DNA from: Octopus vulgaris
Taxonomy: Eukaryota
Reading direction: 5' to 3'
NCBI GenBank assembly: GCA_951406725.2
Contig: OX597826.1
Coordinates: 83,762,001-83,826,000 of the forward strand
Length of the DNA: 64,000 nucleotides
Shown here: positions 1-64,000 of the stretch, in pieces
Numbering within the stretch: the stretch's first letter is position 1
How the letters are laid out: each line of letters opens with the position of its first letter
Program-made: the position numbers and the translations under genes
Notes under the pieces: model-generated
The model's input: the letters and a program-made list of their open reading frames with translations, nothing else
The model's database searches: none
Told to the model about the DNA's origin: nothing

Positions 1-232
1 CAACCTGGATGGGTTCCCTGCATATAGGAATGGAACAGGATGGTCACTGCTGGAATGCTTTTGATCACAAGTCTGCTCAATCAGAGCTGACCTGGGGTTA
101 AATAACAACAATTATCACAGTTGTGAGCCAACAAAGCAGCCTGTACAGAGTCACTTGACCTGCTAGAAATAGCAAGCAAATTTTCCTCAAATCCCATCTT
201 ACAGTGTCTTGAAAATAGAGTACACATTAAAG

Positions 233-507
233 CAGTGATTTTCAACCAGGGTCCATATAAGATTTTAAGGGCCCCTGAAAAAGATTTGCTTTAGATGTAT
301 GTATTGGTCTGTATTGCAAGAAACAGCTGGGTTTCTTTCTCTGACCTTTTACATGGTTCAACCTACACAAATTAATGTGAGAAAAACAAAGTATTTTGAA
401 AGGAGTTTCTATAAAACCAGTTTTTAGACATGGAATGGCTTTGGGGGTCAACCGGAATAAAATAGTAGTCAAAGGGGTTCACGATGACAAATGGTTGAGA
501 ACCCCTG
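233..507. mobile_element. hAT-type MITE
   Basis: Imperfect TIRs cagtgatttttcaacc / ggttgagaacccctg. 8-bp flanks cattaaag / cattaaac (7/8 match, TSD). Confidence 0.75.
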
Positions 508-748
508 CATTAAACAATGTAATTGTTTTATATATACCAAATGATGGGTTGGTCATGGATGGAATGCTTTTGATCAGTGTTGCCTATCACAATTACCACC
601 ACTCCCACCTCAAGCACTAACTGCCATTAGGATCAGTAGCAGCAGCTTTGCCAACATTATTATTATTATTATCCTAAGCAGCTGTTTAAGCCATCACTTG
701 AAGCCAGCTGACAGGAAAGAAGACACTGATGCTGCTGTCCATCCAAGA

Positions 749-810
<62 letters not shown>

Positions 811-1028
811 CTCTCACTCCACCGCCTCCATTATCAATCCTTACAAGAGAAACAGAGACAGGCAGGCAGCACTGGAATGTTTGATCCCCTGCACAGATAG
901 AAGGAGTGTCACCCAAAGGAGTGAGCCAGTCCCTTCTCTGTTATGCTTAGGGACCTGCTGTTTATCTTCTCAGCTTTCACTTCTAGTTTATCTCTACTTC
1001 CCTCCCTCACAACCCCAGCTCACTTCAC

Positions 1029-1062
<34 letters not shown>

Positions 1063-1683
1063 TCTCTCTTTCTCTGGCCTGCTGCCCTACCCACCACCAC
1101 TGCCCTCTAAACACTTGTAGCAGAACCATCACCTAAAGCATCCCATGTCAGTGACCCCCTAATTACTTTAAGACACAACAACATTCTTCTCAAATTCCAC
1201 ATTCCCAAAATGCAGGAACCAAGAAAACCAGGCAATTGTCATAGACCAGGTTTATAGCCAAACACCAACATTATACACACACACACATTCTTTTATTCAT
1301 TAATTCTTTTGCTTGTTTCAGTATATATATATATATATATATATGCGTGTATATATTCTATTCACAAAGTGTTAGCTACAATAAAAGACATTTCTTCAAG
1401 GTGTTGCACAGCAGCATCAAACCTAGGATCACACGGTTGCAAAGGGAGCTGGGTTTTTTATTTTAGCTATACCACCAGTGAAGTGGTCAAGGCTGGAGAA
1501 CATCTGATTAGAATTCATTCAATCAAACCTGACCTGGGGCTAAACAACAACAACAGTACTTGTTTAACCTTAAAAAAAGCATAACAAGGAGAAGAAAGGG
1601 ACAAAGTGAAGAACTCTTTGAGTTGCACAAAACTTGCAACAACAAAATTTGAGAACATTGAACATGGTCCGTATGGCTCTACT

Positions 1684-1714
<31 letters not shown>

Positions 1715-1770
1715 CTATTATTATTATTAATTATTATCATTATTATTATCATTACTATTATTATTATTAC

Positions 1771-1812
<42 letters not shown>

Positions 1813-2014
1813 CATTATAAGGTACATGTTTATACTCCGTGTATGTATATATTATATGACAGAACTTGGGATATTCAATAGCAGTAAAAATTGTGTATAT
1901 GTATGTATATATGTGTCCTTTACTTCTGTCATATATATACATATATTATATATGTGTGTGTGTATGTATGTATATTTACATATATATAGCACTCTCAGGC
2001 ACACACACACACAG

Positions 2015-2046
<32 letters not shown>

Positions 2047-3179
2047 TAAAATATATTTGTGCATAGATATATGTTTACATATGAGAGAAAGAAAGAGAGT
2101 GTGAGGTAAAGAGTGAGATGAGAGGCTGAGAAAAGGATACACCTTTTAAAAAGTAAAAAAAGAAGAAGACAAAAAACAGACAAGGAAATCACGAAAAACA
2201 ACAATAAGCGATTCAGCTCAGATGAGATGCTCCACTCTGTCAGCTTTCTTAATGTTTATTTAACAAGAAACCATTATCAACAACATCATCATCATCATCA
2301 TCATTGGTAGCAACATAATAATAATAACAATAACAACAACATAAATAATAATAATAATAATAAAGAGAGTTCTAACTGTTGCAAACCATCCGCATCAACT
2401 AAGAAGAAAACTAGAAAGAAGAATTCTTGCACAGATGGCGTATTGGGTTGCATGAGTTGTGGCACTTGTTAAATCATCAATAGATACGCATACATACGTC
2501 TACTTATACTCACACACACATGCACACACATGCACAATATACATTATGCATGCATGTGGGTGTGTGCAGACACACATATATACGCATATTTCATTACCTA
2601 TAAAAGCAGACACAGATGATGTCATACATATGCATGCAATGAGACACAAACACACACACACACACATATATGTATGTGTGTGTGTGTGTTCAGTAAAGAA
2701 TCTTCTCTGAGTTGTGGAGACCAAGAGAAGCCTAAAGTAATATGTGGTAGAGGTGGAGATGGTGGTAGTGGTGGTAGTACTTGTGGTTGTGGTGATGGTG
2801 GTGGTGGTAGAGTGTTGCCAGTAAACTGCAAAAGGGTATTGTGTACCCAGGGTTGTATTTCTGGATAAACAGATTTCACAGAATATAATATAAACAATGG
2901 TAGAAATGAAGTGAAACCACAATGGAGATGGTGGCGGGGTGGGGGTGTTGATGCAGGAGGATTAACAAGGGGTTATAGGGGTGAGGGTGTTGTTGCTATC
3001 TGGGTAGGTAATGGGGGTATTGTTGTTATCTAGGTAAGTATATGTGAGGATCAAAGAGACACACAAGGAGAAGTATGCAAGAGGACTTTGAAGTGTGTGT
3101 GTGTGTGTGTGTGTGTGCATGCGTGTAGCACTTATACAAAGTGCTGATGTATTTCATCTCCAAAGAAAACATTGATTCT

Positions 3180-3238
<59 letters not shown>

Positions 3239-3267
3239 CACGCACATATATATATATATATATATAT

Positions 3268-3468
3268 GTAGGTCCCGGGTTGATTCGGGGTTAACCACAG
3301 TAAGTAAGGTACTCAATACATAGCAGAGTAAAATTAATTTATTATATAGAAGGAGCTTCTACAGGACTAGTACTGTTTCATTCAAGAGAAATCTTCAGGA
3401 AGCTTCCTGAAGATTTCTCTTGAATGAAACAGTACTAGTCCTGTAGAAGCTCCTTCTATATAATAAAT
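3268..3468 (-). mobile_element. Penelope-like non-autonomous insertion: 132-bp perfect palindrome plus 3' extension, inside (TA)n
   Basis: 3337-3402 is the exact reverse complement of 3403-3468. About 69 extra bp (3268-3336) lie on one arm only. (TA)n on both flanks. Contains a hammerhead core. Confidence 0.75.
3401..3451 (+). ncRNA. Minimal type-I hammerhead ribozyme motif (identical copy on the minus strand at 3354-3404)
   Basis: agcttc-CTGAAGA-tttc(tctt)gaat-GAAAcag-tactagtc-ctgTA-gaagct. 6-bp stem I, 3-bp stem II, 4-bp stem III. Predicted cleavage after GUA at 3445. Confidence 0.75.
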
Positions 3469-3484
3469 ATATATATATATACAA

Positions 3485-3645
3485 TGGGCTTCTTTCGGTT
3501 TCCGTCTGCCAAATCCATTCACAAGGCTTTGGTCAGTCCGAGGCTATAGTAGAAGACACTTGCCCAAGGTGCCATGCAGTGGGTCTGATCTCAGAACCAT
3601 GTGGTTGGTAAGCAAGCTACTTACCACACAGCCAATCCTTCGCCT
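3485..3645 (-). mobile_element. tRNA-derived SINE (CORE-like), 5' half
   Basis: Minus strand has an A-box-like tggctgtgtgg, a degenerate B box and CORE-like ccttgggcaagtgtctt. Same family as 12140, 29116 and 34140. Confidence 0.8.
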
Positions 3646-4656
3646 ATGTGAGTAAATTTCATTTGAAGCCTCTATGTAGTTGTTTGATCAGCCTGTAATA
3701 GCAGCCAAATATCCTTTAAATCACACCATGCCATCTTAGAAAGGAAAGAACATGTTGAATGGTTTGGTCTGTTTAGGCAAAGCTGACCCTGGGTTAAACA
3801 ACAACAGCATGAACATTGTAGTTGTGGCTAATTAGAAGAAGTATTGATACTGCTGATCCTGAGGGCATGAGTTCAAATGTGTGCCAGGTGTTCTATTGTG
3901 TTTCTGGGCAGAACATTTTATTCTACATGACCCCAGACCTTACCACTTGGTCACCTGATAGAATCTGATAATGCAGCCCAGAAAGAAGCTGATGACTTAT
4001 CCAGGAAACTATCTCAAACGTTTGCTTAATGCCAAGAAATCTAATCTTAGAACTGCCCTTTAAAATCTTATTTAAAGCTTAGGTGTGTGTGTGAGAGAGA
4101 GAGAGAGAGAGTGAGGTGGGGGAGAAAAAGAACAGATAAATTCTTCCCCCAAGTGGACTTCCTCAAACACAAACCTTGATGTAAAAAATTTTTTTTTAAA
4201 TGTGGATGAGATTTCTTTGATTATATTTCTACTTAATGAAGGTTAATTTGTGTCTAAGCAACATCTACAACCACTCTGATACCCTCCCCCAAAACTTCAT
4301 CTTTCAGTCACCAAAACCTAATCTGTAGAAGATAAAAGAACTTTCTGATAAATGGTCAACCCCTCCAGAATCCTGTCCTTGTCCATATTTTTCTGGCAGT
4401 TATCATCCTGCAATTGTTCAAAAACAATGACCAATGCATCAACACCATCTGTCAGGAGGGGAGGGCCTGTGAGGGCCTGTGAGGGCCTGTGAGAGTCTGT
4501 GAGGCCCATGGAAACATTGTTGTTGTTATTGTTAATACAACAATGGAATAACAAATATGTTAATACCTGATGAAGGGATTATGTTAGCTTTAAACTCTGA
4601 GATCAAGCTGTACCATAGATTAACTTCATCTTCCATATCCATGGAATTAGCAATAA

Positions 4657-4689
<33 letters not shown>

Positions 4690-5519
4690 GAGAAGGGGAG
4701 AGGGAGAAAATTGATCCCAGTATTTGACACTTTATCAATTCCAGAAAAGCAAAGGCAAATTAAAACTTGGTGTGACTTGAACTCAGAATGCAGAGACTTG
4801 GATCAAGTAAAAGCTCAACTTATAACACCCTCCACCCACCCCCACCGCCCCACTTTCTCTATCAGAATTAATCTTTAAGATAATGATTATTTCCCACAAT
4901 ACAAACGTAAGTGTCCTTATATTAAAAATCATTTGGCTCGTTACATGAAGTCTGTTAGCACCGAATGAAGTAATGCCATTGATTCTCAATACCTGTTTGA
5001 TATCTTTGACACTGTCCCCAGACAGGAAGTGATCAATCAGAGAGACTTACTTCTGGTCTTAGACTCTCACAAGAAGGAAAAAATATATATATATAAAATA
5101 GGAAACATAAAAGAATAAAATAAAAACAAGTCAGTGCAGCAACCAAAACATGTTGGTGGTCTCAGACAGGATCGCCCCCCCCCCCACCGCCATCTCCTTC
5201 TGCTTGTTCTGGAAGAAAGAATTACATTAAAGGGGCAGAATATTCAAAAATACAAAGCCTAGGGAAGAAGAAGAACCACAACTACAATGACAATAACATC
5301 ACCATGGTGATGAGGATGGTGACTGGTGGGCATGAGAGAGATACAACAATAACAGCAACAACAACAACAAAGTGGCTGATGTCTTTTTCTTGGAGGTGGT
5401 GGGGCTGGTGGTGGGAAAGGGTCTTTTGACAGATTTTCTTCTGAACCAGATTTCAAAATAGAAAGAGAGGGGTGGGGGGAGAAGATGTAGCTTTCATCAT
5501 CATCATCATCAACTAGAAG

Positions 5520-5703
5520 AATGGTTAGGACGCTGGGCAAAATGCTTAGCAGTATTTCTGAGTTCAAATTCCGCTGAGATTGGCTTTACCTTTCATCCTT
5601 TCGGGGTCGATTAAATAAGTACCAGTTATGCATTGGGGACGATGTAATCGACTTAATCCTTTTGTCTGTCCTTGTTTAGTCCCCTGTGGGCAATAAAGAA
5701 ATA
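5520..5703 (+). mobile_element. tRNA-derived SINE with Meta/MESC-like central domain
   Basis: gagttcaaattcc B box, central cctttcatcctttcggggtcgat...aagtaccag, tail cccctgtgggcaataaagaaata. Domain name is from recollection. Confidence 0.8.
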
Positions 5704-6629
5704 AAAAAATCATAATTATTATTATTATTATAATTTTTCCCTCGCCTTCTTTTAACCATTCGTCTTCACTGCGTAACAGAGTGCAGCTCTGTGCACTTTG
5801 GTTACATAGAATTTTCCCCTATGGCTTTCTGTTTCCCAGAGTCCTTGTTTTTCTATAGTATTATGTAATAAAGTGTTGTGAGATTAACGGTGCCATTTTC
5901 TGTATGTTCTAAGGATCCCTGTACATTTGACAACTACCTCATTAGGCCACAATGTTGAATTTATTTCTAGCCACAGGAAAAAGGGTCATGTGCAATGCAT
6001 AGCATTTAAAGGATGATGTAACTCACAGTTCGGGTTTAATACGTGCCATACGAGTTAATAGTATTCCATGGAGATAACATACAAAACTGTACAGTTGTGT
6101 TTAAAGTGAAAGTGTTATTCAGTATCATGCATGTTATGTAGGGATCAACGCAGGGTTCAGGTATACAATAAGAGCAGCACTGAGAGATTGGTATTCTGTT
6201 GGTAGTTAAAATACCAAGATGAAGAATATTACTAGTTAAGACAGGTACAAGATGTTGTGTTAATTAGTAGTAAATTACAAATTAAAAGGTGATCCCCCCC
6301 CCCGACCTTCAGACAGAATGTCGCTAATACAAATGCCATCAGTTCACTGTTAAGGCATACTGTGTTACAAAGCTTAACACTTGTAAACTGTAATGCTAAA
6401 TAAAAAAATAACCGGTCGTCCAGATATCCAGCAGACTATTATTAATAAAGTGTTATTCTAAATAAATGAGATAATTTCAATAAGAAGTCTGTAGACATGT
6501 TTCTGAGTGTGTGTCTAGATACACACACACACACACACATGTATATAGTAGATAGATAGATAGATATACATATATATACACATATATATGCATATATATA
6601 TATACATATATATATACATATATCTATAC

Positions 6630-6676
<47 letters not shown>

Positions 6677-6737
6677 TATATTATATTAAATTAGAGACAA
6701 AACCACTATTAGGCAAATCCCTAATATTATATATATA

Positions 6738-7363
6738 TGTATAATTATAATAATAAGGGTTTTTTGCAACAAGTTGCTTAAACCAGATACCGACAATTTT
6801 AGAAATAGCAGCCAAAAGACTACTATTTCCTTTTACTACAAAAATGAGTCTCCACAGACAACAATATTTGTAACTCACATAAGGCAAAAAATAATGAAAT
6901 CACACAGTCTTCACTTGTCTATATAAATGTGGATATGCTGATTAGCTTTTATATTTTTCGATGTCGCTTGATCGAAAATATAGGAGATAATATTCCTAGC
7001 ATTTCTAGATTTATAGGAATATTATGTCGATAAAGGAAACGAGTCTTATGATTCTAATCCAGAAACGTACGTCCATAATTAACTGAAGACTGTTTGATTT
7101 CATTATTTTTCTTCTTTTTTTGCCATATGTGAGTTACAAATATTGTTGTCTGTGGAGACTTATTTTTGTAGAAAAAGGAAATAGTAGTCTTTTGGCTGCT
7201 ATTTCTAAAATTGTCAGTATGGGGTTAAGCAACTTGTTGCTAAACCCTTATTGTTATAATTATATAAATTTTTACCAAATATGGTCCTTTTCCATACCAA
7301 AATACTACTAGGTGAAATTTGTTGATTTTATTAAATTAATTATATTTCACCCTATATCTGTAA

Positions 7364-7365
<2 letters not shown>
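6738..7365 (+). mobile_element. Penelope-like non-autonomous insertion: ~180-bp inverted repeats, degenerate hammerhead, ~100-bp 3' extension, inside (TA)n
   Basis: ~6738-6915 is an imperfect reverse complement of ~7082-7266 (both yield the MPYVSYKYCCLWRLIF pseudo-ORF). Spacer contains attatg-TCGATAA-...-GAAAC-gtac-GTC-cataat (7021-7079). Confidence 0.6.
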
Positions 7366-7401
<36 letters not shown>

Positions 7402-7787
7402 TGGCACTTCGTTGGTTATGATGACGAGGATTCCAGTTGATCCAATCAATGGAGCAGCAGCTTGCTCATGAAATTAAAATGAAAGTGGCTGAGCACTCCA
7501 CAGACACATGTGTACCCTTAACTTAGTTCTCCGGAAGATTCAGTGTGACACAGAGTGTGACAAGGCTGGCCCCTTTAAAATACAGGTAAACCAGAAACAG
7601 GAAGAAAGAATGAGAGAAAGTTGTGGTGAAAGAGTCCAGCAGGGTTCCCCACCATCCCCTGCTGGAGAATCATGGATCTTTAGGTGTTTTTGCTCAATAA
7701 ACACTCACAACACTCAGTCTGGGAATCGAAACTGCGATCCTATGACCATGAGCCCACTGCCTAACTACTGGGCCATTGTGCCTCCAC
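7402..7787 (-). mobile_element. tRNA-derived SINE (third family)
   Basis: Minus-strand head tggcccagtagtt...gtttcgattccc (A and B boxes). Body shared with 38205-38522. Confidence 0.75.
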
Positions 7788-7796
7788 ATATATATA

Positions 7797-8019
7797 TTAG
7801 GTTGGTGCATAATTATTGTGGCTTTTTTTTTCAATAAACTTTATTCAACAAAAACAATAACAGCATTTAACAAAAACATTTTTAAATGATTATTCTGGAG
7901 CATATTCATCATCTACTTCAATTTCTGCTTGGTGTTTTGTTTAAATTGGCATTTTGGTTAAATTTTTTGTTGAATAAAATTTATCAAAAAAGATCCACAA
8001 TAATTATGCACCAACCTAA
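7797..8019. mobile_element. Mariner-derived MITE
   Basis: TIRs ttaggttggtgcataattattgtgg / ccacaataattatgcaccaacctaa flanked by TA. Subterminal regions are also inverted. Confidence 0.88.
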
Positions 8020-8680
8020 TAGATATTTTATATATATATATATATATATGATGATATATATAAATGCATAAGCATATATATATGTATATATACATGCATA
8101 TAGATGTATGTATGTGTGGCTGGATGTATATATATATATGCGATGCAGCCATGTCCTATTCCTGTATAAGCAGCAACAGATGCAGTACATACATCCGTAT
8201 GTATTCATCGTGTTAATCTCAACACCATCTTTTTTAATTGGATTTACTCTTTTTTGTTATTGTTATCATCATCATCATCACCATCATCATCACTACTGTT
8301 GCTGTGCTTATTTGACTTATGCTTTGCTCCACTTCCCCTACACCTCCTCCCCTCCTACAAACTTCTTTTTTCCTCCTCCCTTCCTTTCTTACTTTCACTT
8401 TTCATCGTTCCCCCACCCACCACCCCACCCCCACCCGTTATACCATTACCTCAACTCGGCTGGCAAATCTCCAAGAGATTCAATCATTGGTTACAAGTTG
8501 TTCTCTCTCCTCTAAACTTGTCCCAGAAAGCATCAACACTTCTCAAGACTTTCACACAAAACACCCGACTCCTTCCTTCTCTTCCACGAAACAAACTCAA
8601 AAAGCAGAAAAAAAGAGAACTTCATCTGCTTCGCTGTTTGATTTCTTTATTTTTTTCAATGTTTAATTGTTTTCTTATGT

Positions 8681-8721
<41 letters not shown>

Positions 8722-8914
8722 GTTTGATATTTCTTTCTAAGACAGAAGAGAAATGAGATGCTGTGATATTCATGCCTGTCTCGGGAGCATCAATAACAAA
8801 GAGGAATAAACTTGTTGCTGTTGTTGTTGTTTAACACCAGGTCAGCCCTGATCCAACAGACTTGTCATCAAGAGAATTCCAATCGTGGCCATCTCATCGT
8901 TTCCATCTCTAGAA

Positions 8915-9175
8915 CAGTAATTCTTACCTGGGGGTCTACCTGACCCTTTCGGGGCCCATGTAGGATTTTGGTGTTAAAAATTTATCAGCAATAAACTTCT
9001 TGTAGTTTTACAAAACACAAAATATTTTAATGACTTTTTAAATACAATTCCTTAAAAGATTTAATTATAAAATAAAATTAAAATAATCTTTTAAACATGA
9101 AATGTCCAGGAGGGTCCAGTAGAGTAAAACATGAACCAAAGGGTCCACAGGTAGAAAAGGGGTTAACAACCACTG
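8915..9175. mobile_element. hAT-type MITE
   Basis: Ends cagtaattcttacc / ggttaacaaccactg. 8-bp flanks ctctagaa / atctagaa. Confidence 0.65.
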
Positions 9176-10634
9176 ATCTAGAACAACCACTGATCTAGAA
9201 CTACATTCTTCAATATGTCTTTCCTTTCTCATTGTTGATTCCCCCCACACCCCAGTCAGATCTGATCTAACATACCCCATGTACAAAAACATTCCAACTG
9301 TGACCTTCTCAACTTGTTTTTGCAGACATAACACATATAACATGTCATTCTCTTTATTGACCCTCGAGTTAGACAATTTTAAAAGAGGAGCATAAAGCTG
9401 ATTCAGTCAGCTCCCCAGTACATTACTGGTATTTATCAGCATAGAAGAGAGAGAAAGCAATATCAATCCCAGCTGGATTTCAAATCAGAACTAAATACTT
9501 CCAAAACTGGATTATAATATCAATAATAAGATTAACACTTGTGCTTCAGAAGAGGGAGATTTCTCTCTGCATGAAACCAATGGTAGCCTTGTTAATCTAC
9601 AAATAAAGAATATTTATCTACCACTGATTGTTGAACACTCATTCTCACTGTTCAATACAAGCGTGTGTATATATATGTGTGTGTGTAGATAGATACATAC
9701 ATACAGGGATGTCTGTGTAGCCAAGAAGTTCAATGAGCTTTTGAAGCTGATTTGACTACCATTTCTTGCAAGCTGAAATCCTCACATGGAAGCTACTTCA
9801 TTGACTCATAGGAGTAAAGTGTGTATTATGTAGACAGGTGAAAGTGAAAAGAGGAATTGGTGAACATCTGGGTTTGTTTTAGAAACAAGGAAATCACTAT
9901 CATCTGGGACTCCATCAACCTGGCTCTTGGCATCTCTCCAGACTCTCTCTCTCTCTCTCCATCCACACAAATGTGTACGGGATGTTTTCTCTTCAGGATG
10001 TTTGCTCTTTGCAAAGGGTTAAACAAATACAAAAGGATGGTGAGGTGGAGGAAAAATAAGGAAAATGGAAAACAGTTTTTAAAAGAACAAATTCTAAACC
10101 CTTAGCCTTATTAATCAGAATGGGATCTTCGCATCTTGTGATTATTGTATGCATCTTATGTAAACAGTACAACATACACTCTCTCTCACACACACACACA
10201 CACCTGAGAGAAGGGCTGAAACCAAAACAATAAATCAATCAAATATAACAATGGAAGCACACACATGCATGCATGCACACACACACAGATGCATCTTTTA
10301 TCTTTTCTCTAGCTCCAATCATTAGACTGTGGCCAAATGGGAGCAACCGTCTTAAAAAATCTTGGTCAAGCGAATTAATCCCAGTTCTTAATGTTTCTCT
10401 TTCTTATACCTTGTATTACTTATGCCACCCTGACTGTTCATTGTGGGTAAGCCCTCACTCTCTTGTTCCAACTGTCTCTCTAACTCTCTCCCAGCTTCAT
10501 CTTCTTCCTCTTCCTGTAGCACCCAAGTATCCCCTCGACAGTAAAAGGGCAACCTCTGTCCTTCTGTCAAACTCTAACCTCTCAGTTCCACTCCTTTTCT
10601 CAGATGACGGGGTCCTTGTCTTGTGAGCCCATGG

Positions 10635-10811
10635 GTGCTAGTGCCATGTAAAAAGCATCCACTACACTCTGTAAAGTGGTTGGCATATTAGGAAGGGCAT
10701 CCAGCCATAGAGACTATGCCAAAACAGATAATTGAAGCCTGATGTAGCTCTCAGGCTTGTCAGCTCCTTTCAAATCTTCCAACCCATACCAGCATAGAAA
10801 ACGGACATCAA

Positions 10812-10842
<31 letters not shown>
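10635..10842 (+). mobile_element. RTE LINE 3' UTR fragment with (GAT)n tail
   Basis: ggaagggcatccagcc...cccataccagcatagaaaacggacatcaaatgatgat matches the 3' UTR attached to the RTE ORF at 14070-14387. Confidence 0.75.
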
Positions 10843-10844
<2 letters not shown>

Positions 10845-11344
10845 CATGTGCCTTAAACGTGTTTCCCAGGTAGAACCAACATGGCACAGTGTGTGAATGA
10901 CCAAGCTGCAGCTTTTGTGTCAAAGCTACAATTCACCTGATGGGCTTCTATGTAGTTTCCCTGGACCAGTCTGAGGAGGCCAAAGAAAACCTAAAATTTG
11001 ACTAAAATCTCACAAATTTAGATTAAATCCAGACCTTGTGTTTGTGTAGGGAGCTTCTTAACCATTTGTGTGTGTGTGTGTGTGTTATGAGAATGCATTT
11101 TGGGCGCAAAATGTTCATTAGTTTTAGAAAAACCCGAACTAATGAATCAGGGTTTGAAATCAGAACTCTGCAATAATGTGTGTGTACAGGTGTAAGCATA
11201 CACACCCACAAACATACACACATGTGCATATGTAGATACACACAAAATATGCATATGCACATACAAACGTGCACATAGATAGATGGATGGATAGATATAT
11301 AGATAGATGATAGATAGATGGATGGATGGATGGATGGATGGATG

Positions 11345-11380
<36 letters not shown>

Positions 11381-13140
11381 CGGATGGATGGATAGAGAGA
11401 GAGAGAGAGATAGATAGATAGATAGATAGATAAACAGGCGGCAGACAGACAGAGATAGAGAGGGTTTTGTATATGGATGGAAATAGATTAATTGACAATC
11501 TATAAATATAATTAGCCTAACGCATGAGTGGGTGTGTTCTATTTATTTGATTGTTTCGGAATCCACACACACACCCACACAACTACACAAATTTATATAC
11601 ACACACAAATATACACACACCTACACAAGTATACAGATTCACCTTCACATACATTCTACATTTGCATGTACCCATATAAATATACCCCTATGGATTAATT
11701 ACCTTCTCAGTTGACTGGCAATAACGGTTAATAAGTGTGTATGGCGCGATCTTTTATTTTTCTTTCGTAAACCAAAGAATATCACTTACCAATTACCTCA
11801 CTTCATCTTTTCTACATTGTTTCGCAGACTGTTTGCCAAATAAAAGACTTCAGAATATAACAAACATGTTTCCCAAACCAATACAGGCATTTAAATACCA
11901 AAAATAATAAAACCTGTCAACATCCTCTCAGAGAATTTGAGAGGTTTTTAAGGCGGTATCCCAGTTTGGAAAATGGCAGAAAGAAAAAACTGACTTTTCA
12001 TAAACAAATAAAATATGCAATAAAACTTGGTTTTAAGGCATAAAAAAAGTTATTTTAAATTCTTTAAACTAGCAAAGACATTCCTGGCTCTGAGTAGTTT
12101 TCAGCTAGTTTTTAGGAATAAGAAATAGATTTTATATATGTGCTTCCTAAGCACATTGTTCTGGGTCCAGTCCCACTGTGTGGCACCTTGGGCAAGTGTC
12201 TTCTACTATAGCCTTGGACTGACCAAAGTCTTGTGAGTGGATTTGGTAGGTGGAAACTGAAAGAAGCCTGTCATGTGTATGTGAGTGTCTGTGTTGATCC
12301 CCCAGCACTGCTTAACAACTGGTGCTGGTGTGTTTACATCCCTGTAACTTAGCAGCTCAACAAAAGAGACTGACAGAATAAGCAGCAGGCTTAAAAACCA
12401 AAGGTACTAGGATAGATTCATTTGACTAAAATGCTTCAAAGCCCCACTCACAAGGCCTTGGTTGGTCAGCAGAAAACACTTGCAGTGGGACTGAACCTGA
12501 AACCAGTTGGCTGAGAAGCAAACTTCTTACCACATGGCCACTCTTGTCCTTCTGTGTCCCAAACAAATAAAAAGGGACCAAATGTGCATCACTTTCAACA
12601 AAGAATTTTCCAGTTGTTTCATCAACTGAACTCAGCTGGCTGAGTATCCCTCAGACTTAGACTGCCATCTGAAGGTCTTCCGTGTAGTTTCTGTCTCACA
12701 AAATTCACTCACAAGACTTAGGGCTTACTTGAGGTTATGGTAAAAGAAACTTGCCTAAGATGTCATGCTTGGAAATTATAATATTGACCAGAGAGAACAA
12801 CATGGTTAAGAGTTCAAATGTTATGCACTCCAGGTTGCAACACACAACTCTTATTTTTTGCATTTGGAAGGAGGGTAATATTGATTTTAAAATTTTGACA
12901 CAAGGCCAGCAACCTTGGGGGACAGTGTAATCCAGCAACCCCAGAATGCAACTGGTACTTATTTTATTGACCCAGTCAACCGCAGTAGAATTTGAACTCA
13001 GAACGTAAAGATGGATGAAATACCACTAAGCATTTTGTCTGGTCCAGGAACAATTCTGCCAGGTTGATATGATTTCAAATTTCAGCACAAGGCCAGCAAT
13101 TTTGGGGTCAGTGGGGTACGTTGATTACATTGACTCCAGT

Positions 13141-13462
13141 ACATTATTTACATTATTTACATTTGACAGATATTTGTCCCACGAACATATGGTGTAGTGG
13201 TTAAGAGCATGGGCTACTAACTCCAAGATTCTGAGTTCAATTCCAGGCAGTGACCTTAATAATAATAATAATAATAACATTGAAAAATACCTTAGGAATG
13301 AGAACCCAGGTTTGAAATTTCCCCAAGACACCTGATTAAAGCTGGAGGGTATATCAGCTGAAACGTTGTGTTAATAACAAACAAGATGAGGACAAACATC
13401 CATCAAATATAAATAATGTAAATAATGTCCATAATTCCTCATCTCTTAAATAAAGAACTGTA
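13141..13462 (+). mobile_element. tRNA-headed hammerhead SINE with 39-bp inverted 5' segment and 34-nt 3' extension
   Basis: Inverted tail piece at 13141-13179. A box tggtgtagtgg and B box gagttcaattcc, then (AAT)n. Hammerhead core at 13327-13372 (CTGATTA variant). Tail (atgtaaata)n plus extension at 13429-13462. Confidence 0.82.
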
Positions 13463-13477
13463 TTGTTCGGTTGTTAT

Positions 13478-14445
13478 CATCACCATTATCGTTTAATGTC
13501 TGCTTTCCATGCTGGCATGGGTTGAACGGTTTGACTGAGGATTGGTGAGCCAGATGGCTGGACCAGACTCCAATCTGATCTGGCAGAGTTTCTACAGCTG
13601 GATGCCACCCTTCCTAATGCCAACCACTCCAAGAATGTAGAGGGTGCTTTTCCGTGCCACCAGCACAAGGGCCAGTCAGGCAGTACTGGCAACAGCCACG
13701 CTCAAATGGTATTTTTTATGTGCCACCTGGACAGGAGCCAGTCCAGCGGAACTGGCAATGACCTCGCTCAAATATTTTTCACGTGCTACAGGCACAAGTG
13801 CCAGTAAGGTGACACTGGTAATGACCACGCTTGAATGGTGCCCTTTTACATGCCACCTGTACGGAAGCGTCAACTGCTCTGGTAATGATCATGTTCGGAT
13901 GGTGCTCTTAGCACTCCACTAGCACGGATGCCAGTCAAGCAGTGCTGTCATCGAATTTTGTTTTCACTTGCCTCAACAGGTCTTCGTAAGCAGAGTTTAG
14001 TGTCCAATGAAGGAAAGGTACGCATAAGTGGGCTGGTTACGCTCCTGGCATAGGCCACGGGTTATGGTCTCACTTGGCTTGCCAGGTCTTCTCAAGCACA
14101 GCATATTTCCAAAAGTCTTGGTCACTACTCATTGCCTCGGTGAGGCCTAATGTTCGAAGGTCGTGCTTCACCACCTCATCCCAGGTCTTCCTGGGTCTTC
14201 TTCTTCCACAGGTTCCCTTAACTGCTAGGATGTGGCACTTTTTCACGCAGCTATCCTCATCCATTCTCGCCACATGACCATACCAGCACAGTCGTCTTTC
14301 TTGCACACCACATCTGATGCTTTTTAACTCCAACTTTTCTCTCAAGGTACTTACACTCTGTCGAGTATGCACACTGACATTACTCATCCAGTGGAGCCTG
14401 ATCTGGCTTCATTCCTTGCAAACTTACGTATGTCCTCAGCAGTCA
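13478..14445 (-). mobile_element. RTE-clade LINE, 5'-truncated (ORF C-terminus and 3' UTR)
   Basis: ORF 14070-14387 reads ...RRLCWYGHVARMDEDSCVKK...RRRPRKTWDEVVKHDL..., a typical RTE C-terminus. 3' UTR has internal tandem repeats and a (GAT)-type tail. Confidence 0.88.
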
Positions 14446-15692
14446 CGGCAAAAATGAATGGCAAAAATTATCTTTGGTGGAATTTGAACTCAGAACACAA
14501 AAGACAGGTGAAATGCCGCTGTTTTGCTCAACAATGCAAACAGTTGTTCTGCCAAACTGGAAGAGGCTTCATATTGCTGCAACAAAGAACAAGCCATCCA
14601 TGCTTACAAAAGGAATAAGAACATGTGGCACCAGAATGTGCAAGGCATGTGTGTGTCTGTATATTCTGTGAGACTCCTCTGCATTGAAACCGTCTTCGTA
14701 TTTTTTGTTCTTGCTCCAAACAACAGGCAAAACAGACTAAAAAAATAAATAAGAGAAAGTTAGAAAATGTAAAAATATTCAAAAGCAGAGGGGGCAGGGT
14801 AAGAGCAAGGGGTGCAGAGTACCCCACCTAGATTAAATGGTTTGAGAAGCAAACTAAGAACAACAAAGTCAAAGCTAGACTGTTTTTTTGAAAAGCTAAC
14901 TCACTGAGACTAACCACTGAACCTAACGTTCATAATTAAGACATCAATTATGAGTGAAAGCAGGAATAAACAGGAACGGCAGCTGCGTGTTTAGCGATTG
15001 ATGATATAAAATAACAGCAATGAAACAGTAATTTCATCTGCTGCAGGTTGGGGAAGGAAACCTCCTTTACATTGTTGACTGAACTGCTAGAAATAGCAGT
15101 CAAATCTCCTTTAAATCACATCATCATTATCATTTAAGTGTGTTTTCTATGCTGGCATGGGTTGGACGGTTTGACAGGATCTGGTAATTCAGAAGACTGC
15201 CAGGCTCTACTGTCTCCTCTGGAATGGCTTCTATGGCTGGATGCCCTTCCTAAAGCCAACTGGGTGCCATTTATGTGGCACCAGCATTTGTGGGGGTCAC
15301 TTAGTAACTTACAGACAAGACCCATAGACTGAAGGGAGGAGGGAGTATTGACGGGCAGAAATAAGTAAATTGCCATAGAGAAGAAATATGGCTGTTTCAG
15401 AGAGAGAGAGAGAGAGAGAAGGAAAGAGGGGGAAGGAAGGAGAGAGAGAGATAAGACAGTGAAGCTCTGATGGGGTGTACATCCATGATACAGATGGATG
15501 GAGATGGAGAGGGTGAGTGTGGGGGGGGGGTTGCAAAATTGTGAAAGGAAAGTGTGAGATGGAAGGGGGTATGTGGGGAATAGGTAGAGGTAGTGAGAGG
15601 GGTACAGCTTTGTATTTAAGAGATGAAGAATTATGGACATTATTTACATTATTTACATTTGACAGATATTTGTCCTCATCTTGTTTGTTGTT

Positions 15693-15738
15693 AACACAAC
15701 GTTTCGGCTGATATATCCTCCAGCCTTCATCAGGTGTC
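15693..15738 (-). ncRNA. Minimal type-I hammerhead ribozyme motif, intact core, palindromic loopless stem III
   Basis: Minus strand reads gacac-CTGATGA-a-ggctg(gaggatatat)cagcc-GAAAC-GTT-gtgtt. Stem I gacac/gtgtt, 5-bp stem II, AACGTT palindrome. Confidence 0.8.
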
Positions 15739-15802
15739 TTGGGGAAATTTCAAACCTGGGTCCTCATTCCTAAGGTATTTTTGGATGTTGTTGTTGTTGT
15801 TG

Positions 15803-15843
<41 letters not shown>

Positions 15844-16062
15844 GTTCAGGTCACTGCCTGGAATTGAACTCGGAATCTTGGAGTTAGTAGCCCATGCTCT
15901 TAACCACTGCGCCATATGCCCAGGCATATGGCATAGTGGTTAAGAGCGTGAGTTACTAACCCCAAGATTCCAAGTTTGATTCTAGGCAATGACCTGAACA
16001 ATAATAACAACAACATCCAAAAATACCTTGGGAATGAGAGCCCAGGTTCGAAATTTCCCCAA

Positions 16063-16108
16063 GACACCTGATGAAGGCTGGAGGGTAGATCAGCCAAAAC
16101 GTTGTGTT
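16063..16108 (+). ncRNA. Hammerhead ribozyme motif with G12A core mutation (likely inactive)
   Basis: gacac-CTGATGA-a-ggctg(gagggtagat)cagcc-AAAAC-GTT-gtgtt. Confidence 0.7.
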
Positions 16109-17776
16109 AACAACAAACAAGATGAGGACAAATATCCGTCAAATGTAAATAATGTAAATAATGTAGTGAGAGGGGTGTTAGGAGAATACATTGTGGTGGG
16201 AGGAAGAGAGTCAACAGGTACATATTGTAATGTGCAGGTAAGTTCATGAGGGAGAGTGGAAGATAGAGTGGAGGGGAATAGAGTGGGTGGTGAGCACGGA
16301 TAGGGAAGGGGGTGTTGGGAAAAGGGGATGTAAAGAAAAAGTTTGTCAGGGACAGATTGTGTGCAGGGGTGGAAAGCATGGCCATAAAGGACATTCAATT
16401 ATGGCCTTAATAGGGTCTCCTTAAGCCCATCAAATGACCACCTGTTGCAGTTCTTTGTCCTCTATTCTGTAAGATTCAGCATCTGAAGATCATCTTTTAA
16501 AAAAAGGAACCCATTAGATACAAAATATCAGGATTAAAACAGAGTGGTCACTTCTGGAATGGCTTTTGATTAGCTTCAACTCCACTTCATTGAAGTTAAC
16601 TTGGATCTAAACAGCAAAATTCTCTTTATCAACCAGCCAAGACGACTCTACGCTAGAAATAGCAGTAAAATCTCCCTCATATCACAATCTCCTATCTTAA
16701 AAAATGTGCACAGTTGATGATGAAGTTTTACACGAAACAGAAGCGTTCCAGCTTGAACAGTCTGCAGCATAAGAAGTGCTCTGAGCAACAGCTAAACCAA
16801 TCATCGTCTGCAGGACTCCATTAAACTTCTTTTGATATCGTTAATTATTCCCGTGTGACAAGATACTTGACAGCAAACGTTTTGTTGTGCAGCCAATTCA
16901 GAGAATTATTCACAGATTTTTATCACATGATATCAAACTTTCAAAATGATATATGACAACAACTTTCTATGATATCGCATTGTTTTAGTTTATATTTTAT
17001 ATCAAAATTGCTAAACAACAACATTATTGGTTTCCATTTTCTGATGGCTCAGTTACTGGTTCTCCACCTTTCTGAGGATAAGGGTGACAGGATAACGCCA
17101 TGCCTGTGCAACTTGAGACATAAACCACAGAGAAATTTGCAGAGAGGAGTCTTAGCTTTGTCTTTCACATGTAGACTTCTCAACCACACAGCTATGCTCT
17201 CCATGCCAGGTTTATCTGAATCTTGTCTCTTTAGGATGAACAACAATGTTGAGTTTGTTGAGGATTTGGTCACAGCGGAACCTGATTATTTTGTGTTCTC
17301 TCAATACTATCATCATCATCATCATCATCATCCTTTAACATCCATGTTCCAGGCTAGCATGGGTCAGAGGGTTTGATTGGACCCAATGGCTCTAAGGACT
17401 GCATCAGGCTTCAATGTCTTTAGCATGGCTTCTATAGCTGGATGCCCTTTCTAAGACCAACCACTCACCAGCATGGACTGGGCGGTGTTTTCATAAACCC
17501 TAGTGGTAGGGCATGTCAGCTTTATGCTGGGGGATGAGGGGTTAAGATATGAGGGAAGGGGGAAAAGGCAGAGCAGGTTCTTGTAGGAAGAGTTGCAGGA
17601 TTACTCAGAAAAGGGAAGGAAAGAATGATCAGTGGGAGTTGCAAAGAGATAGTTGAGATGAGGTGTCCAGGTGGCCCCCATCAAAGCACAAGGGAAGAAG
17701 TAGGTGGGTGTGGAGAGGCAGTGAAGCATGTCACAGTCATCCAATGCATCTGATTCTGTCATGGTGGTGGTGGTGG

Positions 17777-18009
17777 TGGTGGCCAGCTGGCAGAAACGGT
17801 AGCACACCGGGCGAAATGCTTAGAGGTATTTCGTCTGCCGCTACGTTCTGAGTTCAAATTCCGCCGAGGTCGACTTTGCCTTTCATCCTTCCGGGGTCGA
17901 TTAAATAAGTACCAGTTGTGCACTGGGGTCGATATAATCGACTTAATCCCTTTGTCTGTCCTTGTTTGTCCACTCTATGTTTAGCCCCTTGTGGGTAGTA
18001 AAGAAATAG
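17777..18009 (+). mobile_element. Near-full-length tRNA-derived SINE (Meta/MESC-like) inserted in (GGT)n
   Basis: Head ggccagctggcagaaacggtagcac, B box gagttcaaattcc, central domain and tail. (GGT)n on both sides. Confidence 0.85.
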
Positions 18010-20878
18010 GTGGTGGTGGTGAAACTCATAAAGTCTTTCTGTGACCCAAGGGGAGATGAATTCTAATGTCTCCATTGCAGACATTCTTCAGTTCTGCCTC
18101 AACTATAAGAATTCATCTTTCTTCGTGGCACAGACATTTGCCTTGCAAGTCTACAAATTGTCTGCCAATGCAGGTCATCAACCAACTTCCTCACGGTCAC
18201 CTTTCAACTTCTCACATAAAATGAAATACTTTTAACTTTTAAATCCTTCTGAGACCAAAGTGCCAAAGAAACACTGTTTATTCAATTAATTTTGAAATAA
18301 TTGGCAAAGATTTTGTGAAATATCTTTTTCATTGTTGAATTGTTTGGAAGATATCTTAACAAAATGGGTTTTCTCTATAAAACCACAAACGTCTTGAAGG
18401 ATGTCTTAAATGTAAACAACATTTTGGAATGGTAGATTCCATATCAGAACTAGAAACTGTCCCAGCTTGGCTGCCTCTTACTTTTCAAAACAGTTAAACC
18501 CCATCATGGGTCTCATAAAATGGTTTCTAATGGTATGTTTGACAGCATTGAACTTACAGCATTTTCCAATCTTTCTAACAATGAAATAACCAAAGCACTA
18601 AATGCATTCACACACACACATGCACCCCCCACACACATACACATGCACACACACGCACATGCACACACGTGACTCTCTCTCCCCCCCCTCTTTCTCTTTC
18701 ACTAATTCCGCTGTATTGTACTTTGTCCAGATTAATATTCAGATTGCCTTTATTAGTCTCTAAATATTTCCATGGGAATTCTATTCTTCAAATGAATTTC
18801 TTTGGTCTGTTCCTCCATCTATAAATCACATTCTTTCCATTAACTTTACCGATTCTCTATTAATCTCTCAAGAATTTTCTTTGAGGTTTGTTCAGACAAT
18901 TGCCCTCACAAATAATGCCTTCTTCAGATTTTGGCAGTAATAATTCTGTTTATGCCTTCCAGGGCCTGATTGAAGTTTATGAAAGATCTAAAGAAAAGCC
19001 AGAGATGTCACAACAAAGAGTATCTCACACACACAGACATCGAAAGTTGCCTTGGCTATTAATTAAAACAATGGGGCTGTTGGTGCATGGTCACTAAGCC
19101 AGAGGAAGGGCTGTAGTTGTTTGTATCAATCCCCAGTATATAACTGGTACATCTCTCATCAATTTCTATCATGAGTTAAATAAAGATCAATGCCAACCCT
19201 GGAAGGATTTGAACAGAGAGTTTATGAGTCAACAAGGGACAGTCTATGTGGTTGTTCAACCTGTTTAAAATAGCAGTCAAATCTCAAAATCAAATCATTA
19301 TTATCTGAAATAAATAAAGGTCATGGTAAATAATGTGGTTGTAGGTGGCCAATAAAAAGGCTGCACGGCCAGAGCTTTGATCATGGACGTGGTCAATTGC
19401 TCCATCAAGGTTGACCTGGGGCTAAACAACGTTTAGTAAAAGCATTTTGTAACAAACACACACACTTACACATACACACACATATACGCACACATATACG
19501 CACACATATACGCACCCAATTACACACACATATACACACATGCACTCATATACACACATACATAAACACACACATACATAAACACACGCATACACTTACA
19601 CATATACACACATGCACACACTATTGACCTCTTGGCAGAATCCTTAAGGCGCTGGACAAATTCTTTCTAGTATTTAATCTGGCTCTTTAAATTTTGAGTT
19701 CAATTCCCTGTAAAGACAGCTTCGTCTTACATCCTTCTGGGGTTCAATGAAATAAAATACCAGTCAACTCCTAAGGTCAACAAAATCAACCGCCCCCCAC
19801 CCGTAACTTAGCAGTTCGGCAAAAGATACCAATAGAATAAGTACTAGGCTTATAAAGAATAAGTCCTGGGACTGATTTCTTCGATTAAAAGTGGTGCTCC
19901 AGCATTGCCACAATCAAATGACTGAAACATGTAGACGAATTTGTGTGTGAAGCGAGCAAAATTGTTAGCCTTGTGTTTTGAGTTGAAACCCCACAAAGGT
20001 CATCCTTTCAGGGTTGATGGAAATAGGGGACAGGTCCCGTTCTGCTGTAATAAGCCTCCCTCCACACCCACCGAATTTCAGGCTTTGTGTCTACAACAGA
20101 AACGACTGTTGTTGTTGTTGTTGCTGTTATGAATGCAGATGGAACTATTCCTCGTTAGTGAATAATGTATCTTGCAGCAGTGGGAACATGTTAACGAGAA
20201 GGTAGCTGTCTCTGTTGTTATTACCATCATCGTCATAGTTACCAGACGCTGTCATCATCATCATCATCAGCAATGTTGTTACATCGCCTACTGTGTGTTG
20301 TCAGCATCACATCATTTCATCACCTGGGATGAAATTATTAGCAGAGTGGGGGGGTGATGGGGTTGGGGTGGAGCTGCAGACTCCATCAGTTTCAAGTAGG
20401 GAGATAAAGACGGGGGGGTGAGAGGGAAGGTAGGGAGGAAAGAAAGAGTAGGAAGAATGAGGTGAGAGGGAGAGGCAGAGAGAGGATGATAGTGATGAGG
20501 GAAAGGAACAGAAGGAAATGGTAAGAGTGGTAGGAGAAGGGGAAGAGGAGGAGGAGAAGGAGAGTATGAGAGGTAAAGCAGCAGGGAGAGAGGAGATGAA
20601 GAGAGAGAGAGAGAGAGAGGTGGAGGAATAAGAGAAGAGAGAGAGAGAGTGATGATAGAAAGAGAGATGGAGAGATGTGAAAGAGAAAGAGTGAGATTTG
20701 TTGGTTTAGAGATGGGGAAAGATGATGGAAATGAAGGAATTGAAAGAGAGAGAGAGAGGAAGAACAGGAGAGGGATTAGAGATATGCACCATGTGACCCA
20801 TAATTCTGTCTCACACCCACCCACCCCCCACACACGCACAACATAGAGAGCAATAAAAATTGGTAGTTTTCTTTGTTG

Positions 20879-20979
<101 letters not shown>

Positions 20980-21439
20980 GGAAGGGTTGCATCAAGAATG
21001 GAGATGCTGTGAGATCTGTCCCACCAAAGCCAGCCAGAAGAGAGGAAAATAGAATGATGATAACAATACAGACAGACAGACAGACATACTTGTGTGTGTG
21101 TGTTTTAAAAATCTTATGGAAACACAACAAATGGAAAACCTAACAAACAAAATTTTCCGCTAATTGCCCATCGGCTGAAATTGATGTGGCCCCTGCTCTG
21201 ATCAACTCCTGTCAAACTGTCCGATCCATACCAGCAGGCAAAACGGATTTTAAGTGATGATCATCTAAATACAAATGATGATAACGATACAGGCATGCTT
21301 ATAACACCAACCACTTTACAGAGTGTAATGGCTGCTTTTTACGTTGCTCTGGGTGTGTGTGTGTGTGTGTGTGTGTATGTACATATGTATGCATGAATGT
21401 ATGAATGTAGTATGTATTCTCATGCATATATTTGCATAT

Positions 21440-22400
21440 CTAATCATGCTCATATATAATTAAATGCTAAGCTTCTGGAAAGTTTTACAAACAGTTCCAG
21501 TGATGGATTGGATCTGTTGTCTTTGAATTAGTTTTCTCCTTTCTAGTTTTGAGAAGCCTAATTTCTCAAGATTGGTATTTAGGCAGTGTATTACATATCC
21601 CAGTGCCCTAATAATTACAGATATAAACCTGGACCTGTAATCTGGATAGAGTAACTGCAGATTTCTCAAATAGTTCAGCATAGGTGTTCTCTTTTTCACT
21701 GATCTTCAGCTTTATGTTAATATCCATTGGGCAGCTAATTTCCGCAACTGTACGCAGTTTCTCTTCTATATCCCTAATCATTATATCAGGTATGTTGTGC
21801 TTACATTTTATTGAGGTCTTCACTGATACATTCCAACAGCACCCCTTTTTATTATAAGTGGCTGTGGCTTCTGTCATATTGTGGGCTTTTATTTCATTGT
21901 CCTCGGGATTATCCTTCCGACGGATTTCATTATAGAGTGTCTTAGCTACAACATCATGTCTCATCGGTAGATATAACTATGATGACATTTTCAGACAACT
22001 TCTTATGATGTGGGTGATATCTTTAGTGTGAACTCCACAAATTTGCATTGGTTGTCACATTTTACTGTTTTTCCTGCATCTCTATCCCTTTTGTACATCA
22101 GGTACTTGGTTGATATTTCCTGTTCCTGAATTGCAAATGTATACCCTTCAAAGTGGGAGGTAGTAATCTAGCTATTCGTCCATTATAAACTGCTTTGATG
22201 ATCGATGTTACTATCATCTCGGAGCTTTCTACTCACATATCCATGCATAGTCTTCTGCTCATATAAGCTCATCCTTTCATCTAATGATACTTTGCGGTAG
22301 TGTTGTGCGACTTCTTTGGGCATGCATTCTAGGTTATCAGACAAAGAGCATTGCTCAAGGAGCTGCCGTCCAAGTCTTATGATGTTATCAGCCTCAGGTA
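21440..22400 (-). mobile_element. R4/Dong-like non-LTR retrotransposon fragment (CCHC knuckle and restriction-like endonuclease), decayed
   Basis: Minus-strand translation with frameshifts and stops: FEGYTFAIQEQEISTKY...C..CGVHTKDITHIIRSC...RHDVVAKTLY...KHNIPDIMI...VAEISCP...KISEKENTY. Confidence 0.82.
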
Positions 22401-22833
22401 TGTAAACTTAGTCAAAGATGCACTTTGACACTTGGTGGTTAGAAGATGTTGCCAAAGGAATATGTATGTATGTATGTACCTGTGTGTATGCATGTATGTA
22501 TGTATGTATTTTATATATGTATGTACCTGTGTGTATGTATGTATGTATGCATGCATGTATTTGTGCATGTATGTATGTATTGCAACCTGTTTGCATGTAG
22601 TTCTATGCCAGAAGACTACAATAAAAAATAACAAGTTTTGGATCAGAAATTAATTCTGTTTTTACCTGCTTCAATTCCACGAACTGTCAGGTGTGCAGCA
22701 TTGTCAGGGTTATTAGTTTGTTAATTTGAAGTAAGAAAAGGCAGCTTCTCACATTTGGTGTTGGTGAATGCAAAGTGGTGGGTCTAGAATAGAAGCAGCA
22801 CATAGATTTACAAGAGTCGTATAAAGTGTGTGT

Positions 22834-22933
22834 NNNNNNNNNNNNNNNNNNNNNNNNNNNNNNNNNNNNNNNNNNNNNNNNNNNNNNNNNNNNNNNNNNN
22901 NNNNNNNNNNNNNNNNNNNNNNNNNNNNNNNNN
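22834..22933. other. Assembly gap (100 N, probably of unknown size)
   Basis: Run of exactly 100 N between (GT)n and (TA)n. Confidence 0.99.
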
Positions 22934-23110
22934 TATATATATATATATACCCATATATATAGCATATAATACAAGTGCAATACGATTCTGCAATATGTTT
23001 CACAATACAAAACATTTGAAACAATTTGTCTGTCCTATGCAAGGATATAAATTAATGACAGATAATAAATTTGATCCTTATTGCCCAAAAAGCCTAAGAA
23101 AGTCACTCAC

Positions 23111-23270
23111 CAACAGCATACACCATTCCGTTGAGCACAGTAACTCCAGCACCGGCTCGTCTCTTGTTCATGTAAGCAATTGTGGTCCATTTATTTGTTA
23201 GTGGATTGTATCTTTCACAACTATCCAGTGAAGTTGATCCATCATTGCCACCAACAGCATAGAGATAACC
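23111..23270 (-). CDS. KLHL8: KLHL8 coding exon 5 (kelch repeat 4 and start of repeat 5); CDS incomplete downstream
   Basis: ttctag| acceptor and |GTGAGT donor. Encodes GYLYAVGGNDGSTSLDSCERYNPLTNKWTTIAYMNKRRAGAGVTVLNGMVYAV(G). 160 bp, phase 0-1. Confidence 0.93.
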
Positions 23271-24339
23271 CTAGAAATTTGGAAGGACAAAAAATAGCAA
23301 AATGAAAATTGTGGAAATAAATGTCATATGACAAGGTAAAACATAAGCATCTGATGGGCTAAAAACAAGAATTAAAATAAAAAGATCTGCAGTCGATTAA
23401 GTTGTGCATTTGCTAGGAATGCAAAACTAATGTCAATCACTCAATCTTATTCCTTTGCTTTATTTCTTTGAATTAGTGAAATATTATGTTTATGCCCCAA
23501 AATAAAACCAAACAGCTAATGCAGCAACAAAAATGCAATAAGACTACTACTACTACTACTGTAATAAAGGTGCTGCTCTATTAATTACTATCATCTGACA
23601 TATGTAGAAGTCCCAACATTTTTGGTAGGGGAGAGGAACAAGCATACAATTTGATCATCCATGAGTTACTGGTGCTTATCTTATTAAGCTTGGTTTCATG
23701 AAAGACAAGGTCAATGTTGGTAGGATAAATTACAACAAATGCATTAAGAAAAAAAAATGGAAATATTTACCATCTGTCATATTCCCAAACCTCTGAAAGT
23801 ATTCTTAAGAACCAAATCAGTAATTTGGTTCAGCTTTCATAATATTAAGTGGATTAGAAACAAAATCCTCTCCTGGGATTATGAATCTAGGATGTGGAGT
23901 TGACATTTCCTGAAATATTTGCACTTATTTCTGTGAACTGAACTGAAACATCAAACGATGGATCTTAAGAGACAATCTGTCGACCTCATCCATTTCATCA
24001 TTTCAACACCCTTTGCTTTTATTCTATCATCACATTAAATGGTAGAATATCAGAAGCTATACAGTGCAATGGTGTAAATATTGCCTTAAAAGTGGAGGTA
24101 GTTGAGAGAGAGGAGGAGAAGGAGGGCACCAGACAAAATTCTTTGAATGCATTAAGTTTCATCATTGTATGTCTTGCGTTCAAAAGCCACATGGGGCAAT
24201 TCTTGTCATTCCTTCCACCTAAATCAATTAAATAAGTTCCAACCAAGAGATTCAATTAACTAAACCACTACTAGAAACCTGAGGTCTTGTGCCAGTACAG
24301 ATAAGTTATTAGTACAATTCATTCAAACATATACATATA

Positions 24340-24622
24340 CCCAGGCCTATTCTCCAATTTTTTCAGAAGGGGGTAGCCACAACAAGACACACGCCAAGCA
24401 TTCCATTCATTTCCCAGCTCAAAGTGGCAAGCCCCAAAGGCACAGAATGCAACCCTCAATATCAGCAGCGGGGCCCGACAACATATGTTGGTTTACTCCT
24501 GCCGCATCATGCTGGTTCTGTACCCTTTTGAGCAACATCAAATTCACTCATCCGTCCACAAACACTCTCCAAGCTTTCCTATCATTTATAAACTCTCTTG
24601 CTTCTCTCACTCCAACACCTCT
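24340..24622 (-). mobile_element. LINE (RTE-like) 3' end fragment
   Basis: Minus-strand RGVGVREAREFINDRKAWRVFVDG* resembles the RTE terminal DRxxWR motif, followed by a UTR. Confidence 0.55.
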
Positions 24623-25974
24623 AATGAAAAGAAAACAAAAATTATAGCTTAGTCAGGAAGAGTCTTGTAGGATCTCCAAGACTTGTAAAAGAAAGGGAAT
24701 TAGAAAGGTAGCAGAGAGCTGTTTATGAAAATATCGAATTATCCCCAGATCTACTCCAAAGAAAGAGAAATCCACTAAAGGTACCCAAAACCCTGAAGTG
24801 GGTGTTGAACTGGGTGACAGACTAAGTCTGTTTTATGTCTCTGGTTACAAAACTTAATGGAAGGTGTAATTATCAACTCTTATCGAAGAATAAATAATAA
24901 TAATAATAATAACCTTTGTGTCGTATTATGACTGGTTGGTTTATCAACTGCATACAACAGTATTTGAAAGTGAACAGTGATTTCATGAGCAAACGATGAA
25001 GCAAAACAGTGCTTGAAATAATTAAAGCCAACCAAATCTGATTCTAAGTTAAAGTCAATTGCTTTAGCAAAGGCATGGACGCTACTCAATCTTTTTGCCT
25101 GCAGTAAATTTGTGGTTTTCTACCTATACAACTCGCCCTTGTCCATCAAAATGAATAAAATAAACTATAACAGTGCTAAGATAGTTTCTTATTGATATCA
25201 AGGGAGGTAACTCAGCAGAGTTATTCCCCTTTTTTTGAATTAGTGTAATGTCATGACAAGAGCTTTCGACCTCGAATTCAAAGGTCGAGACGATAACCCT
25301 GTTCACGGATGACATTAATATCAAATTTCCAAAAAGGAAATCTATACGAAAAGAATTATCAATGAATAAATTAAATTGAATTCCCGAATTGATATTACCT
25401 AAGATGTTAAACTAATTAATGCTATATTAATCAATTCGCAACTACAAATAACAGAGTGACAGTAATTTCTTGCATTGTTAGGGAAAGGGTATAAATGTCT
25501 AAAAAAGACCATAGTATATGACCGGTACTAGCTTTTGGCATCAAACACCAGAGATGAAAGGTAAAATTAGCTTTGGTATGATTGAAACTTCATCTAAAGC
25601 AGTCCAAGCACTTAAAACAAATGATTTTGTCTGCTACTCTACAGCCTAAAATTAGTAATTCCTGATATTGGTACAAGGAAGGACTCCAGAATTCCTTCAG
25701 TTAACTCTTGGGTATTACTAGTACCTATTTTGGCATCAGAGCAAAGTTCATGTGGCTACTCTTGAACCAAAGTCTCATGGATAGTAGCTGTGGATTCTGG
25801 AAAAGAAAAACCTGTCTGTGGTATAGGTGCAGGCAAAGGTGTGCAACTGTGTAGCACCTTAGGCAAGGGTCTTCTAATATCGTCTCAAGTTGATTAATGC
25901 CTTGGATAGAATTTGGCAGACAGAAATACTAAGAAGCTCATCACACACACAACTACATACTCATATAGTTGTAT

Positions 25975-26300
25975 CATTATCATCGTCGTCGTCATCGTTT
26001 AACATCCGTTTTCCATGCTGGCATGGGATGGTTCGGCGGGGGTCTGGGAAGCCAGGAGGCTGCACAAGGCCCCAATCTGATCTGGCAGTGTTTCTACAGC
26101 TGGATGCCCTTCCTAACGACAACTACTCCAACAGTGTAGTGGGTGCTTTTTACGTGCCACCAGCACAGTGGCCAGAGGAGCTGGCATCGAACACATTCAG
26201 ATGGTGCTTTTTATGTGCCACCAGCACGGGAGACAATCAAGGCAGCACTGGCATCAGCCACGTTTAGATGGTGCTTTTTACGTGCTACCAGCCTGGGGCT
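25975..26300 (-). mobile_element. RTE LINE 3' UTR fragment
   Basis: Same 3' UTR as 13478-13900, with (CAT/CGT)n tail on the plus strand. Confidence 0.78.
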
Positions 26301-26844
26301 CACAACTACAATTTCCATTTGATTTGATTTAGATACTGCTGTTGATGTTGCATATATGTATGTGAGTGTGTGTGTGTGTGTGCGTGTGTGTGTGTGTATA
26401 TATATATATATTTCTTTGTGTCTCTGTATTTATATTTATGCTGCTTAAAACAAGTGATGTTGCTGACATAACACAACACAACAGTGCAACGAGTACACAT
26501 TAATAAAATTGGTACCAAATTTTAAAATTTTTCTTGGAACCAATATCCTTGACAAAATGCTTGAAAGTGGTAAACCAGTTTGGCCACAATCCAATTATTG
26601 GTAAAAGATTAAATGAATAATGAAAAATTCATATACCATCCTTAATTTAAAATATTCATTTATTACTTATTTGAATAATATAAATGATATAAGTGTTGTG
26701 TCTCTCGTAGATTATATTCTTTGGTTTCACTGCATAGTTTGCAATTGGATACAAAAGATAGGTAAGAAGGATGGTAGGTTGGTACTACGGTATTACGATA
26801 CAGATGACTATAATGATAATATTAATTGTTTCTACTACAAGTTC

Positions 26845-27655
26845 ATGAGGCGAAATTTCGCAAGGAGGGGACTAGCTGATTACATCAACCCCAGTGCTCA
26901 AGGGATACTTACTTTAATGACCTCCTGAAAGGATGGAAAGCAAATTCAATTTTGGTAGAATTTAAATGCAGAATGTAGAGACAGACAAAATCCTTACGAT
27001 TCTGACAACTCACATTCATAATGATAATCATCATCATCATAATAATAATAATTTATTTCTTTATTGCCCACAGGAGGCTAAACATAGAGGGGACAAACAA
27101 GGACAGACAAAGGATTAAGCCGATTACATCGATCCCAGTGCATAACTGGTACTTATTTAATCGACCGCAAAATGATGAAAAGCAAAGTCAACCATGGCAA
27201 AATTTGAACTCAGAATGTAAAGACAGATGAAATACCTATTTCTTTACTACCCACAAGGGGCTAAACACAGAGAGGACAAACAAGGACAGACAAAGGGATT
27301 AAGTTGATTATATCGACCCCAGTGCGTAACCGGTACTTATTTAATCGACCCTGAAAGGATGAAAGGCAAAGTCGACCTCGGCGGAATTTGAACTCAGAAC
27401 GTAAAGACAGACGAAATGCCATTAAGCACTTCACCTGGCATGAAAGTTTTCAAATTTTGTCAGAAGGCCAGCAATTTTGAGGGAGGAGCTAAGTCAATTA
27501 CATCGACCCCAGAGTTCAACTGGTAATCATTTTATCAACCCAAAAAGGATGAAAGCCAAAGTCAACCCTGGCAGAATTTGAACTCAGAACGGAAGGATTG
27601 GTAAAATGTCACTAAGCATTTTGCCTGGCGTACAAATGATTCTGCTGGGTCAACA
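26845..27655 (-). mobile_element. Head-to-tail cluster of about four Meta-like SINE copies
   Basis: Repeated ...ccccagtg...ctggtacttat...aaaggatgaaaggcaaagtc...gaatttgaactcagaa units at ~26845, 27053, 27237 and 27450. Confidence 0.8.
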
Positions 27656-27686
27656 CGTTAATGATAATAGGAATAGAAATAGTTAC

Positions 27687-27855
27687 TTTCTGTGACGTAA
27701 CTCCTACACCGCCTCTAGGAACCTTCATGGATGATAAAAACGTCCAGACATCTGTCGAAGGATCATATCGTTCCACGGTGTTGAAGCAGGATGTGTCATC
27801 CAAACCACCAATGGCGTAGATTGGACCTCCTAAACAGGCCAGGGCAATTCCACGT
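27687..27855 (-). CDS. KLHL8: KLHL8 coding exon 4 (kelch repeat 3)
   Basis: tttcag| acceptor and |GTAACT donor. Encodes RGIALACLGGPIYAIGGLDDTSCFNTVERYDPSTDVWTFLSSMKVPRGGVGVTSQK. 169 bp, phase 2-0. Confidence 0.94.
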
Positions 27856-28235
27856 CTGAAAATATTTTACAAGTCAGTTTGATTAGAATCTTTGACAAAT
27901 ATCACAGAAAAATGTTCAATAATAATACAAGCACTGCATCATTATCATCATCATATCACCCTACAGTTCACATGCAAACAAACAAACCAATAAAGGAACC
28001 TCTACATAACCATTCAACTGGCAAGAAACAGCAGTCAACTTCTCTCAAATCATATTCTATTGCCTTAATCTTTTAGCATTCAGACCAACCATAGCCTCCC
28101 CAAATATTCTACCAGTTTTAAGTTAAAACTGGCCACATCTGGCCTCTCACACATCTCAAACAATGTCTTTCTAAAACTAAGCTATCACATCATGAAAATA
28201 AGAGAGATATTCCAACAGAAATAGATGTGTTTTAC

Positions 28236-28347
28236 CTGAGGGATCCCATAGGGGCAATATATGACCACTTGTTTTTGACTGGATCAAACACTTCCCCACT
28301 GTTCAGATGTGTGAATCCATCATGTCCTCCAATTGCATAAAGGCGAC
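28236..28347 (-). CDS. KLHL8: KLHL8 coding exon 3 (kelch repeat 2)
   Basis: ttacag| acceptor and |GTAAAA donor. Encodes (G)RLYAIGGHDGFTHLNSGEVFDPVKNKWSYIAPMGSL(R). 112 bp, phase 1-2. Not in the ORF track. Confidence 0.92.
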
Positions 28348-28773
28348 CTGTAAAATAATTAGCCAGAAATTAACATTTTTTTTTTTACGTTAAATTGTAA
28401 TACAAAGTTTTCTTAATTTTATTCATAAATATAATTATTCTCCGGCAGAGGAGGGAGAACAAATTCTGTAATGGCAGAGTAGATTTGCAGTTTACTCAAT
28501 ATAACACAATTTTAGTAGCAAGCAATTGCGAGGTCAGTACTGTTTCCACTCTGCTACAGTATTTCTCCAGATGATGAACAATTGCTTCTACTATAGACAC
28601 AGAGGCTGAAAATTTGAGGGAGCAGGGCATAACTGGTACTTATTTCACTAACACTAAAAGGATGAAAGGCAAAGCCAACCTCGATAGAATTTAAACTCAG
28701 AAGAAATGGTACTAAGCAATTTGCCTGGCATACTAATGGTTTGGCCAGCTCACAGCCTTATTATTATTATTAT

Positions 28774-28817
<44 letters not shown>

Positions 28818-29115
28818 AATAATAATAGGTTCAAATTTTAGCACAAGGCCAGCAAGTTTGGGTGGAGGGGCAAGTTGATTACGACCCCAGTATATGACTG
28901 GTACTTATTTTATCGACAACTGAAAGGATAAAAGGCAAAGTCAACCTCAGCAGAATTTGAACTCAGAATGTAAAGATGATTAAAATGCTGCTAAGCATTT
29001 GGCCCAGTGTAGCAACGATTCTGCCAGCTCACCTCCTTGATGATGATGATGAAAATATTACTGATTTCTGGTTGAAGCACAAGGTCACACGGTTGCAAGG
29101 ACGAGTATTGGTAGT

Positions 29116-29731
<616 letters not shown>

Positions 29732-30613
29732 GAATATTACTGATCCCACCTTGATTTGTATCCAGAATTTAGAAACACAGACTAAATACCACAAGGCATG
29801 AAGCCTGACATAATTAATTCTGTTAATGCACTGTCCTAATGAAATAATAATGAAGCCACAACAAGCAAATGCAATTAATCTAATCAAGCCTTGTACATGG
29901 CTGGCATATATTTTAATCAACCCTTACAAGGAAGGAAGGCAAGCAAAAGTTGGTCGGCATCATTTGAAGGGGAATCCGAATAAGTTGAAATTAAATAATA
30001 TAAGGAATTTGATTTTATGCTCAGTTCTTGGGTGGATTTTAGGTTGAACTGATGACTGTTGTATATTAACTATGATGTCCCTTGTCAACCAGACAAAATA
30101 AGCAGTGATAACGACTACTAGCCAATGATGAAGCCATTAAGCACTTGCCTCATCTACTAGAAATAGTAGCCAATTCTCAGTGAAAGCCCACTCTACTACA
30201 TTACGAAAAGGCAGGATAGATTGCATTATATCATTCTAGATACACCACGTCTGAAATAAGGGATTGACCTAAACGCAGAACAGTTGACCTAAATAAGAAG
30301 AATACAATAGCTACAGTAGTAAGGTTCGATCTCCTGATGAACATGTCTCCAGAGTTGCTTGTTAATTTCAAAGCCATTCAAACATTTGGCTTTTCAGGAG
30401 GGGAAACACTGGATTACAAACAATTTTTAACTTGAGATACCTGGACTTAACTGATTCTTTATTGTAACAATCCCAGAAGAACAAAAGGTAGGTTAGGTTA
30501 ATGAGGTATGAACACAAAATGTAAACATCCTAATTAAACATATCTCATTTGATGACATGGGGTAGATATGAATGGACACAGCACACCTGTAGAAGAGAAA
30601 ACACTGCACTCAC

Positions 30614-30757
30614 CTGAAGCTGCACATACTCCAACATGTCGTCTGCGAGTATTCATTTCAGCAATTGGAAACCAGGAATTTTTGCGGTAGTTATAACATT
30701 CTATACTCTTGAAAGGGTCACCTGCTGCTCCTCGACCCCCCACACAAAAAAGTACAC
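30614..30757 (-). CDS. KLHL8: KLHL8 coding exon 2 (kelch repeat 1)
   Basis: ttgcag| acceptor and |GTGAGT donor. Encodes (G)VLFCVGGRGAAGDPFKSIECYNYRKNSWFPIAEMNTRRRHVGVCAAS, closely resembling vertebrate KLHL8 GVLFCVGGRGGSGDPFRSIECY as recalled. 144 bp, phase 1-1. Confidence 0.93.
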
Positions 30758-31976
30758 CTGCAACAAGAAATATTCATATTACTATTATTACTACTAACTT
30801 TATTATAACTATTATTGTTAGGCAGTATTATAAAAATTGGTAGAGTAGCACACAATGTGTTATGATATAAAGTTACATCTCTGCATATTGTGAGTTCAAA
30901 TCTGATGATGGATCAGCTTTATTTTTCATCCTTCTGGGGTAAAAAAAATACCACTCAAGTACTTGTTTCTTCTGCTGTAATTCCATTCATATTTTGGATG
31001 CTTTCTAAGATTATATTTGAGTGACAACTTGTTTTATCAACCTCAGAAAGATGAAAGAGAAAGTTACCCTTAGCATGATTTGAACTTACAAAGTAAAGTA
31101 CATGGTCATTTGTTATATAGCTACAAGGACAAAATTTTCGGGGCGGGGGGACCAGCAAATGATATCAACCACAGTGTTTCATTGGTACTTTATTTTAGTG
31201 GCCCTGGAGGGAAGAAAAGAAAAGTTAACCTAAGTGTGACTTGAACACAGATTGCAATAAACTGGAACAAAAAGTGCTATGTAATTTAATCTGATACTCT
31301 AACGATTAATAAGGAAAATGACGATGATTACTACTTTGGACACAAAGCCAGCAATCTTGAAGGGTAGGGTAAGTCAATACCATCAACCCAGCACTTAACG
31401 CATACTTTATTTTATCAACCCAGGAGGGATGAAAAGTATAGTTGACCTTGACGGGATTTGAACTCAAAATGCAAATAGCTAGAACAAATATTGCAAAGTA
31501 TTTTTCACAACATTAACAATTCTGCCAGCTCACAGCCCTAATAATAACATTTCTCTCTACTATAGACACAAGGCCTGAAGTTTGTGGGGAGGGGCTAATC
31601 AATTACATTGCCCCCAGCACCCAACTGGTATCCATTTCATTGACCCCCAAAACGATGGAAGGCAAAGTCAAACTTGGTGAAATTTTAATACAGAATGCAA
31701 AAACAAATGAAAAACCATTAAACATTCCCCCCTCCCCACTGTGCTAATGAATCTGTCAGCTCACCATCTTCAATAATAACAGGAACAATGCTGAATTAGT
31801 GGACAGAATAGCGCCCAAGAATAATCAACTGTATATTACTGCAACTCCATGTCATCATTCAGTGTACCAGGAATAGCAGCCAATTCTCCTTCAAATTACA
31901 ATCCACCATCGTAAAAATGGGTAAGATACACATTAGACAATACCACAGTCTTTAATATCCTAACCCCACTACTTAA

Positions 31977-32150
31977 AAGAAGAAGAAGGAGGAGAAGAAG
32001 AAGAAGAAGAAGAAGAAGAAGAAGAAGAAGAAGAAGAAGAAGAAGAAGAAGAAGAAGAAGAAGAAGAAGAAGAAGAAGAAGAAGAAGAAGAAGAAGAAAA
32101 AGAAGAAGAAGAAGAAGAAGAAGAAGAAGAAGAAGAAGAAGAAGAAGAAG
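31977..32150. repeat. (GAA)n microsatellite
   Basis: ~170 bp of near-perfect GAA. Confidence 0.97.
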
Positions 32151-32509
32151 ATAAATAAAAGGCAGGATGATCGTGGCTGGAATGCCTTTCCTCATAGGTC
32201 TGTTGACCAGAGATGACATAAAACTAAATAGCAATAAGTAATAGTTATTTAACAACTGTAAAGTTGACTACAGTTGGATTTGAACTCAAATTGTAGATCA
32301 ACAGAAAAACTTCACAACATTTAAGCGAACATATATTTGCTAACTGATCACCCAGTATTGAATCCTTAATTGCTTTTAGAAGGTTTGCTTGAATATTGTG
32401 GCTGTCTTCGTCCTATTCTGGCAGAAAACAAAAAAATTAGATGCTCTTTTACTGGTTTCAGCCTGTGAGCTGTGATCCTGGTGGGGCACTGTCATTTATG
32501 GATATCCCT

Positions 32510-33270
32510 TAGTCCATATCCTTAAGGCTTCCACAGTCAATGTCAACACAATGAAAGGATGGTCAGGAGAAATTATTAAAATATTAGAGTGGAGATATAT
32601 AAATGTGTGCTGTGAGCAAGATGTAAGATGGAGGGAAGCTTCCACCAGACTTTCCATGAGCAAAGAACAAAGGTATAAACTCTTCTGGGTAGGTAGCAGT
32701 GATGGTATGGTTTGCATAGGCATACTCTTGGCAGAGAAATGGATAAAATAATCAAAGTAGTCAGAGAGAGAGAGAGAGAGAGAGTGTGTGTGTGTGTGAG
32801 AAAGGTTTGTTAAGCTAAGATGAGTATTAGATAATGCAACAGTAACAATTACCTTGGCATATGTTCCACAAGCTGGACTAGCAAATGAACAGAAAAACAG
32901 TTTCTAGGAAGCCCTTCTTCATATTATCTCAATACCATAGATGATGTGGTTGATGATTGTAACAGCCATGTTGTGCAGCATATCAATGGATTTCATGGCA
33001 TGCATGCAGAGTACAGCTTTGCTTACAGAGATGAGGAGTGAACCAGGCTGTTAGAGTTCTGTGAGGCAAATGCTTTGTTATTTCTGCAACACTAACTTCA
33101 GGAAAACTTACCAGCCACCTAATCAGCCACCAAGCAGGTGGACACACAAGCTAGATTGACAACATTCTCAACAGAAAATAGGATAGGTATACACTTGTGA
33201 ATGGAAAGTTCTTTCCTGGTGAAGAATGTACCCTTTACATAGGTTAGTGGTTAGTGACTTCAGACTAGTC
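32510..33270 (+). mobile_element. RTE LINE apurinic-endonuclease domain fragment, decayed
   Basis: TVNVNTMKGWSGEIIKILEWRYINVCCEQDVRW...YKLFWVG...GILL...AYVPQAG...RLLEFC...NTNFRK..., matching APE motifs, with stops and frameshifts. Confidence 0.85.
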
Positions 33271-34139
33271 TGAGATGCACCAACTAACCTGCACTGCAAT
33301 AATTAGCCATATATATATATCACCAATGAACTGCTTATGCATGAAGTAACCCAAGATAATGAAATTAATATTTACATATTTAATGCATTAGTTAATAAAT
33401 TAAATGGTAACACTAACTTAATTATCGTTTCTCAAGGGGACCTAGTGATTTACTTTCGTAATATATACTAATTTATCCCATCAAATTACATATGATTAAT
33501 TAATGGTAAAACTGTAATCAGCCTGGTCACAGGTGTTCTGAAAAGCATTAAATATCTCTTTTAGCTTGAATAGAAGTTGTGATGTTCACACATTTTCATA
33601 AAAAGACTAGCAGAATGAGTCAAGCAGTTTTAACACACCGAAAACTCATCACTTTACCACAGCAGATGTTAAATATCTGGATGAAGTAACTACAAGACAG
33701 ATTTTTAAATGCCATACACGCACAAAGTTTTAAAGTTGGTGAAGAAAATTCTGAATTATTTCTTATAACAATGACTTTCTTTAGTTTTCATATTTGAGTG
33801 ACAAATGTAATGTTTTAAGTCAATAAGGGTAGTGGATGACCTTGTTGAAATGTTGGTGGTTCTTTATCAACGATCGGTCATGTGGTCAGGACACTTGATA
33901 CTCAAATGGCTCAGTTTACTTGGCTGTAGTTAGGCATTAATGGAAGGAACACTCTACTTATCATAAGGTACAAAGCAAGGCACAGAATGTTTTAAGTCTG
34001 CTACCAGAAAATAGTTAATTAAGGAACTTTTAACAAGGGTTCTGAAGTAGATTGAGAAAGAAACAAAAATGCCAGTCAATGGCTTCATGATTTTATACAG
34101 ATTAGAGATCATTCTTTCCATAGACAGAAGGTATACATA

Positions 34140-34533
34140 TCTTTTATCTTTTCTTTCAGTCATTTGACTTCAGCTATGCTGGGGCACTGCCTTGAAAGGT
34201 TTTAGTCAAACAAATCAACCCCAGGATTTTTTTTAAAACCTAATACTTATTCTATTGGTCTCTTTTGCCAAACTGTTAAGTTATGGGAATGTAAACACAC
34301 CAACACCAGTCGTCAAACAGTGGTGAAGGACAAATGTAGACACAAAGACCCCACACACACACGCACACATATATGCCGGAATTCTTTCAGTTTCCATCTA
34401 CCAAATCTACTCACAAGGCTTTGGCCTGCCCATAGCTATAGAAGACACTTGTCCAAGGTGCCACACAATGGGATTGATCTCAGAACCATGTAGTTGGGAA
34501 GCAAGCTTCTTACCACACAGCTATGCCAGTGCC
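34140..34533 (-). mobile_element. CORE-like SINE, full length
   Basis: Reverse-complement homologue of 29116-29731 with a short internal (CA)n. Confidence 0.78.
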
Positions 34534-34556
34534 TATATATATATATATATATATAT

Positions 34557-34810
34557 CATCATCATCATCATCATCGTTTAACGTCCGTTTTCCGCGCTAG
34601 CACGGGTTGGACGGTTCGACCGGGGTCTGGGAAGCCAGGGGCCGCTCCAGGCTCCAGTCTGATTCTGGCAGAGTTTCTACGGCTGGATGCCCTTCCTAAC
34701 GCCAACCACTCCGTGAGTGGATTGGGTGCTTTTTATGTGCCACCTGCACAGGGGCCGGGGGGTCCGGCATCGGTCACGATCGGTTCGAGCTTTTAACGTG
34801 CCAGGGACAC
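34557..34810 (-). mobile_element. RTE LINE 3' UTR fragment (young, CpG-rich)
   Basis: catcatcatcgtttaacgtccgttttcc...ggatgcccttcctaacgccaaccactcc. Confidence 0.8.
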
Positions 34811-35322
34811 GGGGGCAACGGGATGCGGGGTAGAGTTGAGTTGGGGGGGGTCCAGCTGAGAAAGGTTTCACCAGTGAAAAGAGAGGGAGAGATAGTAAAG
34901 GGGTGCAGGTAATATAGGGGAGCACCAGTGGGGAAGGTTGGGGGAGGAGGAACGATGGCAGGAAGGGTTGGTGAAGGTTCGTAAGAAATATAAACGTAGG
35001 ATGTGTATATATATATATATGGGTAGGTGTGGGGAAGGTTGGGTGGGTAAGGAGGAACGATGGCAGGAAGGGTTGGTGCAGGTTCGTAAGAAATAAAAAC
35101 GTAGGATATTACGAGGCATGGAGGGGACTGGAAGGAGATAGTAGGATTGAGGCAGTGTCAGATTCAAAACAGGAGGAAGTGTAAGATCAGAGGGCGGTTG
35201 ATGAGCTGAGACGCTAGCAGCTTGTCTTTTCTCAGTGAAAGCATATGAGGAGAAGGGGTAGGAAGGGGTGGTGGGGGAGGAGGAGGGAGTATCCGGTGTA
35301 GATGGTGAGAACAGTGTTCACC

Positions 35323-35925
35323 GGTATTGGTGGTATTGGCGGTGGGGGGGGTATTGGTGGTGGGGGTGGTATTGGTGGTGGTGGGGGTGGTATTGGTGGT
35401 GGGGGTGGTATTGGTGGTGGGGGTGGTATTGGTGGTGGGGGTGGTATTGGTGGTGGGGGTGGTATTGGTGGTGGGGGTGGGATTGGTGGTGGGGGTGGTA
35501 TTGGTGGTGGGGGTGGTATTGGTGGTGGGGGTGGTATTGGTGGTATTGGTGGTGGGGGTGGTATTGGTGGTGGGGGTGGTATTGGTGGTGGGGGTGGTAT
35601 TGGTGGTGTGGTGGTATTGGTGGTGGTATTGGTGGTGGTATTGGTGGTATTGGTGGTATTGGTGGTATTGGTGGTGGTATTGGTGGTATTGGTGGTGGTA
35701 TTGGTGGTATTGGTGGTGGTATTGGTGGTGGTATTGGTGGTATTGGTGGTGGTATTGGTGGTGGTATTGGTGGTGGTATTGGTGGTATTGGTGGTGGTAT
35801 TGGTGGTGGTATTGGTGGTATTGGTGGTGGTGGTGGTATTGGTGGTGGTATTGGTGGTATTGGTGGTGGTATTGGTGGTATTGGTGGTATTGGTGGTGGT
35901 ATTGGTGGTATTGGTGGTGGGGGTG
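35323..35925. repeat. G-rich minisatellite: (GGTGGTGGGGGTGGTATT)n followed by mixed (GGTGGTATT)/(GGTGGTGGTATT)n
   Basis: Read directly. It is the source of all long ORFs at 35164-36186. Confidence 0.95.
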
Positions 35926-36034
35926 GGAGGGCGGGCGCACCGCGCAATGGGAGAAGATGAGATTTTTAGGCGGCAGAAAGAAAGACAGGATTTGAGATGG
36001 AATGCTTTGCGATCGTGATATATATATATATATG

Positions 36035-36238
36035 TCTGGCACCTGTGCGGGTGGCACGTAAAAAGCACCCACTACACTCACGGAGTGGTTGACGTTAGGA
36101 AGGGCATCCAGCCATAGAAACACTGCCAGATCTGACTGGGCCTGATGAAGCCTTCCAGCTTCACAGACCCCAGTTGAACCGTCCAACCCATGCTAGCATG
36201 GAGAATGGACGCTAAATGATGATGATAATGATGATGAT
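36035..36238 (+). mobile_element. RTE LINE 3' UTR fragment
   Basis: Reverse complement of the 34557-34750 family, with (GAT)n tail. Confidence 0.8.
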
Positions 36239-38204
36239 GCCATATACATCTATAGTATGTCAGTATGAAAGAGCCTGTACCCCATCCTCCAATCTATAAT
36301 CATCAACTATATCTATACCGGAATTCAGCATAAGTTGCCAACTCCAGAGAGCTCCAGTTACCAAATCATTGTTTCCCAATTTTTCAAAACCATTTTTGCC
36401 ATGTTGGCACTGGTTGAGAAGTCTACCTTAAATCATATTGCCATTTCTCTTAGTCCCATGTTGTTGTGTTTGAGATCTTACAGGACACTTTTTCACCAGG
36501 TATTTATCATTCCTTCACATTATATGTGTCTATATCAGCTCAATTATATCCCCATATTAGCTGATGTCCTTAACGTTGGTGGCACCTGCAGCTCATTTGT
36601 GTTCCACCATCCCTATTAGTTAACATAGCACATCCAACAGACCATAACTGAGTAATTTCTTTCCAGTCTTTGGAAATATTCCATATTCAATGTCTACGTC
36701 TCACTAACGTGCATCACTACATTTCTTAGAAAAGCTTTGATGCCATCAGATGTTAGCTATTAATTGTACACTTTTCATTGCAGCCAGACTGACCAAATCA
36801 GTTGTGAGTTTTATGTCCTGGCCTTGAATAAGATGCAGCTGCAATAGGTGAGGTATGGACTATCAAGTCCACTTTTGCCGGTAACAGTATTAATGCTTTA
36901 TTAATTCAATGTTCTGTCTTGATAATATAGAAATTCAGATTCACTGTGTAAGACAGAAATACACACAAAAAAAAAAACATTCACTAGAGAGACAGATAAA
37001 ATAAGTGGAGAAGGGTGTGCAATGTCTGTTTTGGCAGCAATCTTGAAACTCAACGAGGCAAATCTTATGCCACAAATTAGCTTAGATAAGAGCAATCGCT
37101 GAGAGAGAAGAGATATTTGTAAATAGAGTAAGAGATACAGAGAATTAAGATTCTCCAAAGGTAACAACTTTTGATTAATTTACTGCCAAAAGATCAAAAG
37201 TCCACAAAGCAAAACATATGTAACAAAATTCTATCTTCTATGAAATAAAAAAAGTGTTCATTACGTTTATCAGAAAATCACCTTTGCTTCTTGAAAGCAA
37301 TGAGGTTCGTTAATTTAATATCAAGGAAAAAGTAACAGAAGTTGATTTACATTATTCTTGAATATCTTCCAAAGTAAAAGTGCACAAAAAAACTAATAGC
37401 TAGATTTCTAAACAAAATATTATCATTAATTATATATACAAAAAAATTGTTTATATTATTTTTAAAAGAATCTGAGAGTTATAACCACAAGAGAGAATAT
37501 GTAGAACTAACAACAGACAAACAGTAACAGTTTCAACTTAATTGGGTTTCGTCAGATCCAATGCACTCAAACCATATGTGTTCTTTTAGTTACCCTGGTT
37601 ATATATCAGTCAATATCTAGAGAAAGCAATCTGGTCGTGTAGGTTAGGTAATTAGTGTTTGAGAGAAATTATGTACCACACGACAGGATACAAGAATTAA
37701 TTTGATTAAGAAAGTATTTCTAGCTTTATTCTAAAACAGTTTAGTTTATACTTCAAGAATATTCATTTTGGTTATTGACAGATATATATAAACAGCCTGT
37801 GGTTTTAACAAGAACAAAGCTAATGAGACACCCAACAAGGTTGAAATTGTGATCTTTTGATTATTTGACCCAAATGTTTGTTCCAAAAGGCTTTTAATTC
37901 CAATTTTTTCTGTTTTTTTAGAGCAGAGCTAGAAATAGCCATTATTGTGAATATTCATGACATGCATTCAGGAGTTATAAAATTATTGGTTATAAGTTTC
38001 CAAAAAGCCAATTCTTTTCTTACATTTAATTTATTCATGTGTTCTCTAGTAGTACATCATAAGAACAACGGTCACGTTTCGCCCATTTCAGGATGCTTGT
38101 CAATACCGTGCACCCTCTAGTCACTCTCACAGGTGAAAGTCATGCTTTGATACAACCTCATTATCATGCCTTTCAACAATCCCTGTACATTTAGTATCAA
38201 AACA

Positions 38205-38522
38205 ACTGGCACCCCATTGGCTACAATGATGAGGGTTCCACTTGATCTGAATAGTGGAACAGCTTGCTCATGAAATTAATGTGCAGGTGGCTGAGCCCTC
38301 CACAGGCACACACATCCTTAACATAGTTCACAGAGAGACACAGTGTGACACAGAATGTGACAAGGCTGGCCCTTTGAAATACAGGTGCTATTCATTTTTG
38401 CCATTTGCATCGACTGGAGTAATGTGAAATAAAGGGTCTTGCTCAAGAACACAACATGGAATCGAACTCACGACCTTATGACCATGAGCCAAATAGCCTA
38501 CCCACCAAGCCACAGACCTTCA
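38205..38522 (-). mobile_element. tRNA-derived SINE (same family as 7402-7787)
   Basis: Shared gcttgctcatgaaattaa...gtgtgacacaga.tgtgacaaggctggccc. B box gagttcgattcc on the minus strand. Confidence 0.72.
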
Positions 38523-38901
38523 CTGATTTTCAGATATAATGGTTCTAAAATATGACCATGTTTGTGATGTTCTCCTCAAAGATGAATGAGACATTTCTGG
38601 AACCAAAATTTCTTTTAGAAATAAAAAAAATAAAGGCTAGGAAGTACAATGCCTACCAACTTTGCCAGAAAGTTATAGATTTGTTAAGATTACCAAATCT
38701 GTACCAGAAGGACTTGCCTTTTTCTTTAGATATATATTTCAGTCTTGTGTAACAGGAAATATTTTACAAGTCCCAAATTACATGACAAAAAGGTACTCTA
38801 CTGAAACTGTAGTCCACCAAAGAAACATTAAAATAATTCCTTTCCTCTGACTATTAGTACCTTACACTAAATTCAGAACAGGTCAAATAGGGAGCCTAAT
38901 A

Positions 38902-39022
38902 TCATCATCATCATTGTTCGACCATGGTCGAGACAATGGAATTTACTATGTTACGCCAGACCTCACGGTCCATCATAGCATTACGGAGGTCCTGTTGCTG
39001 GATGCCTGTATCCCTGGAGGGA
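38902..39022 (-). mobile_element. RTE-like LINE extreme 3' end
   Basis: Minus strand reads RDTGIQQQDLRNAMMDREVWRNIVNSIVSTMVEQ* followed by (TGA)n. Confidence 0.7.
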
Positions 39023-40796
39023 TATATACAACATATATACAGCCTAATATACAACAGCACAACTTGCTAGAAATGGCAGCTAAATCAGTCTATCGTCTTA
39101 GAACAAAAAGCCAATGTAGTTAATAATGTAGTCCTAGTTAAAGTATGGTTGAAAAAAAAAATGGAAGGTTTATGGCTGGAACCACACATCCACTCAATCA
39201 GAAATGACTAAAGTCTAAATAACATTCAGAAGAAAATACACACAAACTTGATCAATAAATTCTTTCACTAAATCTCTTCAATCATTAATCTAAACTGTTC
39301 TCAGTTTGTTCTGTCTCTTATGGTTCAATAGAATAGCAACCAAGACTTCAGATTATCCAATTCCAGTGGTTGTTTATGTCTACTCAATACACCCACCACT
39401 CAAACTTGTTGTCAATTGGTATTATTTCCATCATTAATTTTGTAATCACTCATTCTACATCATTCATTTACCTTAAATCTCTGATCCAAGGTTCCAAAGT
39501 TGACTCAACTGATATCCTTCACTAAACACAGTTAAGGAATAAATAAATAAAACTTTCACCATTATGAGGCAAGGTAAGGGTTCACAGATCAGCTCAACTT
39601 TTTTTTGTTCTGATTGCTTTAACGTTCAGTTTTGCCCCTTATCAAATGACTAGGCAGACCAATCAGCCAATTTCTGGGCTAGAAAAATAAAGGGATTTTT
39701 TCAAGAATAAACATACTTTTTTATGCCAACTGAAAGTCAATATTTTTACAAACCTTTCGCATTATGTCGTGCTTGAGAAGACTTATCAAGTTCAACAAAA
39801 TCACAGTCGTGACAGATACTGGTGTCACACAAATGGCACCCATACCAGAGGCATGTAAAAGCACCCATTACACTCTTGGAGTGGTTGGCATTAGGAAGTG
39901 CATCCACCCATAGGAAACTATGCCAAATCAGACTGGTGTCTGGTGCAGCCTTCCAGCTTACCATCCTCGTCAAACCATCCAACCCATGTCAGCATGGACA
40001 ACAGATGTTAAATGATGATGATGATGGTGGTGGTGGTGGTGGTGCCACATAAAAATTTTACAGGTGCTGGTGCTACATAAAAAGCAACCAGTCCACACTC
40101 TGTAAAGCAGTTGGCATTAGGAAGGGCATGAAACAGTAGAAACATGCCAAAACAAGACTATGCAACCTGGTGCAGCTCTCCAGCCCTGCCAACATAGAAA
40201 ACAGACATTAAATGATGAAATTTATTGTCATATCATTTGGAAACAGTTGTTTTCTTTACTATAGAGAAAGTATTAGTAAAAAAATTAACCTCAAAAGTGT
40301 TAATTAATAAATTGTTTAACCTTTATGAGAGGACTGTATTAATCTATCAATCAGACGAACCCTTTTTGTGCTAGAAACAAGATAGACATTTCTTCAAGAA
40401 TTGTATATAGTTTCCTTATGATATCAAATACCTTTTTCACATTTTAAACAATAACATCATTATTTTTCTCATATCTTATAAAGATGCAACACTTTTTATC
40501 AGTAAGCTTTGTCTCCAAAAGGTTAAGAATCAACCATCAAAGATTTCCATATCATTCCTACCGATTAACAGATTTCTTCATTTTCAGACCAGATGATGAT
40601 TCTCCTGGAGTGATGAGAGATGCAATGATGAATGATGAGTGATGGCATATTATCGGCTTTGATGTTTTGTTTAGAAAGAAAACACAAGTCTCAGCTGTAG
40701 ATAGTTTTATTGACTGCTGTGCTGGAAGAAGGCAAGTTTAGCATAAGAGATGCTGCATAAGGCCTAACATGCATGCTTGTGTTTGTGTAGGAGAAA

Positions 40797-40835
<39 letters not shown>

Positions 40836-40994
40836 ATGAGATAACAGCAACAAAAACAACAACAACAATAATAATATAATAGATAGACTCAGACAGACAG
40901 ATGAACAGATAGATAGACAAACAGATAAATGGACAGATAGGCAGACAGACAGGAAGACAGACAGACAGGCAGACACACAGCTAGACAGACTGAC

Positions 40995-41072
<78 letters not shown>

Positions 41073-43764
41073 AGAGAGAGAGAAAGACTTAAGAATACAA
41101 CCATGTGGTCACTATTATTATAATTCTATATTAAATTAAGAAACTGTAAAACAACTTCCTGCTCGTTAAAAGTTGTTTTATCCCAAATTAGTTTTAATTA
41201 AGCAGAATGACAAGGAAAATGTTCGAGCTTGACTATATATCCCAATGAGCTTCTTTTCATTTAAAGGTGTTGGGGTGAAGTTTGAGGGGAATTTAGCTGC
41301 TATTTCTAGTAGTATGAGTTACTACGTAGAAGCTCACTCATTGGATCCTCCTCCTCATTAGTTACATAGTATGGTTGTTTTGAGACATTATCAGCAAAAG
41401 AGAAAAAAATAGAAGAGGCACATGGCAAAATGGACAACTGGGTTGGAAATTGCAAGTAATCTTATAGATTAGCAGCCACTCTCTGAATATGGGACTTTGA
41501 AAAGCTCCACTTCCCTCACAACACACACACAAATGTTGCATTAACAGTATGTGTTCTTATCTTATACTGACCTGCAGAAAATGTCTCTATATTTTAAGCC
41601 AACACCAAACATAGAAAGAGATTTTCTTGCTGTTATATACAATATTTTCATAGATGTCAACCAGATCAGTTTTAATTCTGCATTAGAATTTCATCATCAA
41701 ATGAGTACCTTCTTTAACTGGCAACACAGCCTAGAAATCCATATATTGTACAGAAAGACAGGTGTTTACATCTGACTATATACAATATTAACAAAAAAAA
41801 ATCTATAGATATATAGATATGGTCGTTGGGTAAAGCATACATACAGAGAGACATGCATACTCTCGCTTTTTTTTTTTTTTTAATCTGTTTAATGTGTGAA
41901 AACCAAATGTTTACCTTTGTTTAGAGAATGGATCACAGTAAACAAGCAAGCAATAAGGTGGAAAAAATGAAGACAATTATAACATCATGCTGGAAAAATT
42001 AAAAGAATAAGGAGATGAAATACACACACACATACGTACGTACGTATGTATGTGTGTATGTATGTAAATGTATGTATGAATGAATGTATGTATGAATGTA
42101 TGTGTGTATTTCTATTTTTTGCTTTGTTTTCGTCAATAATCAGCTAATATCATGGCTTGATATTTTCCCACGGTTTGTTAAAACATAAACTTGTCTGATG
42201 TTATCATAATGTATTTCTGTACACGGTCTCATAGCAACCACACAATTTATAGCATTTTGTTCGTCTTCCCCCACTTGCTTGATCATTACTGTAGAAACAA
42301 AACGAACATGTGACTCTCTCGTTAAAGCCTCTTTCAGTCGTGACCGAGCATCCATCTCCACCTGGAAAGTTCCTGAGCAGTTGCCCATGGGTAGATCTCA
42401 CTTCTCCATGCTGTTGATGTTTTCTTATGGAAAGACAAGGGCACACACAGCTTAGCAGCAGTGTCAAAGGAGGTGAATTCAGAACAGGGAACTGGAACAA
42501 ATACCACAAGGCATTTTGTCTCTTGCTCTAGAAGTTTTACAAATCTACACCAGTAACGTAGTAGTAGTAGTATGGGGTGGGGTGGGGACATGCACTGCAA
42601 CAGTGCATTGCTGCATCCACCATTTGTTGGGGATTCCCTACTATTCATGGAAGATGGCACTTCTGCACCAATCAGACGACGACCCTCCAACCCATGGGTC
42701 TGTTTGGGTAGTCATTGCTGGCAAGGCTTTTACAAGGTCAGAGTGCAAGTCTTACCTCAACCTCTTTTAGTCACCTTTCAAGACATGCAAAGTAAACATT
42801 GGGTCTATTCTTTGGCATGCCAGTCCCCACGCAACATTAGCCTAAAGTAAAATGAAGAGTTTTGCTCAAGAACACAACACACCACCTAGTTCAGGAATTG
42901 AACCCCTGACTTGATGATCATGAATCCAACACCTTAACCACTGGGCCACATACCTTCACACCACTCATGTAACCAGTTCTAACCAACAAAGAAACTTGCC
43001 TCTGAGAAAGTTCAATCAAAGAAAGTTCAAACCAACAAAGAAACTTGCCTCTGAGCTTGATTGTAACCATAGTAACAAAACAATGATGAGACCAGAGTTT
43101 TTATTTGACCCCAGGTTATTGATCAGAGCTGACCTGTGACTCTGATTGATCATACCTATGACCACTGGCATTCAAGCCATAACCACTCATTCTTTTTCAG
43201 TCATAGTATCTTTATTCCTTACCACATTACCCAATAGAGAGTGGTTCAAGTTTAATTTGGCTGCTATTTCTACTATATCGAGTAACCCCAAAGAGACTTC
43301 TCCATTGACTTGATAGTTTCCTTAAAAACAAAACTGTTATGTGACCACAGTCATATAAATATAACTAATATTGATCCAACCAGACAGCCTCTATGTTTTA
43401 TAGTTACCATAGAAACAAAATTGTCTTGTGGTCACAGTAATAAACTGCCATTGCACCAGTCTCCATGTTTCCTACACAAACAAAAATGTAATGTGGCAAT
43501 AGTAACAAATAGAAGTGAGTATAACAGGTCTCCTGAATCAACACTGTCCTGCATCTAAACAATAATAGAAATAATTAACCAATTTTAATGATGATAATAC
43601 AAAATTCCTGCACTAAAAAATCCTATCATAAAGTTTATGATGTGTTAACATGCTCCTCTTTTAATTCACTGTTATTATTTTACATAATGGATTCAAACGC
43701 TGACACCTTTCCAAATTTCAATAAATATTGTTTCAAGAATAAAGTTTCGAAAGTAGAAGAATTT

Positions 43765-44104
43765 GAAGGCTTGCTTTGGTACAATGATAGAATGATTGTA
43801 TTGTCTGCAGGAGATGTAGGTTCAATCCCATAGTCAGCCTTCGACATTTTCTATTGAAAAGGGTCATTCAGCCCAACATTTACATGCTACTGCTTATAGC
43901 TTTGTCAGTTTCAAGATCCATTGTTCCACAAAAGAATTGTTTCACTTTTCACAAAAGTTTATAATGACAACAATATGCAATTCTTGTTGAGAAGAACAAA
44001 GTTTCTAAACTGAATAGAAAAATTTGAAGGATTGCTTTGGCCCAGTGATAGAACACAAGTCATGTCCGCAGGAGATGTGGGTTCAAGTCCCACAGGCAGC
44101 TTTT
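43765..44104 (+). pseudogene. Two tandem tRNA-like (Asp-like) decayed units, 261-bp period
   Basis: Units at 43765-43842 and 44026-44104. A-box-like tggcccagtgatag, B box ggttcaagtccc, terminal stem gaaggct/agccttc, T-run downstream. Flanks are also homologous. Confidence 0.55.
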
Positions 44105-44374
44105 GACTTTTTCTTTTCAAAAGGGTTTTTTTTTTCAGCCCAATATCTACATGCTATTGTTTATAGCTTTCTATGTGCCTTGAGCTCCAATTCCAAAAAA
44201 TATTTATTTCACATTCTGTCAAAGTTTAGATTCTTATGAAGTCAATAAAACTAGATAAACAATACTCAAAAAGTATGAAAAAATTGTAAAACAAATTACT
44301 TATCACTTTCCCTGTTGATTTTATATTACTCAATTCACACACATTTACTTGCTCTCTCAGTGTGTGTGTGTGTG

Positions 44375-45240
44375 CAGGGTACAATGGGTAAACTGTCACC
44401 ATTTTATATTTTTTATTTTGCACATGTGCAGTGTTTGTTTTTGATTTTATCAACTACACAGTATAGTAGGGTCAGTTGAGCACTGTTTGTAAAAAAAACA
44501 GCACCATATCGCAATTCACTCTCCCAGAAATTTGAAAACATCATGCTGTACTGCTTGGCATTCAAGCCAGAAGCTCCAATACAAACATTTCAGATTGTGT
44601 GGGTGTCAATCTGAGAACAGCGCAATCTGAGGACATGTACCAAGAGTGATAAAAATCAAGCATCTAGTCAACATCATAGTGTTTGGAGTGATCACTAGTG
44701 ATGATGACATTATGCCTCTATTGATCTTCCCATACGACCTCAGACAAAAAAGGTCTACATCAAATACCTGGAGGAGGTAGTGCTGCCCTGGATCAAGAGA
44801 GTGGCTGCTGGAACACCCTATATTTGGTAACAGGACTCTGCACCATGGCATATAAGCAGGAGAACCCAGTTATGGCTGTCAGACAATTTCTACGACCACA
44901 TCACCCCTGACATCAGGCCACTTAACTCCCACACTGCAACTCACTTAAGTGTGGGGCACAGTTGAGTGAGAGACCAACAAAACTCCCTGTAACACCAAAG
45001 ATGAACTGAAGGCAAGGATTATGGCAGCATTCACCAACTTAAATAAGGAGACCATCCAAAAGAGTTGCAGGAGATTCTGAAGACATCTAGAGGCTGTGAT
45101 TGAAGTAAATCGTGATTTTATTGAATAAATTTACTCAAGATATTCTTATGTAATTTTGGTAAATATATCTGTTAAAATGAGATGTCAGTGGTATTTTCAT
45201 TTTTGCGTAATTTAGATGACAGTTTATTCACCGTGCCTTG
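44375..45240 (+). mobile_element. Tc1/mariner (maT-like) transposon relic, internally deleted
   Basis: Decayed transposase ...IIVFGVITSDDDIMP...YIKYLEEVVLPWIK...YIW*QDSAPWH...NSPHCN..VWG...KDELKARI...LEAVIE... Degenerate TIRs cagggtacaatgggtaaactgtca / tgacagtttattcaccgtgccttg. Confidence 0.85.
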
Positions 45241-45253
45241 TGTGTGTGTGCGA

Positions 45254-45308
<55 letters not shown>

Positions 45309-45334
45309 TACCCACACCCACACATAAATAAATA

Positions 45335-45831
45335 TCTATTATATAAAATCCGTTCTGTCTGTCTGTGTGAGTGTCTTCTAGAATCTTGGGCATCCTCCAT
45401 CCGATTGCGCTCAAATTTGATATGTAGATACCAACGATATCAGGGCACGTATAAGTCTTGAAATAATTACAAAAATCGATTCCAAGTGAGAATGCGATCA
45501 ATAAAGCCGTGGGAACATGCATTTGTATGTGCAAGTACATCAACTGTTGTGTACTGTTTCAACCATGTTTGTGTTCTCCCAGTCAACAGCCTTATCATTA
45601 CTGGTACTTTAAACTCTTCGGTTGCATATTTGTGTGAATAAAATCGTTTTTCTTTGGAACAGAAAAAAAACTCTATCTTTATTTCTTCTTTTGCTGGTGT
45701 CTCAAATTTAGGTTAAATCAGGGTTTCTCAAAGGGGAGGCCTATGGGATGGTCGGACAAGTTGTTTTGAGAAAATTTGGTTTAAATGTTTGACAACTCAG
45801 CACCGTCCATTGGACAGGGGATGTTTTGCTC

Positions 45832-45906
<75 letters not shown>

Positions 45907-45928
45907 CACACATTTATATATATGCTAG
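45335..45928 (+). mobile_element. Non-autonomous Helitron-like element
   Basis: 5' A|TCTATTATATAAAA with (TCTG)n. Hairpin ccgtcc-att-ggacagg at 45803-45818. CTAG|T at 45925-45928 after an intervening microsatellite. Confidence 0.55.
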
Positions 45929-46362
45929 TAGCCCAACCCATGCTAGCATGGAAAGCAGACGCTAAATGATGTTGTAAATGAGGGCCACTGTCATACAAGC
46001 ACTCATTTCTAGTATTCTACAAAAGCACAACAAGCCACAGGGAAATATTACTTTGCAGGTAAACAGGAAGGGTATCCAATAAAACAAAAATCTGCCACAA
46101 ACTCTGACCCATTAAAATTATGATAATGATACATGCACACACACACTCCCTCTCCTCCTCCTTCCTTTCTATGATCTCTATGGTTCTTTCTCACAATGTG
46201 TATAGCATTCATTTATTTATTGTCTGCCACCAAGCCTAGTATGTGTACTTATTCTGCATCTCTCCCACTCACTCTATATGATGTAAAGTGTGACTGGAAA
46301 AAAAAAAACAACATTTATATTGGCTATTATTACTATTATTATTATTATTATTATTATTATGA

Positions 46363-46578
46363 AGGTATCATGTTGGCAGAATCGTTAGAACGCCAGGTGA
46401 AATGCGTAGTGGTATTTTGTCTGCTGCTATATTCTGAGTTCAAATTCCACCAAGGTCAACTTTGCCTTTCATCCTTTAGGGGTCAATAAATTAAGTGCCA
46501 GTGAAACACTGGGGTTGATGTAATTGACTAGTCCCCTCCTCCAAAATTTCAGGCCTTGTGCCTTCAGTAGAAAGGATT
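46363..46578 (+). mobile_element. Meta-like SINE between (ATT)n runs
   Basis: ggcagaatcgttagaacgccagg...gagttcaaattcc...gcctttcatcctttaggggtc...ggccttgtgcc. Confidence 0.78.
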
Positions 46579-46591
46579 ATTATTATTATTA

Positions 46592-46622
<31 letters not shown>

Positions 46623-48086
46623 CAGGAACCTTTCGTAATGCCTCCCCCTATTGGGAGTTTTTCGTTGTTATAATTTTTTATTGTTACACTATTTTTACAT
46701 GGTTTTTTTACAAACGGACAAAACCCTTTGTAACCTTTCGTCCTGTTTTGTCCCTTTTTTGTTATAATTAATTTTTGTCAGCCCTTGTGGCCAATAAAAG
46801 AATTAATTATTATTATTATTATTATTATTTCAGTGGGATAAAAGCACTTTACTAATACTGCAAGTGATACAGTTGGTGACACTGAAGCTGATGATAATGA
46901 ATCTGTCACCGACAGGCCATAAAAATTTAAAGATATTTTATTTGACACAAGGGTAACAGATGAAGAAAACATTACAAGAACAAATTACTTACATGGTGGA
47001 GGGGGGTCGATTATGCAAAGAAAGAAAATGGCATGGAGAATGAAAGTCTTCAAAAGCATGAAAAGTGACATCCCACCAAGGGACAGCCACAGAACCAGAA
47101 TCACACCAATCACTAAAGGAAAGTGCCCTCACACAGTGCTGTTCTATGGTCTTCAGGTGCACACTGAGAGGAGACCCTTTGCACTCACTCTCATCCCCAA
47201 GTGGAACTCAAAAAGAAGTTGAAGAATTTTTGACCAAAAGGGAAAATTTTGGCATTTTTCTAATCATCCGGCAGTAGAGGAATTGATTTTTGCATTTGAC
47301 ATACTGTAACAAAACTGTTAACAGTTGATTTGCCAGCAGCAGTATTGGCACTGTTAATGGTGTTACTGTCAATGCTGGTAGTGGTGGTGGCGGCGGCAGT
47401 GGTTGTGTTGGTAGAATTGGCAGATGTATTGTTGCTGCTGTTAATCTTCATATTTTCATTGTTCTCTTTGTCAACATTGCTGTTCTTTTCTTTACTTTTC
47501 TTGTCATCACGCTTGTTGTTGTTGTCACTGCTATTTATTGCAGCAGTGGTGGTGGAGGTGGTGGTGATAGTGGTAATGCCCCTGTTGCCATCTATCTTTT
47601 CATTTTTGGTGCCGCTGTTGCTGTTGTTGCTGTTGCTGCAGCTGATGATGATGGTTTTGTTATTGCCATTGCTGCCACATATGGCCATGGTGGTAGTGGT
47701 GGTCAGCAAGTTGTATTTCTTTCTTTGTGCAGCATGTTGTTGTTGTTGCTGCTGCTGCTGCTGCTGACATAAAGACTACATCTTGAGCCCCCAAGGAGAG
47801 TAGTGAGAAGAAGCAGTGGGAAATCAGTTTTTGCAATGGCTATTGCAACAACCATATATCATACCATATTTTTGTTTTAAAAGAATAGATTCAAGAGAAA
47901 GTTAACATATTCAACATATTCTACTCCAAAGAGCCATAACAAAATGGAACAGACCAGTTCCTTAGTAGCCTGGTCAGTTGAATAATAAACAATTTTTAAA
48001 CGCAGCTAAAAATTTACGACTGATTCAAACGGACATTCTGCTAATACAAAAACAAAATGACAATAACAACAACAATAATTATAATA

Positions 48087-48583
48087 TCTATATATATAAA
48101 ACTGTAGTTGTGTGAGTGTCTGTCCCCTTCGATTTAGATTCCTAACTACTCCCACATTTTGCGGTGCAGTTTAACCAAATTCGAGTATCTTATAGCCGTG
48201 ATTCATATCGAGCCCGTCTGAGTATTAGCGCGCGTCTACGATGAGTCTACGATTTTAAAAATAATTTAACATCATTTTTTATTCCATTTTAATGCATAAT
48301 TTTTCGTGTGTCGATGGCGGCAGAGTTGGCGTCCATGGTCACACCTGCACCTGTTTGCTTCTCCCCCCTTCTTCCCTCCGTCGTGAAGCTGTGGGGAAGG
48401 GAGTGTAAAGCGTTGTCAAGGAGACCAGCATTCTTTTAGAACAACGACTTCATGGCTTGAAGACACCAAAACAGAAATGGCTAAGAAAGCCCGAATTGGC
48501 ATCTATAAGGGAAGTAACTCTCTAAAAATGCTTATATAGTTATTTCCCTTACAAACCCAAGCAACGCCGGGCAATACTGCTAG
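48087..48583 (+). mobile_element. Non-autonomous Helitron
   Basis: Starts with TC after A and ends with CTAG before T. GC-rich subterminal hairpin cccaagc-aac-gccggg about 10 nt upstream of the CTAG. No TSD. Confidence 0.82.
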
Positions 48584-51039
48584 TTAATAATAAAGCAGAT
48601 CTAAAGAATAGTGTTACTCAACAGTGCAAGGGGTCTCCCCAAAAGTTTTGAAACCAGAAAAGGGAATACCACCCAAGTTCATGGGAAGTGAACAACTGGT
48701 ACATTAATGACACCACCAGCAACAAGCTGGGTGTCTCAGATATAAATATTTGGCAGAGGACCAAAAATTTTGGGAAATGGGGTAAGTCAACTACAGCGAA
48801 CCCAGTGCTTGACTTGTACTTATTTTATCAGCCCTGAATGGATGTAAGGTTAAGTCAACCTTGATAGAATTTGAACTCAGAATGTACAAACAGATGAAAT
48901 GCTGTTAAACATTTTGCCCAGTGGGTTAAGGATTCTGCCAGCTAGCCACCTTGATAAGTTTTGGGGAAGACTTGTAGTCAATACCATTGAATGACTGGTA
49001 CTTTATCAACAGCCAATCCTATGGCAGAAGTCAATTTAAAAAAAGAATCTTTGCATATTATTACTGGTACTTATTTTACTGACCTGTGAAGATGGAAAGC
49101 AAACTTTAACCTGGAGTAATTTGAACTCAGAACATAAAGATTCATAAGTAAACACTATAAATGCATTGATTGCTTAACTCATCCTAATAGATCAACAGCA
49201 AGTGGTTAATGAGAAAACTAATCCTGGTATTTCAATTGCTGATAATGAAAATATATAAATAGCTAAGATGATGATAGGTAAGGAAGCTTAATTAATGATT
49301 AATGCAATTGATTGTCATGGACATCGTTTACACAGGAGGTGAATAAGTGAACTATCTGATAGAAATCATAGTACCACCCACAACAACAATTGACAGACAA
49401 ACAGTTATACACACACACACATGCATAAGGAGTATACACATAATAAAGATAATGGGTGCATCATTCTCAGTTCAAAGCAATACCCAAACTCACGTATGTG
49501 TGTTTGTATGTGCATACATATGTGTAATTGAATGCATATATGTAAATCTATGCAAAGTCTAGAGTGCTGATGGTATGCTCATACACACCGAAGGAATAGG
49601 TAAATTATTCAAAGAGCTAAGATATATGCAAAGAGAGGATCACACACATAAATATAAAAAATATCAAGTAAATCTGAACAATGTGTGTGCGTGTGTGTAT
49701 ATACTAAAAAATGCCAGTACACATGCAAACACACACAGAGTTTGTTTAAGAGTGTGTGTGTGTGTGTGGTTAAAAGCAAGTAAGTTGTTTAAAATAGAAA
49801 GAGAAGTGCAGGAGACATACTCAACTCTTACACCACAAGTGATAGGGTGCTCAGACAAACCTTATGATCTGATTAGGAGTTAGAAATTAAAGAAACCGAT
49901 AGAGTTCAGTGACAGGCAACTGAGCTTACAGACTCTCATTAGACGTAGGCTTAAGGTTTTGCCAATATTAAGGACAACAATATTAATTTCGTCAACGTTT
50001 TCAAAGAAGAAAGTCAATAACTGTAAAATAGGAGAGCAAATCTCTGACACTACAGGATCCAATATTATATTGGAAGCTGTCGAGGAAGGAGACAAACTAA
50101 GGATGACAAGGAGTTGGTCTGTCAAATTACTTTGTGTGTGAACATTTTCATTAGTTTTTGTAATGATGGTTACAATAGATAGACAATTATGTTAGAACAG
50201 TGGTTTCTAGGACAGGCATAATGTCACCTTTTTAGTAAGGAATAGGTGCAATATATTAGCTCAGACCAAGTACTTGCCTGGTATTTATCAACCCCAAATG
50301 GCTGGAAAATGAAGTTGTCCTCAGTGAGATTTATTTTCATAACAATGTAATATAATTAAATAGTGTAGCTTGACTGTTTCAGTCAATCCTCTAGCTTTAT
50401 TGTATTAGAATAAGGATAAAAGAGTTACTCTGTCTATGAGAGGTTGATATGCACATTTAAAACTTAGCTGAGGGATAGTTTCTTACAAAAGTACATACAT
50501 TGTGTCAGATGTCCAGAAGGGATAAAAAACATGTGTACCTTATCGATTATGTACCTTATCATGTCTTCAACAACACTTTACAAATATGCAACAATCCAAA
50601 CAGTTAAGCATTAACCAAATTAACTCAGCTTGGTTTTTTTAATTCCATAGTCTTGATGCCCATGGGATGAGCCACTGTAGTTTTTTCTAAAACTAACAGA
50701 ACCTTATTACTATCAAATTTTATTGACTTTTGTTATTGCTTACCAAATGTTCTCCTGCTTGTTGCAAGGCACTTCAGTTTGGTTGGCAGTGAAAGAGCAA
50801 GAAATTATGCAACATTTATTGAGTTGTAAAAGAGAAAGCTTTAATGAGGTCATAGTTTATGACTACATACTAAAAACTTTAGTGTTTCTACTGCATTAAT
50901 TTGGTTTAGATTCTGAAGCCCTATCAAGAAAATTCATTGGGGGGGGGGGGTAAATATTGGTCAGCTGCCATTCTCTACACTACTGGCAGCTCCTTATGTA
51001 CTAGTTGCTTGATAAATAAACATTAGAGCCCTCACATGG

Positions 51040-51225
51040 TCACAAAGTCTACCTGAAACAGCAGCCAAGTCTCCTTTAAATTTAACTATATTGTTTTAGA
51101 AATGAAAAGTACTTTTGGATAATGCAGTCATTGGCTTACTGCATTACAAACTGATGGGATGGTCACAGCTGGAATGCCAATGATCACAAATTTACCCAGC
51201 TAGAGCTGATATGGGGCTAAAACAA
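51040..51225 (+). repeat. Representative of an old ~200-bp dispersed repeat family (more than 12 copies in the window)
   Basis: Consensus ...ctagaaatagcagccaaatctccctcaaatcacac...ggatggtcatggctggaatgcctttgatca...gctgacctggggctaaacaacaac recurs on both strands. Confidence 0.7.
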
Positions 51226-54028
51226 TTTGTTATTGTACAAAAAAAAGGTACATTTTGTCTAGAATTTTCTCCTGTGGTTACTCAAATAAATTTATCAAAG
51301 AGCAGCCCATCACCTATTAGTAGTTATGTCCAAACTCTGTTGTTGACCTGTGGTCGTGTTACTTTACGCTAACAATACTTATGCAGAGATTTACAAACCT
51401 TAAATGTCTAGTAATATAAAAATGTCCATGCTATAACTTTGGACAGAACTACACACTGTCATGAGCCAACAAGAAGGCCTCAATATGGGTGTCTGACCTT
51501 CCATGATTAGCAGCCAAATATTCCTCAAATCACACTCTATAGTCTTGCTGCAGTTTTGTGGAATGAATTGGATAAAAGAGATAAACAAATGCTTTAAACA
51601 GAGGTGAGAGAGCAGCAAGGGCAAAATAGTTGCCTATGTGTTGATAGGTTCACAACTATTGCAACCAGTAGCTTTAGGTGTGCAGCATGGGTCACTCAGT
51701 AGCTGGAAATACATCCAGCTACAGAGACTTATTGTTCATGAAAGGATTGTTTTAACAGAAAATAACAAGTGTTAAGAAGCAAAGTCAAATACTGCATATG
51801 AGTGTAAAGAAGTTCCACCATAGCTATTAGTAATCTCGTAAGCTAATGTCATGCTTCACATCCTGCTTTCAAGGTTTCAATCTTTTTTCAGTTCATTCTC
51901 AAAATATAAATGTCACAGATGACAAGCACAATAAGCCTGACACATGTTCAATGTTGAAATATCACTGGACCAATATAAATATGAACTTCTTCACGTGCTG
52001 GGACATGTGTAAGAGTTTAACAGAAGGACAACATTAGACTTATAAAGAAAGTTATTTTTAGCACAAAATGTCAGAGTAGATTGGGTCAAACCTTCCTTCA
52101 ACTGATCATTACAACTAACTTAGATGTTGCAAGCTGATAGTGGTAAAAACTCTATTTCTATAGGTATTGGAGATGTGAATATTTGAAGAAGACATTGCAG
52201 GTGAAAGGTGTCAACCATCTTAATTATCCAAGATAAAATTATTATAACATCAAAAATATTTAGACCATCTTGTATTATATTTGAAGGTATCGACTGGATG
52301 GATATGCAGGATATCAAAATACAAGCTCATGAGGAACAGGTTCAATCCTACTGCAAGTATTATGTTGAGTTCCTGAGGTGTGATACTTCATCTGTGCTTC
52401 AGTTTACCTGATTATTGGGGGATAGGTCTTCTGTGAATGCCAAATTCTGCAATAGACATGATACTTTTCAAGAGAAGATGCATTATACACCTGCAGAAAC
52501 CAAGCAAATCTACAGGTGTAAAGACCAGCTTTTTCAGCTGCTCCTTATTCTGGAAATATTTATAACTTCATATATTTAATAGGGCTGCCAAGGTTAGCAG
52601 GAAAAATGACTAGGGTACTGGACAACCAGTGAAATAAGGAGCACCAGTTCCCATCCTATCAAAATGGAACTGATTTAACTATAAATAAATAGATAAAAGT
52701 ATGAGTTTTAGGTTTTTTGGCAGGTTTTGTGCCAGTATCAAAATCTATGCACAAAAAGAAGCACAGAATGATAAAAATGATTACAAGATTGCAATGTCCA
52801 ATTTACATGTGATAGACCAGCAACCTATCCAGAGAAACACTCACTTCCCATTCAGTATATGGCAAAGTACAATGCCTGTGACAATAACTGTTAAGAAGTA
52901 GGCCTCTATGTAGCTGCTTGACCATCGAGAAGAAGTAACAGACAAATCACCCTCAAATCACAGCCTACCATCTTAGAAAAAGAGAGATGCACTGAATAAT
53001 GTAGTGCTAAATAACCGAAGCTGATTGTGATGATTATGGTTTAATCATATATTCACATGATCGATGATGAGTTGGGCTTAAACAATACTAACTAGAACTA
53101 TTATAAAAACTACTATTTCTAGTACAACTACTAATACCAATGCACGAATAATTGTTACTATTATCACTGAATGCATGAGAGAGTGTGTGGAGGGAGGTCG
53201 TAATGTCTTGTTATTTCTCGTTTGTGACAATGATTGTGACAGTGATGATGATGATGATGATGCGCAGGTAGCTTAACAGAATATCAAGTAGTTTGTATTT
53301 GACAAAACACACATGGTTTGACATAAGCAAGCAGAAAAGGAGGGGAATGACAATAAAAAACAAAATTAACAACAACAAAAACACACACCCTACTATCCCC
53401 CCACACACACACACACACAAAAACTAATAAAAAAAAACAGGTAAGATACACCAACTCTGTTTCAAATCGTACAGAAGGACTGCACCAATGCCTGAAGAAG
53501 ACACACACATAGAGTGAGTGAGTGAGTGATTAGCACATGCATAGTGCTTGAGCAGTTATTATCTGCACAGTTAATCTATTTAGTTGTCTTATTCCAATAT
53601 TGGGAGGCAGTGGAGCACTGAAGGAGAAATAATTGCTTCAATACAATCGTTTACATTAAGTGCTTAATGCTTACCTACATCAGTGAGTATGTATGCATCA
53701 GTGTTTTTGTGTGTGTGCATGCACTGAGTATAACATGGTTTCTTGGAGGGAAAAATATGTGCACACACTATTACAAACATGTATGTATATATCTAAAAGT
53801 AATTTTGTTATGCACATGAGCATGTAAATGATATATATCATCATCATCACCATCATTATTTAATGTCTGTTTTCCATGCCAGCATGGGTCGGACGGTTTG
53901 ACAAGAGCTGGCAAGGCCAGCAGCAACAACAGGTTCCAATTGTCTGCCTGTATGCATGTATGTATGTATGTATGTATGTATGTATGTATGTATGTATGTA
54001 TGTATGTATGTATGTATGTATGTATGTA

Positions 54029-54063
<35 letters not shown>

Positions 54064-54468
54064 AGGTATGAATGTGTGTGTATGTATATGTATGCGTATG
54101 TATGTGTGTGTTCATGTCCATATGTATGTGTGTGTGTGCGTGCATATGTGTGTGCATGTGTGTGTGCATATGTGTGTGTGCATATATGTATGTGTGCATT
54201 TGTATGTGTGTGTGTGTGCGTGTGTGTGTGTGTATGTGTGTGTACGTATATATGTGTGTACATATTTATGTGTGTGTACGTATGTATGTGTGTATGTATG
54301 TGTTTAAGTATGCATGTGTGTGTGTGTGTGCATCATTCAGTGAAAGCAAGAAAGACACACAGAAAAGAACATTACTTACTCACACACACACAGAGACACA
54401 CCTCCACCCACACACACACACACACACAGTCCTAGAATTGGGAAGCCAGGAAAGCAAAGCAACGTTAC

Positions 54469-55771
54469 CTGCATAGCTTTTACGTGGTTTCATCCTCTCT
54501 GTAATCTTAACCTCGATGATCAGGTTAGTGTGAGACATCTGGTAATGTTTGGCTTCATCCAAGAAGTCCCGACACTCAAAACTTTTCTTTAAAAGGTCCT
54601 CAGTTTCAACACAATCCATAAGGTAACTCACCGGTATAAGGGGCAGTTTGACATGTGCAAGCAGTTTTGGCAAATAACAACGCCGTTTCATTAAGTCTTG
54701 TTTAACCCATTTCATTACACCCTCATAAACACGAATTTCAGAAGGTACATTAAGGTTCGGTGAACTGACAATGATATCGATGACTTTGTATGGCATGTTG
54801 CAGAACTCCTCTTGGTCAACTACCTCAAGGAAATGTTCCAATATGTATTCATCTGTTACTTTGACCAATTCTGTACAGCCATGCTGCTCAGCAAAGTTTC
54901 TGACACCGACACAATTTGTTGGATGCAAATGGTTCTGCATAAATTTGCAGCAGGCTTGTGCAACTGTTTCCATTTGCAAAATGGAAGATGCATATAGAAG
55001 TTGTTGTACATTGTCCACAGTGAGTGTAACTTTAGAGGTGTATGCAAATGTTATGAGGGCTTGAAGACAATGCTCATCTAGATCGTGTATCGTCAGGACA
55101 CCCTGCTTGCTCTCTGCCATGTCTGATGTAAACATACCTTTGAAATAGTTACTGACACATGCAAGAACAACCCGATGGCACCATATCGACTTCTTGCCAA
55201 CTCGAATCTCCAAGTCACATAATATCTTTCGATTGTAGAAATCCAAAAGAGCCTTGAAGCCCTCCTGGCAGTGGTTTGAAGCCTCGAATACGATTTCAGA
55301 AGCTTCATTGGAACTTTTGGAATCGATTGATGCTGACGATGAAGATGATACTGATGTTTGTGGGTTTGTAGACATTTTGGTGGCAGCAGAGACTGAAGAA
55401 CTACAGCTAGTTGTAGTGAGTGTAGAGATGGTGGTGGTGGTGCTGGTGGTGGTGGTAGTGGTGGTACTTGTTGTGATAGCACTGCTTGGTGTACTGTTGT
55501 TGATACTGATGCAGATACTGCTGCTGATGCTGACGTTGTTATTACTGCTGCTGTTGCTACTGGTATTGTTGCTGCTACTACTGCTGCTACTACAGCTGCT
55601 GGCAGTGCAGCCACTGGAAATGGTCACAGCTGAAGTAGTTGGCTGGGTAACTGGCCACACACAGGGACGACTTGATAAATAATTTTTTCGATTCGGCACG
55701 GGTGGTATTGGAGGCACTTTTGGTGCTGGCAAGCTATCCTTCCGTCTTGGAAGCGGAGGCACCTCAGACAT
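54469..55771 (-). CDS. KLHL8: Kelch-like protein 8, first coding exon (Pro-rich and Ser/Thr low-complexity N-terminus, BTB and BACK domains)
   Basis: ORF contains BTB (LCDLEIRVGKKSIWCHRVVLACVSNYFKGMFTSDMAES) and BACK (NCVGVRNFAEQHGC...SEIRVYEGVMKWVK) motifs. In-frame TAG lies 5 codons upstream of the ATG. Pyrimidine-rich acceptor ...tttttag at 55836-55835. Donor GCAG|GTAACG at 54469/54468 (phase 1). Confidence 0.93.
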
Positions 55772-56142
55772 GCTAAAGAAATTCTAAAGAATCAAATGAC
55801 GTCAGAAGAGTGGATCAAGCTCCAAGCCAGAAGCCTAAAAATAGAAACAAGAAAAGAGACGCATTAATAATATAACCAAAATGTAGAATTTTAGAAGGAA
55901 GTTAAGCAACAAAAGTATAGAACTATAAAGTTTATAAAGCTATAATTAATAAGATCAGTGACGAAGTTCTAGAACTGGAGCAGGACTAAAGATTCTGAAG
56001 TGTTTAGTTATGTCCCTTTACCTTCTGAGTTCATCTGTTGTCTGAGTCAACTTTGCTTCTCTGGTGTTGATAAAATAATGTAGTAGATGAAATAAAGCAT
56101 TTAAATACTCAATAAATTGTCAATTATTAAGCTGCTTCTTTT

Positions 56143-56365
56143 CTACTCTATGCTCAAGGCCCTGCCCCCCCCCCCCATTTTGGGGGTGGGGGGGGGCCAG
56201 TCAATTACATCAACCTCAGTACGCAACTGTACCTAATTTATCAATCCTGAAAGGATGAAAGGCAAAGTTGACCTCGGCAGAATTTGAACTCAGAATGTAA
56301 AGACAGATGAAATACGACTAAGCATTTTGCCCAGCATGCTAATGTTTCTACCAGCTCGCTGCTTA
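56143..56365 (-). mobile_element. Meta-like SINE
   Basis: aaaggatgaaaggcaaagttgacctcggcagaatttgaactcagaa...ccagctcgctgc. Confidence 0.78.
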
Positions 56366-59334
56366 GTACAAAGGAACTTCTACATCAATAACAAGAAACT
56401 TCTTGCCTGTGAGAGTAAAATTTTTCTATCTGCATTCAAATTCGAAACAGTCGACTGATGAAAACTCTAAATTCATGGAAAATACTTTAAACCTTAAATC
56501 ATTTTAATATGTGACCTACTTATGCATTTGTGAAATCTGAACTTCATAATTTTTCTCAACATAGATACACCCTCATAGCTTTTTATGCACTTGCAATTCA
56601 CTTCTGGTACTTAAAATAGCTCTCCATTTGTACTAGATAAAGCAACCAAATCTTTCTTGAAACATCCTCTAACTTCTTAAAAAACAGCAGTGTAGTCAGT
56701 CCTAGATACACTATATATGAACAAAAGACAGCATGGTCACAGATCAGTTTTGATCATGCCTGCTCAATCAGGGTTGACCTACTAGAATTAGTAACCAAAT
56801 CTCCATCAAATTATACTTTACCATCTTAGAAAAAGGTACATATAGATAATATTATCCAAGATACACACTTCTAGTAAATTGCCTATGCTCACAGTTTTGC
56901 TCAATCATAGCCAGACTGGGGCTCAAAAACAACAGGTATCAGTTTATCTCAAAAGAAATAGACAGCATTATTGTTTAACCCCATACCAGCCATGATCACA
57001 CTATTTTTTTTCTTTCTAAGTATAGGGTGCTTTGTAACAAATGTATCTCTTTTAAAGATAGTAGAGCATGGTTTGAAATAGTTTAACTGTTATTTCTAAC
57101 AGGTCAAGAAACCATGTAGTAACTCTTTTGTTAGCTCAAACAGTTAATATTTTAGATGCAGATTATTTGAAACAGATCCAAATTTCAAACCAAACCTTAA
57201 ACCTTCTTGTGATCTATGGTACAGAGATAATAAATTAAACATTTGGGATTGACTCACAACCCTAGCTCATCGGGTATGTCATGCAAATTGTATATTTAGC
57301 ACTAATCTCTTCAACAACACTGAATAGATTTAACAAAGTCAACACTCAGAAATGTGAGATTCTTCACTTCACATGGCAATTAAACTTATCAAATGCTTCC
57401 ACAAACTATCCCAAGAACTGATTGTTGCTGACACAGACCATCACAAGCTTTCTGTTTCCAGACCTTACCCTTTTAATGCCAAAGTGCTTATAGACTATCC
57501 TAAACTCATTAGAGCCAAGCATTGTAAAGTATTCATGAAGAAATCCTGTCTTCCAAATTAGGTAAATATAATTCTTTACATTTTATTTTTTAATAGTAAA
57601 ATGTAAAGAAAAAGTAATAAAACTTTTCTCAGACCAATTTCCTTACCAGTACCTAACACATGTAGAAACCATTTTCCACACATGTCTCTACAAAAGATTA
57701 GACATAAACACCTACACGTACTTACAGGTATTAAAAAGCAAAGACTCTCTAATTAGAATAGCCCTGCAGGCATGTTCCAGTGTTCCAGTTATGTAAGATG
57801 TCATTACCCTGATTTCAACCAATAACTAGGACATACAGTAACTCTGGCTATTCAAATTCTTCAAATTCCAGATGTCTATTAACTCAGCTCCAAAGTGCTG
57901 CTAATCTTATGAACTCATTTGCAATATGGAAAGGAATAAATTCCATTGCATAAACTGTTTTTCCAGTTATGTCAATCTTCATAAAAATACATTCCTTCAC
58001 AAACAGTTCATAAACTTTTATTATTCAGTTTTGTTGCTGTTGTTCAGATTTAGGACAGCCCTGATCCAACTGACCTATAATCAAGGATATTCCAACCATG
58101 AGCATCCCCACTTTTTCCTTAGAATACTGGACATAGGAAGTCAAGTGCTGCTGTATACAACATCTGCTTTCTTCTAAGGTGTTAGGGTATGATGTGGAAA
58201 AGTCTATGCTGATATTTCTAACATATGCCAAGCTCCTTTGTTGGTTAGTAGTGTAGTATAGCATCTGGTTCATTCTATAGCAATTATCCACATGAATTGT
58301 TACTGTTGTTTAGTCTCATATCAACCCTCACCCAGAATAGCTATCAAAGGTGTGAGGGGTTTATTTCCTTTATATTTTAAACAAATACTATATATTTAGG
58401 ACTATATTGTCCAATATGTCCTTTTTTAAGATGGTAGGATGTTATTTGAGGGAGATTTAGCAGTTATTTTCTAGCAAGTTAAGCAACAATGTAGCAACTT
58501 TCTTACATTGTACATTTCGGTGGCAACTGGAACAGAGAGTCACCAATAATGAAAATTTAATGATCAGCGCAACCAGGCATGTAAACCATTGGAAATAAAA
58601 GAGAGAATCTCTATGTGATTGCTTCATCTTCTAGGAATGGTCGGCAAATCTTCCAATTAAAAACTAGTTTTAAAAATTAAAGGTAATTTATGTCTGAAGA
58701 AATTTTAGAGAATGGTCATGACTGATGGAACACCTTTGATCACAAGTCTGCTAAGCTAAAGTTGACTTTGAGAACAATACCATATTTAAAAAACAAAAAC
58801 AACCAGAATCAACATAGATCAAGATGTTGATGTACCAAATGAAGTAATAGAGAAACATTTAAATTGAAATTCCCTTTCTTATTGGACAAAGGAAAGACAA
58901 TTGTTGTGACTCACAAAGAAAAGGAGGAAATAATTTCAAGAAATTAAGAATTAATTTTTTTTTAAATTTAATTTTTATGCTTAAGAGAAAATCTGATTTT
59001 TGTTCACCAGAATGGTGACATCAACAGGCCATTTCATTGAGCAGCATGATTAAGTAAATAGAGTTTCAGACAAACTTTCAAGTTGTCTGAAACCTTTTCA
59101 CACACACACACACACACACACATACATACACAATTCAATTCACTTGATTAAGTGAGGGTGAAGAAGGAGTAGTGGTGACAGGAACGATAGAGTATGTACA
59201 GCCAGTGTCTGTACCGGTAATTACACACACACATCCACACTAAACACCATTCACTTTGACATGAGAAATCAAAAACACCTTAAGCAGTTTTATAATTACA
59301 TGCAATTACAATAATCTTTTATTGTCAACCAACA

Positions 59335-59379
<45 letters not shown>

Positions 59380-59589
59380 CTCAGGGCAATTTAAATATGA
59401 AGGACAGTTTTAAGCATTTAAATTTAGAACAATGAACTATATTCTAGGTCTCAAAAATGACATTACCCATCTTTCTCTTTCACACACACACACACATTAG
59501 TTCTTTGTTTCAATCTTAAATTCCTTTATCTATTTTCCAAATCTTCCATCACATGATGTCAACTTCAATAATAATAACAATAATAATTA

Positions 59590-59797
59590 TTTCAAATTTT
59601 TGCCACAAGGGCAGCTCAAGGGAGGTAGGGATGAGTCAATTACATTGACCCCAGTGTTCAACTGGTACTTATTTTATCGACCCTAAAAAGATGAAAGACA
59701 AAGTCAACCTCAGCGGAATTTGAACTCAGAACGTAGTGGCAGACGAAATACCGCTAAGCATTTCGCCCAGCATGCTAACATTTCTGCCAACTTGCTG
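59590..59797 (-). mobile_element. Meta-like SINE
   Basis: Same family, adjacent to (AAT)n. Confidence 0.8.
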
Positions 59798-60284
59798 CAG
59801 GACTAATAACAATGATAATAATAGCAACATCAATATAGGTGGTAGAGAGCTAGTTGATTACATAGACCCCACTTAGGCTGAAAAACAAAGTTAACCAATG
59901 CAGGGCTTGAACTTATTTGCTGGTGCCATGTGAAAAACACTTGTGCTGATACCATGTGAAAAAAAAGGAGCCATGCTGGTGCCATATAAAAATCACCCAG
60001 TACATTCTGTAAAGTGGTTGGTGTTAGGAAGAGCATCCAATTATAGAAACCAGTCCAGAACAGACTGGAACCTGGTCAAGCTCTTCAGCTTGTTGACTGG
60101 TCAAACCATTCAACCCATGCCAGCAGGGAAAATGAATGTTAAATGATGATGATGAATTTAAAATGCCACAACTAAATATCACAAGGTAATGTATCTAACA
60201 ATAAAAAATGAAAGTAATGTCTTTTGGCTAAGTGCAAAACTAGGTTGTTTATTTTGTTTTGTTTTACTAGTGGTTGATCATAGC

Positions 60285-60353
<69 letters not shown>

Positions 60354-60487
60354 CAGTATATAATACTGATAGTTATTTGAGCTCAGTCTAGTTGGATGAA
60401 ACTAAATACTGTAATGAAGGCCTTACTGTTTTCCCTAATTAGGTTAGTATTGGACACATAGAGAGAGAGAGAGAGAGAGAGAGGCAG

Positions 60488-60518
<31 letters not shown>

Positions 60519-60533
60519 TACATACACACATAC

Positions 60534-60802
60534 AGTTGTGATACCTGTTCCGGTGGCACGTAAAAAGCACCATCTGAACGTGGCCGATGCCAGCGCTGCC
60601 TTGACTGGCTTCTGTGCCAGTGGCACGTAAAAAGGACCCACTACACTCACGGAGTGGTTGGTGTTAGGAAGGGCATCCAGCTGTAGAAACACTGCCAGAT
60701 CAGACTGTAGCCTGGTGCAGCCTCCTGGCTTCCCAGAGCTCGGTCGAACCGTCCAACCCGTGCTAGCACAGAAAACGGACGTTGAACGATGATGATGATG
60801 AT
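60534..60802 (+). mobile_element. RTE LINE 3' UTR fragment
   Basis: ggtggcacgtaaaaagcacc...ggaagggcatccagctg...aacggacgttgaacgatgatgat. Confidence 0.8.
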
Positions 60803-61219
60803 ACACACACACATGCACAGATATAGATATATATGAAGCATGATTAATTCATGATCAGAGTTGTTCAAAAAACCGAGGTTCCACTATATATATATATATA
60901 TATATATATAGAAAGACAGAGAGAGAGACAGATAGACAGAAAGAATTACAAATGTAACTTTAGTCAGAGTAAGTTAGAAATCCTATCAAATTTCAAGATA
61001 GTTTTACAATAGAATATAAATGGTTTGTGGCAAGACATTTCAAGATGAAATGATATTCCAAAGAAATTTTAATGTCTAAAAGTCACATGAAGAATATAAA
61101 TATTGGATCACTTTATAGATAATAGTACGGAATGGACTGCATTTATCTCCAAATATAGAACTGATGCTTTGACTGACATTCACACTGTTCACCTTCAACC
61201 AACACTCTTTACCTTCAAA

Positions 61220-61265
<46 letters not shown>

Positions 61266-62516
61266 CCAGACTCACATAGTTTTGAAATTGAAATTTTTCA
61301 TCATTTTATGAGAAAACAATTTTTAGAAAAACAAAAACACCCAGCAAAGGAACTGGAGACAAAGCAAAAAGAAATAATAAATTGTGCTAGGAAAGGTCAA
61401 CTTTGCAAGTGGCTTTAGTTGGAGAAGTAATTTACTGAGTGGATGCTTAGAAATCATGGTGGAAAATGTGAAAACTTGTGGAACCACCTGAATCTATGTG
61501 CAAAAAAAATGAAAGAAAGCTGAAATTTTTGATTTTAAAGCAAATGTCAGATTATGCACAAGCTTTGCAAGACAGTATATCTTAAAAGTTTGGTAGAGGA
61601 CAAAGTGAACATAAGACCTACAAGATTACATTTACTTAGTACTATGTGTGTTTTGATGCATATATTGGACAATTATTGGTAGTACTAGTGTGTAATTTTA
61701 CTTATTTTTGTCCTTTATTCCTTTAAGAAATCATTTGGAGTTTTGCTACTAGTAGAATATTAAATTGTACCTTGACTGGAGAAAATGTTTGCCAACATAA
61801 TATGGCAGTCGTGGTTTAGGACGAATGTTGCTGCAATTTAGACCTAGGAGACATCGTCTCCAGCTGGCTATACGACATGATCTGTATCCTTATATTTTCA
61901 AACAAGGGAATCTAGCACCTTGACTGTCATCCCCTTACAAATAACATTCATACTAATAATTGAGCCCTTATAATTTAGCCTTTCAAATTTTACATAAACA
62001 TATGCAGTTTCATTGTTTTACAGATTTGAATCATTACACCGTAGCCATGCAGGGGCATTGGTTTCAAGGGTTTAGCAAACCATATCAATTCCTGTACTTA
62101 ATTCAGTCCCTTTATCAAACTGCCAACTTATGTGACCAAGCGATGCAACACAAACACATTACACATACAGATTTTGCGCATGGTATTTGGTCTACCAAAA
62201 GCTAGATATTCCTAAGGGGCCAAATAATGAGATCAAAGTTGGAATCACATTGTTTCAAAGTGAATTTCTCAACAACACAGCTATGCCTGCTGCATACACC
62301 TAAATATATTATATGGGGGGGCGGTGAAGTGGGGGAAGAGACGAAGAACAGACTCAGAAGCCATAAACAATTGTTCAAACAAAATGATACTTGTGAAGAT
62401 ATCTCTCTCTTTCTCTCCCTCTCTCTCTCTCTTCACACACTGCCACCAAACGATAGTTCCACTTTCTTCTAGAACCTCCCAACATTCCCTAACTTTCTAT
62501 TTTCAGTAATCACAAC

Positions 62517-62951
62517 TATTTACATATATACATATACACATATATACATATATACATACACATACACATATACATATACATACATGTATATACATATACA
62601 TTCATGTATATACATATATATACATATACATACATGTATATACATATATATACATATACATACATGTATATACATATATATATACACATATACATATACA
62701 TACATGTATATACATATACATTCATGTATATACATATACATACATGTATATACATATATATACATATACATACATATACATACATGTATATACATATATA
62801 TACATATACATACATATACATACATGTATATACATATATATACATATACATACATATATATACACATACACACATGTATATACATATACATAAATGTATA
62901 TACATATATATACATATACATAGATACATATACATACATGCACATACATAT

Positions 62952-63001
<50 letters not shown>

Positions 63002-63013
63002 GCACATACATAT

Positions 63014-63044
<31 letters not shown>

Positions 63045-63052
63045 TATATATA
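62517..63052. repeat. Compound AT/AC minisatellite with a recurring ~30-bp unit (tacatgtatatacatatatatacatataca)
   Basis: Read directly. Confidence 0.9.
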
Positions 63053-63262
63053 CTTTATTTAAAGCAGCAGAAAATTCAACAAAACCTGTTACTCTGAGTT
63101 TCCCGTTGCTAGCAAGCAAAAACTGTCCGATGAACGGCAACAGGAAACTCAGAGTAACAGGTTTTGTTGAATTTTCTGCTGCTTTAAATAAAGCATATTA
63201 CTCTACCACTGGTATTTGAGTACTCTTTTTTCCACCTTGTTTCACATTTATGTGTTTACTCT

Positions 63263-63264
<2 letters not shown>
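63053..63264 (+). mobile_element. Penelope-like non-autonomous insertion: 57-bp inverted repeat, hammerhead motif and 71-nt 3' extension, inside (TA)n
   Basis: 63053-63109 pairs with 63137-63193 (1 mismatch). Core ctgt-CCGATGA-acggcaacag-GAAActc-a-gagTA-acag at 63123-63160. Confidence 0.72.
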
Positions 63265-63298
<34 letters not shown>

Positions 63299-63333
63299 CA
63301 TGTAGATATATACCTACATGTACATATATACAT

Positions 63334-63365
<32 letters not shown>

Positions 63366-63464
63366 ATAATAAATGTTAGGGAATAAATCCATACATACAC
63401 ATAAATATATATACATGCATATACAGACATATACACACATACACATGCACACACACATATACAT

Positions 63465-63545
<81 letters not shown>

Positions 63546-64000
63546 CATACATACATACACATATGCATGTATGTACGTACCTACATACATATGTATGTAT
63601 GTATGTATCTATCTATCTATACGCAGAGAAAATGAAATACAACCAATGTGTTGTGCATTTTGCTTATCAAGTCTGTAAAATAAGTTGGGTGAAAAATACT
63701 CTTCACCAAAAAAGTAAAGAAAAACTAAAAAAATGTAAGGTTTCTTCATCAGGCAGATGAGGAATTATCTAACAATTTTGGAGGCAGGGCAGAATTGGAA
63801 TGCTGAGTACCGCTACCACAAACATCATAACCACATTACGCTTCTAAAATTACCACCAACCCCACCATCATCAACCCTATACATGTCATATCATACACCA
63901 CACAACAACCACCACCCTCATACTCATTAAGTCATAGCAACACTGGAGTTTCTATGAGATTTCCCATCTGCTAGAAAGAGCAACTAAACCTCCATCAAAT

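What the first reader, a model, noticed from the sequence alone, without database searches (positions are those of the whole stretch)
15590..16176. Candidate Penelope-mobilised SINE: tRNA/Pol III head plus hammerhead ribozyme, inserted as an inverted dimer with a 14-bp TSD
Seen: each ~240-320-bp unit has a tRNA-like head (A box tggcatagtgg, B box of the gttc.attcc type; agagcgtg..gctactaaccccaag resembles tRNA-Ile(AAT) as recalled), an (AAT/AAC)n linker, a hammerhead core (CTGATGA / ggctg-cagcc stem II / GAAAC-GTT / gacac-gtgtt stem I) and an (ATGTAAATA)n tail. Two units sit head-to-head. One direct repeat, gtagtgagaggggt (15590-15603 and 16163-16176), brackets both, so the dimer arrived in one event. 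Only the left unit has a ~34-nt 3' extension. Established: Penelope-like elements (PLEs) carry minimal hammerheads with palindromic stem III that cleave as dimers, form inverted pseudo-LTRs, and show a short 3' extension on one repeat. Ordinary SINEs borrow LINE tails and do not insert this way. The nearest precedent I know is the schistosome Sm-alpha tRNA-related hammerhead repeat. Inference: this is a Pol III-transcribed, self-cleaving SINE that uses PLE (GIY-YIG endonuclease/RT) machinery. I cannot confirm whether it is already described in cephalopods.
Basis: partly seen in the sequence, partly recalled or inferred. Interest (0 to 1): 0.92.

Follow-up and report, generated by a model that had tools for sequence, protein, structure and literature searches.

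The report
Penelope retrotransposon with tRNA-derived promoter
The repeat is not a separate SINE but two head-to-head copies of the end-repeat of a protein-coding Penelope retrotransposon that carries a tRNA-derived promoter and avoids RNA polymerase III stop signals along its whole gene, hinting at a self-sufficient jumping gene copied by the tRNA-making polymerase.

Summary
Observation confirmed: 14-bp TSD, two head-to-head units, tRNA-like head, minimal hammerhead, 35-nt extension on one arm. The family has about 22,000 units. Of 64 inverted loci with both ends readable, 60 have the extension on exactly one arm and none on both. The interpretation changes: the unit is the pseudo-LTR of an autonomous Penelope/Poseidon-type element. 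Full-length copies read pLTR - ORF (TERT-like RT, GIY-YIG/CCHH) - pLTR; the head starts about 30 nt after the stop codon; hammerhead and extension are the first ~50 codons. Solo and ORF-linked repeats share the same majority sequence. Two signs point to Pol III: 48 of 82 arms end within -20..+10 of the tRNA start, and the 2.3-kb ORF avoids T4+ runs (observed/expected 0.21, against 1.47 and 2.05 in homologous ORFs; Phe TTT share 0.24 against 0.46 and 0.43). Best model: a Pol III-driven PLE whose internally primed reverse transcription sheds SINE-like solo repeats. Not shown: Pol III occupancy, cleavage, translation route; mRNA-seq was uninformative; a junction hairpin is a rival cause of the pile-up. 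Not found in 10 literature searches; Repbase, Dfam and the 1994 octopus SINE paper could not be checked.

The parts
15590..15603 (+). Left target-site duplication (14 bp as read; 10-14 allowing for overlap with the element)
   Evidence: family median 12 bp, range 8-20, n=38
15604..15638 (-). 35-nt PLE 'tail' extension of the left arm; in the parent element these bases are codons of the ORF and run on into it
15639..15692 (-). 3' part of left pLTR with 9-nt (AATGTAAAT) repeats, frame-neutral; first reverse-transcription start region
   Evidence: arm 3' ends fall in two peaks: 146 and 132 of 315 body alignments
15693..15738 (-). Minimal type I hammerhead, core intact: stem I 15738-15734/15697-15693, CUGAUGA 15733-15727, extra A, stem II 15725-15720/15711-15706, GAAA, palindromic AACGUU; predicted cut between 15698 and 15697
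   Evidence: criteria from PMC4209133
15765..15767 (-). In-frame ATG of the parent ORF (left arm; this copy has a stop at codon 6)
   Evidence: L289 reads open from this ATG into the ORF
15787..15845 (-). (AAT/AAC)n linker, variable length, often hit by later insertions
15846..15921 (-). tRNA-derived head, left arm: A box 15914-15904, B box 15871-15860
15921..15923 (.). Head-to-head junction, a variant of the GCCC-AC-GGGC palindrome at the parent's ORF/head boundary
15923..15997 (+). tRNA-derived head, right arm (B box degraded)
16034..16036 (+). In-frame ATG, right arm; frame open to the arm's end
16063..16108 (+). Hammerhead, right arm, G12->A at 16096 (predicted inactive)
16109..16162 (+). 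3' part of right pLTR, no extension
16163..16176 (+). Right target-site duplication
13141..13461 (+). Second family insertion in the window: 39-nt inverted tail fragment (13141-13179, minus) joined to a whole unit with extension (13183-13461); hammerhead mutated; no TSD seen

Best explanation
The locus is a solo-pLTR insertion of an autonomous Penelope/Poseidon-type retrotransposon whose pseudo-LTR begins with a tRNA-derived type 2 Pol III promoter. SHOWN: element = [head - (AAT)n - ATG - hammerhead - tail - extension] - rest of a ~2.3-kb RT + GIY-YIG ORF - stop - ~30 nt - the same pLTR again; about 9 in 10 units lack the ORF end; insertions are head-to-head pairs with one extension and a ~12-bp TSD. 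INFERRED: (1) Pol III starts about 6 nt before the tRNA +1 position and reads through the whole ORF, which has been purged of T4+ terminators, ending at the first T-run of the flank; (2) the RT-endonuclease nicks both strands ~12 bp apart and primes two cDNAs at two internal sites ~35 nt apart (as shown in vitro for the anole element, PMC11167929), hence one arm with and one without the extension; (3) priming at the 5'-proximal copy of these sites, or on a solo-pLTR transcript, runs off the RNA 5' end after 250-300 nt and yields the SINE-like unit, and the two cDNAs join through the GCCC-AC-GGGC palindrome at their 3' ends; (4) each intact solo unit keeps promoter and priming sites and can seed more copies, so the element makes its own SINE. 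OPEN: whether the protein is translated from the uncapped Pol III RNA or from rarer Pol II read-through RNAs; hammerhead cleavage (as a dimer or protein-assisted) would cut off the head and the start codon and may switch the RNA between uses. That the unit is a PLE pLTR: ~0.97. That the head is the working Pol III promoter of the short copies: ~0.75. That Pol III also copies the full ORF: ~0.6.
For: ORF end directly upstream of the head in many loci; full-length pLTR-ORF-pLTR copies L373, L375 and partial tandems L372, L374; natural copies read open from the pLTR through hammerhead and extension into an N-terminus homologous to an unrelated full-length PLE protein (31% identity, E 9e-26); RT by Pfam, fold of a 63%-identical relative closest to TERT. 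Exact 21-mers: hammerhead 7194, ORF end 739; corrected ~22,000 and ~2,500. Consensus A and B boxes at tRNA positions 8-18 and 51-62. 5' ends: of 82 arms not chosen by the head, 22 end at +11..+60, 48 at -20..+10, 12 run further into the ORF. T4+ runs on the sense strand: 0 in the 2619-nt column majority; observed/expected 26/121=0.21 over 64 loci, against 372/253=1.47 in 78 homologous loci from other animals and 124/60.5=2.05 in 26 loci of other PLE families of this genome; Phe TTT share 0.24 vs 0.46 and 0.43 while Asn, Asp, Cys T-ending shares are not low; TTT preceded by T 9 of 127 vs 177 of 623; Phe 2.9 vs 4.6 and 5.2 per 100 codons. 0 of 34 homologous ORF segments of similar T content lack T4; Poisson P about 0.001. 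No A/B box before the hammerhead in any of 11 homologous loci where a hammerhead was found (of 27 scanned).
Against: Family copies descend from few masters, so the T4 signal is close to one observation of 2.3 kb: within-sequence shuffles give only P 0.05 (dinucleotide, codon; frames imperfect) and 0.15 (trinucleotide); G4 runs are also rare (0 in the majority; 0.21 in copies, though 0.57 and 0.09 in controls). 2 of 59 homologous loci with lower T content (18-19%) also lack T4. A hairpin of -13.4 kcal/mol spans the ORF/head junction and could stall RT there. Three mRNA-seq runs show both orientations equally, 79-83% of reads running on into unlike flanks, depth following copy number and no start peaks: no sign of a discrete transcript, though such libraries miss short Pol III RNAs. 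No copy with an unbroken ORF was seen; the family is 4-5% diverged at non-CpG sites. The A/B-box scan missed 3 of 5 positive cases, so its blank in homologues is weak. The characterised fly Penelope uses a LINE-like internal promoter (PMC2377424, abstract).
Confidence: 0.6

Rival explanations
1. Split system: Pol III makes only the short pLTR RNAs (hence the SINE-like copies); the full-length element is copied from Pol II RNAs, and the lack of T4 in the ORF has another cause or is chance.
For: Pol III RNAs are uncapped and normally not translated (established knowledge); within-sequence shuffles are only borderline; 5' pile-up and 9:1 excess of solo units are explained as well.
Against: T4 avoidance is specific (Phe codons and their neighbours) and absent from both control sets; L280/L371 begins at the head and runs into the ORF.
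Confidence: 0.2
2. Ordinary Pol II PLE that picked up an inert tRNA-like piece in its 3' UTR; short copies are plain 5' truncations that pile up because RT stalls or folds back at the junction hairpin.
For: Hairpin at the junction; many junctions carry short fold-back copies of the head, as noted for rotifer PLEs (PMC3846280); no transcript ends seen.
Against: Both promoter boxes match the consensus in the majority; the whole sense strand avoids T4; the pile-up sits where a Pol III start is expected.
Confidence: 0.13
3. One reading: an independent tRNA-SINE that borrows the machinery of a separate PLE through a shared hammerhead/tail, the PLE having captured the SINE later or sharing only its 3' end.
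For: Solo units outnumber ORF-linked ones about 9:1; CpG decay is lower in solo than in ORF-linked repeats (0.17-0.18 vs 0.26-0.28 without head-selected loci, P 0.001-0.006; P 0.06-0.08 in the strictest subset), so solos may have kept amplifying on their own.
Against: The entire unit including the head is part of the autonomous element at both ends; no fixed diagnostic difference; non-CpG divergence equal; 26 of 29 head-selected copies continue into the same body and the other 3 are interrupted, with no shared alternative tail.
Confidence: 0.07

Closest known systems
Penelope/Poseidon EN+ PLEs (e.g. anole Poseidon PAc, PMC11167929; rotifer Pen2a, PMC3846280; clade features in PMC8557442)
   Same: RT + C-terminal GIY-YIG/CCHH ORF, pLTR overlapping the ORF start, minimal hammerhead, partial tandems, inverted 5' copy, 30-40 nt tail on one end, short TSD
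   Different: pLTR starts with a tRNA-derived A/B-box head; ORF avoids T4; no intron noticed (not tested); solo pLTRs are ~90% of units
tRNA-derived SINEs, including octopus OK/OR1/OR2 (Ohshima and Okada 1994; seen only as a citation, and OR1 as a CORE-SINE in passages of PMC4824008)
   Same: tRNA head with A/B boxes, ~250-300 nt, high copy number, no terminator inside
   Different: 3' part is the start of a PLE ORF, not a LINE 3' end; inserts as inverted pairs; is part of its own autonomous partner. Identity with OR1/OR2/OK could not be tested; that OR families are tRNA-Arg-related is recalled, and the head is Arg-like, so the short form may already have a name
Schistosoma Sm-alpha / Sj-alpha (as summarised in passages of PMC6765202)
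   Same: Pol III-type promoter followed by a hammerhead
   Different: Described as tandem SINE-like repeats with active ribozyme and no stated autonomous parent; here minimal ribozyme, inverted pairs, known parent
Metazoan non-LTR retrozymes (PMC7761336 passages; bioRxiv 10.64898/2026.07.22.740005)
   Same: Non-coding hammerhead repeats derived from PLE pLTRs
   Different: Retrozymes are head-to-tail arrays giving circular RNA; no tRNA head in the text read; here dispersed head-to-head pairs
Cassandra, Helenus, Ajax (PMC10886601, abstract and figure legend passage)
   Same: Small-RNA-derived Pol III-type sequence inside a terminal repeat
   Different: Those are non-autonomous LTR elements; this one is a PLE and encodes its own protein

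Membership tests
Penelope/Poseidon PLE | Telomerase-like RT | tested here: met
   RT motifs in natural copies; Pfam RVT_1 E 1.4e-10; model of the 63%-identical relative P0001 (pLDDT 94) has TERT as top Foldseek hit, E 1.3e-10
Penelope/Poseidon PLE | C-terminal GIY-YIG endonuclease with CCHH motif, two Cys between GIY and YIG | tested here: met
   VYSIPCSCGRLYKGET..R..EH..H in copies; Y, C, C, Y, R, H, H, H, E conserved in 75 relatives. Pfam GIY-YIG itself was not reached and only weak in one relative
Penelope/Poseidon PLE | No CX2-5CxxC linker finger (sets it apart from Neptune/Nematis) | tested here: met
   absent in copies and relatives; present in the other, 781-aa family
Penelope/Poseidon PLE | Pseudo-LTRs from partial tandems, ORF starting inside the pLTR | tested here: met
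   L372-L375; open frames L289, L375
Penelope/Poseidon PLE | Inverted 5' copy and 30-40 nt tail on one end only | tested here: met
   80 of 126 loci head-to-head; tail on exactly one arm in 60 of 64 (39 of 43 not selected on the tail), never both
Penelope/Poseidon PLE | Placement in the clade on an RT tree with named references | not tested
   no named reference sequences were at hand
Minimal PLE hammerhead (PMC4209133) | Core boxes, extra nucleotide after A9, G10.1-C11.1, long helix II, short helix I, palindromic 15.2-16.2 | tested here: met
   helix II covaries across 9 PLE ribozymes, 5 of 6 pairs with double changes
Minimal PLE hammerhead (PMC4209133) | Self-cleavage as a dimer | not testable with these tools
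   needs in vitro assay
tRNA-derived SINE | tRNA-derived head with A and B boxes | tested here: met
   (129 head alignments; 49 of 75 columns identical to a tRNA-Arg gene, z 8.1)
tRNA-derived SINE | Transcribed by Pol III | tested here: inconclusive
   indirect support; mRNA-seq uninformative
tRNA-derived SINE | 3' end taken from a LINE partner | tested here: not met
   3' part is the 5' end of a PLE ORF
tRNA-derived SINE | Family distinct from its autonomous partner | tested here: not met
   same majority base throughout in 97 solo and 46 ORF-linked arms
Non-LTR retrozyme | Head-to-tail arrays of hammerhead units | tested here: not met
   among the first 100 listed matches 9 close pairs are head-to-head, 1 tandem (read)
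Non-LTR retrozyme | Abundant circular RNA | not testable with these tools
   cannot show it
Octopus SINEs OK/OR1/OR2 | Sequence identity with the published consensus | not testable with these tools
   paper not held; no Repbase, Dfam or SINEBase sequences available

The most novel reading that the evidence does not exclude
An autonomous, protein-coding retrotransposon whose full-length template RNA is made by RNA polymerase III from a captured tRNA promoter, whose 2.3-kb coding strand was reshaped at codon and amino-acid level to remove Pol III terminators, and which by internal priming sheds its own terminal repeat as a SINE: element and SINE in one.
Probability: 0.5. Interest if true: 0.87.

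Novelty: new variant of a known kind. Interest (0 to 1): 0.72.

Why it matters
Autonomous retrotransposons are taken to be Pol II transcripts and SINEs to be non-coding Pol III parasites of LINEs (own knowledge). This element joins both in one unit and gives a simple route for the birth of a SINE outside the LINE world. It also offers thousands of natural products for testing the two-site internal priming model of PLEs (tail on exactly one arm, either arm truncated) and raises a testable question: how is a protein made from, or supplied to, an uncapped Pol III RNA, and what the hammerhead inside the first codons does. T4 avoidance is a cheap screen for further Pol III-driven coding elements. 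In practice, part of the 'unclassified SINE' content of such genomes may be PLE ends.

Tried and rejected
Rfam: no hammerhead or tRNA family at the locus or in 5 further loci; hits were hairpin artefacts. ARAGORN: none. The young 781-aa Neptune-like PLE family found with Pfam GIY-YIG is not the partner: different hammerhead (U3-A8 core), no DNA match to the unit. The decayed PLE-like flank of L006 did not match that protein and was not pursued. Shared sequence after the extension among solo copies: none beyond other repeats. Excess conservation of ribozyme core among copies: none. Single-sequence fold of the family's C-terminal piece: pLDDT 37, unusable. Sequencing-run search: no RNA holder listed on record; three raw RNA runs of the same species label laid, uninformative on transcript ends. 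My column majority kept frameshifts and small gaps of its frame copy, so codon shuffles are rough; one search uses natural in-frame segments instead (18 duplicate or segmental loci dropped; segments under 150 nt dropped). Loci L133-L152 were picked skipping close pairs (biased against pairs); L153-L172 are consecutive. The 450-nt clustering limit files some ORF-bearing inverted insertions (e.g. L157, L164) as monomers. Differences at head positions 4-17 between solo and ORF-linked arms were set aside as alignment-end bias. The count for a 5'-ORF 21-mer was not obtained. Earlier findings of the scan: none. Literature: 10 searches showed no PLE with a tRNA/Pol III pLTR and no PLE-mobilised tRNA SINE; Lunse 2017, Ferbeyre 1998 and Ohshima and Okada 1994 were not readable; Repbase, Dfam, the Zenodo library of PMC13282606, supplements of PMC8557442 and of the bioRxiv preprint were not seen and may hold this family.
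Full report
1. Observation. The anatomy is as described: exact 14-bp direct repeat, two head-to-head units, extension on the left arm only, hammerhead at 15738-15693. The right ribozyme has G12->A (16096). The window lies in G000:C13 of a 2.8-Gb genome in 227 contigs; size and repeats fit an octopus (inference; I did not identify the assembly). A second insertion lies at 13141-13461. Rfam and ARAGORN call nothing here.

2. Family and insertion pattern. A 21-mer of the ribozyme occurs 7194 times exactly, control 0; 44 of 135 unselected arms carry it exactly, giving ~22,000 units. Of 126 loci from five samples (28 body-, 29 head-, 29 extension-selected, 20+20 pattern-listed; self hits left out) 80 are head-to-head, 40 single, 5 complex, 1 tail-to-tail; in the 20 consecutive loci the counts are 7, 10, 2, 1. 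Of 64 head-to-head loci with both 3' ends readable, 60 have the extension on one arm, 4 on none, 0 on both; without the extension-selected set 39 of 43. Either arm may be the truncated one. A TSD was found in 38 of these 64 (31 of 47, 7 of 17) against 5 of 270 flank-swapped controls; median 12 bp. Body 3' ends fall in two peaks about 35 nt apart. This is the PLE signature as described in passages of PMC8557442 and PMC3846280, and it fits two internal RT start sites with cleavage and extension of both strands (PMC11167929, main text read).

3. The parent. The first PLE family found, with 781-aa ORFs, has another ribozyme and no match. But about 11 of 94 heads that reach their 5' end were preceded by one shared sequence, which is the end of a PLE ORF: RT motifs and a GIY-YIG/CCHH domain, stop codon about 30 nt before the head. 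In the 20 loci fetched at the ORF's 5' part, the ORF follows the extension or a piece of it; L289 reads open from an ATG 27 nt before the ribozyme core through ribozyme, 9-nt repeats and extension, L375 has a 227-codon open frame over the same stretch, homologous to the N-terminus of a full-length relative. L373 and L375 are pLTR-ORF-pLTR copies, L372 and L374 partial tandems; 8 loci were fetched, the other 4 are partial. L272-L279 include internally deleted forms. RT: Pfam; a relative's model is closest to TERT. No linker zinc finger, so Penelope/Poseidon by the criteria in PMC8557442; no tree with named references was built. ORF-end 21-mer: 739 exact, ~2,500 corrected. Solo (97) and ORF-linked (46) arms share the majority base everywhere tested and have equal non-CpG divergence, 4-5%; CpG decay is somewhat lower in solos. 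No unbroken ORF was seen.

4. Is the head a working Pol III promoter? The majority head (129 alignments, head-selected loci dropped) has A and B boxes at tRNA positions and is closest to tRNA-Arg among 11 genes sampled; Ile was not sampled. Of 82 arms not selected on the head, 48 end within -20..+10, 22 inside the head, 12 further up and scattered (these are local-alignment ends). DNA contig depth rises about 2.8-fold at the bin holding the head start. The sense strand has no T4 run in the 2619-nt majority. In natural in-frame segments T4 observed/expected is 0.21, against 1.47 in homologous ORFs from other animals and 2.05 in other PLE families of this genome; Phe codons favour TTC, TTT is rarely next to T, Phe itself is scarce, and other T-ending codons are not depleted. 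All 34 homologous segments of like T content contain T4. That four or more T end Pol III transcription is established knowledge. Against: copies are not independent; shuffles of the one majority give P 0.05-0.15; G4 is rare too; 2 of 59 low-T homologues also lack T4; a junction hairpin (-13.4 kcal/mol) could stop RT; mRNA-seq shows only passenger-like reads. In 27 homologous loci scanned, 11 had a minimal hammerhead after the ORF and none an A/B box before it (scan of limited sensitivity).

5. Ribozyme. It meets the minimal-hammerhead traits of PMC4209133 (results and discussion read); helix II covaries across PLE families. All 11 core bases are intact in 70 of 139 copies, with no excess conservation. 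The two ribozymes of a head-to-head pair are on opposite strands, so no cis dimer forms here; pairing would be between the two pLTRs of a full-length RNA or in trans, or protein-assisted as for the anole element, where cleavage was not needed for insertion.

6. Mechanism and rivals: see Best explanation (0.6), split Pol III/Pol II system (0.2), inert head with RT stall (0.13), independent SINE (0.07).

7. Literature seen. Main text read: PMC11167929 (parts 1-2 of 4), bioRxiv 10.64898/2026.07.22.740005 (parts 1-3 of 5), PMC4209133 (parts 1-2 of 4), PMC13282606 (parts 1-2 of 3 and a term search of its one supplement; no mention of hammerheads in that supplement). Passages only: PMC8557442, PMC3846280, PMC7761336, PMC6765202, PMC10886601, PMC3531059, PMC4824008, PMC6962438. 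Abstract only: PMC2377424. Not held: PMC5785218, PMC108972. Ten searches found no PLE with a tRNA-derived pLTR. Repbase, Dfam and the 1994 octopus SINE paper could not be checked, so the short form may be catalogued under a SINE name.

8. Verdict. Real feature; new variant of a known kind (PLE), working like a SINE in its short form but failing SINE membership on partner and independence. Interest 0.72; the boldest reading (Pol III-copied autonomous retrotransposon) probability 0.5, interest 0.87.

Noticed in passing
L091-L099 (e.g. G000:C17:42761500-42769000): A second, younger PLE family with many intact 781-aa RT+GIY-YIG frames, a linker zinc finger (Neptune-like), an extra upstream ORF of up to 479 aa, and a hammerhead with a U3-A8 core in its pLTR; 3' ends run into (TA)n.
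   Followed up: partly
L272-L279: Internally deleted derivatives pLTR - first 200-265 nt of ORF - pLTR; the break near nt 233 recurs in three loci, perhaps a non-autonomous subfamily.
   Followed up: partly
L003, L010, L017, L161, L168 (linker region): The (AAT)n linker is repeatedly hit by other retroelements whose 3' ends run into AAT repeats, separating head from body.
   Followed up: no
parent element, 22 nt before the head (e.g. L373:830-800): The spacer after the stop codon is a degenerate inverted copy of the head's 5' end, as if the head was itself gained by a PLE-type fold-back event.
   Followed up: partly
window 54380-55783 (-): Large exon reading as a BTB/BACK Kelch-like protein (by eye).
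   Followed up: no
window 14070-14408 (-) and 21608-21976 (-): Decayed LINE-like coding fragments (by eye).
   Followed up: no
window 15086-15230 and 16547-16686: Two short direct repeats (35 nt, 19 nt; 89%) on either side of the locus, probably remains of other common repeats.
   Followed up: no
L006:700-1440: Decayed ORF of yet another PLE-like type flanking a family copy.
   Followed up: partly
L246:138-2854: Cluster of seven tRNA-Cys-like genes in 3 kb, two with altered anticodons.
   Followed up: no
L291, L292: Two homologous PLE ORFs from other animals with no T4 run (T content 18-19%); no A/B box found in the short flanks available.
   Followed up: partly
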